A stretch of DNA of 59,884 nt, filler included, from an uncultured Candidatus Sumerlaeota bacterium (lineage in GTDB: Bacteria > CAYMEV01), in the NCBI GenBank assembly GCA_964389675.1. It is 12 parts of 12 records of this genome, joined end to end, with 100 filler letters (N's around TTAATTAATTAA, not from the genome) between each part and the next. Parts side by side here need not be neighbours in the genome. Positions count along the whole stretch, not along the records: positions 8,696 to 15,979 come from CAYMEV010000046.1; 11 more parts are not named here. One strand, 5' to 3'. This document shows positions 1 through 59,884 of the stretch, piece by piece. Every line of letters begins with the position of its first letter. The first letter of the stretch is position 1. The translations under genes and the position numbers were made by a program. The notes under the pieces are model-generated. The model was not told the origin of the DNA, searched no databases, and was given only the letters and a program-made list of their open reading frames with translations.

Positions 1-54
1 CAAGATAACTTAGGATTCAGGCTAAAAAATTTACAGAAAAATTTTGACATAACC
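1..54 (+). mobile_element. IS256-family-like terminal inverted repeat (element end)
   Basis: Ends TTTACAGAAAAATTTTGACATAACC; reverse complement resembles the GAGAGTGTAAAATATTTTCTGTAAAT ends at 39487-39540 and 43945-43999. Confidence 0.55.
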
Positions 55-321
55 ATTTTTTCCCGGTATTCCAAAACCGTCTATAAATATTAATATTATC
101 TTATTTTTCATTTTATGGCTGTTTTAACCCTATAAAGTCCAGTATGATATTATGCTTTTATAAACAAAGATGGGTGTCCTGTCAAATTTAATCAGGGCTG
201 CAGTTCATTTTATTGGTTTTTTTCAGACTTTGGCGGAAATCTTATATTATTAATTATTATATTGATTAAAAAATAATTTATATTTAAGATTATGATGATT
301 ATACAGTAAGGAGTCAAATAA

Positions 322-936
322 ATGACAAGAGTAAATATTTTTGCAGTAATGATGGTAATATTAACAGCGCTTTTTCTATGCTGCAGTAAAGAGGAAGCAT
401 CAGGAGAAAAGAATGAGAATAATATACCGATTGAGGAAGAGGCACTGTACATTGACCTGGAAAATATTTCATTTAAGAGCATATCAGAAATTTTGCTTGA
501 GGCTATTAAAGCCTATGATACAGATGCAAGAATGGCAAGGATAGATATTACCATAAATATTGAAAGCAATTTAAAGGACCTTAAGGCGATAATGTTCAAT
601 GATGATACTCAGACCAGGTATGTTTGCAATATCGAGGAAAATAAGCTTATCGTTAAAGAGAACCCTGCGCTATTTCAGGCACCAATGATTTCAATGGAAG
701 ATATTATTATAGACTATGAAGAGCTTATGTCAAAAATTCCCGCTGACATTGAGGATGAATCAGTTCGCAATACAGTTAAAGATTTTGCCCTGGCAAGGAT
801 TGTATTCTTCAACAGGCAGGACAGACCTACATATATGACTAAATACGTTAATAAAAGCAATCAGAACCAAAGCATTGTTCTATATTTTGATTCAAAGAAC
901 GGAGAGCTTTACCACATAGAGAAACTCGGCTTCTAG
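322..936 (+). CDS. Hypothetical lipoprotein
   Basis: AAGGAG RBS; hydrophobic N-terminus with lipobox-like LFLCC; 204 aa. Confidence 0.7.
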   Translation: MTRVNIFAVMMVILTALFLCCSKEEASGEKNENNIPIEEEALYIDLENISFKSISEILLEAIKAYDTDARMARIDITINIESNLKDLKAIMFNDDTQTRYVCNIEENKLIVKENPALFQAPMISMEDIIIDYEELMSKIPADIEDESVRNTVKDFALARIVFFNRQDRPTYMTKYVNKSNQNQSIVLYFDSKNGELYHIEKLGF

Positions 937-1212
937 CAAGACTTTCAGCAATTTTCATTCAGGCAATGATTACACTTTAAAACTAAAATGATCATTGAGC
1001 AATTATCTGAACCTGAAAAAGAAAGCCAAAATATATCATACCAATTTTGAAATCGATAAATAAAATATTATAAAATGTTACTAAGCATCCATCTCTTGAA
1101 TTTATTCATTTGTCTTTTAATATAAATCCCCTTTAAAAAAACAAACTTAAATTCGATGTCAGTGTTTAATTTTATAAAGCTAAATGAAAACCTATATCAG
1201 GAGGAAAATAAA

Positions 1213-2361
1213 ATGTATAAAATAGGCACTGCATTTTTATTTTTTATATTATTAATTCCTGCACTCTTTTTTATATCTCTGGAAAGCAGCGGAAAAGTGA
1301 ATCAGCCTGCTGAGGGCAATCTGATACAGATAGCGCTTCTTCTGGATACCAGCAACAGTATGGATGGGCTTATAAATCAGGCTAAATCCCATTTATGGAG
1401 CATTATTAACGAGGCATCAAGCGCAAAGAAATTCGGTGAAAATGCAAGGATTGAAGTTGCATTATATGAATACGGCAATAATGGACTGCCTGCTGAAGAA
1501 GGATATATAAGGCAGGTTGTTCCCCTTACATCAGACCTTGATATTATTGCTGAAAAGCTGTTTGAGCTTAAAACATTCGGCGGTTATGAATACTGCGGCC
1601 AGGTAATAAAAAGAGCTGTGGATGACCTTCAATGGAATAGCGATAAAGGTATTCTGAAGCTTGTTTTTATTGCAGGAAATGAACCATTTAACCAGGCAGG
1701 AAGCCAGAACAGCGGTGATTATGCAGATTCCTGTTCAGCAGCCATCAGGAAGGGCATCATAATAAATACCATATTCTGCGGTGGCCATGCCGAAGGGATC
1801 AATACACACTGGAAACATGGTGCAGACCTTGCAGATGGCCAATATATCAACATTGACCAGGACAGAGTGGTCCGCTATATTGAAACACCTATGGATAAGG
1901 AAATTCTCAGGCTCAATGAAAAGCTTAACAGGACATATATCCCTTATGGGTCAGAAGGGAGGAATCGGAAAGAACTGCAGGAGGTACAGGACCTGAAAGC
2001 TGAGGAGATGAGCCAGGAAAGCATGATACAGAGGTCTGTCTCAAAATCAAAATCAGTTTATGATTCATCGAGCTGGGATCTTGTCGATGCACTGGAATCA
2101 GGGAAAATCAAAATTGAAGATCTTGAGAACGAGAAGCTTCCTGATGATATGAAGGGCATGGATACCAGGCAGAGATCTGAGCATATCGAGGCCATGAGAA
2201 GAGAAAGGGGTGAAGTACAGGCTAAGATAAGCCAATTAAATGATCAAAGGGAAAAGTATATTACAGAAAAGAAAAAGGAAGAAGCCGATGAAGATACTCT
2301 TGATTCAGCAGTGAGAAAACTGATAAGGCAGCAGGCAGAAAAAAAGAATTATAATTTTTAA
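1213..2361 (+). CDS. Secreted vWA-domain protein
   Basis: MIDAS motif LLLDTSNSM and FIAGNE; AGGAGG RBS supports start at 1213 (MYKIG); signal peptide. Confidence 0.85.
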   Translation: MYKIGTAFLFFILLIPALFFISLESSGKVNQPAEGNLIQIALLLDTSNSMDGLINQAKSHLWSIINEASSAKKFGENARIEVALYEYGNNGLPAEEGYIRQVVPLTSDLDIIAEKLFELKTFGGYEYCGQVIKRAVDDLQWNSDKGILKLVFIAGNEPFNQAGSQNSGDYADSCSAAIRKGIIINTIFCGGHAEGINTHWKHGADLADGQYINIDQDRVVRYIETPMDKEILRLNEKLNRTYIPYGSEGRNRKELQEVQDLKAEEMSQESMIQRSVSKSKSVYDSSSWDLVDALESGKIKIEDLENEKLPDDMKGMDTRQRSEHIEAMRRERGEVQAKISQLNDQREKYITEKKKEEADEDTLDSAVRKLIRQQAEKKNYNF

Positions 2362-2379
2362 GGATAGGGGGAAAATAAA

Positions 2380-4566
2380 ATGAATTTAAGGTATTGGTCA
2401 GCCTTTTTTCTTGTACTTTTTTTAAGCGGCATTTTATATGCTGATGGTTTTGTTGTTGTCCATAATACTCCAAGGCCTTTTCCCCTGCAGGTAATATATC
2501 ACCATGTAACTGCTGAAATCAATGACAATATCGCAAAAACCAGGATTGAGCAGGTCTTTTATAATCCCTCAAGAATCCGGGCAGAAGGCACATATATGTT
2601 TCCTATACCCCCGGGGGCAGCGATCAGCGGATTTACGATGGATATTGACGGGAAAGTATTATCAGGTGAAATACTGGAGAGCAATAAGGCAAGAATGATA
2701 TACAATGATATAGTCAGGAGACAGCTGGATCCTGCATTGCTTGAGTATGTTGATCATGGGCTTTACAAAACTTCTGTATTCCCCATAAACCCGGGTGAGG
2801 AAAAGAGGATTACAATTGAATATGTAGAAACACTTGAAAGTGATTTTAACACATTTCAGTATTTCTACCCGTTAAGTACAGAGAAATTCTCCTCTTCAAT
2901 AATAAAGGATACCAGAGTAAAAATATCCATCAGGGACAAAAATGCAATAAAAACTGTGTTTTCAACAACACATGATGTTTCAGTCCATAAAAAGAGCAAA
3001 AACCATGTGGATATTTCCTACGAGGAATCCAATACAAGACCGGACAGGGACCTTATTCTGTATTACAGTACAGATCCGGGCGATGTTGGAATTTCACTTG
3101 CAACATACAGGGGAGTAGATAATGAGGATGGATTTTTCATGCTTGAGATATCCCCAGGAATGGATGATGATTCGGGAGAAGCTATTGTCAAGGATGTTGC
3201 CTTTATTATTGATACTTCAGGAAGTATGGCAGGCGATAAGATAATAAAGGCAAAACAGGCTTTGAGATTCTGCATAGATAACCTGAATAAGAATGACAGA
3301 TTTAATATTATCAGGTTTTCAACCGAGGCTGAAGGGCTTTTCAACGGCTTTGAAAGAACTGGTGAATCAGAGATCAGCAAAGCATTGAATTTTATTGAAA
3401 ATATGAAACCAATAGGCGGGACGAATATAGAAGAAAGCCTCAGTATGGGGTTAGACCTGATCGAACAGGATGACAGGCTTAAGATAGTTATCTTTATTAC
3501 TGACGGAAAACCCACTATTGGCGAAATGGATGAAAACAGCCTTATTGATATAATTAAGAGATCAAACATCAATAATACAAGGATATTTACCTTCGGCATA
3601 GGCTATGATATTAATACCCACCTGCTGGACAAGATCACCGAAATATCAAACGGCTACAGAAGCTATGTTACTCCTGAAGAAGATATTGAAATAAAGATAT
3701 CAAACTTTTTCCAGAAGATGCAGAACCCTGTCTTTGCTAACCTTGCCATTGAAATGAATGGAAATGTAAAGCTTTCCAAAATGTACCCTGCAAGGCTGCC
3801 GGACCTTTTTTCAGGTTCGTCTGTTGTAATATTCGGAAGATATAATGGTTACGGGGATGCAAGGCTTCTCCTGAGGGGAAATTACAGAAACAGAACAAAA
3901 ACCTTTGAATTTAAGGCAAAGTTTCCTGAAATAAGCATAAAGGATAAATATATAAGCCTGCTTTGGGCAAACAGAAGGGTTGGATTTCTGCTTGACAATA
4001 TCAGGCTTAATGGGGAATCAGAAGAATTAATTGAAGAGATAATATACCTGTCACGGAAATATGGGATCATAACTCCCTATACAAGCTATCTTATTCTGGA
4101 GGATGAGCTCGAAAACATCAGGACAGACAGGATCCACAGAGAACAGATGCTGGTTCCGGATGCTACAGCAGATATGCTAAACTATTCATATGATGAGTAT
4201 AATTATTCAGAAATCAGAAAGAAAGACGGCAAGGAAGCAGTCATGTCAAGCAGGTCTATACAGGAGATGTCAGATTCCTATAATATTTCACAGCAGAAAA
4301 ACCAGTATGATAAGCAGTCGTATTTTGATGAAACAGTATTTATCTCTGGAAGGACATTCTATAAATCCGGTAAATTCTGGATAGATTCATCTATCAGTGA
4401 AAAGAACAAGACTGATATTAGAAGGGTAGAGTTTGGAAGCAAGGCATATATGAAACTGCTTGACCTTGATGAGGAAATTGTGAGGATACTGTCTCTGGGC
4501 AGAAATATCAGATTTTTATATAAGGGATATATATGCGAAATATATGAAAAAACTGATAATGATTAG
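2380..4566 (+). CDS. VIT + vWA domain protein (inter-alpha-trypsin inhibitor-like)
   Basis: N-terminal VIT-like region (EGTYMFPIPPGAAISGF), vWA motifs IIDTSGSM, GGTNI and FITDG, C-terminal YGIITPYTSYL. Confidence 0.9.
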   Translation: MNLRYWSAFFLVLFLSGILYADGFVVVHNTPRPFPLQVIYHHVTAEINDNIAKTRIEQVFYNPSRIRAEGTYMFPIPPGAAISGFTMDIDGKVLSGEILESNKARMIYNDIVRRQLDPALLEYVDHGLYKTSVFPINPGEEKRITIEYVETLESDFNTFQYFYPLSTEKFSSSIIKDTRVKISIRDKNAIKTVFSTTHDVSVHKKSKNHVDISYEESNTRPDRDLILYYSTDPGDVGISLATYRGVDNEDGFFMLEISPGMDDDSGEAIVKDVAFIIDTSGSMAGDKIIKAKQALRFCIDNLNKNDRFNIIRFSTEAEGLFNGFERTGESEISKALNFIENMKPIGGTNIEESLSMGLDLIEQDDRLKIVIFITDGKPTIGEMDENSLIDIIKRSNINNTRIFTFGIGYDINTHLLDKITEISNGYRSYVTPEEDIEIKISNFFQKMQNPVFANLAIEMNGNVKLSKMYPARLPDLFSGSSVVIFGRYNGYGDARLLLRGNYRNRTKTFEFKAKFPEISIKDKYISLLWANRRVGFLLDNIRLNGESEELIEEIIYLSRKYGIITPYTSYLILEDELENIRTDRIHREQMLVPDATADMLNYSYDEYNYSEIRKKDGKEAVMSSRSIQEMSDSYNISQQKNQYDKQSYFDETVFISGRTFYKSGKFWIDSSISEKNKTDIRRVEFGSKAYMKLLDLDEEIVRILSLGRNIRFLYKGYICEIYEKTDND

Positions 4567-4633
4567 GCCTCAGCAATAGGTCATATTTCTTTATTATTTT
4601 GATTAAGCTGTTTTATTATGCTAAAAATTTGGT

Positions 4634-5653
4634 ATGAATCTGAATAGCAGGTTATTATTATTTCTTTTCATGTTTATCCTTGCAGGGACCTGCGCTTTTC
4701 TGGATACTTCAGTAGGCCTGTGCGAAGAAACAGGAAAAGAAACAACATATGTCAGTATTATACTGCAATGGTTTCCCCAGAGCCAGTTTGCGGGTTTTAT
4801 CGCTGCATATGAAATGGGATATTTTGATGATAATGGCCTGAAAGCAGAACTGGTTTTCTATGATAATACTGGAAGCATGCTGGATAAACTCGTTAAAAAT
4901 GAGATTCATTTTGTGACAGCATGGCTTTCCCAGGCAATTACCATCAAATCCAGGGGCAATGATATTGTAAACATATTTCAGCTTCTTAAAAAATCATCAC
5001 TGATGCTGGTTACCAAAGCTTCATATGGCATCAGGAAACCTGAAGATATCAGCAACAGGTGCTTAAGCGTGTGGGGCGGGGACTTCTCAATACAGCCCAA
5101 TGCTTTCTTTAACAAATATGGTATCAAGCCTGACCTTGTTTATCAGTCATACAGCATAGAACCGTTCCTTGCAGGTGCCTGTGAAGTGACATCCGCAATG
5201 TATTATAATGAATATAACAAGATCTATCAGGCAGGGTTTGATCATGACGAACTCGTTACCTTCATGTTCTCAGACTATGGCCTGAATTTTCCTGAAGACG
5301 GCATCTACTGTTCACGTGAATTCCTGATTAATAACAGGGATATTGCCTTAAGGTTTCTGGATGCTGTTGTAAAGGGCTGGGAGTATGCCTTTGAAAACCC
5401 TGATACAACAATCAATTATATCATGGAGTACAGCCGCGCCTATAACCTTAAAACAAACAGGGCACATCAGGAATGGATGCTGAATCATATAAAAGAAGCA
5501 TTCCTGTATAATACCGGAAATGATACTTTAAGATGGGGCTATCTGAGCAGGGAAGAGTATGAAAATGTTGCAGAAATACTGCTTCAGCAGGGCATTATTG
5601 ATAATGTGCCTGATTTTCAGGAATTCTATATAGATTTGAGAAATGAGAAATAA
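4634..5653 (+). CDS. NMT1/THI5-like substrate-binding protein
   Basis: LQWFPQSQFAGFIAAYEMGYF, AMYYNE, KGWEYAFENP motifs. Confidence 0.85.
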   Translation: MNLNSRLLLFLFMFILAGTCAFLDTSVGLCEETGKETTYVSIILQWFPQSQFAGFIAAYEMGYFDDNGLKAELVFYDNTGSMLDKLVKNEIHFVTAWLSQAITIKSRGNDIVNIFQLLKKSSLMLVTKASYGIRKPEDISNRCLSVWGGDFSIQPNAFFNKYGIKPDLVYQSYSIEPFLAGACEVTSAMYYNEYNKIYQAGFDHDELVTFMFSDYGLNFPEDGIYCSREFLINNRDIALRFLDAVVKGWEYAFENPDTTINYIMEYSRAYNLKTNRAHQEWMLNHIKEAFLYNTGNDTLRWGYLSREEYENVAEILLQQGIIDNVPDFQEFYIDLRNEK

Positions 5654-7583
5654 AGCAAAATCAAAATTCAGATTGAAATGCCCCATCAGGAAAAAACTGG
5701 TCCTGTACATAACCATTCCTCTAATAATAATTTATGGGATTGTATTATTTCTCAGTTATGATTATGGGAAAGAGAATGCTCTTCAGAGAACCAGGGATTA
5801 TCTGACTGAACTGACAGCCCACAATGCATCTGAGCTGAACAATCTGTTTTATTCGGTATCCTGCGAAGCTGCCGCCATAGCTGATTCTATCAAAGCTATC
5901 GGTGATATAAGTGACAGAGAGCTTGCTGACCTGGTATGCCACAAAGTAGATAATAATAAAAATATATACGGAATGGCAATTGCATACGAACCAGACCAAA
6001 AAAAAAGCGAAACGGGTGCTGAATTATATGCACCTTATTTCTATAAATCAGGTAAAGAAATAGAATCGGTTGATCTTGCAGATAAGTATTATTACCCCAC
6101 TCTGGACTGGTATCTGATCCCCGCCCTGCTCAAAGAGCCCTATTGGACTGAGCCTTATTTTGATGAGGGAGGCGGGGATGAGCTGATGGTAACATGCTCT
6201 CATCCTGTAATATCAGATGGGAGACTTAAGGCTGTTGCCACAGCAGACCTTTCTCTGCACGACCTGAGCAGAAGGATGTCAGATGTTCATATTATGGCAG
6301 GATATACATTTATAATTTCAAGAACTGGCAGCTTTGTATATCATCCAATCGAGGATTATATTATGAGAGAGACAATATTCAGCCTGTCCCAGTACTATGA
6401 CCTTCCTTATTTAAGGGAAATTGGCAGGGATATGATAAAAGGGGGAACAGGGGTTAAGGAATATCTTGATTTTGATACAGGTGAGAAGAAATGGCTTGTA
6501 TATACACCAATCAAAGATTGTAAATGGAGCTTTGCTGCAGTCATTCCCGAAGCACAGATTTTATCTGCCGTACGAAAGTCAATGATCTATCAGAGCATTA
6601 TAATGCTGGCTGGCCTGCTGCTGATTATTGTGATTATAATCTGGGTATCATACGGCATAACAAGACCCATAAGCAGACTAACCGAGTATGCTGAATATGT
6701 TGCAGAAGGAAATCTTGACAAAGAAATAGAAGAGATAAAGGGCTCTGATGAAATAAGCGAGTTAAGCCATATTTTTAATAAAATGACCAGAGACCTTAAA
6801 ATTCATATTGCCAGGCTTATGAATGCAACCAAGGAGAAAGAGGCAGCTGACAGTGAACTGAGGATTGCAAGGCAGATACAGGAAAGCCTTCTTCCGAGAA
6901 TATTCCCCCCATTTCCCGAAATGAAGGAATTTGACCTGTATGCTGCAAATATTCCAGCCAAAGAGGTTGCGGGGGATTTCTATGATTTTTTCTTCATAGA
7001 TAAAAAAAGACTGGCTCTGATTATTGCTGATGTTTCAGGCAAAGGCATTTCTGCAGGATTGTATATGGTAATTGCAAGAACCCTGACAAAAATGCTATGC
7101 CAGAGGGAAAACAGCACTCCTGCCATGGTATTGAACGAAGCAAACAGGATCCTGTGCCAGGATAATGATTCATGCATGTTTATTACTCTCTTTCTGGGAT
7201 ATTATGATATATATACGGGTGAATTGTCCTATTCAAATGCAGGGCATAAAGGAAGCAGCATACTCACATCAGAGGGGAGCATTAAGGAGCTTCAAAGCCT
7301 CGGGAACATGGCAATGGGGATCTCTGATACTGAAGCATATCGTGAAAGATCAGCCATATTGAAAAACGATGACAGGCTTATATTATTTACTGATGGTGTA
7401 ACAGAAGCTACATCGTCGTCAAATGAGCTTTATGGCGAGGAAAGATTCTATTCTGTAATCAAAAATTCTGCTGAATTTTCACTAAAGGATATTACAGGAA
7501 AGGTCTGCAATGACCTTTTATTATTCCAGGGAAACAGCCAGTTTGATGATATTACCCTTTTATTGCTAAAGAGGATAAAATAG
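5643..7583 (+). CDS. Cache-HAMP-SpoIIE (PP2C, RsbU-like) membrane phosphatase
   Basis: Two TM segments, dCache WY...WTEPYFD, HAMP, EVAGDFYDF, ADVSGKG, FTDGVTEA, DDIT. Confidence 0.92.
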   Translation: MRNKAKSKFRLKCPIRKKLVLYITIPLIIIYGIVLFLSYDYGKENALQRTRDYLTELTAHNASELNNLFYSVSCEAAAIADSIKAIGDISDRELADLVCHKVDNNKNIYGMAIAYEPDQKKSETGAELYAPYFYKSGKEIESVDLADKYYYPTLDWYLIPALLKEPYWTEPYFDEGGGDELMVTCSHPVISDGRLKAVATADLSLHDLSRRMSDVHIMAGYTFIISRTGSFVYHPIEDYIMRETIFSLSQYYDLPYLREIGRDMIKGGTGVKEYLDFDTGEKKWLVYTPIKDCKWSFAAVIPEAQILSAVRKSMIYQSIIMLAGLLLIIVIIIWVSYGITRPISRLTEYAEYVAEGNLDKEIEEIKGSDEISELSHIFNKMTRDLKIHIARLMNATKEKEAADSELRIARQIQESLLPRIFPPFPEMKEFDLYAANIPAKEVAGDFYDFFFIDKKRLALIIADVSGKGISAGLYMVIARTLTKMLCQRENSTPAMVLNEANRILCQDNDSCMFITLFLGYYDIYTGELSYSNAGHKGSSILTSEGSIKELQSLGNMAMGISDTEAYRERSAILKNDDRLILFTDGVTEATSSSNELYGEERFYSVIKNSAEFSLKDITGKVCNDLLLFQGNSQFDDITLLLLKRIK

Positions 7584-7605
7584 ATATGTATAGCAGGCAG
7601 GCATT

Positions 7606-8019
7606 ATGAAAGACAGGCTTGAATTAAGCATTCAAAATGACCATGAGATGGTTCCATCTGCTATAAGGGAACTGGAAGAATTTTGCAGAAAAAATAAAAT
7701 ACCTGATAAAACATGCATTAAATTAAGCATAGTTTTTGATGAGGTACTGACTAATATTATCAGCTATGCCTATGAAGATGAAAAAAAGCATATTATTGAA
7801 ATTATTATAGAAAAGACTAATGATACAATGGCTGCAACTTTTGCAGATGATGGCATGTATTTTAATCCCGAAGAAAAAATGCCTCCAGCTCTTGACAAGC
7901 CTCTTGAAAATCGGAAAGTAGGCGGGCTGGGTATACATATTGTCCGGAATCTGATGGATAGTACGATATATAAAAGAGAAAACGGCAAAAACTATTTTAT
8001 TGTAATTACGAATTTATAA
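7606..8019 (+). CDS. Anti-sigma factor / Ser-Thr kinase (RsbW-like HATPase_c_2)
   Basis: EVLTNIISYAY, DDG, GGLGIHIVRNLMD. Confidence 0.9.
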   Translation: MKDRLELSIQNDHEMVPSAIRELEEFCRKNKIPDKTCIKLSIVFDEVLTNIISYAYEDEKKHIIEIIIEKTNDTMAATFADDGMYFNPEEKMPPALDKPLENRKVGGLGIHIVRNLMDSTIYKRENGKNYFIVITNL

Positions 8020-8061
8020 ATATAGGATTAATTATATATTAATTATCTGGAGGGAAAATAT

Positions 8062-8400
8062 ATGGAGATCATAAAATCAAAAAAGGATCATATACAGATT
8101 CTGGAGCTTGTCGGCAGGCTGGACAGCAATACATCAAAAGACCTTGAAGCTGAGCTTACCGCTTTATTTATAAATAATGAATATAAAATACTCCTGGATT
8201 TTGCAAGGCTTGAGTATATAAGCAGTGCAGGGCTAAGGGTGCTTCTGGTCGGCGTAAAGACAATTAATAAAAACGAGGGCAGGCTTGCATTATGCTCTTT
8301 AAAGGAATTTGTGCATGAGATATTTGAGATTGCCGGCTTTACCCCGCTTTTTAATATCTATGATAATCGGGATGAAGCCCTGAAAAAACTTACGAGCTGA
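8062..8400 (+). CDS. STAS-domain anti-sigma antagonist (RsbV/SpoIIAA-like)
   Basis: GRLD and YISSAGLRVLL phospho-Ser motif. Confidence 0.92.
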   Translation: MEIIKSKKDHIQILELVGRLDSNTSKDLEAELTALFINNEYKILLDFARLEYISSAGLRVLLVGVKTINKNEGRLALCSLKEFVHEIFEIAGFTPLFNIYDNRDEALKKLTS

Positions 8401-8518
8401 GTTAAATTTTTGCTGTAAGATATTTATTTTTATGAACTGCTTCTATAAGAAGCATTCCTTCCTCATTTCCATAATGCCTTCTTTGTGAAATACGGCTGAT
8501 GTACCTGTTAATTTCAGA

Positions 8519-8546
8519 AGGCAAAAGCACCGTGCTGCTTTTGCCC
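8519..8546 (-). terminator. 3' hairpin with GCACGG loop after an orphan GH-like gene end
   Basis: Minus strand GGGCAAAAGCA-GCACGG-TGCTTTTGCCT. Confidence 0.8.
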
Positions 8547-8553
8547 TGCGATA

Positions 8554-8595
8554 TTACTCTTCTACCAGGTTTACGACTACATAAAGGACATCCCC
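8554..8595 (-). CDS. C-terminal end of a GH-like family paralog (partial, contig edge)
   Basis: Reads GDVLYVVVNLVEE*, matching GGDTLYTVVNLVED* of 12300..14180; may be the end of the 57975..58612 copy or another copy. Confidence 0.75.
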   Translation of the reverse strand, partial: GDVLYVVVNLVEE

Positions 8596-8695
8596 NNNNN
8601 NNNNNNNNNNNNNNNNNNNNNNNNNNNNNNNNNNNNNNNTTAATTAATTAANNNNNNNNNNNNNNNNNNNNNNNNNNNNNNNNNNNNNNNNNNNN
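8596..8695. other. Artificial contig linker; same linker at 15980, 23145, 29051, 34251, 39387, 44000, 48403, 51861, 55216 and 57875
   Basis: 100-nt N run with central TTAATTAATTAA (stops in six frames). Confidence 0.98.
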
Positions 8696-8749
8696 TTTTG
8701 AGATTTTTAAGATTTGAGCTGAAGGGTGAAAATTGATTTTACTATCAGT
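8696..8749 (-). mobile_element. Probable IS end truncating the duplicated SBBP gene
   Basis: About 54 nt unrelated to the SBBP gene, between the repeat boundary and the contig edge; family unassigned. Confidence 0.4.
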
Positions 8750-9884
8750 TCAATATCCCCACCCCCTGCATGCCTTGCCCATAGAAAGCGGCCTGTATTG
8801 TCTATCTTTGCTATAAATATATCTCTTATGCCATACGAGACAAGGCTGATATCCTGAGACTCTCCGAAATAAATTGTTTTGCCGAAATCCCCTGTTATTA
8901 CGGCATTGCCTTCATTATCAACAGCTATACCCCTGCTGTAATTAGATTTAGTCCCATAGGAATAGGTAACTTTGCCCACAGGAAATTGCCCCCGGCGTCA
9001 AGCTTTGCCACAAAGTTATCGGTATAAATATCAGAGCATCGGCCAACCAGGGTTATGACCGGCAGGGAGAAGGGATCGCCGAAATAAGCTGTATTGACGA
9101 ATTCGCCTGTTATAAAGGTATTGCCTGATGCGTCTGTGTCAACGCCGTTAATCGAAAAACGCTCACGTTCATCTATATAAGACCCTGCCTGGTTTACCCA
9201 GAGGAAATTTCCGTCATTATCCATTTTTGCAATGAAGCCGGTCTTATGATAATTGCCTAAGGTTATCAGTTCAATAGTGCCGGGAGCCCCCGGCTCCCCG
9301 AAATAGCAATTCCCTCTGACATTCCCGGATATATAGATATTGCCCTGGGAGTCCACATGTATATCCTCGCCGTAGTCATGGTGCCATCCCCCGGCCTTTG
9401 CGGCCCACAGATAATTGCCGTCAGGGTCAATCTTTACAATGAATATATCCAGCCCGCCGCGGGAGATCAGCTCAAAGGGACCGAAGGAAATAATATCCCG
9501 GAAGTATCCAGTTACATAAGAATTGCCGTATCCATCAATATCAATGCCGTATCCATAATCAAAATCCAGACAGTCGGCCTGGTTAACCCAGAGGAAGTTC
9601 GCGTCATTATCAATCTTTGCAATAAAGGTATCAGGCCACTCAACGGCAGTCAGATCAATACAGTCAGGATTCCCGGGGATCCCGAAGGTCGCATCACCGC
9701 TAAAGTCTCCTGTTATAAAGGAATTGCCGTCACTGTCCACAGCAATATCATGAACAAGGATAGACCCGTGGCCGCCATCATCCCCGGCCTGGGTGGCCCA
9801 GAGGAATTTGGGGGCTTCCTGGGCAAAGAGTAGAAATGAACCTGAATATAATAATAAAATCACCATTGCGGTATTCTTTAACAT
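8750..9884 (-). pseudogene. Duplicated, truncated and frameshifted SBBP beta-propeller gene
   Basis: Same MLKNTA start and repeats as 9902..12081; cut at 8750. Confidence 0.85.
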
Positions 9885-9903
9885 AAAGCACCTCCATACA
9901 GCT
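8750..9903. repeat. Direct repeat of 10947..12100 (offset 2197 nt)
   Basis: Identical translations and identical frameshift in both copies. Confidence 0.92.
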
Positions 9904-12081
9904 AAAACACCCATTCCAGCCTGGTCTTATACTCATCGGTAACCATGCCCTCTGTGGATATGCATTCCAGGATATAGAAATAATTCCCCTTCTTTATTTT
10001 ATCCCTGAATGTATAAAGCTGAGGGCTTGATGAGTTGACCTGCCCGGGTATTATCCCTTCATTAAGCTTTACCGGGACAAAGGATGCAGAGGGGCTCACC
10101 TTGTCCCCCTTAAGCCTGTAAAGGTTGAATCCGAGATTGTTCACCTCGGATACGGTCATCCAGCGTATATCGGCACTGCCCCCGTATCCCCGGGCTGTAA
10201 AAAAGGCAAGCTCAACGGGAAGGGATAGCTCGCTATAAGCGATGTTATTGATCATATTTATGTCATTCGGCATTGTTTCAGAGACAAATACCGTAATTAC
10301 ATACATCCTCGGATCAAGCTCGGCGCTTGTTTCCCATTGAATGGAAACATCGGCATAATCCTCTGTCTGAAGGTTATAAAATGACACAGTACCTATCATA
10401 TTCAGGCCTGTATCGGGCTCAATGCTGTAATAGAATTCAACATTTCCCTGGGAGATATCCTCCATCCCGTAATTATACACCCTTGCATTTATTTCCACCG
10501 TATCCCCGGGCTCCGCCATACCCGGCTGAAAACTGATATCAGAAGGCAGGACCGATGCATCAGCTCCCCAGGCCCCTGAATCAAGACAGGCTACAAAAAG
10601 CGTGGTATCAAAGTGGGGAGGTACATAAAGCTGGGGAGTATCCGGGTCATCAGGTTCACCAAAATAGACAGTCCCGCCAAAAAGCCCTGCAATATAGGCA
10701 TTTCCTTCATTGTCCACCGCTATGTGATAGCTGGTGCAGACATATCCCCCCAGGCGCTTTGCCCAGTAGAAATTACCATTCGTGTCCAGCTTGGCAACAT
10801 ATGATCCATCAGGGAAAGGAGAATCAGGCATAGGATGAAGAACTGTTGTATTTAAATGGCCAGGATCTCCGAAATATGCAGTAAGTGTGTATTCACCCGT
10901 TATATAGACATTGTCCGAGCTATCAACTGAAATGCCAAATCCAAAATCAATATCCCCACCCCCTGCATGCCTTGCCCATAGAAAGCGGCCTGTATTGTCT
11001 ATCTTTGCTATAAATATATCTCTTATGCCATACGAGACAAGGCTGATATCCTGAGACTCTCCGAAATAAATTGTTTTGCCGAAATCCCCTGTTATTACGG
11101 CATTGCCTTCATTATCAACAGCTATACCCCTGCTGTAATTAGATTTAGTCCCATAGGAATAGGTAACTTTGCCCACAGGAAATTGCCCCCGGCGTCAAGC
11201 TTTGCCACAAAGTTATCGGTATAAATATCAGAGCATCGGCCAACCAGGGTTATGACCGGCAGGGAGAAGGGATCGCCGAAATAAGCTGTATTGACGAATT
11301 CGCCTGTTATAAAGGTATTGCCTGATGCGTCTGTGTCAACGCCGTTAATCGAAAAACGCTCACGTTCATCTATATAAGACCCTGCCTGGTTTACCCAGAG
11401 GAAATTTCCGTCATTATCCATTTTTGCAATGAAGCCGGTCTTATGATAATTGCCTAAGGTTATCAGTTCAATAGTGCCGGGAGCCCCCGGCTCCCCGAAA
11501 TAGCAATTCCCTCTGACATTCCCGGATATATAGATATTGCCCTGGGAGTCCACATGTATATCCTCGCCGTAGTCATGGTGCCATCCCCCGGCCTTTGCGG
11601 CCCACAGATAATTGCCGTCAGGGTCAATCTTTACAATGAATATATCCAGCCCGCCGCGGGAGATCAGCTCAAAGGGACCGAAGGAAATAATATCCCGGAA
11701 GTATCCAGTTACATAAGAATTGCCGTATCCATCAATATCAATGCCGTATCCATAATCAAAATCCAGACAGTCGGCCTGGTTAACCCAGAGGAAGTTCGCG
11801 TCATTATCAATCTTTGCAATAAAGGTATCAGGCCACTCAACGGCAGTCAGATCAATACAGTCAGGATTCCCGGGGATCCCGAAGGTCGCATCACCGCTAA
11901 AGTCTCCTGTTATAAAGGAATTGCCGTCACTGTCCACAGCAATATCATGAACAAGGATAGACCCGTGGCCGCCATCATCCCCGGCCTGGGTGGCCCAGAG
12001 GAATTTGGGGGCTTCCTGGGCAAAGAGTAGAAATGAACCTGAATATAATAATAAAATCACCATTGCGGTATTCTTTAACAT
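9902..12081 (-). pseudogene. Secreted SBBP-repeat beta-propeller + CARDB + LPVEL Ig-like protein (locus A), frameshifted at about 11153-11163
   Basis: Repeats IAVDxxGNxYITG...FIAKxDxxGNFLWA; ORFs 11122..12132 and 9902..11176 join when 5 nt are removed (WAKLSYG). Confidence 0.85.
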
Positions 12082-12099
12082 AAAGCACCTCCATACAGC

Positions 12100-12299
12100 T
12101 TTTAATTTATATAAAACATGAATGCAAGTCAATGCTCATCTGCATAAAAAGTAATACTTCTTCATTGCACAATAACAATATCATATTTAAAAATATTGAC
12201 CAAAAAAAAAAATATTTAAGCTCGGATATATATTGTTTGTGGCAGGGAAAGCCGTGCATTTTCCTGTTTTTTAATAAATAACTTTACAGGAGGTAACTT
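12100..12299. promoter_or_regulatory. Divergent promoter region of locus A, with A11 tract and CCGTGC-loop leader hairpin (12243-12266)
   Basis: TTGACT-N17-TAAATT on minus strand; TTGACC-A11 on plus strand; CAGGGAAA-GCCGTGCA-TTTTCCTG followed by T run; homologous to 46356-46567 and 58613-58839. Confidence 0.7.
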
Positions 12300-14180
12300 A
12301 TGTTATTTTTTACCAGAAGAATCTTTTTGGCAGTTTTTATCCTTGGTTTTGCATGCTTACCCATGTTTGGACAGTTTCTGCCTTCACAGGAGAGGCTGAG
12401 AATCAATGACTATTCCTTATTCCTTGATGACGAGAGGATAGTGCTCAGGGGAACATCGGAATATGCCTATATCAGTGATCCTGTCTACTACAATTGGCTT
12501 TACCCTTATAATTTCTGCATTCTGGTGGACGGGAATGGGGCTACGCAGTCTAATTTCCTGAGGATATGGATGGAAGGCTCTTCCAATACCAGCGGAGCAT
12601 GGAAATCAGGCGATGATCCCCATCCTTTATTCGGGACAAGCTCCTATCCTGATTATGCCATGCGGGAACAGCAGCCCTTTAAGTGCACCAATTACTTGAA
12701 TGTGCAAGATCCTGCTGATTATGTGTATGAACTGGATTCCTGGCCTGATTATAGCTTTGATTATGAAGGAATGGAAATTCCAAAGTATACGGACAGATTA
12801 AACTTTATTGTAACAGAGGCAAGGGACAATAATGTAATAGTAATGCTCACTCTGTTTGACGCATGCCTTAAAGACGGTGATTTGTTCAGATACTCAGCAT
12901 GGCATCCTCATAGAAATGGCAATGCAACGTTGGGATATCTGCCGGAAAGCGGGTCACCATACCCTGGATCAATTACTAGCGGGGAAGGTCAGTGCTTCTA
13001 TAATATCTGGGAATGGCAGCAGGATGTATTTGGAACATATATAGAATTCAATGATAAGCGTTTGAATTTATTGGGAGGGCTACAGAGAGAATATGTAAAG
13101 AGGGTGGTTCGGAGCATACCTTCTGACCGCTGGAATGTAATATTTGAGATAGAGAATGAGCCTAAAGCGGTAATAGCCCATACCGGCCATGGCGATGTCA
13201 ATCTCTCAGCAAGATGGAGCTACCAGGTGGCTAAATGGATAAAAGAAGAAAGGCCGAAGGCCCTGGTGGCATTTAATGCCCATGGAACTCCTTTTGTCAG
13301 GAGAGGACTGTTTCTCCTGGACCAGGGAGCAGACAGGATGATAGACATAGTATCCATACATGCTTCATATAATGCAGGCACCGGTGACAACTGGCAGCTT
13401 GATAAGCCTGAGGACTTTAACAATGATATTTTATGGCGGAATGCTGAGAAAATACATATACTGGATGCGCTTAACAGGACAAGGGAGGATGCTTGGTGCC
13501 AGGATTATGAAAATATGTCAAGGTTTTATATCATTGACAGCGACGGTGATTATGAAGAGGGGGGTGTGTATGATAATAATGCAGACAGGGTTAGAGAGAT
13601 TGCGGGCATAGCCTCGCTATTCGGGGCTGGTTATAATAACAAGTACTCCTCTGTAACTGATTATGATGAGGCTGTCTTTAATCAGGCACAGCTTCAACAG
13701 TTCAATGACAGGATAAATGAGAGGTTTTTTGACCCAAGCCAGAACTGGATGTATGGCATGTATAATACCACTCCCCCGTACAGGAGAAGCTATTTTGAAA
13801 ATAATGCCATCAGGTGCATGGAAATGTGGTATCCTATAATTAGGGACAAAGAAGAACCCTACAGCATTGATTTTAAGATAATAAACAACGGGACACTGGA
13901 TGACCTGGAAGCAGACGACTATTATCTGTATGATAGTACTACCGGAGCAACAGTTAAAATTACAAAGACACTGAATAAAGTGTATCCTGCCTGGAGCTGG
14001 ACCATTCCGATATCTAATCTGCCTCCTCCTCATAAAGAGGAAGTGACAATGGACTTTCCTGCATCTTCATGCAGTTGGGTTGTTCATGAACTGTATCTGC
14101 AAAAGAAAATATCTGAAAATGAATATGAGAGAGTAGGCGGAGATACCCTATATACAGTGGTAAATCTGGTAGAGGATTAA
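12300..14180 (+). CDS. Secreted clan GH-A (GH5-like) TIM-barrel protein with C-terminal Ig-like domain (locus A)
   Basis: Signal peptide, NFLRIWM, NVIVMLTLFD, WNVIFEIENEP acid/base motif; AGGAGG RBS. Confidence 0.75.
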   Translation: MLFFTRRIFLAVFILGFACLPMFGQFLPSQERLRINDYSLFLDDERIVLRGTSEYAYISDPVYYNWLYPYNFCILVDGNGATQSNFLRIWMEGSSNTSGAWKSGDDPHPLFGTSSYPDYAMREQQPFKCTNYLNVQDPADYVYELDSWPDYSFDYEGMEIPKYTDRLNFIVTEARDNNVIVMLTLFDACLKDGDLFRYSAWHPHRNGNATLGYLPESGSPYPGSITSGEGQCFYNIWEWQQDVFGTYIEFNDKRLNLLGGLQREYVKRVVRSIPSDRWNVIFEIENEPKAVIAHTGHGDVNLSARWSYQVAKWIKEERPKALVAFNAHGTPFVRRGLFLLDQGADRMIDIVSIHASYNAGTGDNWQLDKPEDFNNDILWRNAEKIHILDALNRTREDAWCQDYENMSRFYIIDSDGDYEEGGVYDNNADRVREIAGIASLFGAGYNNKYSSVTDYDEAVFNQAQLQQFNDRINERFFDPSQNWMYGMYNTTPPYRRSYFENNAIRCMEMWYPIIRDKEEPYSIDFKIINNGTLDDLEADDYYLYDSTTGATVKITKTLNKVYPAWSWTIPISNLPPPHKEEVTMDFPASSCSWVVHELYLQKKISENEYERVGGDTLYTVVNLVED

Positions 14181-14185
14181 GAAGC

Positions 14186-14227
14186 AGAGGCAATAGCAGC
14201 ACGGTGCTATTGCCTCTTCATTTTTTT
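14186..14227 (+). terminator. 3' hairpin/terminator with GCACGG loop
   Basis: AGAGGCAATAGCA-GCACGG-TGCTATTGCCTCT then T run. Confidence 0.85.
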
Positions 14228-14791
14228 ACCAAAAAAGAAATTTGCGCTACCTGTAAGTTGCTTTATCATAATACTTCCGGGTCATGCTGAATGTTGCCTT
14301 GCCTCTCTTAAGTGAAATTTCCATGCTACATCGGCAATATGGAAATTAAGTGCACAGGATGTTTAATAATAATGGTCTTTTAGATGATTTGATAGAGTTT
14401 TTTCGATATTTCGTTAAAAGTAAATGACAGGCTTTTATCGGGCTCTATAAAGATTGTTACGGCAAAAAGCAGGTTTTATAGAAAGGAAAAGGGAAATTTT
14501 TTAAATAATAATCTGAAAAAAGGCAGAACTGGTATATATTTTCAAATATATTATAGGAGGTCCCGTTAAATAATATACCTTTAATTATCTTTGCAAGAAC
14601 CACTCTAATACAATCACGATAAGAGCATTGTATTAGATATTATTTCATGAACAGAATTTCTGTTAAAAATATCTTATAAGCAGAAGTTATATTCCTATGT
14701 CCATCTTGTGATCTTGCTCCGCCCCATATGTAAACTGTCTAAAATATTCCATTATAGTTGTCGCTGAACAATCGTTCTTTCCTAAAATGGA

Positions 14792-15005
14792 TCACAGATT
14801 AGCAGTTTCAGGAAGAATCCCCCTGACCTTAATGAGAAATGATATTGATCTTTTAATGCGCTTGATTTTATGCCCTCTCTGCTTTAGCAGCTCAATTATA
14901 CTGTTCTTTCCGATAAAATGGCCAGTTCCAGCCATTATAAATACTGTGCTGTAATCATCATTATTTATATAATGCTCTATTCTATCTGCCATGTTTATAT
15001 TTCTT
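14792..15005 (-). pseudogene. C-terminal remnant of a TraB/GumN-family protein
   Basis: RNINMADRI...VFIMAGTGHFIGKNSIIELLKQRG; no N-terminal part. Confidence 0.6.
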
Positions 15006-15153
15006 TTTTCTTTTACTCTTTATTTATAAGATCAGAAAGGAGATGCCTATATTCCTGTCAACAGTTTACAATGTAAATCAATCTCTTCATTAATATAAAT
15101 ACCTATATTATAATAACATACTGTCTGGAATGAGATTTGCAATATAATCCTGC

Positions 15154-15979
15154 ATGGCAGGATTATACAAAAGGAGAACCCCGGAGAAAACAGCTCTATA
15201 CAAAATAGCATATAACTATTTCAACTACTATGAGAGCATATATCCTTTACGTTATGAGAAAGAATACGGACCTTTCAGGAAAATCATTGGAAAGACAGTC
15301 AACAAATATCTCGAATGCGGGATAATGGATAAAGGCTTTGCCAGGATACGCTGTCCACAATGCGGTAAGGATTACTTTATTGCCTTTTCCTGCAAGACCA
15401 GATTCTTTTGTCCCTCATGTTCCCAGAAGAGGACCCTCATCTGGGGAGATTGGGTCAAATCAAATGTACTGGAGAATGTAGCTCACCGTCAATGGGTATT
15501 TACAATTCCCAAAATCCTAAGGAAGCTTTTCTATAAGGACAGAAAGCTCCTGGGGCAACTTGCAAAATGTGCAAAAGATACAGTAGCAGAGATATTTAGC
15601 TCAATATATCCAGATTATAAACCAGGCATAGTACTCTCTATACAGACTTTCGGGGACCTTCTTTTATGGCATCCGCATATACACTGCCTTATAACAGACG
15701 GAGTCTTTGATAAGGAAAATAATTTTTACCCCATACCAAAAGTAGACACCAAAAAGGCAGTGATAGTATTCAGGGAAAAGGTATTTGACATGCTTAAGAG
15801 AAATGCACGTATCAGCACTATACTCATTAATAAGATGAGAGGTTGGCAATATACAGGCTTCTCAGTCCATAATGCAGTATTGATATCAGAAGATAATCCA
15901 GATGCCTTATCCAGGCTTGCAGAATACATAGTGCATGCTTCTTTTTCCTCAGAGAAGATAACCTTCTCAGAGAAATCCC
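15154..15979 (+). mobile_element. IS91-family-like transposase (Zn-binding + Y2/HUH domain), partial
   Basis: CGIMDKGFARIRCPQC, SCKTRFFCPSC, HRQWVFTIP, QTFG..WHPHIH (HUH); runs into linker. Confidence 0.9.
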
Positions 15980-16079
15980 NNNNNNNNNNNNNNNNNNNNN
16001 NNNNNNNNNNNNNNNNNNNNNNNTTAATTAATTAANNNNNNNNNNNNNNNNNNNNNNNNNNNNNNNNNNNNNNNNNNNN

Positions 16080-16134
16080 ATATGACATCTTTTCCTCCTT
16101 GTTTAGAGGCGACATCTATATTGGCACATAGGGC
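16080..16134 (-). mobile_element. IS3-family left end inserted at the end of the cassette array
   Basis: TGTGCCAATATAGATGTCGCCTCTAAACAAGGAGG, nearly identical to 43698-43734, which heads an IS3 transposase remnant. Confidence 0.65.
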
Positions 16135-16283
16135 TGCCAAAAAGCTGATTCATAATAAAACAAAGCCGCCCAACATAAGATCAGGTGCACTAATGAGAAT
16201 AGCAAAAGTTGATTTTTTTGGCAAACTTTACTTAATGATAATTTTAGTTGAAAGAGTAGTTTTGTCAATCTTAGAAATCTTAC

Positions 16284-16365
16284 CGATAATGTTTCGCAAA
16301 TAGGCGAAGTCGGCCGAAGGCCAATTTGGGCGGAGCGAAGCGGAATCACCTATTCGCTGTTAGGC
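16284..16365 (-). other. attC-like site
   Basis: R'' GCCTAAC just after GNAT stop; palindromic GCGAATAGG...CCTATTTGC; R' ATTATCG (non-canonical). Confidence 0.75.
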
Positions 16366-16371
16366 GCAGTA

Positions 16372-16872
16372 TCAATCAGGGGCAGGATGAAGATTAAAAG
16401 AAAATCCCACTCCATCGTATTCTTTATCACCAATCTTAAATATTTTCTCATAGGATATTATTCCGCCGTTTTTTTCATAGAAAGAATTGTTTTTTGCTCC
16501 CTTCAAAGTCCACAGTATCATTTTCTGACAATTTTTTTTAGAAAAAATTTCATTCATTCGCTGAAATAATAATCTGCCTATTCCTGATTTTTGGTATTTT
16601 GGTAAAACATAAAAACCTACTATTTCACATTGATAATTATCATCATCAAGTAGTTTTCCTGATATAAATCCTTTAATTATTTCATCTTCCTCATAAACAA
16701 ATATTATTTCTTTCTTCTGCTGTATATTATTCGTCATGATTTTTATAAATCTTTGTACCTCTAGATTATCTGCATAATTTTGATCAATTATACCTATGTA
16801 CGCACTTCGCCAGGCTTCTACAATTATTTCTGCGATTATTTTTGAATCATCTAATTTTGCTTCTCGAATCAT
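16372..16872 (-). CDS. GNAT N-acetyltransferase (gene cassette)
   Basis: MIREAK start; FYVLPKYQKSGIGRLL motif A; FYEKNGG. Confidence 0.9.
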   Translation of the reverse strand: MIREAKLDDSKIIAEIIVEAWRSAYIGIIDQNYADNLEVQRFIKIMTNNIQQKKEIIFVYEEDEIIKGFISGKLLDDDNYQCEIVGFYVLPKYQKSGIGRLLFQRMNEIFSKKNCQKMILWTLKGAKNNSFYEKNGGIISYEKIFKIGDKEYDGVGFSFNLHPAPD

Positions 16873-16893
16873 CTTTTCTCTAATTGATATTGC

Positions 16894-17044
16894 ACACAAC
16901 GCTCCGCGAATATACGAAGTAAACCCGGCCCCGTGCGGGCTTGAATATATTCTGGGAAATTATATCATAATTTTTCAGAATATATTCAAAGGGTTTATTT
17001 GCCGAAGGCCAAGGCGAAGCCGCAGCAAATATTCGCTGTTAGAT
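16894..17044 (-). other. attC-like site
   Basis: R'' ATCTAAC overlapping stop, R' GTTGTGT, GCGAATAT/ATATTCGC arms, long internal hairpin. Confidence 0.8.
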
Positions 17045-17584
17045 GCAGTTATTCAAAATGCCGTACGCATAACAATTATGCCATAATGGATTTCCATTTT
17101 CATCTCTTCGGAAAAAAGCCTTTTGTTTGAAGAAACCTTCTCTTTCCATTCCAATTTTCTCTAGAACTTTCCATGATGCAGTATTTTCAGGATTACAAAA
17201 AGCAACTACTTTATGAGATTTCAATTCTTTGAACGCATAATCTATGAGAGCAAAAGACGACTCCGAACAATAACCTTTATGTTGAAACTTGGGATTGAAT
17301 ATAAATCCAAGTTCCCAAGTCATAAAATGTTTCGGATCAGCATGATGAAAGTATAAATGACCGATCATTTGCTTGCTTATTTTATGAACAACAGCAAGGA
17401 AATCATCACCTTTGCATCTTTCTGAAATCATTGCTTTAGCTTCTTCTGGAGTAATTGGTTCCCCGGGCTCGAATCTGTATATTTCTGGAAGTGACAAGTA
17501 ATCATATAAATGTTCCCAGTCTGATTCTATATGGTTTCTGATTATCAAATTCTTTGTTTCAATTTCTATCAAGTTTGACCTCAT
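17039..17584 (-). CDS. RimJ/RimL-type GNAT acetyltransferase (gene cassette)
   Basis: IETKNLIIR, WELGF, ENTASWKVLEKIGM; cassette ends GTTAGAT/ATCTAAC are complementary. Confidence 0.9.
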   Translation of the reverse strand: MRSNLIEIETKNLIIRNHIESDWEHLYDYLSLPEIYRFEPGEPITPEEAKAMISERCKGDDFLAVVHKISKQMIGHLYFHHADPKHFMTWELGFIFNPKFQHKGYCSESSFALIDYAFKELKSHKVVAFCNPENTASWKVLEKIGMEREGFFKQKAFFRRDENGNPLWHNCYAYGILNNCI

Positions 17585-17597
17585 TTTGAATAATTGC

Positions 17598-17839
17598 ATC
17601 TAACGGTGTAAATGGCAAGTAAAAATGCACCTTCCATGGAAAATAATTTTGCACCTTTTAGAGAAAAAAAAATGGCTTATTCCTCCTTCTCTTTTTGTAT
17701 TCTAAATGATTTTCCACGACAGTAGGTTAATCTACTAATTTTTGTTCATTATCGGGCATTCTTGACCTACTTTCTTCTTGTTTTCGTTGGACGAAAAGGT
17801 AGGATTTATTTACTTAACTCTCTGTCCGGCTTTTTAGGG
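17598..17839 (-). other. Long, degenerate attC-like site
   Basis: R' GTTAGAT at 17598-17604; degenerate R'' (CCCTAAA) just after the upstream stop. Confidence 0.45.
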
Positions 17840-17844
17840 TAATA

Positions 17845-19575
17845 TCATGCTCGTACTTGAGAATCTTCTGTTAGCATCTTGTGCATTTTGATAATAATAT
17901 AGACTCGAAACGCCAATATATTACTGTCAACTGTTGGGCTTGCTATTGTCTCGCGTAGTTTATTTTTTACAAATTTAGGCAAAATAGAGCTTATTAAGTT
18001 TTTGATACTTTGCTTCTTCTTTCTTGGCTTAGCTTCATCAACTTTAATTCCTTTGAAAATTAGATCTGTAAACTCTTCTCCAAAGAGATTAGTTGAATAA
18101 TTGCTGCTAATTTCTGATTTTAAAAGTTCAGCAAATGCTCCACTTCGGAGTATGTCCTTAGGAGATGCATTTGCACCTTTTGTAGCGAAAGGAACATTAG
18201 GGCTTATGGATTCAACAATATGCTTAAACAGAGCTTTATCAGTCCTTAGGTTATCAGGCAATGTTCTTACAACATTAAGTATAGACTTAGAGAGCAAAGG
18301 ATTGATTTGCTCGACATAGGAAAATTTAATGTCTGATAAACTAGAAAGTATGGTTGGGAGGCGGTATGAATGATAAAGTCTGTCTCGCCATGCTTCGAGG
18401 GTCTCTTTTTCAAGCTTTTGTAATTCTTGTGGTAGTTCTTGTTGGGGTAATTCAAATTTATCAATAAAATTTGATAAGTTTTTATAGTCAGTGCATAATC
18501 CACAACCAACGGAGGTTCTAACAGTCATCTCTGATGAGACAGGAGTCCATCCAAACCCTTCGTCACCCCTAATAACTGCTTGAATATTCTCATCATAAAA
18601 TTGTTTCCAGATATCCATACCATCCATGTACCCAGCAATATGGTCAATGCGCCCTTCGCTGCAAAAAAGAAATCGGTCGATAATTGTTTCAATGGGCTCT
18701 GAAGATATATCCGTATGATAGTACTCATGCTGTACTCCTATAGAACGAGCCATATCTTTGGCTACTTTGGCATCATTTCCGTATTCTTCTAGCGATTCCT
18801 CTAAACCCCAAGTTACTGCTTTCAAATTATCGGGAACTCCAAAACTATCTTTTATAAAACATAATATTCCCCGACTATCATAACCGCCTGATAACGGTAG
18901 TAGCCAATGCTTAAAATCAATCTCACCAAGCGACTCTACTGTTTGGGTGATCGCTTTAGTCAATAATTCTTTATGTTCTTCCTTCCGGCGACGCACTTCT
19001 GTAAAAATAATGGGATTTTTGTTGACTGAGATAGACCAATCTTTTCTGTCGAGTAGTAAGGAGGTATCAGCCTGTATGCGTTTCAGCCTTCTATCCCAAG
19101 AAAGATGTGGCCCTAATGAACCCGTAGATATTAACCATGGGATTACACCTTCATTAAAAGAAAATGATTCAAGAAACATTATGATTGCACGTTGTGAAGT
19201 TGATGCAATAAAAAGCTCATCATCATGGTAATACCATACAGTCCTGGTCGCAACACAATCGCTTACTACCTCAATTTCATCCTTGCTAGCCCTGAACAAT
19301 GCATAATTTCCATCAGGATAATTTTTTCTTGGCTCATTCCAATGCGCAATGTTTTTTTCAAAGAGAACCCCAAGAAGCAAACTCATCTGAAACTCTTGAA
19401 CAGCACCTTTATTCAAGTAAACGGCATAAGCTAAATCATCTTTAACACATACACTATGTCCTTGAGGACTATCTATATTGTCAGGAACAAGCTTATTACA
19501 AATGTTATGTAGCTTCTTCTTAGTACTAATGTTGAAACCATTATTGCGGCTACAAGCGTATAAAAGTTTAGACAT
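17845..19575 (-). CDS. Asparagine synthetase-related protein (Ntn-like + ATP pyrophosphatase domain)
   Basis: LPLSGGYDSR PP-loop; DGNYALF and SDCVATR N-terminal motifs; AGGAGG RBS. Confidence 0.8.
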   Translation of the reverse strand: MSKLLYACSRNNGFNISTKKKLHNICNKLVPDNIDSPQGHSVCVKDDLAYAVYLNKGAVQEFQMSLLLGVLFEKNIAHWNEPRKNYPDGNYALFRASKDEIEVVSDCVATRTVWYYHDDELFIASTSQRAIIMFLESFSFNEGVIPWLISTGSLGPHLSWDRRLKRIQADTSLLLDRKDWSISVNKNPIIFTEVRRRKEEHKELLTKAITQTVESLGEIDFKHWLLPLSGGYDSRGILCFIKDSFGVPDNLKAVTWGLEESLEEYGNDAKVAKDMARSIGVQHEYYHTDISSEPIETIIDRFLFCSEGRIDHIAGYMDGMDIWKQFYDENIQAVIRGDEGFGWTPVSSEMTVRTSVGCGLCTDYKNLSNFIDKFELPQQELPQELQKLEKETLEAWRDRLYHSYRLPTILSSLSDIKFSYVEQINPLLSKSILNVVRTLPDNLRTDKALFKHIVESISPNVPFATKGANASPKDILRSGAFAELLKSEISSNYSTNLFGEEFTDLIFKGIKVDEAKPRKKKQSIKNLISSILPKFVKNKLRETIASPTVDSNILAFRVYIIIKMHKMLTEDSQVRA

Positions 19576-19679
19576 GTTATTACCTCCTTTTTATTATTTA
19601 TTGATATTTTACCCTGTTATTTTGAAGTAAATTAAAACGGCATTATTTATTTTTCGTATTCCTTACTTCAAAATCTTAC

Positions 19680-19765
19680 CGATAACATCCGTGTATACGC
19701 ATTGTGTATATCCTTCCATATTGGAATGTATCATGCAATGCGGATATTTTTGCTATATCCACTTT
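19680..19765 (-). other. Putative attI-like site downstream of integrase remnant
   Basis: GTTATCG core preceded by imperfect inverted repeat ATATCCGCATTG...CAATGCGTATA. Confidence 0.5.
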
Positions 19766-19785
19766 TTATAATTTTCCTGTTTTTA

Positions 19786-20190
19786 TTAAATTATCCAGGG
19801 GCTTACTATTTTATCCAGGCCTCTTTTTGTTATATGTGTATAGATTTCAGCAGTCTTGGAATTTGAATCTCCCAGCAGTTCCTGAATATATCTAAGATCT
19901 GTCCCTCTTTCCAGTAGATGTGCTGCAAAGCTATGCCTGAGTGTATGCACTGTCGCATGCTTTTTTATTCCTGGCTTATATAGTACCATTCTGAATGTAT
20001 TAGGCCTGTTATTCAGGTAATATTCTCTCAGAAGTTCTAAGATAGATTTTGAAATTAATGCTTTTATTCCTTTTATTCTTCCTAATACTTTTTTAATTTT
20101 GGGTGGAGAACATGAAATATCCCGGTATGCAGGCAGGCTGTATCTTTTTAATCTTAGCATCTTATTGTACTTCTCAATAATTTCACTCAT
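19786..20190 (-). pseudogene. Internally deleted tyrosine recombinase (integron-integrase-like)
   Basis: N-terminal LRLKRYS plus C-terminal [27 protein letters not shown]...IYTH; core missing, LGH changed to LGD. Confidence 0.85.
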
Positions 20191-20348
20191 ATCTGCCTGA
20201 AAGACCTGCATTTCTAAGTTTATTTATTTTTGAATAAATTTCCAGTATTTTCTGGGGAAAAGAACAGGGATGAACTATGAGGTTCTCTTATATGGCGTAT
20301 GAGGAATGTCAGGCCTTTTACCTTTATTCCCTCTTTCTGAGTAATTGC

Positions 20349-20474
20349 AGCTAATGGTTGAGGCTAAATGCTGGCGGGCATTTCGCAGTACGCCACAGCC
20401 ACAATGCGATAGAGCTCTTTAGATGCAAGACCCTTTAGATTTTCCGCCCGCTTAATTTTTAGCCTTTGTTGGCC
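20349..20474 (-). other. attC-like site
   Basis: R'' GGCCAAC, arms GGCTAAA/TTTAGCC and GCGGGC/GCCCGC, R' ATTAGCT. Confidence 0.7.
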
Positions 20475-20484
20475 GATCTACTTT

Positions 20485-20688
20485 CTATTTTTCTTCAGAT
20501 CTACCCTTTCTTGATTCAATAACTGGAAATAATATCCCAAGTATTATGGCTAAGCGGAAAGATGTTTCCCAATCGATCTCTGCCGTTTCATGGAAGCCCA
20601 AGCTATAAAGATATGTCACTATACCGCTCACAATTAGGGTAATCGCAAACCCGATAACAAAACTGATTAAGACTTTTTTGAAGTTCAT
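20485..20688 (-). CDS. Small two-TM membrane protein (gene cassette)
   Basis: GGAGG RBS before MNFKK; cassette ends ATTGGCC/GGCCAAC. Confidence 0.7.
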   Translation of the reverse strand: MNFKKVLISFVIGFAITLIVSGIVTYLYSLGFHETAEIDWETSFRLAIILGILFPVIESRKGRSEEK

Positions 20689-20749
20689 AATTATTCCTCC
20701 TGAAGCTTTAGTTTGAAATATTTTTTTTAAAGCAGATTGGCCAATATGA

Positions 20750-20863
20750 TCAGACAGATGAATCTGCCATAATTTCAATGCTGGTTGGACTATATGATTG
20801 CTCTTTATATGTATTTGAATATCTTTTTAGCCTTAGATCGTATTTTTCAGTAATTTTACTCAT
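20750..20863 (-). pseudogene. Second integrase N-terminal remnant
   Basis: MSKITEKYDLRLKRYS versus [18 protein letters not shown]; upstream DNA 20890-21000 resembles 20215-20352. Confidence 0.65.
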
Positions 20864-21022
20864 ATTTCACTTAAGCATCAGCGCTTTTAAGCTTATTTAT
20901 TTTTTGCTTCAATTTCAAGTATTTTCTGGTAAAAAAAGGAAATGACATTTATCCCATTATAATTTATCAGCCGGCCTTTATTCTGAGACTGATTGCAGCT
21001 TCAGAATATACTGGTATAGTGG

Positions 21023-22030
21023 CTATTCTGCATATGCATTTTTTAGGCCAGCTAATTCTTCTCTAAATTGTGTTTTTAATATTGCTTTCTCCTCTTCATT
21101 AAGCCACAATGTGTCAATGGAATTAATTAATATTTCCTGAACATCCTGTTCAGAAAAATGAAATATATCCTCTAATGATTGATATTCTTCAGCCAATGAG
21201 TTATTGAACATTTTCGGGTCATCAGTATTTATTGAAACAGGAATTCCCATATCTATAAAGGTTTTTACCGGATGGTCTTTCAAGTCTGAGATTGCTTTTG
21301 TCCTTAAATTTGATAATATACAGACTTCAACAGGTATTTTATTGTCTGAGAGATACTTTAATAATGCTTTGTCTTCCGTTGCTTTTGTCCCATGTCCAAT
21401 CCTGTCAGCCTTAAGATCCTTCAAAGCGCTCCAGATGCTTTTGGTGCCGGCAGCTTCACCGGCATGAGCAGTAGTTCTAAATCCATACTTCCTTGCTTGT
21501 TCAAAAACATCAATGAAAAGCTCAGGCGGGAATTCTCTTTCAGACCCACCTATCCCAATTCCAATGATACCTGATTCCTTTACTTCATTAATCTCATTAA
21601 GAGTCTGCATTTCATTATCTGCTCCGTAGTCCCTGACCAGATCAACAATTAGATTGATTTTGATTTTGTTCTGATTTTTGATCTCATCTGTTATGGTTTC
21701 AACAATTCTTTGAGTCTTCAGCCTTTTCTTAAATAAAGAGGGAGAAATAAAAATCTCAGCATATTTTACATTTTGGCTGATTAGATCCTGAAGAATAGAA
21801 GCAGTCAATAATGAGAAATCGTCATATTCTCGAATAAATCTATTTTTCCAGGACCATGTTTCTATGAATTGATCGAAATTTCTGTAGACAAACCTGTCTT
21901 TTAGCTGACCTATATTAGAAACAGACTGGTCTCCTCCATATTTTTGAATTAATTGCCATACAGTTCCGAGAGGAATAGCGCCTTCTAAATGTAAATGATT
22001 CTCAACCTTAGGAAATTTCTTGTATTTCAT
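21023..22030 (-). CDS. add: Adenosine deaminase
   Basis: PKVENHLHLEG, TAHAGE, RIGHG, EVCILSN, INTDDP. Confidence 0.92.
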   Translation of the reverse strand: MKYKKFPKVENHLHLEGAIPLGTVWQLIQKYGGDQSVSNIGQLKDRFVYRNFDQFIETWSWKNRFIREYDDFSLLTASILQDLISQNVKYAEIFISPSLFKKRLKTQRIVETITDEIKNQNKIKINLIVDLVRDYGADNEMQTLNEINEVKESGIIGIGIGGSEREFPPELFIDVFEQARKYGFRTTAHAGEAAGTKSIWSALKDLKADRIGHGTKATEDKALLKYLSDNKIPVEVCILSNLRTKAISDLKDHPVKTFIDMGIPVSINTDDPKMFNNSLAEEYQSLEDIFHFSEQDVQEILINSIDTLWLNEEEKAILKTQFREELAGLKNAYAE

Positions 22031-22171
22031 TATATTGCCTTAATCTGTTAGAATTTTTCTGAAAATTCCATCTCTACAAAGTTAGCAGAAGGCCATTCCG
22101 GGTGTCATACTTAAACTCGTACCGCCTTCTTATCCGCATAAATGCACATGGTACTCAAGTCATCCATAATA

Positions 22172-22924
22172 TTATTTGGATGCTTCAATCTTTATACTTT
22201 CAAGATTGATACCATTATATTGTCTTTCGCTAATATCTTTATCTTCTGATAATATTTTTACATTTAATCCGACACTCTTCATGATATTAATGTATTTATC
22301 CTTCAGCAAAGCTCCGCCGACACACCCGGCAATTAATTCAGGATCATTTTTTTGATCAGAAGTTAATTCTTCTAATAAAACAATATCTGAAATGAACATT
22401 TTCCCATCAGTCTTTAAGACCCTATATGCTTCCTTAAAAACATTCTTCTTATCAGTTGCAAGATTAATTACGCAATTACTGATAATAACATCGATAGAAT
22501 TATCATCTATTGGCAATTTTTCAATATCTCCCAGCCTGAATTCAACATTTCCATACTTGTATTTTGTAGCATTTTCCTGAGCCTTATTTATCATTTCCTC
22601 AGTCATATCAACACCGATGACTTTTCCTTTTTCCCCGGCTTTCTTTGCTGCAAGAAATATATCAAAGCCGGCTCCACTCCCCAGATCTAAGACAGTGTCA
22701 CCCTCCTTTATGCTGGATATGGCAACGGGGTTGCCACACCCAAGACCAAGATTTGCTTCAGGAACTGTGCTGATCTCTTCATCAGAGTAGCCTATACTGC
22801 GGGAGATATCCTCGCTTGTATTTATCGACCCGCAGCAGCATGATGAATTATTGCAGCAGGAGCTGTTCTTTGCAATATTTGCATACTGTTCTTTTATAAT
22901 GTCCTTAATTTTTTTGTTTGCCAT
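22172..22924 (-). CDS. arsM: Arsenite S-adenosylmethionine methyltransferase
   Basis: Cys-rich N-terminus, [33 protein letters not shown]. Confidence 0.92.
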
Positions 22925-23090
22925 TCTAATACTCCTCTTTTTTATAATATATATAATTTAATGATCGGTAAAACTTGCAAACCGGTCATTTCGCATACAG
23001 TTCCGCAGGTATGCGTAGCTCATCTGCTTCTGGAGAAGGCTGTCTTTTTTGATTATGTACGTCCGTTATTCTTAATTTATCTATTATTCG

Positions 23091-23144
23091 TGTACCGGCC
23101 CCAATTAATTGGACACTAATTAAGCATATACACCTAAGCAGCTT
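23091..23144 (-). mobile_element. IS3-family right end
   Basis: TGTACCGGCCCCAATTAATTGGACAC terminal repeat at contig edge. Confidence 0.65.
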
Positions 23145-23245
23145 NNNNNNNNNNNNNNNNNNNNNNNNNNNNNNNNNNNNNNNNNNNNTTAATTAATTAA
23201 NNNNNNNNNNNNNNNNNNNNNNNNNNNNNNNNNNNNNNNNNNNNA

Positions 23246-23605
23246 AGTCTTGTTGAACCTATAATTGTAAATATAGGAGAACCATATACACTTGATATCA
23301 TGGTTATCAATAATGGCACATACAGTGATTTTTCAGATATCGGGAATAACCTGTATCTCTGGGATAAGGAAACTGGAGTGACTGCAGAAATTGAGCCTGA
23401 CCTTTTGAAGGTAACACCACCCACAGCCTGGACAATACCGCCTCTTACCCTGGGCACTTCCCATAAAACAGTAGTTACTATGTCCTTTGATGCAATCGAA
23501 GAGGAAACAAGCAGAGAACATGAGATCGTCATTGTCAAAATGGCTGCCGGCTTTAAGGTAGAGATTGGAGGAGATACATTGAGAGTCCAGGTTTTTGCAC
23601 AATAG
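23246..23605 (+). CDS. C-terminal Ig-like domain of a diverged GH-like family paralog (partial)
   Basis: Open from linker; PII..EPY..INNGT, WTIP, HK..VTM.F, HE, GGDTL align with C-termini of 12300..14180 and 44484..46355. Confidence 0.8.
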   Translation, partial: SLVEPIIVNIGEPYTLDIMVINNGTYSDFSDIGNNLYLWDKETGVTAEIEPDLLKVTPPTAWTIPPLTLGTSHKTVVTMSFDAIEEETSREHEIVIVKMAAGFKVEIGGDTLRVQVFAQ

Positions 23606-23613
23606 GCTGTAAG

Positions 23614-23641
23614 GAAAGAAAGATACACGGTAATTTCTTTC
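23614..23641 (+). other. 3' hairpin containing ACACGG
   Basis: GAAAGAAA-GATACACGGTAA-TTTCTTTC just after stop. Confidence 0.55.
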
Positions 23642-23661
23642 AGGATCATGTTTCTTAGCAT

Positions 23662-23700
23662 TCCAGGGAGGGTGAATAATTATTTCCCCTCCCTGGTTTT
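23662..23700. terminator. Intrinsic terminator-like hairpin between convergent genes
   Basis: CCAGGGAGGG...CCCTCCCTGG then T run. Confidence 0.65.
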
Positions 23701-23879
23701 CAATTGCATTATATATTCCTGAAGTCATTTTATGATTCAGGACAGGCTACATTATATTCTGAGAAATTTATCTAATGGATGTTTCTAAATAATTATTCCC
23801 TAATGGTTTATGAAAACTATTGAGCCCAAAAATAATTGCTTGTTTTACCCGGGCTATATTAAATTATTATATCCAGTCT

Positions 23880-24329
23880 TTATTCTGATCTGTGAAAAGA
23901 GATATAGGTATTGTTTTCACCGTTTTCAATGATCTTTTTTGCATAAACATCACCCAGTATATCATTGCCAGAACCGAATGTTATTGTACCGTTCTTGCAG
24001 ATCAGGTCCTGGTGGATATCATTATTGTCTCCCATTGTGATGTTTCCATTTTCCACTACAACGGTTTTTGTTATATCAATATTGTCCTTGATAAAGATAT
24101 TGCCCTTCTTTATCGTAATTTTGCCGAGTATATTCACTCCGTTACTCATAAACAGGTTGCCTTCATCAATGTAAATATTCCCCGCAACATCGCTTCCTTC
24201 ACTGATGCGTACATCTCCCAGTTCCATTTTGATATCACCGAGGTGATCCCCGGAAATTGTCCTGTCACCTGCAAATACAGCAAATGAAGCCATTAGGAAA
24301 ATAGCGGTTAACAATAAAATTTTTCTCAT
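23880..24329 (-). CDS. Secreted beta-helix / bactofilin-like repeat protein
   Basis: Signal peptide; repeats of the form GNIxIxxGxxIxG. Confidence 0.7.
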   Translation of the reverse strand: MRKILLLTAIFLMASFAVFAGDRTISGDHLGDIKMELGDVRISEGSDVAGNIYIDEGNLFMSNGVNILGKITIKKGNIFIKDNIDITKTVVVENGNITMGDNNDIHQDLICKNGTITFGSGNDILGDVYAKKIIENGENNTYISFHRSE

Positions 24330-24642
24330 TTTCTTCCTCCTTAATTTATTTTCTCAAAGTAATAATAGGAATGATTTAATTTTAATATGGATACTGGCGT
24401 TTAGTCAATAAATCATTCCAATAATAAGATATCAATATTTAATACACTATGCATTTGCCAGTCCATTCATATATATGGACTGACAACATTTTGGAATATT
24501 GCATGGTTTTTGCTTTTATAATTTTCATTTGATAGACAGCCATAATAATATTCCCGCTAATATTTCCAGGCTTTTATTCATAATAAAAAGATTGAAAATA
24601 TGCAGGACCTGCATTATTCTCTTTTCCTTATGGAGGTATCTT

Positions 24643-25026
24643 ATGAATATTGTACACTATGCATTATACATTGGAAAATATGAATATGCTGAAAGGATAT
24701 TTAAAGAGCTTTTTGGACTGGAAAAGGGTGCAGAATTTGAACTGAATGATATAATGTCAGAGAAAATTTTCCAGACAAGGGGGATAAACAGGGGAATAAT
24801 CTATAAAACAGATAATAATGGAATCCTTGAGGTCTTTACGGGTAATGCCTGTATTGAACCAAATAAGGTAAACCATGTCTGCTTTACATTGAAAAATCGT
24901 GAAAAACTTGTCAAAAAGGCTAAGGAAATGGGATTTGATGTAAATATCATACCCAGGGAAAGCAAGGAAGATGTAATTTTTATTAAGGATGACCATGGCA
25001 ATAATTATGAGATAAAAGAGGCCTGA
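24643..25026 (+). CDS. VOC/glyoxalase-family protein
   Basis: GGAGG RBS, VHYAL, NHVCF, FIKDDHGNNYEI. Confidence 0.8.
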   Translation: MNIVHYALYIGKYEYAERIFKELFGLEKGAEFELNDIMSEKIFQTRGINRGIIYKTDNNGILEVFTGNACIEPNKVNHVCFTLKNREKLVKKAKEMGFDVNIIPRESKEDVIFIKDDHGNNYEIKEA

Positions 25027-25217
25027 TACGCTGGGATTGCAGTATTTTCTTTTATCTGCAAAACCTGTGATGGCTTGGCTTTTCTTTTTGCTTTCATGTA
25101 TTTATGGCAGATAATCACCAGCATTGAACATACAGAAAAGAATGGCCCTGATTCAGGGCAATATTGGTTTTGATTTATGATATTTTCATGCAAAAAATTA
25201 AAGACGGAGGCAGATAT

Positions 25218-25772
25218 ATGAGACCATATCTGATAATTATGATTTTATGCATTGCAATGCTTTTTACAAATAATACAATAGGAGAGGAGAACATGGAGAA
25301 ACCTGTACTTGACCCGAACATCCACCATTACCTGGGAATTGAGCTGAATATGCAGGTATGGAACCTGCTTGGCAAAGCTGACAGGGATGCAAATGACAAT
25401 AACCGGATGGTAGCATTTGCAAAGGGCAGTCTGTATCACTGGCATCACTCCCCGCATTTCCAGCCTGTGAATGCACAGAGGGGAGAGTGGCTGATATCAA
25501 GGGTCTATGCAGTCCTTAACAGTGCCGGAAAAGCACTGCATCATGCATTAAACTGTCACGAACTTACAAAGAAGCTGAATCTTGAGGACTTCGACCTTGC
25601 CTACTCCTGTGAAGCTCTTGCAAGGGCATATGCACTGAGCGGGGATAGGGAAAACTTTGAAAAATACTATAAGCTTGCAGAGAAAGCTGGAGAAAAGATA
25701 GAGGATGCAGAAAATAAAAAGCTGTTCTTTGAAGACCTTAAATCTGAACCATGGGCTTTGAAAATGCAGTAA
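25218..25772 (+). CDS. Hypothetical helical protein with signal peptide
   Basis: Long ORF with SLYHW, RGEWLISRVYA, EALARAYA; start uncertain. Confidence 0.7.
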   Translation: MRPYLIIMILCIAMLFTNNTIGEENMEKPVLDPNIHHYLGIELNMQVWNLLGKADRDANDNNRMVAFAKGSLYHWHHSPHFQPVNAQRGEWLISRVYAVLNSAGKALHHALNCHELTKKLNLEDFDLAYSCEALARAYALSGDRENFEKYYKLAEKAGEKIEDAENKKLFFEDLKSEPWALKMQ

Positions 25773-25849
25773 TTTTCATACTGACCTTCTACGGTATGAA
25801 AATGGGTCTTACTGCCGGCTGTCCACTTCAGATGTCATCAAGATAATGG

Positions 25850-27265
25850 CTAATTGTCAAATTTATAAGGGTCCAGCTCATACTCCCTTACTACATTGTA
25901 GAGATTCAGTACAGTATCATTGTCAATCTCAGGAAGAGAGTCTGATATTATGTTCAGAAGGCTGTCATTATGAGGTATTCCTGCCTGATAGCCGGCAATG
26001 AAACTGATAAGAAAATCATTCCATGAAAGCTTCGGGTCTAAAACCTGTATTATATAAAACAGCTTTGCATACATGTTCGCCTTATTGTCAATGATCCCGG
26101 GAAGATAGAATATCCTCGAGTCAAGGATATCCTGATCAATATCATGGTATTCATGCTCGCTTAGATCATATGGATATTTCAGGAAAGCCATCCTTCGAAA
26201 TCTTTCAAAATAGCTCTTATCCAGCACCCTTGAATTATAAAGCGAATTGACTGACATGAAGGTGAGCAGGCTGTTAACGGGAGAAAGCTCTGTCAGGTTT
26301 TTAAAGCTCATGCCTGCAAGGTAGAGTTTTACAGCCTGCCTGAGGACTTCCCTGTAAAGGATTATCTGAAGGTCTTCTGCATAATCCCCGATCTTTGCTA
26401 TGGAGATGAAGCAGATATCATTATAGTACAATACAGGCTTATCAACAATACCTGGCTCCTGCTCATCATAGAAGAAAACGACGAACTGTGAGAGTATTCC
26501 CATATCCTTTGAAATACTGCTTATGGCTTCTGTAAATTCCTTTGAGGAAAGGGCTTTTTTGATATTCCTTGTAATGCTGTTAAGCTGGGAACGGGGTATG
26601 GACTGATCAAGATACAGATTTATTATAGACTGCTTTGAGGAATTTTCAATCTTATGCCACTTTCCTATGGGTATGACCAGTTCAGAAAGCTTATCTATTG
26701 ATGAGGAGAAATAAAGGTCCTTTTTCAGGCTTCCAATGGAAAAAGGCCTGTGGAATTCAACATCCCTGGAATTTATATCTATCTGTATGCTGTCATCCCT
26801 GTACCCTACAGGCTTCATCAGGGTTGTAGAGAAGAACAAGAGCCCCTTATCTCCATCATAGAAGCTCCTGAAAGGCCTTTTTGCATGGTAGAAATCCAGA
26901 GGGACTATCCTGTAGTTGATCAGAAGCTCGCTTTCCTGGGGGACCTCAAGTACTGTCCATTCAACCTTATCCTCCTTCATTTCCTCCCTGGTTATAAGTG
27001 CTCTTGATTTTCCGGAAACAGCACTGAAATCCTTTACATTCTGGGAGGGGTGAAAGTTTATATAATCATAATCCTGGATATAGAATGAATAATCCGATGT
27101 TTCATCTACAATATACTTCATGCTTACCGAGATAAAGAATGGGGATTTATTTATAAAGAACTCATACTTGTAATATGGATCAATACCTTCAGATTCCTGT
27201 CCATAGCATAAATTAACAGAAAAAACCACCAGAACCAATGTAAAAAGCACAATTTTATTTTTCAA
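25850..27265 (-). CDS. Secreted hypothetical protein, weakly M1/M61 peptidase-like
   Basis: About 470-aa ORF with signal peptide, overlapping cobO stop; no HEXXH. Confidence 0.6.
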   Translation of the reverse strand: MKNKIVLFTLVLVVFSVNLCYGQESEGIDPYYKYEFFINKSPFFISVSMKYIVDETSDYSFYIQDYDYINFHPSQNVKDFSAVSGKSRALITREEMKEDKVEWTVLEVPQESELLINYRIVPLDFYHAKRPFRSFYDGDKGLLFFSTTLMKPVGYRDDSIQIDINSRDVEFHRPFSIGSLKKDLYFSSSIDKLSELVIPIGKWHKIENSSKQSIINLYLDQSIPRSQLNSITRNIKKALSSKEFTEAISSISKDMGILSQFVVFFYDEQEPGIVDKPVLYYNDICFISIAKIGDYAEDLQIILYREVLRQAVKLYLAGMSFKNLTELSPVNSLLTFMSVNSLYNSRVLDKSYFERFRRMAFLKYPYDLSEHEYHDIDQDILDSRIFYLPGIIDNKANMYAKLFYIIQVLDPKLSWNDFLISFIAGYQAGIPHNDSLLNIISDSLPEIDNDTVLNLYNVVREYELDPYKFDN

Positions 27266-27773
27266 TTCCAAGCCTAGCCTCCAATCCATCTTTATAATAA
27301 TGTTTTATTTCAACCATTTCAGTAACCAGGTCCGCAATATCTATAAGCTCCCTGGGTGCATATCTTCCTGTAACAACGATCTCTGTCCTTTCCGGCCTGG
27401 CCTTAATTACCGATATAAGGTCATGCACAGAAAACAATCCGAAGAAGACTGCAACATTTGCCTCGTCAAATATTACCATATCATACTCATCGTTTTTCAG
27501 TATCTCCTCCATCTCTTTTAATCCTTTTCTGGCATAGTCAATGTCCTTCTGTGTGGGCTTCTTTACAATAAAGCAGTCCAGGCCGTATTTTCTAATGGTA
27601 ATATAGTCCTGGAGGGCTTTTAGTGCTTTATCCTCGCTGTATTCCATGCTTTTCATAAACTGGCCGATGAAGGTCCTTTTACCAGCTCCTGCAGATCTTA
27701 GCGCCAGGCCAAGGGCAGCGGTTGTTTTACCCTTCCCGTTTCCTGTATATACGTGAATATATCCCTTTTCCAT
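27255..27773 (-). CDS. cobO: Cob(I)alamin adenosyltransferase (CobO/BtuR)
   Basis: YTGNGKGKTTAALGLALR, QFMK, TGRYAP, ADLVTEM. Confidence 0.93.
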   Translation of the reverse strand: MEKGYIHVYTGNGKGKTTAALGLALRSAGAGKRTFIGQFMKSMEYSEDKALKALQDYITIRKYGLDCFIVKKPTQKDIDYARKGLKEMEEILKNDEYDMVIFDEANVAVFFGLFSVHDLISVIKARPERTEIVVTGRYAPRELIDIADLVTEMVEIKHYYKDGLEARLGIEK

Positions 27774-27888
27774 TTTTCCACCTTTTAATTATTCAGTTAA
27801 TATCATACAATTAAATGCCGATTATACAAATATTTTATCTTTAGAATAAAACAAATACGAATATAATGAGGATAAGGGGAAACGGAAT

Positions 27889-29050
27889 ATGCCTTCTGAT
27901 CCAAGAAAAAAGGCTGTCAGTATACTGACTGATATCCTTGCGGACGACAAACATCTCAATGAAGAGATTGAAAAACTGCATACTGCAGATATTGACACAA
28001 GGGATAAAAATCTCTGTATAAATCTTGTTTACGGTGTCCTTCAGAAATTAAAGCTGATTGATGGACTGATTGAAAATTATTCCAGGCATAAGCCAAAAAA
28101 GATAAAGATTTTTGCAATGAATACTCTCAGAATATCCGTTTACAGCATTGTTTTCATGGATAGGATACCCGGCTATGCTGCTGTATCGTCATGCCTTAAT
28201 ATGATCAGAAGAAATGAGATCTATCTCAAAGGGTATTTTCACAGTATATTATCCCGGGTTTCAAAGGACAGGGAAAAGATACTTGATAATATCAGGCAGA
28301 GCAGTGAATATTCCCTGATATATTCACTTCCTGAGTGGTTTTTGGAAAAGATATTTAAGCATTACCCGGAAGCCACGGCTTTGAACATTATACAATCATT
28401 TGATCAAAAGCCCGGGATATTTCTAAGGTTTGCAAAGAAAGGAAGCATCCCCGATCAAATAACAGGAAACAGCACCTGCCTTCCTGAGTTCCTTTCCATT
28501 GAAAGCAGTGACCTGCCGGAAATGGTGAAAATACTTGGAAGGCAGAAAATCCCTTATTATGTCCAGTCCCTTTCAAGCGGGCTGGTATCCTATATATACA
28601 GGCCGGATAAGTCAGAAAAAATAATTGATCTCTGTTGTGGAAAAGGCGGAAAACTGATACATTTTATGGATATCAACAGGGATCAGGACCTTAAGGTATA
28701 TGCATACAGCCACTATGAGAAGGATTTGAAAATGCTCGAGAGAAACCTTCTTCTATGGGGATTTTCAAAAAACATAAAGCTGATAAAAGGGCTTTCAAAT
28801 CTGGGGGAAGGGGAATTCTCGACTGTCCTTCTGGATGTTCCCTGCACAGGATCAGGTATTCTGGCAAAAGCCCCTGATATCAGATACAGGCTTACTGAAG
28901 AAAATCTTGCCCAGCTGAATAAGCTTCAGGGAAGCCTTCTTGGCAGAGCCGTTGAATTAGTACCTGAGGGGGGGCATATTATTTACAGCAGCTGTTCTAT
29001 ACTTAAGGAAGAAAATATTGACATAATAAGGGAATTTGACAGTAAAATTG
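27889..29050 (+). CDS. rsmB: 16S rRNA m5C967 methyltransferase RsmB/Sun (NusB + MTase domains), partial
   Basis: NusB-like N-terminus, DLCCGKGGK, LLDVPCTGSG, YSSCS..EEN. Confidence 0.85.
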
Positions 29051-29150
29051 NNNNNNNNNNNNNNNNNNNNNNNNNNNNNNNNNNNNNNNNNNNNTTAATT
29101 AATTAANNNNNNNNNNNNNNNNNNNNNNNNNNNNNNNNNNNNNNNNNNNN

Positions 29151-29205
29151 GGAGAAATCCACCTTGTCTATTAAAATTTGTGTACAGATTTTAGGGCTCA
29201 TTATA
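29151..29205 (-). mobile_element. IS3-like terminus inserted in a short gene start
   Basis: TATAATGAGCCCTAAAATCTGTACAC at contig edge; interrupts MKMLYRYKTRIG (29206-29244, resembles an Ogt N-terminus). Confidence 0.45.
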
Positions 29206-29451
29206 CATTCCGATCCTTGTTTTGTATCTATATAGCATCTTCATAGTTCTCTCCTTTTTTTCCGTTCCATGTATTTTTTATAACCTATTAGCTATATGCA
29301 TATAAAATCATATATAAGAATTCTTTATAAATTGAACTAATTCCAATAGAAAAAGATGCTAAATTACTTTATAATAATGGCAAAAAATATGCGCATAGGC
29401 ACATTATCCTATTCTTTTCTACATGGTCTAACTATCTTGGTCATTTATTTC

Positions 29452-31248
29452 CTACCTTATATTATTCTGGAATGGTTTAAGCTTCTTTGAACGTGATGGA
29501 TGACGAAGTTTTCTAAGGGCTTTTGATTCAATCTGCCTGATTCTCTCCCTTGTTACTGCAAATTCCTTGCCCACATCCTCAAGTTTTGATTCAAGTTCAC
29601 TAGCAATTCCGAATCTCTTGCGGATCTCAAGTTCTTCACGGAACGTAAGTGTCTTTAACAGCCTGTCCATGATTCCCTGCAGGTTATTGCTAACAACTGA
29701 CATTTCCGGGTTCATTGCATTCAGATCTTCGATGCAACCATATAGATGGCTATTGTTATTATAGCCTGCTGGTGCTTCCAGAGCTATTGTACCCTGGGCA
29801 ATAGAGAGCAGCTCCCGGACCTCTAGGGCAGGAAGGTCCATCCTCTCAGCAAGCTCATCGACAGTGGGCTCCCTGCCATTTTCCTGGACCAGTCGCCTGG
29901 AGATCTTCTGCAGTTTGCCCAGCTTGCCAGAAAGATAGGCAGGTATTTTTATGATGCGGCCCTGGGATGCGACCGCTCCTGCAATTGCCCGTCGTATGAA
30001 CCACAGAGCATAGCTTGAGAATCTATATCCCTTTGTGTAATCAAATTTATCGACAGCCTTAACCACCCCAATATTGCCCTCCTGTATGAGATCGCTGAAT
30101 TGAACTCCCCTGCCGCAATATTCCTTTGCAATACTGACAACGAGTCTAAGATTTGACTGGACAAGCCTTGTCCTTGCTTCTTCAGCCTGTGCATAGGATG
30201 TATCTATTGTCAGCATGATGTCTTTTATCTCATCTTCACTGCTGAGGCTGTCAATTATAGCACGTCTTTTTTTTCTCTTTGCATTCCTGATCCCCTTCTC
30301 GAATTTCTCTATATCCTCGCAGCTGATAGTGGGATCCGAAGCTATGCCGCTGTCACTCAGTTCGCCCGATTCAAGGTACTTTTTATATTGCCGAAGAGGC
30401 ATGCCTAATCTTGAATCAACATATTTAATATAATTATTTGCTGATATGATATTTGAATTAAATTCTCTGAGTATATCTACAAACTGTGATATAATGCTGT
30501 CGGAAAAGGGTATTTCAATAAAATATTCCCTTATACGGTTCTGATAATCATCTATACGCTCCCAGTTAACGCTTCCAGATGTTATTATATCTTTTTCAAG
30601 CAAGGGTCTCAGTCTCTTATATATTTTATTTATTTCATCAGTTCTCCTAAAAAATTCATATTTTATTTGATTATTAATAGTACTACCGCCATGAGTCTCT
30701 TCCTGCAATGCCTGCTCTTCAATATCATCTAATTCATCTATATAGTCTGCATCCTCAAACTCAAATGATTTTTTTAATATATCATTTATCTTTATATGAT
30801 TCTTCCTAAGCTTCTTAGCTAATAAAAGCAGCTTTTCAATCACTGGGTTAAAATGGCAAAGAGCCTCTTGAATATCTGCCTTTGCTTCTTCTATCCTCTT
30901 TGCCAGCTCAACCTCTTCATATCTCGTAAGCAGGGGCATTTTGCCCATCTCTATAAGATACATTTTTAGGGGGTCATATCCGTCTGCTTTGCCGTCCGAC
31001 TGACTATCTGTCTTTATGATATTGTTTGCCTGTTCTTCCTGAGAAATCTTTATTCTGTTCATTTCTTCACTTTTAGAGATAAGCTCAATATTATTCTCAT
31101 CAATAATCCCGCATATTTCAGTAAGATTGCTTGGTGTGCTAAGATCATCTGGCAAAATATCACTTACCTGTTCAAAAGTGAGATAGCCATTCGCTTTTCC
31201 CAAGGAAATCAACCTATCTATTGCATTTTTATAACAATTGCCATCCAT
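29452..31248 (-). CDS. rpoD: RpoD-like sigma-70 factor with diverged regions 2.3-3.0
   Basis: Regions 1.1, 1.2 (DPLKMYLIEMG), NLRLVVSIAK, DLIQEGNIG, VTRERIRQIESKALRKLRHP; probably a paralog. Confidence 0.85.
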   Translation of the reverse strand: MDGNCYKNAIDRLISLGKANGYLTFEQVSDILPDDLSTPSNLTEICGIIDENNIELISKSEEMNRIKISQEEQANNIIKTDSQSDGKADGYDPLKMYLIEMGKMPLLTRYEEVELAKRIEEAKADIQEALCHFNPVIEKLLLLAKKLRKNHIKINDILKKSFEFEDADYIDELDDIEEQALQEETHGGSTINNQIKYEFFRRTDEINKIYKRLRPLLEKDIITSGSVNWERIDDYQNRIREYFIEIPFSDSIISQFVDILREFNSNIISANNYIKYVDSRLGMPLRQYKKYLESGELSDSGIASDPTISCEDIEKFEKGIRNAKRKKRRAIIDSLSSEDEIKDIMLTIDTSYAQAEEARTRLVQSNLRLVVSIAKEYCGRGVQFSDLIQEGNIGVVKAVDKFDYTKGYRFSSYALWFIRRAIAGAVASQGRIIKIPAYLSGKLGKLQKISRRLVQENGREPTVDELAERMDLPALEVRELLSIAQGTIALEAPAGYNNNSHLYGCIEDLNAMNPEMSVVSNNLQGIMDRLLKTLTFREELEIRKRFGIASELESKLEDVGKEFAVTRERIRQIESKALRKLRHPSRSKKLKPFQNNIR

Positions 31249-31371
31249 AAGATTCTGCCTCCTCTATAAATTATATGCCTTATTCCTTCGTGGATGATGA
31301 TAACATCTAATATAATAACAAAGTGATAGCTTAAAAACAATCTTAAAGTAATTAATATAACTCAATCGTAA

Positions 31372-31638
31372 TTAATTTTTTCCCCAAAAGTCCAGATGAA
31401 ATTCCTTATAGACCTTCTTCCCCATCGGCGAATCTAAAGGAATAACATCTGGTGATCCGCATTTGGGGCAGACAGCTCTCCTTAAAGCAAATCTGTATAG
31501 TGAAAAGATAGCTGCTATAGTGAGGAAAGGTGGCACTATAAAGCCTATGATCCAGAAGGTAATTTCTGTCCCGAGTGTACCTGGGCCTTTTTTCACTACA
31601 GGACCGCAGTACCCGCATAATTTACATATCTTATCCAT
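31372..31638 (-). CDS. Small zinc-ribbon membrane protein
   Basis: CKLC and CPKC flanking a hydrophobic segment. Confidence 0.75.
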   Translation of the reverse strand: MDKICKLCGYCGPVVKKGPGTLGTEITFWIIGFIVPPFLTIAAIFSLYRFALRRAVCPKCGSPDVIPLDSPMGKKVYKEFHLDFWGKN

Positions 31639-31649
31639 GGTATGTTCCT

Positions 31650-32456
31650 TTAATTTTTATACTTCTTTTCCAGCTCCTGGAGCCTCTGCTTATCATATTC
31701 ATCAAATTCCAGGGATGAATAGACAGGCTCTCCGTCAGGACCGTCAAGGCGCTCCACTGTAACAGTAAGGATAGCATCCGAAGGAACTTCCACTGTTCCC
31801 CATTCGGAAAACATATTGGGCGATAGTCTCCAGCTTGCCTCCTCTCCGGGCTCCAGACCGCCTCTAATCATGTAGTTGAATTCTTCCTTTATCCATGGCA
31901 CACTGCGGTCAGGGCTTGCAACAGTACCTTCAAAATAGGCACGTGATACAGCATAGGGAGTATTATTCCTGACTGTAAGCTCAATAATGGGCTCTTTACC
32001 CATAAATGTTCCCTTCTCGATATAATATCTGGAGCGAATTATCTGGAAGTTCTGCATCTCCTGCTTTGCTTTTTCAGCATTAGCCTTTTTTTCTCTCAGT
32101 TCCTTGATCTCCTGGAGTGCCTGTAATTTTTCCTTTTCTCTTCTTTTTTCCAGTACTCTATTGCTTTCAGAGATGATTTCATCTGCTGTTTTTCCGTGTA
32201 TAGCCTTTTTGAATTTATCCTGCAGATCTTTCGGGTCAGAATTTTCAGCCATAATGTCAGCCAAATCTATCTGGCCGAATAATAATGTCTGCAATGCTTC
32301 ATCAAATTCAGAACGTTTATTCTCCGGCAATGATTCCCTGATCTTCTGGATGCTTTTCTCTGTGGATTCCTCAGTAGATGAATCAATTTTCGGGCTTCCG
32401 CACTGCAGAAATGATAAAAATAGAAATAACATCAGTATTGCCTTAAAAATCTTCAT
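31650..32456 (-). CDS. Lipoprotein (DUF6694-like)
   Basis: Lipobox LQC, PKIDSST, GKTADEII, GGLEPGE. Confidence 0.75.
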   Translation of the reverse strand: MKIFKAILMLFLFLSFLQCGSPKIDSSTEESTEKSIQKIRESLPENKRSEFDEALQTLLFGQIDLADIMAENSDPKDLQDKFKKAIHGKTADEIISESNRVLEKRREKEKLQALQEIKELREKKANAEKAKQEMQNFQIIRSRYYIEKGTFMGKEPIIELTVRNNTPYAVSRAYFEGTVASPDRSVPWIKEEFNYMIRGGLEPGEEASWRLSPNMFSEWGTVEVPSDAILTVTVERLDGPDGEPVYSSLEFDEYDKQRLQELEKKYKN

Positions 32457-32512
32457 AGTATATCTCCTTTACAGGTATTCCACCTTATTTATTTTAATCC
32501 CAATTTTAGGAA

Positions 32513-33214
32513 TTAATTCAAAATATCTATCCATACACGCCATTCAATATTCCTTTCCAGTCCGTATGCCTTTATCTTTTTCAGGAGTATTCTTTCCTCA
32601 GGCTTAAAAGGCCAGTATACAGTCCTGCCTGAATAAACTGAGGGAAAAACTCTGAATTCCTTCTGCTTTTCCCTGCCGTCAGGTGTCTGATAGTAAAGGA
32701 CGAAGGTGGCATTAGATGAACTGCCTGTTTTGTCGGTGCGTTTTACCTTCATATCATATAGGCAATATTTTGAGAGATAGATATTCGGATAGAAATTGAA
32801 TGTATCTGATGTATCATCGAAGATTATATTCTCCTCTATCCAGAATACCCATGCTATTCTATGATTAATTCCTGAGGATTGTATTTTTTTAATCCTTATA
32901 TCTGATCCCGGTATATAGTCCCATTTGATTACATGCCCACCGGAAGCTGAAGGAAATACATCATAGTTCATTGCGCTTAGCCTTCCGTATCTGTCAATAT
33001 ACTGGATGGAGAAGCTCGGCATGGACTGAATACCCTGTACATCCGTTCTCTTTGCAAAGAACTGATACCTTCTGCCTTTAGAAAGCTTTACAGGGTCCTT
33101 GAATATGTGCTCATTCTGCTTATAGCTGTAATAGATCTCTTCTGTGATCTTATATCCATAGGATCCGGAAAGAAATAGTAATAGAACAATGAAAATAAAT
33201 AATAATCTCCTCAT
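32513..33214 (-). CDS. Secreted hypothetical protein with two tandem homologous domains
   Basis: GGAGG RBS before MRRLL; repeated KRTD...VFPS...W...KKI...I.W..WI. Confidence 0.75.
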   Translation of the reverse strand: MRRLLFIFIVLLLFLSGSYGYKITEEIYYSYKQNEHIFKDPVKLSKGRRYQFFAKRTDVQGIQSMPSFSIQYIDRYGRLSAMNYDVFPSASGGHVIKWDYIPGSDIRIKKIQSSGINHRIAWVFWIEENIIFDDTSDTFNFYPNIYLSKYCLYDMKVKRTDKTGSSSNATFVLYYQTPDGREKQKEFRVFPSVYSGRTVYWPFKPEERILLKKIKAYGLERNIEWRVWIDILN

Positions 33215-33354
33215 ACAAACCTCCACTTGTGAACTTTTCCCAATTGATAATAAATATATGACCTTTAATGGGGAAAGTCAAGGCTATAATAAGTGAATAT
33301 TCCAGATGAAAAAAATATTATGGAATTTGATTTTTAGGATATCGGGGAGTAAGC

Positions 33355-33380
33355 TGTCTGGTGACAATTATTCCTACTCA
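33355..33380 (+). mobile_element. Orphan IS21-like terminal repeat
   Basis: TGTCTGGTGACAATTATTCCTACTCA, two mismatches to 55161-55186. Confidence 0.55.
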
Positions 33381-33393
33381 TTTACCGGTCCAG

Positions 33394-33801
33394 TTAATTG
33401 GGGTCGGTGCTCTCTTTTGGCTTTGTACCAGTAGCTTCTTTTTCAAGATAAGCTAAGATTCTGTCATAATTTTCTATTATCTTGTCAAATTTTTCTTTTA
33501 TCCTCTTCATTGTTTCAATATTTTCAGGACTGGTATCAGAGTCGGCACTTTGCATTATTTCCTTTGATACATCAGTTACGTATTCTCGTGTCTGTTTTAT
33601 TTCGTTGTATCCTATTGTGTCTTTCTCATCAGCAGAAGAATTTTCAGTACCTTCCGGAATGTCTCCATTGATATTCTGTAGCTGATGTAGACAATCGTCA
33701 TATGAAAAGTTCGTATCATCTTCCGGAGGAATGCATTTAATGAGAATTTCTGTCTGATATAGAATGCCATCAAGCTTTCTTTCAATATCATTATAATCCA
33801 T
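33394..33801 (-). CDS. Hypothetical acidic protein
   Basis: 135-aa ORF with GAGG RBS; no recognised motif. Confidence 0.55.
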   Translation of the reverse strand: MDYNDIERKLDGILYQTEILIKCIPPEDDTNFSYDDCLHQLQNINGDIPEGTENSSADEKDTIGYNEIKQTREYVTDVSKEIMQSADSDTSPENIETMKRIKEKFDKIIENYDRILAYLEKEATGTKPKESTDPN

Positions 33802-34020
33802 ATTTTACCCTCACATAGTTTTGCTAATAGCTCTAATATAGACTATTTATTATTAAAAAACAAATAATTTTTATCTACCACAATCAGAGCATGGCTTCTC
33901 AATGCCTGCAGATACGTGATAAATTTTTTTGTAAGACAGATCTGCAATTTTTCATTATTAGCAAATAATGTACTACTGGAGTATTGGAATTATCTACAAA
34001 ATAAGGGAAGAGAAAATATT

Positions 34021-34250
34021 ATGAAACTACAAGTATTTATATGTCTGACATTAGTTATCTGCCTTTTATCAGGCTGCGGGACTGTCATGGGCGTAAAAGC
34101 ACCTCCTGAGTCAAGAACTATGGAGAGAATTATTGATGTTGCAAATGCACATAAGGATAAGCTGTATATAAAAGCTAGCTGACACATTTGTTTCTGCAGA
34201 ATCAGTAAATGAATTGCAGGATAAAGAATCGGGCAAGATTGCAGGCAAAT
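34021..34250 (+). pseudogene. Disrupted lipoprotein (DUF4468-like)
   Basis: Lipobox LSGC, KDKLYIKA*, then out-of-frame SAESV...QDKESGKIAGK. Confidence 0.55.
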
Positions 34251-34350
34251 NNNNNNNNNNNNNNNNNNNNNNNNNNNNNNNNNNNNNNNNNNNNTTAATT
34301 AATTAANNNNNNNNNNNNNNNNNNNNNNNNNNNNNNNNNNNNNNNNNNNN

Positions 34351-34405
34351 GTGTCATGTGTCCTAATATTGAAAAATATCTTTGCTATAAGAGATTTTTA
34401 GGTAA
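34351..34405 (+). mobile_element. End of an unassigned repeated element (identical to reverse complement of 57820-57874)
   Basis: 55-bp identity at two contig edges, each interrupting a gene. Confidence 0.75.
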
Positions 34406-35611
34406 TACTATATTTTTCATCATGGCCTTATTCGACAGATACAAATAATTGCAGAAATCACTTGAATAAACATGGCTTCCGCAATATTGGCAGTTTGATG
34501 AACTTATTCTGTAAAGTATCTTTGCAAGGTTTTCACTGCTGATGATCTTTTCCTTTGCAATGATACCTAAAAAGACTGGTATGATATCAGTACACCGGCA
34601 GCATTTATTCTGTTTCGAATATACTATGCATTCACTACTGTTTCTGCAGTCGCATTTTATTACATTAAGATGCGGATTAAGCTCCATGAGGTTTATAATG
34701 CAATCCGGGCTGAAGCCGTTCTCCCATTCAAAAGTCCTGTTTATCAGGAAAGCCAGCCTGCTTACTGATATGAATCCGTTTAAAAGGGTGATCATATTGA
34801 TTGCTTCCCATAAGGGCTGTATTAATTCCAGGGATTTTTCCTGAGAAAGGATAGATGCTGACCTCTTAATGATCTGCCTTATCCTTTCCCTTGAAAGATG
34901 GGATTTTACAGCAAGGTTTTCCAGCGTGTATCTTTTATTTTTTGAAAAAAGCCTGAGATAGAGTATATCAGAATGGGATTTATTATTAAGTACGGGTGTA
35001 ATCCATGATTTCAGGAATTTTTCATAATCACTGTTCTCCTCCTTTATTTTGAGAAATAAGCCCAGATGCGGGGAAAAGATCTTCCTGTATAATTCAGGCA
35101 GGGCATTAAGCCCATGAAGAAGATATAAGGAATCACTGGATAAGCCAAAATCTGCAAAGAGCCCGTATTCTGTTTTTTCAAGTATATCATTGAGCCTTAT
35201 GCTGTTATGACCGGCAAGGAATCTTGATATACCTTCAGGCAGAATTTCTTTTTTGATAGTACTGCATTTTAACAGGAATATGCCCAGCACCTTGTGTATT
35301 TTATCAATATCCTGAGTCAGGTCCCCAAGTTCTTTTATTTTTAGGTGGAACATTCTGGTCAGGATGTAGTGTATCCGGCAGATGGCCTTCTCAAAAATAT
35401 TCCTGCTGGTGATGGATATTAGATATTCAATGGATGAGGAAATGAATATATCCATTTTATCTTCAGGAAAAACAGAAGATCCTGCCAGGACCTGAAGTTC
35501 CTCAGGGCTGAAAGAATAATGATCGGATATAAAGGAGTTCTCTGCCCAGGATAGTACTGATGACCTTTCCTTTTCCCCGCATATGTACAGGTCGAGAATT
35601 GACTTTCCCAA
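34406..35611 (-). pseudogene. Protein with sigma-70 region-4-like HTH and Cys-rich segment, truncated by the element
   Basis: YTLENLAVKSHLSRERIRQI; stop codon supplied by inserted sequence. Confidence 0.6.
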
Positions 35612-35759
35612 AATGGCAAAATACTGCTTTTTACTTCTGTTCTCCAGAATAATAATACCCCTGCTCCAAATACATTAATATTATAAATATAAAATTATGA
35701 TGTGTCAATAGAAAATATTTTATGGAAATTTTTTGTTTCTGGATATAAGCTTTTGTTTC

Positions 35760-37106
35760 ATGAGAGTCCTAAACAGCAAAAGGATAAGAAGGCTCAATCA
35801 GGCAACTTCAGGAAGCGGCCCCGTAATATACTGGATGCAGAGAGACCAGCGGGTATCTGACAACTGGGCATTTTCATTTTCATGCGAGCTTGCTGATATT
35901 AAAAAACAGCCTCTTATTGTTGTTTTTAATATTGTTGAGGAATTTGCACGGGCATTGCCGAAACATTACAGCTTTATGCTTAAAAGCCTAAAAGGGGTTT
36001 CATATAGCTTGGCCGGCCTTGGTGTGCTGTTTATTGTAATGAAGGGATCTCCTTGTGAGAATATTTCAGCCATAGCAGAAAAGTATGGAGCTTCTGCAAT
36101 AGTTGCTGATTTCAATCCCCTGAAAATTGTGAGGGAATGGAAGTCTGCTTTAATCAGGAGAGTGGATATCCCCCTTTTCGAGGTGGATGCTCATAATATT
36201 GTGCCATGCTGGATCGCTTCCCAAAAACAGGAATACGGAGCATATACCATAAGGCCCAGAATAAAGAAGATGCTTCCCGAGTTCCTTACAGTTCTCCCAT
36301 CCCCTGAGAAGCGAAAGATTATAATAGAACCGGATCAGAATCCGACTGATATATTAGACAGAGAACTGATGAATATTGGTGAGAAATCCCAAAATGGGAT
36401 GGGAGCAGTATATGGAGAAGCAGAAGCATTAACATCGCTTTCAGCTTTTATCAGCAAAAAACTTGAAAGATACCATACTGATAAAAATGATCCAAACTCT
36501 GATGCAGTATCAGGCCTTTCCCACTATCTTCACTTCGGCATTGTTTCCGCACAGAGGATAGCACTGGATGTCATGTCTGCGGATGTTCCTGATGAAGCAA
36601 GGGAAAGCTTTCTGGAAGAGCTTATAATCAGGAGGGAGCTGAGCGATAATTTCTGTTTCTACAATCCCGGTTATGACAGCTTTGCAGGCCTTCCGGAATG
36701 GTCAAAGAAAACTTTGATAAAGCATGCGGGGGACAGGCGGGAATATACCTACAGCTACAGTGACCTTGAAAACAGCATGACCCATGATGAACTCTGGAAC
36801 GCTGCTCAAAGGCAGATGGTGAATAAGGGGAAAATGCACGGATATATGAGGATGTACTGGGCAAAGAAGATACTTGAATGGACCGCATCACCGCAAGAGG
36901 CTGTTGAAATCTGCATCAGGCTGAATGATACATATGAGTATGACGGAAGGGACCCTAACGGATATGCCGGCTGTCTGTGGGCTGTCGGGGGCCTCCATGA
37001 CAGGCCATGGAAGGAGAGGGAAATATTTGGGAATATAAGGTATATGAACCGCAGGGGTTGCGAGAGAAAATTTGATGTCGAGAGATATATTAAGGAAAAT
37101 AGCTAA
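35760..37106 (+). CDS. phrB: Class II CPD DNA photolyase
   Basis: YWMQRDQRVSDNWA, EVDAHNIVP, GKMHGYMRMYWAKKILEW, DGRDPNGYAG. Confidence 0.95.
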   Translation: MRVLNSKRIRRLNQATSGSGPVIYWMQRDQRVSDNWAFSFSCELADIKKQPLIVVFNIVEEFARALPKHYSFMLKSLKGVSYSLAGLGVLFIVMKGSPCENISAIAEKYGASAIVADFNPLKIVREWKSALIRRVDIPLFEVDAHNIVPCWIASQKQEYGAYTIRPRIKKMLPEFLTVLPSPEKRKIIIEPDQNPTDILDRELMNIGEKSQNGMGAVYGEAEALTSLSAFISKKLERYHTDKNDPNSDAVSGLSHYLHFGIVSAQRIALDVMSADVPDEARESFLEELIIRRELSDNFCFYNPGYDSFAGLPEWSKKTLIKHAGDRREYTYSYSDLENSMTHDELWNAAQRQMVNKGKMHGYMRMYWAKKILEWTASPQEAVEICIRLNDTYEYDGRDPNGYAGCLWAVGGLHDRPWKEREIFGNIRYMNRRGCERKFDVERYIKENS

Positions 37107-37336
37107 TAATATCCAAAATCCTCAGCTTCGAAATATATCTTAAATAAGGATACCAAGTTCCATTCCTGATATGAAGAACTTATCCTGCCTTAATTTGAAT
37201 CCTGCTGATGTGCTATATGATAAGTCCGTAATTATATTATGACATCTTAATGATTTAAGGCTTCCAGACCTTGATTTTTTAAAGATTTTGTGGTATAATG
37301 ACAAAATAATTAGAAACTAATAAAAGGAGATTATTT

Positions 37337-39386
37337 GTGATCAAAAAAACTTTGATACTTATGGCGGCAATCTTTCTGATCTCTCTGGCTGCATTTTCCC
37401 AGGACGGATTTATACCATTCATGGAGCAGGAAAACACTGATGTTTTCATATCGTCCTATAAGGCTGATGAGATAATAGTAAAGGTTAATTCACACGGTAC
37501 ATTCTTCAGCCTTGTATACAAGGAAGGCAAGGCATTCGCAGACCTGAGCCTGGAGAAAGGCTCTATTTACGGTGAGATAGGTGACCCCAAGCTTCCTGTA
37601 TTCTATAAGTTTATCGTAATTCCTGAAGGCGGGGAGCCGGTTATCAATTACAGGGCAGGGAAATCCTACCATATTGACCTGGTAACAGAATCAGGGGCTG
37701 AGTATATAATCCCTGTACAGCCTCCTGTGAGGAAGACACCTGATCCTGATGAGGTTAAAAAATTCCACTTTAATAAGATAACATATAATAAAGATGCATT
37801 TTTCCCGGAAGAATTTGTAATTGCAGGTGATGAGATAAGGGCAAGGGGAATGAGGATCATCCCTTTAACAATATTTCCCGTTAAATACAATCCGGTATTA
37901 TCTAAAATAGAGGTATACCCTGAGATTGAGGTTGATATAAAGATTAAAAATGCTGATATGACAAAGACCCATCAGACGCTGAGCAGGTATTCATCAAGCC
38001 TGAGCGAGGTTTACAGGGCAAGCTCGATAGGTGGCGGATTTATAAGATGGGGGACCAAATCCACAGGCTTTGACTCAGAGGCTATGCTTATTATAAGCAA
38101 CAGCGCATTCTACAGCACCATGCAGGATTTTGTCGATTGGAAGGAGAAGAAGGGCTACAGGGTAACCCATGTTAACCAGTCAAATATAACAAACGGCACA
38201 ACAACAGCAGGAATAAAGAATTATATCCAGAATGCATACGATAACTGGGACAAACCGCCTACATTCATAATACTTGTCGGTGATTCCAATACAATCCCCA
38301 CTTTCACAGGAGAGGGTTCGGACTCTGCTGCTGATGTATATTATACCTATCTTGACGGGAGCGACTATTTCCCTGATGCAGGTATAAGCAGGATCTCTGT
38401 GAGGACGACAGCACAGCTGAATACATACCTGAACAAGCTATTATACTATGAGCAGTACGGAAACTCAAATGTATCCTGGATGAATGATGCCGCTCTTATC
38501 TCAGGTGAAGACAGCGGTTATTACACTGTTGGGGAAGGTACTTTCAACTGGGTGGTAGGCACATATCTTGATGATTATGACTGGGATTACCAGAAGCTTT
38601 ACCGTCATACATATGATGCTACAAAGACAGAGGTAATATCAGCTATGAACAGCGGGCTCATGATCTCCAACTATACGGCCCACTGCAGTGAAACAGCCTG
38701 GGGGTTCCGTTCAGGTCAGTATATCTATAATGCAGATGTCCATGGGCTTACAAACAGCAATATGTATTTCTATGCCATAGGCAACTGCTGTCTCAGTGCG
38801 AAGTTTGACACGGTAGACGAATCAATAGGCGAGGCGTTCATGCGAACTGAGAATGCTGCCATCGCCTACTGGGGAGCTTCCAATTATTCTTACTGGGATG
38901 AGGATGATATCCTTGCAAAAAAGGCATATACAGGATTATTTTATGAGAAGATACAGAATATATCCCTGAATGCGAATTATGCCAAGATACAGCTCTGGCA
39001 GTACTATTCAGGCGGCGGAAGATCTCAATATTATATGGATTTCTATAATGTACTTGGTGACGGGTCAACAACAATTCCAAGAAAGCTTCCTACACAGATG
39101 ACAGTTACCCATCCCGGCAGTGTCTCCATAGGAGCTGCAACAATGTCTGTCAGTGTTTCATCGTCATCAGGAGCCGTTGATGATGCAATAGTCAGTGCAT
39201 ATAATCCTGATATAGGCATCAGGGGATCAGCCATGACAAACTCTACAGGAAATGCTGTAATAACCTTTGATACAGCTGTATCCCAGAGCGGGACTTTTGT
39301 CCTTATGGTTACGCACCCTGATCATATAAATTATGAATCCACCATCACTGTTGGCAGTAATTCAGACGGTAGCATCAGCCTTGACA
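37337..39386 (+). CDS. C25 (gingipain-like) cysteine peptidase with propeptide, partial
   Basis: G.PKLP propeptide, WKEKKGY, ILVGD, SNYTAHCS (His), GNCCLS (Cys), NVLGD. Confidence 0.9.
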
Positions 39387-39486
39387 NNNNNNNNNNNNNN
39401 NNNNNNNNNNNNNNNNNNNNNNNNNNNNNNTTAATTAATTAANNNNNNNNNNNNNNNNNNNNNNNNNNNNNNNNNNNNNNNNNNNN

Positions 39487-39540
39487 AGATCTTGGGAGAC
39501 ACACTATTTTTTTAATTTACAGAAAATATTTTACACTCTC
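39487..39540 (-). mobile_element. IS256-family terminus
   Basis: Reverse complement GAGAGTGTAAAATATTTTCTGTAAAT; identical to 43945-43998. Confidence 0.8.
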
Positions 39541-40361
39541 GTCTCTGTTATCCAGAATGGTATCTCTTTACCAAGAGTTGCATCAATAATGGACCTGAAG
39601 AGAAGGCATTTGTGTGCAAGGTCAAAGCCGTTCTGCCTGTTTTCAGGGGCTCCCCTCCTGTCCACATACAAAAGCTGGTTTACCATGTCAAACCCCGGTT
39701 TTTTCCTCTGGTTCAGGCATCCAAGGGTATGAATGTATTCAAAGTCTATCACAGAAGGCCCGATAAGCCTTATCTCATTGTACTTCTCTTCTTTCAGAAG
39801 CATTGCTTTCTCAAACAGCTTCAGATACTGCCTGCCCGACATTATGCCCCATTTTACCCTGTTGAATGCATGCCCTATAATGAAATGACTGCAGTATGGA
39901 GACAATCTCCCGAATATCAAATCAAGCTCATTCTGCCACTTACCCAGGTCATTTACAGAGTCCTGCCCCTGTATGATATCAGCTATTACTTCTATATCAT
40001 TAGCAGTGATATCCCTGATAAACCCCAGGGTATTTTCCATACTGTCAAGGCTCCAGACAGGTATCCTTAAAAGCAGGCTGTCTGGCTTCAGCTCAATGAT
40101 ATGACATGAAAGCTTATCCAGCAGTTCAGGTTCATTGCCTGTGCTGAGGCAGAATCCTGAAGGGATGTCCCGGGAAACGGGATAAAGGCTTTTAAGCCCC
40201 TTTTTATAATGATACAGGGTTTTTGGAAGCCCTTTTAGGAAATAGTAGAAGAAGCTTAAGTGCGACTTCCCATGGCTTAATAAAAGCATGTTCCTCTGCA
40301 GTTTGCTTTTTGGCCTGTCAGGCTGGTGGCTTTTTGGATTATATAAAAACTTGCCTTCCAT
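39541..40361 (-). pseudogene. Glycoside hydrolase-like protein truncated by IS256 end
   Basis: NRVKWG, GPSVIDFE, LLYVDRRGAPEN, WITE immediately followed by IS sequence. Confidence 0.7.
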
Positions 40362-40497
40362 TTATAAAGTATCCGTTTTATTAAAATAGAACAAATAATA
40401 CAAGTATTTTATACATGCAATACTCTTTATCAATATAATAATAAAAGAGCATACTGGCATAAAATTGAATCAAATCTTATTGAATGTTAAAAAAATT

Positions 40498-40532
40498 AGG
40501 ACAGGCTGTCTTACTAGTAGCAGCCTGTCCTG
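40498..40532 (-). terminator. Terminator hairpin
   Basis: AGGACAGGCTG...CAGCCTGTCCT downstream of 40587..42740. Confidence 0.7.
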
Positions 40533-40586
40533 TTAGAATAAAAATTTATATTATTTAATAAATGAAAAAACTATATACTGAGAATA

Positions 40587-42740
40587 TTAAAATGCTCCGA
40601 CAATAACATAAGCTTGAGCTCCGCCATCACCGGCTCCTGTTGCAGAGTTGATTTTTGCAAGTGTAGATTTATCCAGCCTTGTCAGATGTTCAACTTCATT
40701 TTCAATTATATATATATAATCGTCATCTGCTTCTATTGCCCTGATTATGTTTCCATCTGATACATACTCCCTGCAGTAATTTAGTGAAAGGTCATATTCC
40801 ACAAGTTTGCCATAAGTAACTCCATCTTGTTCTTGCATAGATCCTACCAGGGCTATCCTGTTGTCATATATTGATATATCAAGACCTCGAGAGTAGTTGC
40901 TATAGCTTGCTGTTACTATCCTTATCAAATTAAGATCAACTTTGTCAACCATTACAATCTCTGCCCAAGTTCCGCTTCCAAGAGCACTCTGATAGGCACC
41001 TGTTGCCATGTATATATAATTACCATGTATCTTGAGTTTGTTTACTGATCTTCTGCGTTGTGGATAATTTCCATATGGAGTTTCAAATTCCTGAGATAGA
41101 TTCAGAGTTTTAAGCACTGTCATATCAGATATCCTGACTTTATGAATGCTTTCCTCAATTCCCGAGCCCTGACAGCCGACATACAGGATATCGCTTCCAT
41201 CCATCTCCATTGTATTTGCATATCCCCCGAGAGCAGCTGTTCCCAGAAGGTCATTTGAATAGCTGTATTTATATACATTGCCGTCCAGGCATGCCAGCAG
41301 GTAATAGTCATCAGTATAGATAAAATCGTTGATTCTGTTTCCAACACCTACATCAACACTTTCAAGGCTCTCATTGTATTCGAGGGTCGACAGGTCATAA
41401 TGCCTTACTGTCCGCCCTCCGCATATAGCAACACAGTTGTTGACTATTCTCCCCCTTCTTGGAATGTCTGAGTATACCTGATCAGCCTCTATATCCTTAT
41501 ATGCAAGTTCTCTATCAAAGACCCTTAGTGTTCTGTAGGCATAGTTGCAGTTATAGATTGCCTGATAGCTCTTTTCTATCCTGACAGTTGCCATGGCATC
41601 TGATACTGCATTATCCCTTAGTATTATGCCTTCAGGCCAGGGAAGCCCTGTTGATGTATTTATGAGCTCAATAGCCTGGTTTGCGGAATTAAAGGCAATA
41701 ATGTCATCATTTGAATTAGCTGTGAATTTTCCGGTTATGACTGCTGGTAAAGGATCGCTGTAAAATTTTGCAAAACCTTTTGAATTGTAAATATAATAAT
41801 ACATCTCTGACCCATAACACAGTATCAGCTCATCAGCATTATCTTGCCCAGTTATGTCCCCTGCAGCCATCTTATGGCCCTCATCAGGATTTACACTCAA
41901 GATCTTATTAAACTGCACCCCTTTAGCATCAGAACTTTTTGATATCCATTCACCTTCCTTATTAATATCCTGTTTGAGGTCAAATGCACTGTACCTGGTT
42001 ATTCCCTCCTGGCAAGCCTTACCCGGGATATATCTGATGAACCATATGCCCTGCTCATTTTCAAAGGTGCAGGCAATCTCCTGATAACCGTCGCCCGTCA
42101 AGTCGCCTTTTGTGAAATCAGATGCTTTTGCATATATTACAGGTGAGAAAGAGCCTGTTGTGAAATCATAAATATAGGAAGCCTGTATTGAACCGACAAA
42201 TGTAGCAAATAAATTCTCTGTCCCGTTAGGATTACGGTTAAAATTAACTGCAAGAAGCTTCTCTGCAGGGATCTGGCAAATCCTTTCAAAAGACGATGAA
42301 TCATTATCATAGATGTAAAGCCCGTAATTTTCAAATGATACAACAACCTGCCTCTTAGAGCTTTCGCTAGTCTTTGCCAGTGCAAAATCTATCACAGGGT
42401 AGGTTGATATAGCGCTCCATGAAGCTGAAGCCCAGTTATAATAATACAGGCCAGAACCCGCGATATTGCAGACAATATCCAGAACTGCATCCCCGGTGAT
42501 ATCTCCTGCTTCAATCTTAGATGCCGGAGCAGTTAGAAGATTTATCCAGTCATTTCCATATGTCACATGATAAATGCCTGCATCAGGCTGATTATTAATG
42601 CTTATTACAGCAGATTCCTGGTAGGTCTGTTCATCCCTGGGGGAAAAAATGCTGTCTTGATTAGCTATATCTGCTGAATAAAAAGCCAAACAGCAGAAAA
42701 GAACAAAATTAATAAAAAGAAAACTGATAAAAAATTTCAT
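40587..42740 (-). CDS. Secreted protein with FG-GAP-like repeats and C-terminal propeller-like domain
   Basis: Signal peptide, repeated GDITGD..D/GDLTGDG..E, AGGAGG RBS. Confidence 0.75.
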   Translation of the reverse strand: MKFFISFLFINFVLFCCLAFYSADIANQDSIFSPRDEQTYQESAVISINNQPDAGIYHVTYGNDWINLLTAPASKIEAGDITGDAVLDIVCNIAGSGLYYYNWASASWSAISTYPVIDFALAKTSESSKRQVVVSFENYGLYIYDNDSSSFERICQIPAEKLLAVNFNRNPNGTENLFATFVGSIQASYIYDFTTGSFSPVIYAKASDFTKGDLTGDGYQEIACTFENEQGIWFIRYIPGKACQEGITRYSAFDLKQDINKEGEWISKSSDAKGVQFNKILSVNPDEGHKMAAGDITGQDNADELILCYGSEMYYYIYNSKGFAKFYSDPLPAVITGKFTANSNDDIIAFNSANQAIELINTSTGLPWPEGIILRDNAVSDAMATVRIEKSYQAIYNCNYAYRTLRVFDRELAYKDIEADQVYSDIPRRGRIVNNCVAICGGRTVRHYDLSTLEYNESLESVDVGVGNRINDFIYTDDYYLLACLDGNVYKYSYSNDLLGTAALGGYANTMEMDGSDILYVGCQGSGIEESIHKVRISDMTVLKTLNLSQEFETPYGNYPQRRRSVNKLKIHGNYIYMATGAYQSALGSGTWAEIVMVDKVDLNLIRIVTASYSNYSRGLDISIYDNRIALVGSMQEQDGVTYGKLVEYDLSLNYCREYVSDGNIIRAIEADDDYIYIIENEVEHLTRLDKSTLAKINSATGAGDGGAQAYVIVGAF

Positions 42741-42940
42741 ATCGTACCTCCTGGTGATTTATATCTGACAATAAACATTTATAGTCAATAAAAAAATAAT
42801 CTTTGTCAAAAATAAATTATTTAAATATGTATTAAAGCCGCACAGCATCGAGGATTCAGATTATGATTAGCCTGCACTGCTATCTGGAATTATTAGGAAA
42901 GAAACTGAAGGATAAAAGAAACTAAATTTGCAAATTCGCT

Positions 42941-43734
42941 AAGTGTTAAGCTTCTTGTCGCCTTTTATTAAAATATGTTCCATCAATTTTTTCCCGGCTT
43001 TAATACTGCTTCCTTTGATGGTATCTACTGCATAGTTCTTCTTGCCCCCAGCACTCTGGATCTGCCGTTTTTGCCTGATTCATTACTTCATTTCTTTTAG
43101 TGCATATTTCTGAGGTCTTGTGCTTTTTCATCTGTTCAAGGGTGATAAATTCCAGGGATGAGTGAAGATGTATAAGTGTTGTACCAGCTTGAGAAATGTG
43201 CCATCCATTCTCGAGCATGTGATATATCTCTGAATCTCATAGGATATCCGGGATCTCATTTCAATGTTCTTAAGAATGATACTATAAATGGATTGTCATT
43301 TCTGGTTCTGGGTCTGCTTAATGATACTTTAACATCCATTGACTTCAAAAAAAACCAGTGTTGTTCCTCTCATAGGATGGCCATTATCTTCATGGAGATA
43401 TTCAAAAAGGATATTTCTTCCCCTGGAGAGTGTCCTGAATAGACCGCGGCTATTTATCTCACTTTCTTTTTCATGGATGCTCTCCTCCTTTTATTTTACG
43501 TGGACAGCGTCTGCTAGGTGAATTGTTCCACTCCCCTATTCGGTTTTGGAAACCATTGAATGCTGCGGCTACGGCTCTCCAATCTACTCCGCGGTCTCCA
43601 AGGACCATTAAAAATGTCGAACACTAGTCCTGCTGACCAAGACAACTTTGGCTGGTATAGCATAACTCAATTCACGCCTCATGAAGACTTTTTATCATTC
43701 CTCCTTATTTAGAGGCGACATCTATATTGGTACA
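42941..43734 (-). mobile_element. Degenerate, internally deleted IS3-family element
   Basis: Frameshifted HEDNGHPMRG, SRPRTRNDNP, WYN, LHSSLEFIT...PECW; both ends carry TGTCGCC in inverted orientation. Confidence 0.75.
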
Positions 43735-43944
43735 AAAATAGTTGATTAATTTTATATATTTGAAAAAGCGCTGCCATTGAGAGGATATTTGTATAAAAAC
43801 CATAACGGGCCTTTAATATTATAATATATATCACCTTTTTGGTGGGACAGAATGTTTATTAATGAAAATATTGACATTTAGTTAAATTATTTATAGATTT
43901 AGATTACAAAAAAATGACTGATAAAATAAAATACGATTATTTTA

Positions 43945-43999
43945 GAGAGTGTAAAATATTTTCTGTAAATTAAAAAAATAGTGTGTCTCCCAAGATCTT
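43945..43999 (+). mobile_element. IS256-family terminus
   Basis: GAGAGTGTAAAATATTTTCTGTAAAT at contig edge. Confidence 0.8.
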
Positions 44000-44099
44000 N
44001 NNNNNNNNNNNNNNNNNNNNNNNNNNNNNNNNNNNNNNNNNNNTTAATTAATTAANNNNNNNNNNNNNNNNNNNNNNNNNNNNNNNNNNNNNNNNNNNN

Positions 44100-44280
44100 C
44101 CAGGGACACATAAAGAAGCAGGCTGGCTGTCACCAGGGATATGGAAAGTGAACCTAGCGGGCCGAACTCTATTATTTCCTTTCCCGTAGGCTCCAGGACA
44201 CGGCTTGAGAAGATGGATCCCCCGATGCCGAACCAGGGTGCAATTATAAGGACCGAAAGGAGGTATGAGTTTATCCGCTT
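44100..44280 (-). pseudogene. Possible PiT-family phosphate transporter fragment
   Basis: FGIGGSIFSSRVLEPTGKEIIEFGPLG; no credible N-terminus. Confidence 0.35.
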
Positions 44281-44448
44281 CCTGGATACTCTCCCTCCTT
44301 TTCTTTTTGCACTCCTTCTGCTGATGATAACATGCATATCTTTTAAAAAAAGGCATAAATTGATAAGCCTTCACTGTAAGGTATCACTTAATTCCAGCCT
44401 TTTGCCCTTTCATGGTATATGTGCATACCTCTTTAAAGATTAAAGGAA

Positions 44449-44476
44449 AGGCAATAACACCGTGCTGTTATTGCCT
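44449..44476 (-). terminator. 3' hairpin with GCACGG loop
   Basis: Minus strand AGGCAATAACA-GCACGG-TGTTATTGCCT. Confidence 0.85.
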
Positions 44477-44483
44477 ATTTTTT

Positions 44484-46355
44484 TTACTGGAAAATTACCG
44501 TAACATATAGGACATCTCCTCCTATTATTTCACGTAAGTAAGGTCCAGTCTGCTTTTCAATTACCAGTTCATGAGTTATGGAATCTTCAGACGAAGCCTC
44601 AAAATTCATCGTAACATAGTCCTTATGGGAATTATCCAGCTCAGATATCGGGATGGTCCAATCCCAAGGATTATACACCTTATTAAGTGTTTTTGTAATA
44701 TCAACTCTTTTCTTTGTATTAATATCATAAAGATTATATACCGTATTGGGGGGATCGTATTGCATATCATCATTGGTCCCATTGTTTATCACATTAAAAG
44801 TGAGGCTGTATTCAGAGTTTTTTGTTCTTATAATGGGGTGTGGTTCCTCGCACCTGATTGCATTATTATCAAAATAGTTTCTACTGTATGAGGGGTCCTG
44901 ATTAGCATATTTGCCGTATTTCCAGCCCTGGCTCTCATCAAAGAATCTCTCATTTATCTTATTATTAAACTGTACCATTAATAATGGATCAAACTGAGGA
45001 TCATCATAATCGTCTATGGAGCAATACTTATTATTATACCCGGCCCCAAATATTGAAGCAATCCCCGCGATCTGCTTTACTCTTGCAGCAGTATTGTCAT
45101 ATAGATTTCCAGAATCTCCGTCGCTGTCAATTATATAAAATCTTTGTAAATTCTGTAGATTTTGGAGTAAATTATCATCCCTTATCCTGTCCAGGGCATT
45201 TTTTATATGGATTTTCTGTGCATTTTCCCAATCTGAATAACTGGGGTAATCCTGAGGGTTATCAAGCTGCCAGTGGTCATTAGTACCTGCATTGCAGGAT
45301 GCATGAATAGATATAATATCTATCAATTTTACCAGGCCCTGATCCAGTGTAAGCAAGTCTCTCCTTATTGCAGGATCACCATGTGCATTAAAAGCAATAA
45401 GGGAGCTCGGCCTTTCTTTCTTTATCCATTTTGCTACCTGATGGCTCCATCTGGCTGACAGATTGATGTCTCCCTGACTGGTATCTGCAATAACAGGCTT
45501 AGGCTCATTTTCTATCTCAAATATGACATTCCAGTACTCAGCCGGGATACTGCCTGCTACCCTCTTTACATATCCCTCCTGCAATTCCCCCATATGATTA
45601 AGCGTATTAAAATAAATAGTATTTCCGTTCCATTCCCAGATATCATAGAAAGCGTAATTGGACTGCAAATTTATAGACAATGGATATGGAGACATACCTT
45701 CTAACAAAAACCCTGCAGTTCCAGGCTCACCCTGGACTGAATCATTATTATCAGGATTCCATGCAGAACATTTCCAACAAGCATCATTATCTTTAAGGCA
45801 TGAATCAAACAGTGTGATCATAACTATTACATTATTATCCCTTGCCTCTGATATGATATCAAGAAGCCTGTCTTCATATGCTGGTATATCATCATCATAC
45901 CAATCGGGCCAAAACCGAAGGTCATACTCATAATCTACAGGGTTTACGTCCTGTCCCAGGTAGTTTAGGCACTTAAATGGCTGCTGTTCTCTTTTGCCAT
46001 AATCAGGATAGGAAATGGTCCCGAATATTGGATGAGGATCATCCCCAGCCTTCCAGAGCCCGCTGGTATTGGAATAGCCTTCCATCCAGATCCTTAAAAA
46101 GTTGGACCTTGTATTACCGGAGCCAGCTATGAGTATTGTGAAATTATCAGGAAACAACTCACTATATATAAGTGGATCGCTTAAATAATGGTAATCTGAT
46201 GTTCCCCTGAGCACAATCCTCTCATCATCAAAGAACAGTGAGAAATCATTGATCCTCAGCCTTGGCAATACCGGGTTCCATTGAGTAAAAACAGAAAAGC
46301 ATGCAAAACCAAGAATAAAGAAAAATAATAAAAGCCTTTTGATTAAATTAAACAT
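44484..46355 (-). CDS. Secreted GH-A-like TIM-barrel/Ig protein (locus B)
   Basis: Collinear paralog of 12300..14180; WNVIFEIENEPK. Confidence 0.78.
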   Translation of the reverse strand: MFNLIKRLLLFFFILGFACFSVFTQWNPVLPRLRINDFSLFFDDERIVLRGTSDYHYLSDPLIYSELFPDNFTILIAGSGNTRSNFLRIWMEGYSNTSGLWKAGDDPHPIFGTISYPDYGKREQQPFKCLNYLGQDVNPVDYEYDLRFWPDWYDDDIPAYEDRLLDIISEARDNNVIVMITLFDSCLKDNDACWKCSAWNPDNNDSVQGEPGTAGFLLEGMSPYPLSINLQSNYAFYDIWEWNGNTIYFNTLNHMGELQEGYVKRVAGSIPAEYWNVIFEIENEPKPVIADTSQGDINLSARWSHQVAKWIKKERPSSLIAFNAHGDPAIRRDLLTLDQGLVKLIDIISIHASCNAGTNDHWQLDNPQDYPSYSDWENAQKIHIKNALDRIRDDNLLQNLQNLQRFYIIDSDGDSGNLYDNTAARVKQIAGIASIFGAGYNNKYCSIDDYDDPQFDPLLMVQFNNKINERFFDESQGWKYGKYANQDPSYSRNYFDNNAIRCEEPHPIIRTKNSEYSLTFNVINNGTNDDMQYDPPNTVYNLYDINTKKRVDITKTLNKVYNPWDWTIPISELDNSHKDYVTMNFEASSEDSITHELVIEKQTGPYLREIIGGDVLYVTVIFQ

Positions 46356-46567
46356 ATATTACCTCCTAAAAATATTATTAAAAAACAGGAAAATGCACGG
46401 ATATCCCTGTTAATAATATAATAATTACAATTCTAAGTAATTTTATTTTTATTTTTCAATATTTTTTAGTATGATAATATTATTATGAAAATATATTTCT
46501 TTATATGTAATTGGATATTGACTTATATTCATGTTAAATATATATTAGAGCTATATGGAGGTATCTT
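46356..46567. promoter_or_regulatory. Divergent promoter region of locus B, with CCGTGC-loop leader hairpin (46385-46410)
   Basis: Minus strand TTGAAA-N18-TAGAAT, then ACAGGGATAT-CCGTGC-ATTTTCCTGT and T run; TTGACT on plus strand. Confidence 0.7.
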
Positions 46568-48402
46568 ATGTCAAGAGATGCTTTAGCCATTATTATCCTG
46601 GTGTTTTTTTTGGGAACATTTTTATCTTATGCTCAGGAAGCCCCTTTGTTTCTCTGGGCAAACCAGGCAGGATCTGAATGGGGATTATATTTTATTGAGG
46701 TTTTTGATATTGCTGTTGATAATTACGGCAATTCATACATAACAGGATATTTTGCTGGCGATGCAACCTTTGGCATACCGGGAAATCCTGACAATACTGA
46801 CCTTTTTTCATGGGGATACGGCGATGTGTATTTTGCCAAGGTTGATCCTGAGGGAGATTTTTTGTGGGTGATCCAGGCAGGCGGTATAGACTCGGAGAGG
46901 GGCATGGGGATTACTAGCGATGATAATGGTAACATGTATATAATTGGCCAATTTTCTGAATATATCTGTTTTGGCGACCCGGATGACCCTTCTACAATAA
47001 GGCTCGATACAGATGAATATATATGTGCATTTATAGCAAAATACGATGCATATGAAGCTATACAATGGGCAATAAAGATAGAAGGCAATGCTCTTGTAAC
47101 GGGAGATGATTTGGCTGTTGACAGCTCCGGTAATATAATTATATCTGGACATTTCAGCAGCACAGCATATTTTGGGGAGCCAGGAGATCCTGAGACAATA
47201 GAATTGACCGCATTGGGAAACTGGCAAATAACAGGCTTCATTGCAAAAATGGATAGCTCAGGCAGCTTTCTCTGGGCGAATCAGACAGGGACCCTTATAT
47301 ATGAGAATGATAATTTTTCCCTTAATGCAATTGATACTGATCCCTTTGGCAATACATTCATTACCGGATATTATCGTAGTGCAGCATATTTCGGAGACCC
47401 ATATACCATACCGCTTATTACACTGGATATCTATTCCAGCAATGATAATTTTAATGATATATTTATAGCAAAGCTTGATGATGAAGGAGAGTTCCTCTGG
47501 GCAAGGCGGGCATATGGCAGTGGTGCTGACTTCAGCCTTGATGTGGCTGCTGATAATGAAGGCAATGCAGTCATAACAGGATATTTTAAAAAGACCATAT
47601 ACTTTGGGGAGTCTGAGGATATAAGCCTTTCCACGAATAATCACTGCAATATATTTATAGCAAAAATTGATCTTTCAGGTAATTTCCTTTGGGCGAAGCA
47701 GGCAGGGGGCGTCCATATTGATATTGCAGAGAGTGTTGCAGTTGACAGTTCAAACAATGCATATATTACAGGATCATACTGTGAGATAGCATATTTTGGA
47801 GAGCCGGGTCATTTAAATACAATAATTCTAATGCCTTATAATAATTGCGGTTCATTTGTAGCCAAACTTGACCCTGATGGTAATTTCTTCTGGGCAAAGC
47901 GCCTGGGGGGATTCAGCTGCTCAAGCAGATGCATTGCAGTAGATGATGAAGACAATTCATATATTGCGGGGCTTTTTAAGGGGACTATCTATTTCGGTGA
48001 GCCTGATGACCCTGGTACGCCACAGCTGTATGTATCACCTAATGAGTATAATATAGTTTTTGTCGCCCGTCTTGATTCGGGCACCTATGGCCCTGATGCT
48101 TCCGTAGTATCCTCAGATTTGAGCTTTCAGCCGGGCCTGCCGGATCCAGGAGATACTGTGGAAATAAATGCAAAAATTTATAATTATGGAATGGAAACGA
48201 TCAATCAGGGAAATGTTGAATTCTATTATAGTATTGAACCAGATACTGGCCTCAATATGATAGGGACAGTCCCCTTTCATGATCTTCAGACAGAAAATTA
48301 TACCGATGTTTCCATTCAATGGGAAACAGGCACTGAACTTGACCCGCGAATGTATGTAATAACAGTATATATTTCTGATACGATGCCGAATGATATAAAT
48401 AT
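46568..48402 (+). CDS. Secreted SBBP beta-propeller + CARDB protein (locus B), partial
   Basis: Paralog of 9902..12081 without frameshift; runs into linker. Confidence 0.88.
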
Positions 48403-48504
48403 NNNNNNNNNNNNNNNNNNNNNNNNNNNNNNNNNNNNNNNNNNNNTTAATTAATTAANNNNNNNNNNNNNNNNNNNNNNNNNNNNNNNNNNNNNNNNNN
48501 NNTT

Positions 48505-49554
48505 GAGATTGATTCTTCAGGCGAACCAAACTTCAAAATCAAAGACTATATTACAGCTATTAATCCAGGGAATGGAGATATTTTATGGGAATTTATGTTC
48601 CCTTCAAAAGGTTTAATGAGTAAAAACAAAGACTATTTTAATAAACTATTTTCTACATCACATGATAATTTGCTTTATGTTCTTATTGACCCCATAACTA
48701 AAAACAGCAGCCTATATTCTTTTAATATTAAAACTGGAGAATTGATCTGGAAAACTGCTTTTTCAGATCCTAAGCATTGGTTGTCGCTTATTGTCAATGA
48801 AAAATACAATAAAATATTTTTTATTTCTGAAGATTTTCTATATGCATTAGACACAAAAACCGGTAATACTCTATGGAAATGGAAATTAATGAGTTTAGAT
48901 CAGGCTATCCACTTCTTCGGACCAAGGCCCGAATTATACAGAACCTTTTCAATTCACGATACATGGGTATATAAAATTTTATTTCCTTCAAAAAACCATA
49001 ATATTGTTATATTAGCTGCATCCAGTTTAGAAGTATGCCAAGGACTTCCATATAAATACCATTTAGATTCTCCTCATTATCTTATTGCTTTTGATATCAA
49101 TACAGGCAAACCCTTATGGATAGAGGATGCTTTTTCTTCAATTTTGATACTAAAACATGAAAATAATGATAAAATCTTCTTAATATATCCAGATGATGAT
49201 TTAAGGCTCATTCAAAAGCCTAATTCTTTTTCTATTCATTCATTATCATTTTTAACTGGAGAATTGATAGATAAATTTCAAATAAATAACATATATCAGT
49301 TGTTTCAATCAGATTTTTATTTTTACAAAATACATGGGAACCATCTTCTGGCAAGATCACGTAAATTGCATCTCAATGAGTCTTCTAAATTATTTTCCAT
49401 AAATCTTTTAACAAAAGAGCTGGAATGGATAATAGTGGATTCATCACTGGATGTCTTTGAAATGAATAAAGGTGATATAATTTTTTCAAATAAAATGATA
49501 TATTTATATGGGAACGGCTATATTTATGCCATACAATCCCGAAAAACTATATAA
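48505..49554 (+). CDS. PQQ-like (BamB-type) beta-propeller protein, 5' partial
   Basis: Repeated LYALDxKTGxxLW; frame open back to linker. Confidence 0.8.
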   Translation, partial: EIDSSGEPNFKIKDYITAINPGNGDILWEFMFPSKGLMSKNKDYFNKLFSTSHDNLLYVLIDPITKNSSLYSFNIKTGELIWKTAFSDPKHWLSLIVNEKYNKIFFISEDFLYALDTKTGNTLWKWKLMSLDQAIHFFGPRPELYRTFSIHDTWVYKILFPSKNHNIVILAASSLEVCQGLPYKYHLDSPHYLIAFDINTGKPLWIEDAFSSILILKHENNDKIFLIYPDDDLRLIQKPNSFSIHSLSFLTGELIDKFQINNIYQLFQSDFYFYKIHGNHLLARSRKLHLNESSKLFSINLLTKELEWIIVDSSLDVFEMNKGDIIFSNKMIYLYGNGYIYAIQSRKTI

Positions 49555-49635
49555 ATCATTAAAACTATATATAATATGATACTGATTGCATTTTTTTGAA
49601 ATAATTCTTGCTGAATAATAATTATAGGAGTTGAA

Positions 49636-50442
49636 ATGAGGCAATTGAATAAAAATTTGAATATAAGGATTCTGCTTTTTGTTTTATTTTTTTTCCTTTT
49701 TGAAAATATTATAATATCCCAGGATGCAGAAAATAGAAAAGTATATATTATAAACGGAGTTAGATTTGCTGTCCATTATATTCCTCCGGGAACATTTATA
49801 ATGGGAACAGACAGACCGCCATCACTAAGGAGAAAGGAAGAAACTGCCAGAAAAGTAACTTTAACAAAAGGATTCTGGATAATGGAAACAGAAGTAACCC
49901 AAGAACTGTATGAATCTATAATGGGAACTAATCCCAGTCAATTTTCAGGAAAACAACACCCGGCAGAAAATATTTCATGGTATGATGCGATAAATTTTTG
50001 CACTAATTTATCAAAAGCAACCAATATGAACTGGAGTCTTCCAACAGAGGCTGAATGGGAATATGCTTGCAGAGCGGGAAGTAAAACTATGTACAGCTTT
50101 GGTGATCTTTATCAAAGTAAAATATCAGATTATGCATGCATATCTATCAACAGGTATAATAAGAATATTCATCATTGTCAGGTAGGAAAATATAAGCCTA
50201 ATAACTGGGGTCTGTATGATATGCATGGCAATGTATGGGAATGGTGTTCTGATTGGTATGGAGAGTATCAGTATAATTCAGTCGTAGACCCGCATGGACC
50301 TGATAAGGGTTATTGTCGTGTTCTCAGAGGCGGAAGCTGGTTATCAGATAGAGATGCTTTGCGTTCTGCCTACAGGAATAGCTTTTATCCTCATTTCCAA
50401 AGCAGATATTTTGGATTTAGGGCTGTAATGCGCGAAAAGTAA
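49636..50442 (+). CDS. Secreted FGE/SUMF1-family (C-lectin fold) protein
   Basis: FIMG, TEVTQ, LPTEAEWEYACRAG, NNWGLYDMHGNVWEWC, RVLRGGSW, GFR. Confidence 0.92.
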   Translation: MRQLNKNLNIRILLFVLFFFLFENIIISQDAENRKVYIINGVRFAVHYIPPGTFIMGTDRPPSLRRKEETARKVTLTKGFWIMETEVTQELYESIMGTNPSQFSGKQHPAENISWYDAINFCTNLSKATNMNWSLPTEAEWEYACRAGSKTMYSFGDLYQSKISDYACISINRYNKNIHHCQVGKYKPNNWGLYDMHGNVWEWCSDWYGEYQYNSVVDPHGPDKGYCRVLRGGSWLSDRDALRSAYRNSFYPHFQSRYFGFRAVMREK

Positions 50443-50574
50443 TAAAGTAAATTCAGTAAGGATTATTTTATTGCCTATTCCTGCAGGAACAGGCAATTGA
50501 GCATGTCCGGATCCTCAGCATTACTGCAGTTGTAGCATCAGTAAAGGAAAGAACATCTCTTCTGGCTTATTATA

Positions 50575-50951
50575 TCAGACCCTATGTAATCCTCTTAGGT
50601 CAAAGTATACATTTCTTACCCTGAATGGGCCAGGGCAGCTTATTATAAGTCTTATCCTGTCAAAGTCGCTTAATCTTTCCTGAAAAAAAAGGGCTTATCA
50701 AAACATAGCTGTTTATTTCTAAGCCAATCGGGAACCTCGGTTCCGCAATTCTGCAGATAATAATCAATCAGTGCAGCGGCAATGGTTAAAAACCTTTTCT
50801 CATCATCAGTGCATGAGTCAATATTTTCAGGCACCTGCAGGCTTTTTATAAGAGCAGGGTCTTTTCTTTTAAGTGATTCCATCAGAAGATTCAGGCTTGT
50901 ATTTTCATCTTTGCACAAATACAAGGCATTCAGAAATTTATTTCCAATCAT
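50575..50951 (-). pseudogene. Partner gene of nucleotidyltransferase, frameshifted in a T8 tract
   Basis: AAALIDY...VPDW...PFFF then out-of-frame RLSDFD...PGPFRVRNVYFD; adding one T restores the frame. Confidence 0.65.
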
Positions 50952-51495
50952 ATCCGAGGTCCTCTCCCAGGTATCTGATGAATACGATCTGCCTTTCACC
51001 GACCAGAGATAAGGGAATATAATCCGATATTACTGTTAATAACTGCTCCTTATTATTTATTTCCAGGTCCTTGCATAGCAGAAAGGCATCTGCGAAGTCT
51101 TTTGATGGTTCTGGCCTGGCTGACAGGATTTTCATTGCAAGAAGCTGCTGTGCTACAGGCCTTAAGATTCTCAAGTTGGAGTAGCTCCTGTAGGTTTCCT
51201 TATCTTCTTTCAGAATGGATTTGAGTGGTTCTTTAATATCTTCATTAATCCAGCCCTTTGGGAGAGAAAAAACAAACCCTGTATCTTCCAGTATTCTCTC
51301 AAGAAGCTTTTCATCAGTATTGCCGAAAACGCAGTCAATATACCTTGTTGCAGGCCTGTTATCAGAAACCAGGGCCATTATGGACCCGCCATATAAAGTT
51401 ATATCGAGATGCAGCTGGTTTTCATTAAGCCTTAGATTGATGTAATCAAAAATTGCAAGCAGTCTTTCTTTATTTAGAGTAATATCTTCATTCAT
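50938..51495 (-). CDS. DUF6036-like nucleotidyltransferase (putative toxin), catalytic motif altered
   Basis: LYGGS, R.ATRYID (consensus T.DID), WINE, LLAMK.LSAR, KD..D. Confidence 0.75.
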   Translation of the reverse strand: MNEDITLNKERLLAIFDYINLRLNENQLHLDITLYGGSIMALVSDNRPATRYIDCVFGNTDEKLLERILEDTGFVFSLPKGWINEDIKEPLKSILKEDKETYRSYSNLRILRPVAQQLLAMKILSARPEPSKDFADAFLLCKDLEINNKEQLLTVISDYIPLSLVGERQIVFIRYLGEDLGYDWK

Positions 51496-51569
51496 TGGTT
51501 ACATACCGATTTTTATTATAACATTTTGCCAAAAAAAGCAAACTATAAATTCTCCAATGAGAAAATTGA

Positions 51570-51860
51570 ATATCCGGTCATTCTGGAAATATTATCAAAT
51601 CTTGAAGGCAGCGGGCTGTGGTATTACAATATGATAAACAATAGCTGGCATCTTCATACGCAGATGCCATCAGGCAACAGCTGATGTCTTAATTTCGCAT
51701 TCTTATTGATGAGAGCAAAACAACCCGGACAGGATACTTACAATTCCGGGACAAACGATAATATCTGCAAATATAGACAGGGATGTAGAAGATATTGACG
51801 AGCTGATTATTTCCTTTGCAGGTTATGGACTTTATATATATGATTATTATGAGGATAAGT
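51570..51860 (+). pseudogene. Degraded paralog of 40587..42740
   Basis: SNLEGSGLWYYN...SW and IPGQTIISANIDRD...FAGYGLYIYD in broken frames. Confidence 0.6.
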
Positions 51861-51960
51861 NNNNNNNNNNNNNNNNNNNNNNNNNNNNNNNNNNNNNNNN
51901 NNNNTTAATTAATTAANNNNNNNNNNNNNNNNNNNNNNNNNNNNNNNNNNNNNNNNNNNN

Positions 51961-52080
51961 TGCTGATGCCGGCATCAGTTACGGTATCTATTACATCGCT
52001 TATATCCTTGTATGCTTCCGGGTATTCCTCAAGTATTGTACGCCTGCCGGCTGCAATTACAAAGATGCCCTTTTTCAGTC
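51961..52080 (-). pseudogene. rtcB: 3' fragment of RNA ligase RtcB
   Basis: KGIFVIAAGRRTILEEYPEAYKDISDVIDTVTDAGIS; in-frame stop shortly upstream, 5' part absent. Confidence 0.7.
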
Positions 52081-52207
52081 GATCTTCAGTTGAGATGAAG
52101 AGTGGCGATTTCCAAGTTCCTATCGATAGCGGATATTAAGCAACACGATGCCGGCAATGATGGCCGGCAGAAAGAGGACATGGCTGCCAGGGAAGGCGTA
52201 AGCGCTG

Positions 52208-53683
52208 TCATGGAAACACGTAAAATTTAATGCCTTCATAGGCGTACTGCGGCAGGTTCTCTATTATGTAATCCCTTTCCACCTCGCTTATGGTATACAG
52301 ATATCCTCCCCTTTGGGTATGAAAAAATCTATATACCGCCATGGTATCCACAGGCCGGATGCCTGGGCCGTACACATAAAATTTGATTCCTTCATACGTG
52401 TAATGGGGCAGGTTGGCTAAAATATTGTCCCTTTCGATTTCACTGATAGTATAGAGATGATTGCCCGTTTTTGTGTTAAAAAATCGGTAGACAGGCTTGG
52501 TATTGTCTTTCTGTGAGTCATAAACAAAAAATTTAATACCCTCAAATGAGTAGTAAGGCAGGTTTTCTATGATAAAATCGCGTTCTCTATCGTTTATAGT
52601 ATAGAAATGCCCTCCACTCAGTGTATTGAAGAAACGATATACAGCAGCCAGGGGAGGATGGCAAATAGTTCTCGTATACAGGCCATCATCCGTTGCTGCA
52701 TAGATGGTATGCCTGGAACGGATGTCAATAGCCACATCGTTTACTGGAACATATGGCAACCCTTCATTAAATTCTATCCATGTTTGCCCTCTATCTGTGC
52801 TTTTATAAACGCCCTTACTGCTGCTACCGCCCATCGACACATACACAACATCCAGCGAATAAGGGTATATTGCGATACCATAGATATCATCGAATGTTCC
52901 GGGATCTATGTTTGTCCACGTGTCTCCTGCGTTGGAGGATACAAATATCCTTGGAGAATCACGAAAAGCAGAAATATAAAGAATATTTGAGCAAAAGGGA
53001 TGAACTTCTATGTTGCCAATTTCAGAAACATGTGGGTAGATATCTCCTGTTGGTACCCAGTTAATGCCGCCATCAACACTCTTTATGATTTTACGTGAAT
53101 AGTAATCATACGTATATACTGTGTCCAAGATAAGGGGATCTGCCTGCAAGGTGTATGGCCTGGGGGGATGAATAAAAAACCAGTAATCACCGCCGTCCAC
53201 TGTTTTGTAAATGCCATTGTAGTCTGCGGCATATAGGTTGTTGTGATTTTGCGGATCAATTGTAATGTCATAGACATTCTTGCCTTCAACTCCGTCAGGA
53301 ATGCCGTTGTTCTTTGCCTCCCAGGTATACCCGCCATCAACACTTTTTAGCACTCCGCCTCCACTTACTGCTGGGATATATATGATTTGAGGATTAACCG
53401 GATCTATGCATATGTCGTTGAACGGGTAATTATAAGTTGAGCCATCGGGTAGATTTCTTGAGAACCACGTGTTACCCCCGTCCTTGCTTACATATATTTT
53501 TCCATCACCTTCATTTACTCTAACATACAGATTATTCGAATTCGTCGGGTCTATGGCTATGCTTTGCGTATACATAACATCTGGAATTTCTATTTTGGTC
53601 CATGTATCTGTTGCGCAATATGCAATCGCCTGCATAACGAAAAAACATGCAATGGCCATTAAAAATACTCTTTTATAAAGCAT
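52208..53683 (-). CDS. Secreted BNR/VPS10-type beta-propeller with three C-terminal DUF5648-like repeats
   Basis: Asp-box SxDGGxTW repeats; VYRFFNT..G.HFYT...ERD three times. Confidence 0.88.
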   Translation of the reverse strand: MLYKRVFLMAIACFFVMQAIAYCATDTWTKIEIPDVMYTQSIAIDPTNSNNLYVRVNEGDGKIYVSKDGGNTWFSRNLPDGSTYNYPFNDICIDPVNPQIIYIPAVSGGGVLKSVDGGYTWEAKNNGIPDGVEGKNVYDITIDPQNHNNLYAADYNGIYKTVDGGDYWFFIHPPRPYTLQADPLILDTVYTYDYYSRKIIKSVDGGINWVPTGDIYPHVSEIGNIEVHPFCSNILYISAFRDSPRIFVSSNAGDTWTNIDPGTFDDIYGIAIYPYSLDVVYVSMGGSSSKGVYKSTDRGQTWIEFNEGLPYVPVNDVAIDIRSRHTIYAATDDGLYTRTICHPPLAAVYRFFNTLSGGHFYTINDRERDFIIENLPYYSFEGIKFFVYDSQKDNTKPVYRFFNTKTGNHLYTISEIERDNILANLPHYTYEGIKFYVYGPGIRPVDTMAVYRFFHTQRGGYLYTISEVERDYIIENLPQYAYEGIKFYVFP

Positions 53684-53695
53684 TCCCCTGCCCCC

Positions 53696-55090
53696 TTAGA
53701 TATTATTTGATTGAAAATCAGTTCTCAATGTGTGATAACTGATTCCTCCATTAACATTATGATAAAACAAGGTAATAAAATAACCTGTCTGGCAAGTTCC
53801 AGTTATATTTCTCGTATGTCTGATTAGCTTTGATTCGGATATATTGGCTAAAAAAGTTGAGTTAAATTCGGGAAGGAACTCAAAATTTGCTGATATGTTT
53901 AGGCAATTTTTACCAGGGATTTCGCCTGGTTGAATATTGCTGATTTTAAGCACAAAGCTTTGCAGATTGCATGATTCGATTCGGTGGATGACTATGAGAT
54001 CTTGATTGTCCGAATCGTCGCTCATATTGCCAGAATCCAGATGAAATACCTTGCATTCCATGGGAATAAAACAATCATTGGAATCGGTAACTTTTAGGAT
54101 TATTTTGTAGTTTAGGAAGTTATTTTCATCAGGCTCTCTGACATAGCGAATAAATGAGCAATCCTCATTGTATGGATATACACAATCCCGAACTATTGCA
54201 AGATTTCCTTGTAATGATTCACCAGGAGGTTTATACTTTAACTTAACAAATACTATGCCATGATCATACAAAAGATTACAATCGTCTTTTATCCCCTGAC
54301 TATAGCGCAAGGTATTGCTTTCATTGCCCATTTGATGAATATATAAAACATCATCATTTTGCGTTGTTATTCCGACACATTGCACCACTAAATCATATGT
54401 CAAGGCTTTTTTGGAAACTCCCATATAGTGTACCGAATTTGAGTAAATATAATCATTGCCATTCCTTGGAAAACGCAATCCATTAGAATAAGTATAAGCG
54501 ATACTATAAGATATGGCATTAATTGAGCTATGAAAAGAAAGCTTTAGTGCTCTAAAAGTTGAACGATCCAGTTCATTGACTTTGTAAGTATAGCCAAATA
54601 TTAACCAGCACATTTTCCCTTGCTCAGATATTGGCGCCAAGGTGAGTTTTCTAAAAAGATGGACATTTTCCCACAATGAGCCGGTAAAGGAATCATAATT
54701 TAACAATGTCCAATTATCATCAAATACAAAGTAATATATTTTGCTTCCATCAGGATATTTCTTGCCATATCCTATGAATACAAAAAATCTCGGAGGAGTA
54801 CCTGTTCTGTCGTCAAAGAGAGCAATAGATGCACTTTTATAATCCGTTGGAATTGATACAGATAGCTCTTCATCATACCCAATGCTCCAAGCTTGCTCAT
54901 CTGGCAGGAATTCACAGATAGTAAGATAAAGCTTAGGATTACAGTTATCTTTAGGAACTTCGCTTAGAAAGGCTAAAACTCTGTCTCCTTCTTGTTCAAG
55001 TGGCAGCGAGTTATTTTTAAAGGTAGCAAGCGGAAGTGACTTGATTTTGTCTGCTTCAAGGATAATCCGGTTAGATAAAAGGTCTGGCAT
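53696..55090 (-). CDS. Hypothetical protein
   Basis: About 464-aa ORF; GGAGG RBS before MPDLL. Confidence 0.7.
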   Translation of the reverse strand: MPDLLSNRIILEADKIKSLPLATFKNNSLPLEQEGDRVLAFLSEVPKDNCNPKLYLTICEFLPDEQAWSIGYDEELSVSIPTDYKSASIALFDDRTGTPPRFFVFIGYGKKYPDGSKIYYFVFDDNWTLLNYDSFTGSLWENVHLFRKLTLAPISEQGKMCWLIFGYTYKVNELDRSTFRALKLSFHSSINAISYSIAYTYSNGLRFPRNGNDYIYSNSVHYMGVSKKALTYDLVVQCVGITTQNDDVLYIHQMGNESNTLRYSQGIKDDCNLLYDHGIVFVKLKYKPPGESLQGNLAIVRDCVYPYNEDCSFIRYVREPDENNFLNYKIILKVTDSNDCFIPMECKVFHLDSGNMSDDSDNQDLIVIHRIESCNLQSFVLKISNIQPGEIPGKNCLNISANFEFLPEFNSTFLANISESKLIRHTRNITGTCQTGYFITLFYHNVNGGISYHTLRTDFQSNNI

Positions 55091-55160
55091 AATGAAAACC
55101 TCCATTTCTTTATAAAATACTACCAAAAATCAAAATTGTCAAATTGATGGCAGCGATGAC

Positions 55161-55215
55161 TGTCTGGCGACAAATATTCCTACTCACTAACGACAAATAA
55201 AAATACCCAATTTAA
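55161..55215 (+). mobile_element. IS21-family-like terminus
   Basis: Starts TG; internal repeat CGACAAATA twice; 55 nt to contig edge. Confidence 0.6.
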
Positions 55216-55315
55216 NNNNNNNNNNNNNNNNNNNNNNNNNNNNNNNNNNNNNNNNNNNNTTAATTAATTAANNNNNNNNNNNNNNNNNNNNNNNNNNNNN
55301 NNNNNNNNNNNNNNN

Positions 55316-57819
55316 TATCATCCCCTGTCCAGCTAATGAACTCATAGCCTTCAATATCTGAGACAGATATGGAAACAGGCTCTCCTTCAATATAATTACC
55401 TGTTCCTGTAAAAACTGCCCCTATGCCTTCAGGGTCTGAATCCAGTGCTAAATTATATGTTTCTGAAAAATGAGCAGTGATCTTTAGTGGATATTCTGGC
55501 ATTATAATACATGTCTGTTGATTATAGTAATTATCTATTTGACAGTTTTCGGATGTTACCCAGTACGAGAACTCATATCCGCATTCTTGTTCAGCAAAAA
55601 TGTTATAGGTCATACCTATCTCATAATAGTCGCTACAATTATCTGAGAATGCATTACCTGCTTCTGCAGGTTCAGTATTAATTGTTACTTTAGGCTTAAA
55701 ATAAGCTGTTAAATTAACGACATAGCTTGGCATAATGAATTCTATTATTGGATTAGAAGGATCTACAATCTCAATTTCATCGGAATCCCAGTAAGAAAAG
55801 CAGTAATCTTCCATTGGAATTGCTGATACATTTATAATATTACCAATTTCAAAATAGTTATTATAGTAATTGTCTGAGATATGAATTATCCCTCCATTCA
55901 AGGGGTTTATTGAAGTTACTATATGATTGAAATATCCAAATTGTGCCTCAAGGTGAACGTTTCTATCAGGCATTTCAAAAGTGTTAGTAAAACTATTTAG
56001 GTTAATAGGAAGAGAAGTTTCAGAAGGAATATCTGTATTGAGATCTCTCCAGCAGATAAAATTCTCAGGATCTGCTGTGATTGTAACTTCATCTCCTTGT
56101 GAATAATAGCCAGAACCATAGACTTCACCACAGCTGGATTGCAATTTTGATAGATTTACTTTATTTCCAAAAACAGCTGTTAAAATGAAATCATCACAAT
56201 AATTATTGCCAATTATCAGTGTAGTTTCTGTTGAATTCGGATCAATAATTGTATGATTACCTGAAATATTCCATTCTGCAAAGGGAATACTAGGGTGAGG
56301 TTCGGCAGATATTAATAATTCTCGTCCTGGCAAAAAGGGGCCTATTAATGTTCCATGTTCAATAATCTCACCATCAATAGTAATAACTCTAGCATCTTCC
56401 GGACTTTTTAATAATATTCCCTGTATCATCATCCCACATCCCTCATCATGCCGCACATAATTAGATACGTGATATGCTGAAAAGTTTATGGTTTTTGCAT
56501 TATTATGGCTGCAGGTCCCGTCATCATATAATTCGCCTGTATATGCACCCCCTAGCATAGCGTCTTCGTCTGTATTAGAGAACCTTCCTATTCTCGTATA
56601 ATTAGTATTTGCTTGATTCATTACAGTAGCATACGGGTTGCCATTAGAAGGTAGATAAAAAACATATGCTTTTGAATAGCCTTTCTTAGAATTTATATCC
56701 ATATATCTTTTGTACATTTGTGGTCCTGGATATCTTAAGTTATTCTGATGATGCCCTGCTCCAAGGTTATGCCCTATCTCATGCACAAATGTTAATAAAT
56801 AATCATATATGTCTAGAGGTTGATTCCGAGAAAGCGTAGTAGCGCTTAAAAAGTAGCTATCACGAGAATAATCGGGGGTAAAATAATTATATGATATATA
56901 TAAATCTCCTTCTAAAAGATGGTTAAATATTTCTTCTTGTTTAAGTGCATAGCCTTTGCCTAGAACGCCTTCCCCTCTTCCTCGTAGTAAAATTGAGACT
57001 AGATCTGCTTTTGCAATTTCTCTTTCCAAGAAAATCTCATCCATGTAACCATCATTTTTGCCAAATAATCTAGAAATATCTTCATTAAAGTCAAATGTCT
57101 CTATATAGCTAATTTCTCTATTATGAACAAGATTGATGTTAATATTTATTAGACTTTCATCAAGTGTATCATTAAGATATGCCATAATAAATGACATAAA
57201 ATTATCAACACCTCCCCCATATTCATGTATTATGTAGTCTTTTGCAGAACTAGTATAAATTATCATTAGATCTAACGGATCATCAGGAATATTGTCTTGA
57301 GAAGGGATAGCGAAGTGTGCATCAAGAAATACAGGGTAGTCAGGCATCTCAAATTCAATAAATCTCTGTCTGCTTACAATGCTTCCGTTTAATTTCCAAA
57401 AACTAAAAAAATTGAATTCATTATATAGATTATCTGGTGTAGCTCCATTTGCTACAGGTATTCTATCTGGTTGCACATAGAACATTAATGTCTCTCATGG
57501 AGGATGATTTTTACAATAACCATTAGGGTAATACGATTTGTCGCCTAGCTTTAATAGTTCATTGTTCAGGGGATCCGGATTTTTACTTCCCACTTTTACA
57601 ATGGTATGAGTATATATTGGTTGGGAGTTTACTGTTAGGCTGTAAGTATCCTTTTTTTTTAAGTTATTTACAAAATAGCTTTTATTTTTTAATGTATAAA
57701 GCTCCATTGCATAAGATTTTGCAGAAAAAAGAATATTTGTGGGGATTTCTAGAATAGGAAAATCAAATTCTATTGAATTTGTATTAAAATTTTTCAGATA
57801 GTCTGAAAATCTTGTATTG
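55316..57819 (-). pseudogene. Reprolysin/M12-like metzincin with InlB-B-type repeats, interrupted by an element and an in-frame TGA
   Basis: HEIGHNLGAGH, Met-turn TVM, repeats with GYEFxxW; ORFs 57495..57869 and 55260..57485 are in the same frame. Confidence 0.8.
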
Positions 57820-57874
57820 TTACCTAAAAATCTCTTATAGCAAAGATATTTTTCAATATTAGGACACATGACAC
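57820..57874 (-). mobile_element. End of unassigned repeated element
   Basis: Reverse complement identical to 34351-34405. Confidence 0.75.
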
Positions 57875-57974
57875 NNNNNNNNNNNNNNNNNNNNNNNNNN
57901 NNNNNNNNNNNNNNNNNNTTAATTAATTAANNNNNNNNNNNNNNNNNNNNNNNNNNNNNNNNNNNNNNNNNNNN

Positions 57975-58612
57975 CGGAAGATATGCGTCCGTTACATAAT
58001 TATTTCTCTGAGGGTTCCATGCTGAGTATGGCCAATACCTGCCATCATTTTTAAGACATGCATCAAACAGAGTAATCATCACTATAACATTATTATCCCT
58101 TGCTTCTCTCAGGATATCCTGCATTCGGTCTGGATACTGTTTAATACCCTCAAAGTCATAATCAGGCCAGGAATCCAGCTCATAAGTATAATTAACAGGG
58201 TCTGTCTCCATATAATTAGTGCACTTAAAGGGCTGCTGCTCTCTCATGGCATATAAAGAATAAGAGTTTAGTTTGTCCCGAATACTGGATGGGGGTCATC
58301 ACCTGCTTTCCATGTCCCGGCTGTATTGGAAAAGCCTTCCATCCATATCCTAAGGAAATTTGACTTTGTATCCCCTGTACCGTTCACAAGAACACCGAAA
58401 TTATTTGGAAAAAGCTCATTGTAAATGAGGGGGTCGCTGATATAATGATACTCAGATGTCCCCCTCAAGACTATCCTCTCATCATCAAGAAATAATGAGA
58501 AGTCATTGACCCTCAGCCTCTCCTGTGATGGGAGAAACTGCCCAAACAAAGACAGACATGAAAAAACAAGAATAAAAGCCGATAATAGAAGCCTTTTAAT
58601 TAAATTGAACAC
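57975..58612 (-). pseudogene. GH-A-like gene (locus C), partial, frameshifted by a 5-bp tandem duplication
   Basis: AAACT-AAACT at 58265-58274; removing one copy gives FGTNSYSLYAMREQQPF. Confidence 0.85.
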
Positions 58613-58839
58613 AATATTACCTCCTAAAAATATTATTAAAAAACAGGAAAATGCACGGATATCCCTGTTAATAATATAATAATTACAATTCTAAGTAATT
58701 TATTTTTTTTTTTCAATATTTTTAAATATGATATTATTATTAGGAATGAAGAAGCATTACTTTTTAGGCAGATGGACATTGACTGATATGCATATTTGAT
58801 ATATTATAAATTAAAGGTATATGGAGATGGAGGTGCTTT
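58613..58839. promoter_or_regulatory. Divergent promoter region of locus C, with A11 tract and CCGTGC-loop hairpin (58643-58668)
   Basis: Minus strand TTGAAA-N17-TAGAAT; plus strand TTGACT-N17-TATTAT. Confidence 0.72.
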
Positions 58840-59884
58840 ATGTTAAAGAACACCGCAATAATAATTATATTATTCTTTTCAAGCTCTTTTTTTGTCTTTG
58901 CCCAGGAGGCCCCCAAATTCCTGTGGGCAACCCAGGCAGGAGATGAGACCGGAGGCGGTTCTATACATGTTCATGACATTGCTGTTGATAATGACGGAAA
59001 TTCCTATATAACAGGATTTTTTATTGGTGATGCGACATTCGGGATCCCCGGGAATCCTGACTGTATTGATCTAAGTGCTGTTGAGTGGGCTGATACATTT
59101 ATTGCAAAGATCGATAATGATGGGAACTTCCTCTGGGTTAACCAGGCCGATTGTCCGCTCTCTGACCAGGCATGCAGCATTGATATTGATGAATACGGTA
59201 ATTCTTATATAACCGGATACTTCCGGGATATACTTTCCTTCGGTTCCTTTGAACTGATCTCCCGTGGCGGGGTGGACACATTCATTGCAAAGATTGACCC
59301 TGAGGGCAATTATATCTGGGCAAAGCAGGCCGGCGGAGAACGCCACGACTACGGAGAGGACATACATGTGGACTCCCAGGGCAATATCTATTTATCCGGG
59401 AATTTCGGGGGAACATGCTATTTCGGAGAGCCTGGAGATCCCGGGACTATTGAGCTTACAGCCTTAGGTAATCATCATATTACTGGCTTCATTGCAAAAA
59501 TGGATAATACAGGAAACTTTCTCTGGGCCAACCAGGCAGGGTCTTATATAGATGATCATGGCCTTTTTTCAATTAACGGCATTGATACAGACCCATCAGG
59601 CAATACATTCATAACGGGGGAATTTCCCAATACTGCTTATTTCGGCGATCCCCTATCCCTTCCGGTCATTACCCTGGAGGCCTATAATCACACCGATCTC
59701 TTTGTGGCAAAGCTTGATACCGGGGGAAATTTCCTGTGGGCAAATGGGGTTCATGGGAATGGGATTAGCTGCGGTACAGCTATAGCAGCTGATAAAGAAG
59801 GCAATGCTGTAATAGCGGGATATTTCGGTAAAACCATTTATTTCGGAGAGTCTCAGGATATCAGCCTTGTCCCGTATGGCATAA
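58840..59884 (+). CDS. Secreted SBBP beta-propeller protein (locus C), runs off window; absent from the ORF track
   Basis: GGAGG RBS, MLKNTAIII...AQEAPKFLWATQAG; frame open to window end by manual translation. Confidence 0.9.
   Translation, partial: MLKNTAIIIILFFSSSFFVFAQEAPKFLWATQAGDETGGGSIHVHDIAVDNDGNSYITGFFIGDATFGIPGNPDCIDLSAVEWADTFIAKIDNDGNFLWVNQADCPLSDQACSIDIDEYGNSYITGYFRDILSFGSFELISRGGVDTFIAKIDPEGNYIWAKQAGGERHDYGEDIHVDSQGNIYLSGNFGGTCYFGEPGDPGTIELTALGNHHITGFIAKMDNTGNFLWANQAGSYIDDHGLFSINGIDTDPSGNTFITGEFPNTAYFGDPLSLPVITLEAYNHTDLFVAKLDTGGNFLWANGVHGNGISCGTAIAADKEGNAVIAGYFGKTIYFGESQDISLVPYGI

Follow-up and report, generated by a model that had tools for sequence, protein, structure and literature searches.

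Complementary hairpin loops at both ends of a putative glycoside-hydrolase-like gene family suggest a contact between mRNA ends in an uncultured Candidatus Sumerlaeota bacterium

The genes of a paralogous family in an uncultured Candidatus Sumerlaeota bacterium are flanked by two different hairpins, one in the leader with the loop sequence CCGUGC and one shortly past the stop codon with the loop sequence GCACGG. The two hexamers are GC-rich and form six Watson-Crick pairs with each other. Both hairpins are present at all three complete genes for which both ends are known, namely genes 1 and 2 in the window and gene 3 in a related MAG. This match hints at a contact between both ends of the mRNA. 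Loop-loop pairing, in cis or between the transcripts of paralogs, is the best explanation of the sequence pattern, with a probability of roughly 0.45.

The window, i.e. the whole stretch of DNA that was analysed, has a length of 59,884 nt and consists of 12 contigs with N linkers between them, taken from a genome with a GC content of 38%. The related MAG G001 (3.3 Mb) was used as the comparison genome, and four metagenome runs were compared in the form of contigs, including one labelled RNA-Seq that is probably DNA. The source lineage is present in metagenomes from sludge, digesters and sediment. Only five protein clusters of a large protein database belong to the family, and its loci were found once in a genome collection and twice in a metagenome collection. 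Among 60 relatives of G001 that were searched, matches occurred only in G001 itself and in one genome with weak matches of unrelated length. The coding sequences of the family in the window are as follows.

12288-14180, plus strand: gene 1, with the Shine-Dalgarno (SD) sequence AGGAGG at 12288-12293 and the CDS at 12300-14180, encoding an orphan GH-A-like putative lipoprotein of 626 aa
44484-46355, minus strand: gene 2, a CDS for 623 aa with 59% identity to gene 1
57975-58612, minus strand: 5' part of a fourth copy that starts with GTG, is frameshifted after residue 114 and is truncated by the contig edge
23258-23605, plus strand: divergent paralog truncated by the contig edge, 3' end present, with 67% identity to P0004/P0005 and about 41-44% to genes 1 and 2

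P0004 (602 aa) and P0005 (603 aa, encoded on a 30-kb contig) are full-length divergent paralogs. Gene 3 is covered by L001 and L002, which overlap by 1157 bp at 100% identity. Genes 1 to 3 share 56-60% identity at the protein level and 67% at the DNA level. Neither Pfam nor a PDB sequence search returned a match for the family protein. The best Foldseek matches were barrels of GH5, GH26, GH66 and GH107 with a top E-value of 5e-9, obtained with a poor model (pLDDT 52, TM 0.2-0.46). An E-N-E-P motif is invariant in the family proteins, and Asn-Glu-Pro (NEP) is the acid/base motif of the (beta/alpha)8 barrels of clan GH-A. The flanked genes are probably an orphan family of glycoside-hydrolase-like lipoproteins.

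Upstream of the coding sequences, promoter-like sites and leader hairpins were located at the following positions.

12196-12222, plus strand: promoter-like site of gene 1 (TTGACC and TAAGCT with an A-rich spacer between them), predicted from the alignment with genes 2 and 3
12243-12272, plus strand: leader hairpin of gene 1, with the stem at 12243-12250/12259-12266, the loop at 12251-12258 including CCGTGC at 12252-12257, and T6 at 12267-12272
46430-46459, minus strand: promoter-like site of gene 2, TTGAAA-18-TAGAAT, with 10 of 12 matches, ending 20 nt before the hairpin
46380-46409, minus strand: leader hairpin of gene 2 at 46386-46409, with one U-U mismatch in the stem, and a U-run at 46380-46385
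58638-58667, minus strand: leader hairpin of the fourth copy at 58644-58667 with a U-run, identical in sequence to the leader of gene 2

For gene 3, a promoter-like site of the form TAGACA-18-TAAACT (9 of 12 matches) was found. The promoter-like spacer of gene 1 is 15 nt long in the window, and the contigs of all four metagenome runs have two to three extra A at 12201. In all three genes, the distance from the promoter-like site to the leader hairpin is the same, at 20 nt. Since this conserved site lies upstream, we infer that the leader hairpin is within the transcript. This bears on the objection, raised in a preliminary description of this DNA, that the transcript might lack the hairpin; a predicted promoter is found on the side that would include it.

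The leader hairpins have a length of 24 nt. In RNA sense, the leader of gene 1 (12243-12266, plus strand) reads CAGGGAAA-GCCGTGCA-TTTTCCTG and those at 46386-46409 and 58644-58667 (both minus strand) read CAGGGATA-TCCGTGCA-TTTTCCTG, each followed by T6. In the 5' alignment of 769 columns with an overall identity of 52%, the leader window is the most conserved one, with 22 of 24 positions identical in all three sequences. Within the loop, a single position varies (G/U), and it is not part of the complementary hexamer. The folds themselves are weak, with -6.4 to -8.3 kcal/mol (-7.8 kcal/mol for gene 1), and the loop is unpaired in the ensemble at 0.63-0.98, the lowest value being that of gene 1. 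The z-scores of only -1.2 to -2.3 and the ability of the loop to close partly as GC-CGU-GC speak against the contact. The leaders of genes 1 and 3 have a terminator-like form, and that of gene 2 with its U-U mismatch does not. No conserved alternative antiterminator fold was found in the leaders by folding. A switch between SD and anti-SD was rejected: when gene 1 is folded in a 67-nt context, the SD is paired with the 3' arm of the leader, and this pairing is absent in the other genes and in a longer context. Blocking the leader loop likewise leaves the predicted SD accessibility unchanged.

All six hairpins of the preliminary description, three in leaders and three at 3' ends, were recovered at their places. 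Its count of three leaders of GH-like genes has to be revised in two respects. Because the leaders of gene 2 and the fourth copy are identical and lie inside a 120-nt promoter-leader block with 115 of 120 identical positions, they count once, which leaves two independent leaders in the window. Furthermore, the third leader belongs to the frameshifted minus-strand copy and not to the plus-strand gene at 58840.

The hairpins at the 3' ends lie 5-20 nt past the stop codon. In the window, they are found at four positions.

14186-14217, plus strand: 3' hairpin of gene 1 with a 13-bp stem, the loop GCACGG at 14199-14204 and a U-tract behind the hairpin
44449-44476, minus strand: 3' hairpin of gene 2 with the stem GGCAATAACA/TGTTATTGCC and the loop GCACGG
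8519-8546, minus strand: 3' hairpin of a copy at a contig edge, of which only the last codons are present, with the stem GGCAAAAGCA/TGCTTTTGCC and the loop GCACGG
23614-23641, plus strand: 3' hairpin of the divergent paralog on a different A/U-rich stem with the apex UAC-ACG-GUA, CACGG at 23626-23630, and a 3' model score of 20.4 bits (E 0.014)

Stems of the 3' hairpins comprise 9-13 bp, and those of close paralogs fold with -15 to -23 kcal/mol and z-scores of -4.1 to -5.2, a stability that was equalled in 0 of 200 shuffles. The compensatory changes reported earlier for these stems are borne out by the alignment of eight 3' hairpins, in which 6 of 13 pairs are changed on both sides; none of 500 shuffles reached this value and slid controls gave 0-3. 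The 3' hairpin window (20 of 24 positions identical) ranks second in an alignment of 708 columns with an overall identity of 45.5%. Taken from the sequence comparisons, strong purifying selection on both hairpins is supported. In one decayed pseudogene copy, which contains two stop codons, the loop is no longer present. The divergent paralog type, 42-45% identical to the others and represented here by 3' fragments only, has a changed 3' loop, ACACGG, with A as its first base. In the predicted fold, its apex narrows to a 3-nt loop and part of the hexamer would be buried, which argues against the contact.

A simpler account is that the 3' hairpin is a plain intrinsic terminator, that the leader hairpin is a 5' structure formed constitutively, and that their likeness among copies comes from recent gene conversion instead of selection on the loops. 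Conversion has clearly left marks that fit this account: the promoter-leader block shared by gene 2 and the fourth copy stands amid flanks of about 65-70% identity, and four 3' ends (T1/C47, C30, C112 and C6) have one common hairpin sequence. Several 3' copies are recent conversion products and not independent, and the sequences point to about five independent lineages for the 3' hairpin and about three for the leader. Nevertheless, the lineages T1, T2 and T3/C222 differ in their stems and in the spacers between stop codon and hairpin and have the same loop, and in both divergent-type copies CACGG is retained although the stem is unrelated and has its own G-C to A-U exchange, which conversion cannot explain. 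A U-tract, taken as at least five U in 8 nt and starting 0-2 nt past the stem, follows only two of nine 3' hairpins (14186 and 44449), and the other seven have 2-4 U. Since the 3' hairpin is not a canonical terminator in most copies, it is more likely to mark or protect the 3' end. The loops of terminators are normally not conserved in sequence across paralogs that are 42-60% identical. The account by termination and conversion is considered improbable.

The chance of finding complementary loops was estimated from the window itself. Of 22,257 same-strand hairpin pairs, 51 have a 6-nt Watson-Crick loop complement, i.e. about 0.2% per pair, and 5 of these 51 belong to this family. The hexamer occurs nine times on both strands of the window, six of these occurrences being the hairpin loops described here, and each hexamer occurs once per mRNA. 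The predicted energy of the 6-mer duplex is -9.3 kcal/mol. The loops could have proved common in unrelated hairpins, and the preliminary description had named this as an objection; the covariance models match this family alone in the window and G001. With the leader model, one known copy in G001 and three in the window were found, and with the 3' model only the five known copies in G001 and, in the window, the three known ones and the divergent one. A weak match of the leader model on G001:C140 was discarded as merely T-rich sequence. A 13-nt match between a relic on G001:C6 and the U-run of the leader was likewise discarded, as it is homologous coding sequence of the C-terminus of the gene. 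A search of the whole window against Rfam gave no match at the gathering score, and the sub-threshold matches on 12150-14300 were generic stem-loops at chance level, such as the plastid psbA 3'UTR with 25-27 bits versus a gathering score of 56-57. The stems of the two hairpins are unrelated, as described previously: on the antisense strand of the leader, the 3' model reached only 12.2-12.5 bits (E about 1.2).

Loop-loop covariation is absent because all copies with both ends known carry the same loops. For this reason, the invariance of the loops across at least four paralogs is equally well compatible with a shared protein or a third RNA as the partner. It is quite possible that the two hairpins act independently, the leader hairpin as an attenuator, 5' stabiliser or protein-binding site and the 3' hairpin as an end stabiliser or protein site, with each loop being read by a protein or another RNA and the complementarity being coincidental. 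Paralogs with invariant loops would otherwise be expected to cross-talk, and this invariance would be natural for a shared trans factor. In addition, the sequence GGCAAWARCA in the 3' stem of close paralogs is conserved beyond structural need, which hints at a sequence-specific protein. Partial closing into triloops can occur in both loops, and two of three distinct leaders have the form of an intrinsic terminator. Many features were scanned first, so that a coincidence of 0.2% was bound to appear somewhere. Nevertheless, this coincidence must have struck a GC-rich hexamer in a genome with 38% GC, and precisely the two elements at which conservation of the locus peaks. No 4-mer is common to the loops of the leader and the 3' hairpin, so that a single protein with a single motif does not explain both. 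A reading of the loops as CsrA sites was rejected, since the 3' loop has GGU in place of the GGA of the CsrA consensus. Furthermore, no RNA-binding regulator gene conserved beside the loci was found, the conserved neighbour being a gene for an SBBP beta-propeller protein.

The hairpins could also act at the DNA level, as single-strand or cruciform targets of a recombinase, HUH enzyme or invertase that moves or flips the cassette, which had been put forward earlier as an alternative. The hexamer is indeed inverted at both gene ends and centred in a palindrome at each of them. The family has expanded and includes truncated copies as well as conversion tracts ending at the 3' hairpin, and a gene for an IS91-family Y2 (HUH-type) transposase is located downstream of gene 1 at 15154-15978. 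This transposase was rejected as a link to the hairpins because it is part of a strain-specific insertion that starts at about 14538. The G001 contig is identical to the window until this position, which is about 320 nt downstream of the hairpin; beyond it the two differ and G001 has no IS91 element, and the other runs show the same break. No recombinase gene was found beside gene 2 or gene 3. The contigs of all four runs contain no strand-changing joint, which is a weak argument as contigs drop rare forms. The common repeat has a length of merely 6 bp, and the G-U versus A-U difference in the leader stem is tolerable in RNA, whereas a palindrome in duplex DNA would turn asymmetric. The stop of homology at the hairpin is also expected from gene conversion between old paralogs with unrelated flanks. 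Unlike IS91/IS200-type HUH sites and integron attC sites, the hairpins have no cognate transposase or integrase gene at each copy. Altogether, a role as DNA sites is highly improbable.

Loop-loop pairing, as the preferred reading, can be compared with several known systems. In CopA-CopT of R1 and RNA I-RNA II of ColE1, recognition starts between GC-rich complementary loops of 6-7 nt; both partners come from a single locus, one from each strand, and are complementary throughout, so that the initial kiss extends to a long duplex. The exposed complementary loops with six Watson-Crick pairs resemble CopA/CopT, but here the stems are unrelated and both hairpins are on the same strand, 1.9 kb apart. 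The 3' cap-independent translation elements of plant RNA viruses kiss a 5' hairpin with 5-6 nt, and in these eukaryotic systems the contact delivers translation factors. The proposed contact would similarly close an RNA of kilobase length. We know of no bacterial counterpart of these elements, and among the papers listed in literature searches there was no bacterial counterpart and nothing relevant on the two hexamers in connection with kissing. The leaders of genes 1 and 3 resemble intrinsic terminators and attenuators in having U residues behind a stem-loop, as do the 3' hairpins of the first two genes; the family differs from these in that its loop is conserved and most of its 3' hairpins have no U-tract.

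To our knowledge, end-to-end communication within bacterial mRNAs is established for very few genes, such as icaR and hbs, and the pairing is a linear duplex of a single gene each time. In icaR mRNA of Staphylococcus aureus (PMC3868564), the 3'-UTR of more than 100 nt pairs with its own 5'-UTR through a UCCCCUG motif that acts as an anti-SD on the Shine-Dalgarno region, and the duplex is reported to be a substrate of RNase III and to lower expression. The proposed pairing would likewise join the 3' and 5' untranslated regions of a bacterial mRNA. It differs from icaR in that the complement of the 3' loop is not at the SD and is instead exposed by the leader hairpin, about 35 nt ahead of AGGAGG, and in that a single 3' hairpin right past the stop codon would pair loop to loop and is conserved across a paralog family. 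For hbs of Bacillus subtilis, a 14-bp interaction of the 5'- and 3'-UTR is reported to modulate the access of ribonuclease to the leader (PMC5737220). The long-range pairing of mRNA ends would be common to both cases, but the hbs pairing concerns one gene and is a linear duplex that overlaps a site of RNase Y, in contrast to the 6 bp between two hairpin loops proposed here.

The course of events that we infer would begin with both hairpins acting as family-specific cis-acting RNA elements of the family mRNA. The leader hairpin would be located about 13 nt past the predicted transcription start and, with the U-run behind it, may act as a weak attenuator or 5' stabiliser, and the 3' hairpin may mark the end or protect it. 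The CCGUGC and GCACGG loops could then form a 6-bp kissing contact within one mRNA or, since all paralogs have the same loops, between the transcripts of paralogs. Stacking of the stems would result in a quasi-continuous helix of about 25-28 bp, which might either protect the ends or be cleaved by a double-strand RNase. In both cases, the expression of the family members would be coupled.

An extension of this proposal, which is rather unlikely, is a family-wide RNA network in which the 3' hairpins, including those of truncated relics, act in trans like sRNAs and kiss every leader of the family, so that attenuation or cleavage by a double-strand RNase would enable the cell to sense the overall transcript level of the expanding family and to keep it below a limit. 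If true, such a network would be a bacterial mRNA-mRNA kissing-loop regulon without a dedicated sRNA gene. A family-wide loop-loop contact would, if true, represent a new geometry as well as a new logic, the cross-talk of paralog transcripts. Even without a contact of the loops, the two hairpins are new and sharply conserved cis-elements on an orphan enzyme-like family in an uncultured lineage.

Genes of this family carry a conserved hairpin at each end, and both loops are present in all three genes with both ends known. The leader hairpin before the gene exposes CCGUGC and is followed by a U-run, while the 3' hairpin after the gene exposes GCACGG. The copies that the argument rests on are the following.

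12300-14180, plus strand: gene 1, complete paralog, 626 aa
44484-46355, minus strand: gene 2, complete paralog, 623 aa
58612 down to 57975, minus strand: 5' part of a fourth copy, with a GTG start and a frameshift after residue 114 (58268-58271), ended by the contig edge
8547-8595: last codons of a further copy, at the edge of the first contig
ending at 23605: 3' end of a divergent paralog, with 67% identity to the full-length divergent paralogs P0004 and P0005 and about 41-44% to genes 1 and 2
gene 3 (L001/L002), leader hairpin: CAGGAAAA-GCCGTGCA-TTTTCCTG
gene 3 (L001/L002), 3' hairpin: GCAAAAGCA-GCACGG-TGCTTTTGC

Protein identity between genes 1 and 2 is 59%; their DNA identity, taken over the stretch from promoter to 3' hairpin, is 67%. 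Gene 3 was completed from two loci of a genome collection (L001) and a metagenome collection (L002), which overlap by 1157 bp at 100% identity. For the frameshifted fourth copy, the alternatives are a pseudogene and an assembly error.

All six hairpins of the preliminary description were found in their places with the loops it had given. Folding of the 3' hairpins is very stable (-15 to -23 kcal/mol, z -4.1 to -5.2) and was equalled by 0 of 200 shuffles. Those of the leaders are weak (-6.4 to -8.3 kcal/mol, z -1.2 to -2.3 in context); the hairpin forms in 3/3 distinct leaders, with the loop 0.63-0.98 unpaired. Of the three leaders described in the window, all have the hairpin, but the third, on the minus strand, is identical in sequence to the second and does not count as independent. 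The 120-nt promoter-leader block around it matches the gene 2 copy at 115/120 positions, compared with about 65-70% identity in the flanks, which points to a conversion patch.

A related MAG (G001, 3.3 Mb), which was found through L001 and shares a 528-bp stretch of 100% identity with the window, served as a stand-in genome for the window organism. Its five 3' hairpins, on contigs C47 (the same as the window's), C30, C112, C222 and C6, are each preceded by C-terminal codons that belong to a family member or a relic. The loop is lost in a decayed family copy with two stop codons. Divergent-type 3' ends (locus L003 and window 23614-23641) have CACGG preserved at their apex, although the A/U-rich stem below it is unrelated; they differ from each other in one stem pair (G-C to A-U).

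When the three complete genes are aligned, the leader (loop, 3' arm and U-run) ranks first in conservation among 24-nt stretches within the first 769 columns, with 22/24 positions conserved versus 52% overall; the 3' hairpin ranks second within the last 708 columns (20/24 versus 45.5%). The compensatory changes claimed for the 3' stem are borne out, as 6 of 13 pairs are altered on both sides among eight aligned 3' hairpins; 0 of 500 shuffles reach the observed covariation values, and slid controls give 0-3. The independence of the copies is limited because one hairpin sequence is common to four of them (gene 1/C47, C30, C112 and C6) and contigs of four metagenome runs fork at 14214-14218 and continue into the flanking sequence of the C30, C112 and C6 copies. 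This branching fits gene conversion ending where homology ends. By our count, there are about five independent lineages for the 3' hairpin and three for the leader.

The preliminary description had also raised the case that the same loops are common in unrelated terminators. In G001, a covariance model of the 3' hairpin retrieved the five known copies and nothing else; in the window it retrieved the divergent copy in addition to the three known ones. The leader model retrieved only one known copy in G001 and three in the window. Since these matches are confined to the family and Rfam gave no match at gathering score in the window (sub-threshold matches were generic stem-loops), the loops are not a common terminator feature. 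A small G+C-rich hairpin at 16925-16940 (minus strand), between two minus-strand ORFs, has GCACGG partly in its stem; it is matched by neither model and is probably unrelated.

Canonical intrinsic termination was rejected as the conserved role of the 3' hairpin because a U-tract (5 or more U among the 8 nt that follow the stem) is present in only 2 of 9 copies. The missing U-tracts, together with the divergent-type hairpins, make it unlikely that an ordinary terminator and a 5' structure are merely kept alike by conversion. Upstream, the leaders follow promoter-like sites.

gene 2: TTGAAA-18-TAGAAT, 10/12 matches
gene 3: TAGACA-18-TAAACT, 9/12 matches

The distance from the end of either site to the hairpin is 20 nt, and both can be aligned with TTGACC...TAAGCT of gene 1, from which we infer that the leader hairpin lies at about +13 of the transcript. 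In the window the gene 1 spacer measures 15 nt; an A-run polymorphism at 12201 extends it by 2-3 A in the contigs of 4/4 runs (three runs +3 A, one run +2 A), which would bring the -35/-10 spacing to 17-18 nt.

Recombinase or HUH sites, the DNA-level alternative of the preliminary description, seemed to gain support from a transposase gene near gene 1.

14539-15979: IS91-family element with a Zn_Tnp_IS91 + Y2_Tnp transposase (15154-15978), ended by the contig end

Its left boundary lies at about 14537-14539, as seen from the divergence from C47 and loose ends in four metagenome runs. Because the identity between G001 and the window stops at 14538 and other runs break there too, the element is, by sequence comparison, a strain-specific insertion about 320 nt past the 3' hairpin. 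Genes 2 and 3 have no recombinase gene beside them, and recombination sites are a very improbable explanation.

The window comprises 12 contigs of about 2-8 kb (38% G+C) joined by N44-TTAATTAATTAA-N44 linkers (the first at 8596-8695, 10 further sites), so adjacency across joints is meaningless; several ORFs of the six-frame list cross the N stretches. Within contigs, an SBBP beta-propeller-repeat gene is divergently paired with the family gene at 4/4 loci with a visible upstream side, which suggests a two-gene functional module.

8925-12132, 46568-48402 and 58840-59883 of the window, and 2904-5126 of L001: SBBP beta-propeller-repeat proteins, some with a CARDB domain

Upstream of gene 1 the SBBP proteins are tandemly duplicated, with repeated hairpins 2197 nt apart. 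In contigs of 4/4 metagenome runs, 12155 is followed immediately by 13717, and the 1561 nt in between are absent. There is therefore a copy in which the start of the SBBP gene runs into no more than the final 460 nt or so of a family gene plus the hairpin. Raised depth in the metagenome runs marks 11921-12134 and 13717-14214 as multi-copy.

With 5 clusters in 5.8 billion proteins, the family is extremely rare, and its proteins gave no Pfam match and no PDB sequence match. An E-N-E-P motif and Cys19, which follows a signal-like hydrophobic N-terminus, are invariant, and the latter arrangement indicates that they may be lipoproteins. The first Foldseek matches of an AlphaFold model were GH5, GH26, GH66 and GH107 TIM-barrel hydrolases (best E 5e-9). 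Since the model is of low confidence (pLDDT 52) and TM scores are only 0.2-0.46, the label GH-like is reasonable but not established; the proteins look like an orphan candidate glycoside-hydrolase family.

We estimate a probability of about 45% that the leader and 3' loops pair with each other. In favor of pairing, the loops are what stays invariant in two hairpins that are otherwise unrelated, the sole variable leader-loop position lies outside the hexamer, each hexamer occurs once per mRNA, and the 6-mer duplex has a computed energy of -9.3 kcal/mol. Alternatively, the hairpins may be independent elements with coincidental complementarity, a possible though somewhat doubtful reading. Against pairing, the loops show no covariation with each other, both can close partly, the loop of the divergent type begins with A, in silico loop blocking leaves the ribosome site unaffected, and the stems are conserved beyond structural need, as would suit a protein. 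A 6-nt Watson-Crick loop complement occurs in 51 of 22,257 same-strand simple-hairpin pairs of the window (about 0.2%), five of them from the family. The chance pairs are mostly A/T-rich, and at a genomic G+C content of 38% a hexamer that has five G/C would be expected to be rarer still.

If they pair, CCGUGC and GCACGG would connect the mRNA ends. Fully paired 6-nt loops, such as those of the TAR-TAR* complex, stack coaxially with their own stems, and stacking of this kind would here produce about 25-28 bp of helix, sufficient for a double-strand RNase. Contacts in trans between paralog transcripts would be as possible as closure in cis, because all paralogs have the same loops. Full-text literature searches brought up icaR, hbs, an mRNA-mRNA interaction of Listeria and a preprint about the long-range folding of mRNA; among the papers listed, none described a family of bacterial mRNAs whose 5' and 3' hairpin loops are complementary. 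According to the respective articles, 5'-3' pairing in the icaR mRNA creates an RNase III substrate (PMC3868564), a logic that is proposed here for the hairpin pair, and the control of RNase access in hbs (PMC5737220) resembles its proposed role. The hairpin pair, whose defining contact is putative, would be a variant, not found among the papers listed, of communication linking the 5' UTR with the 3' UTR.
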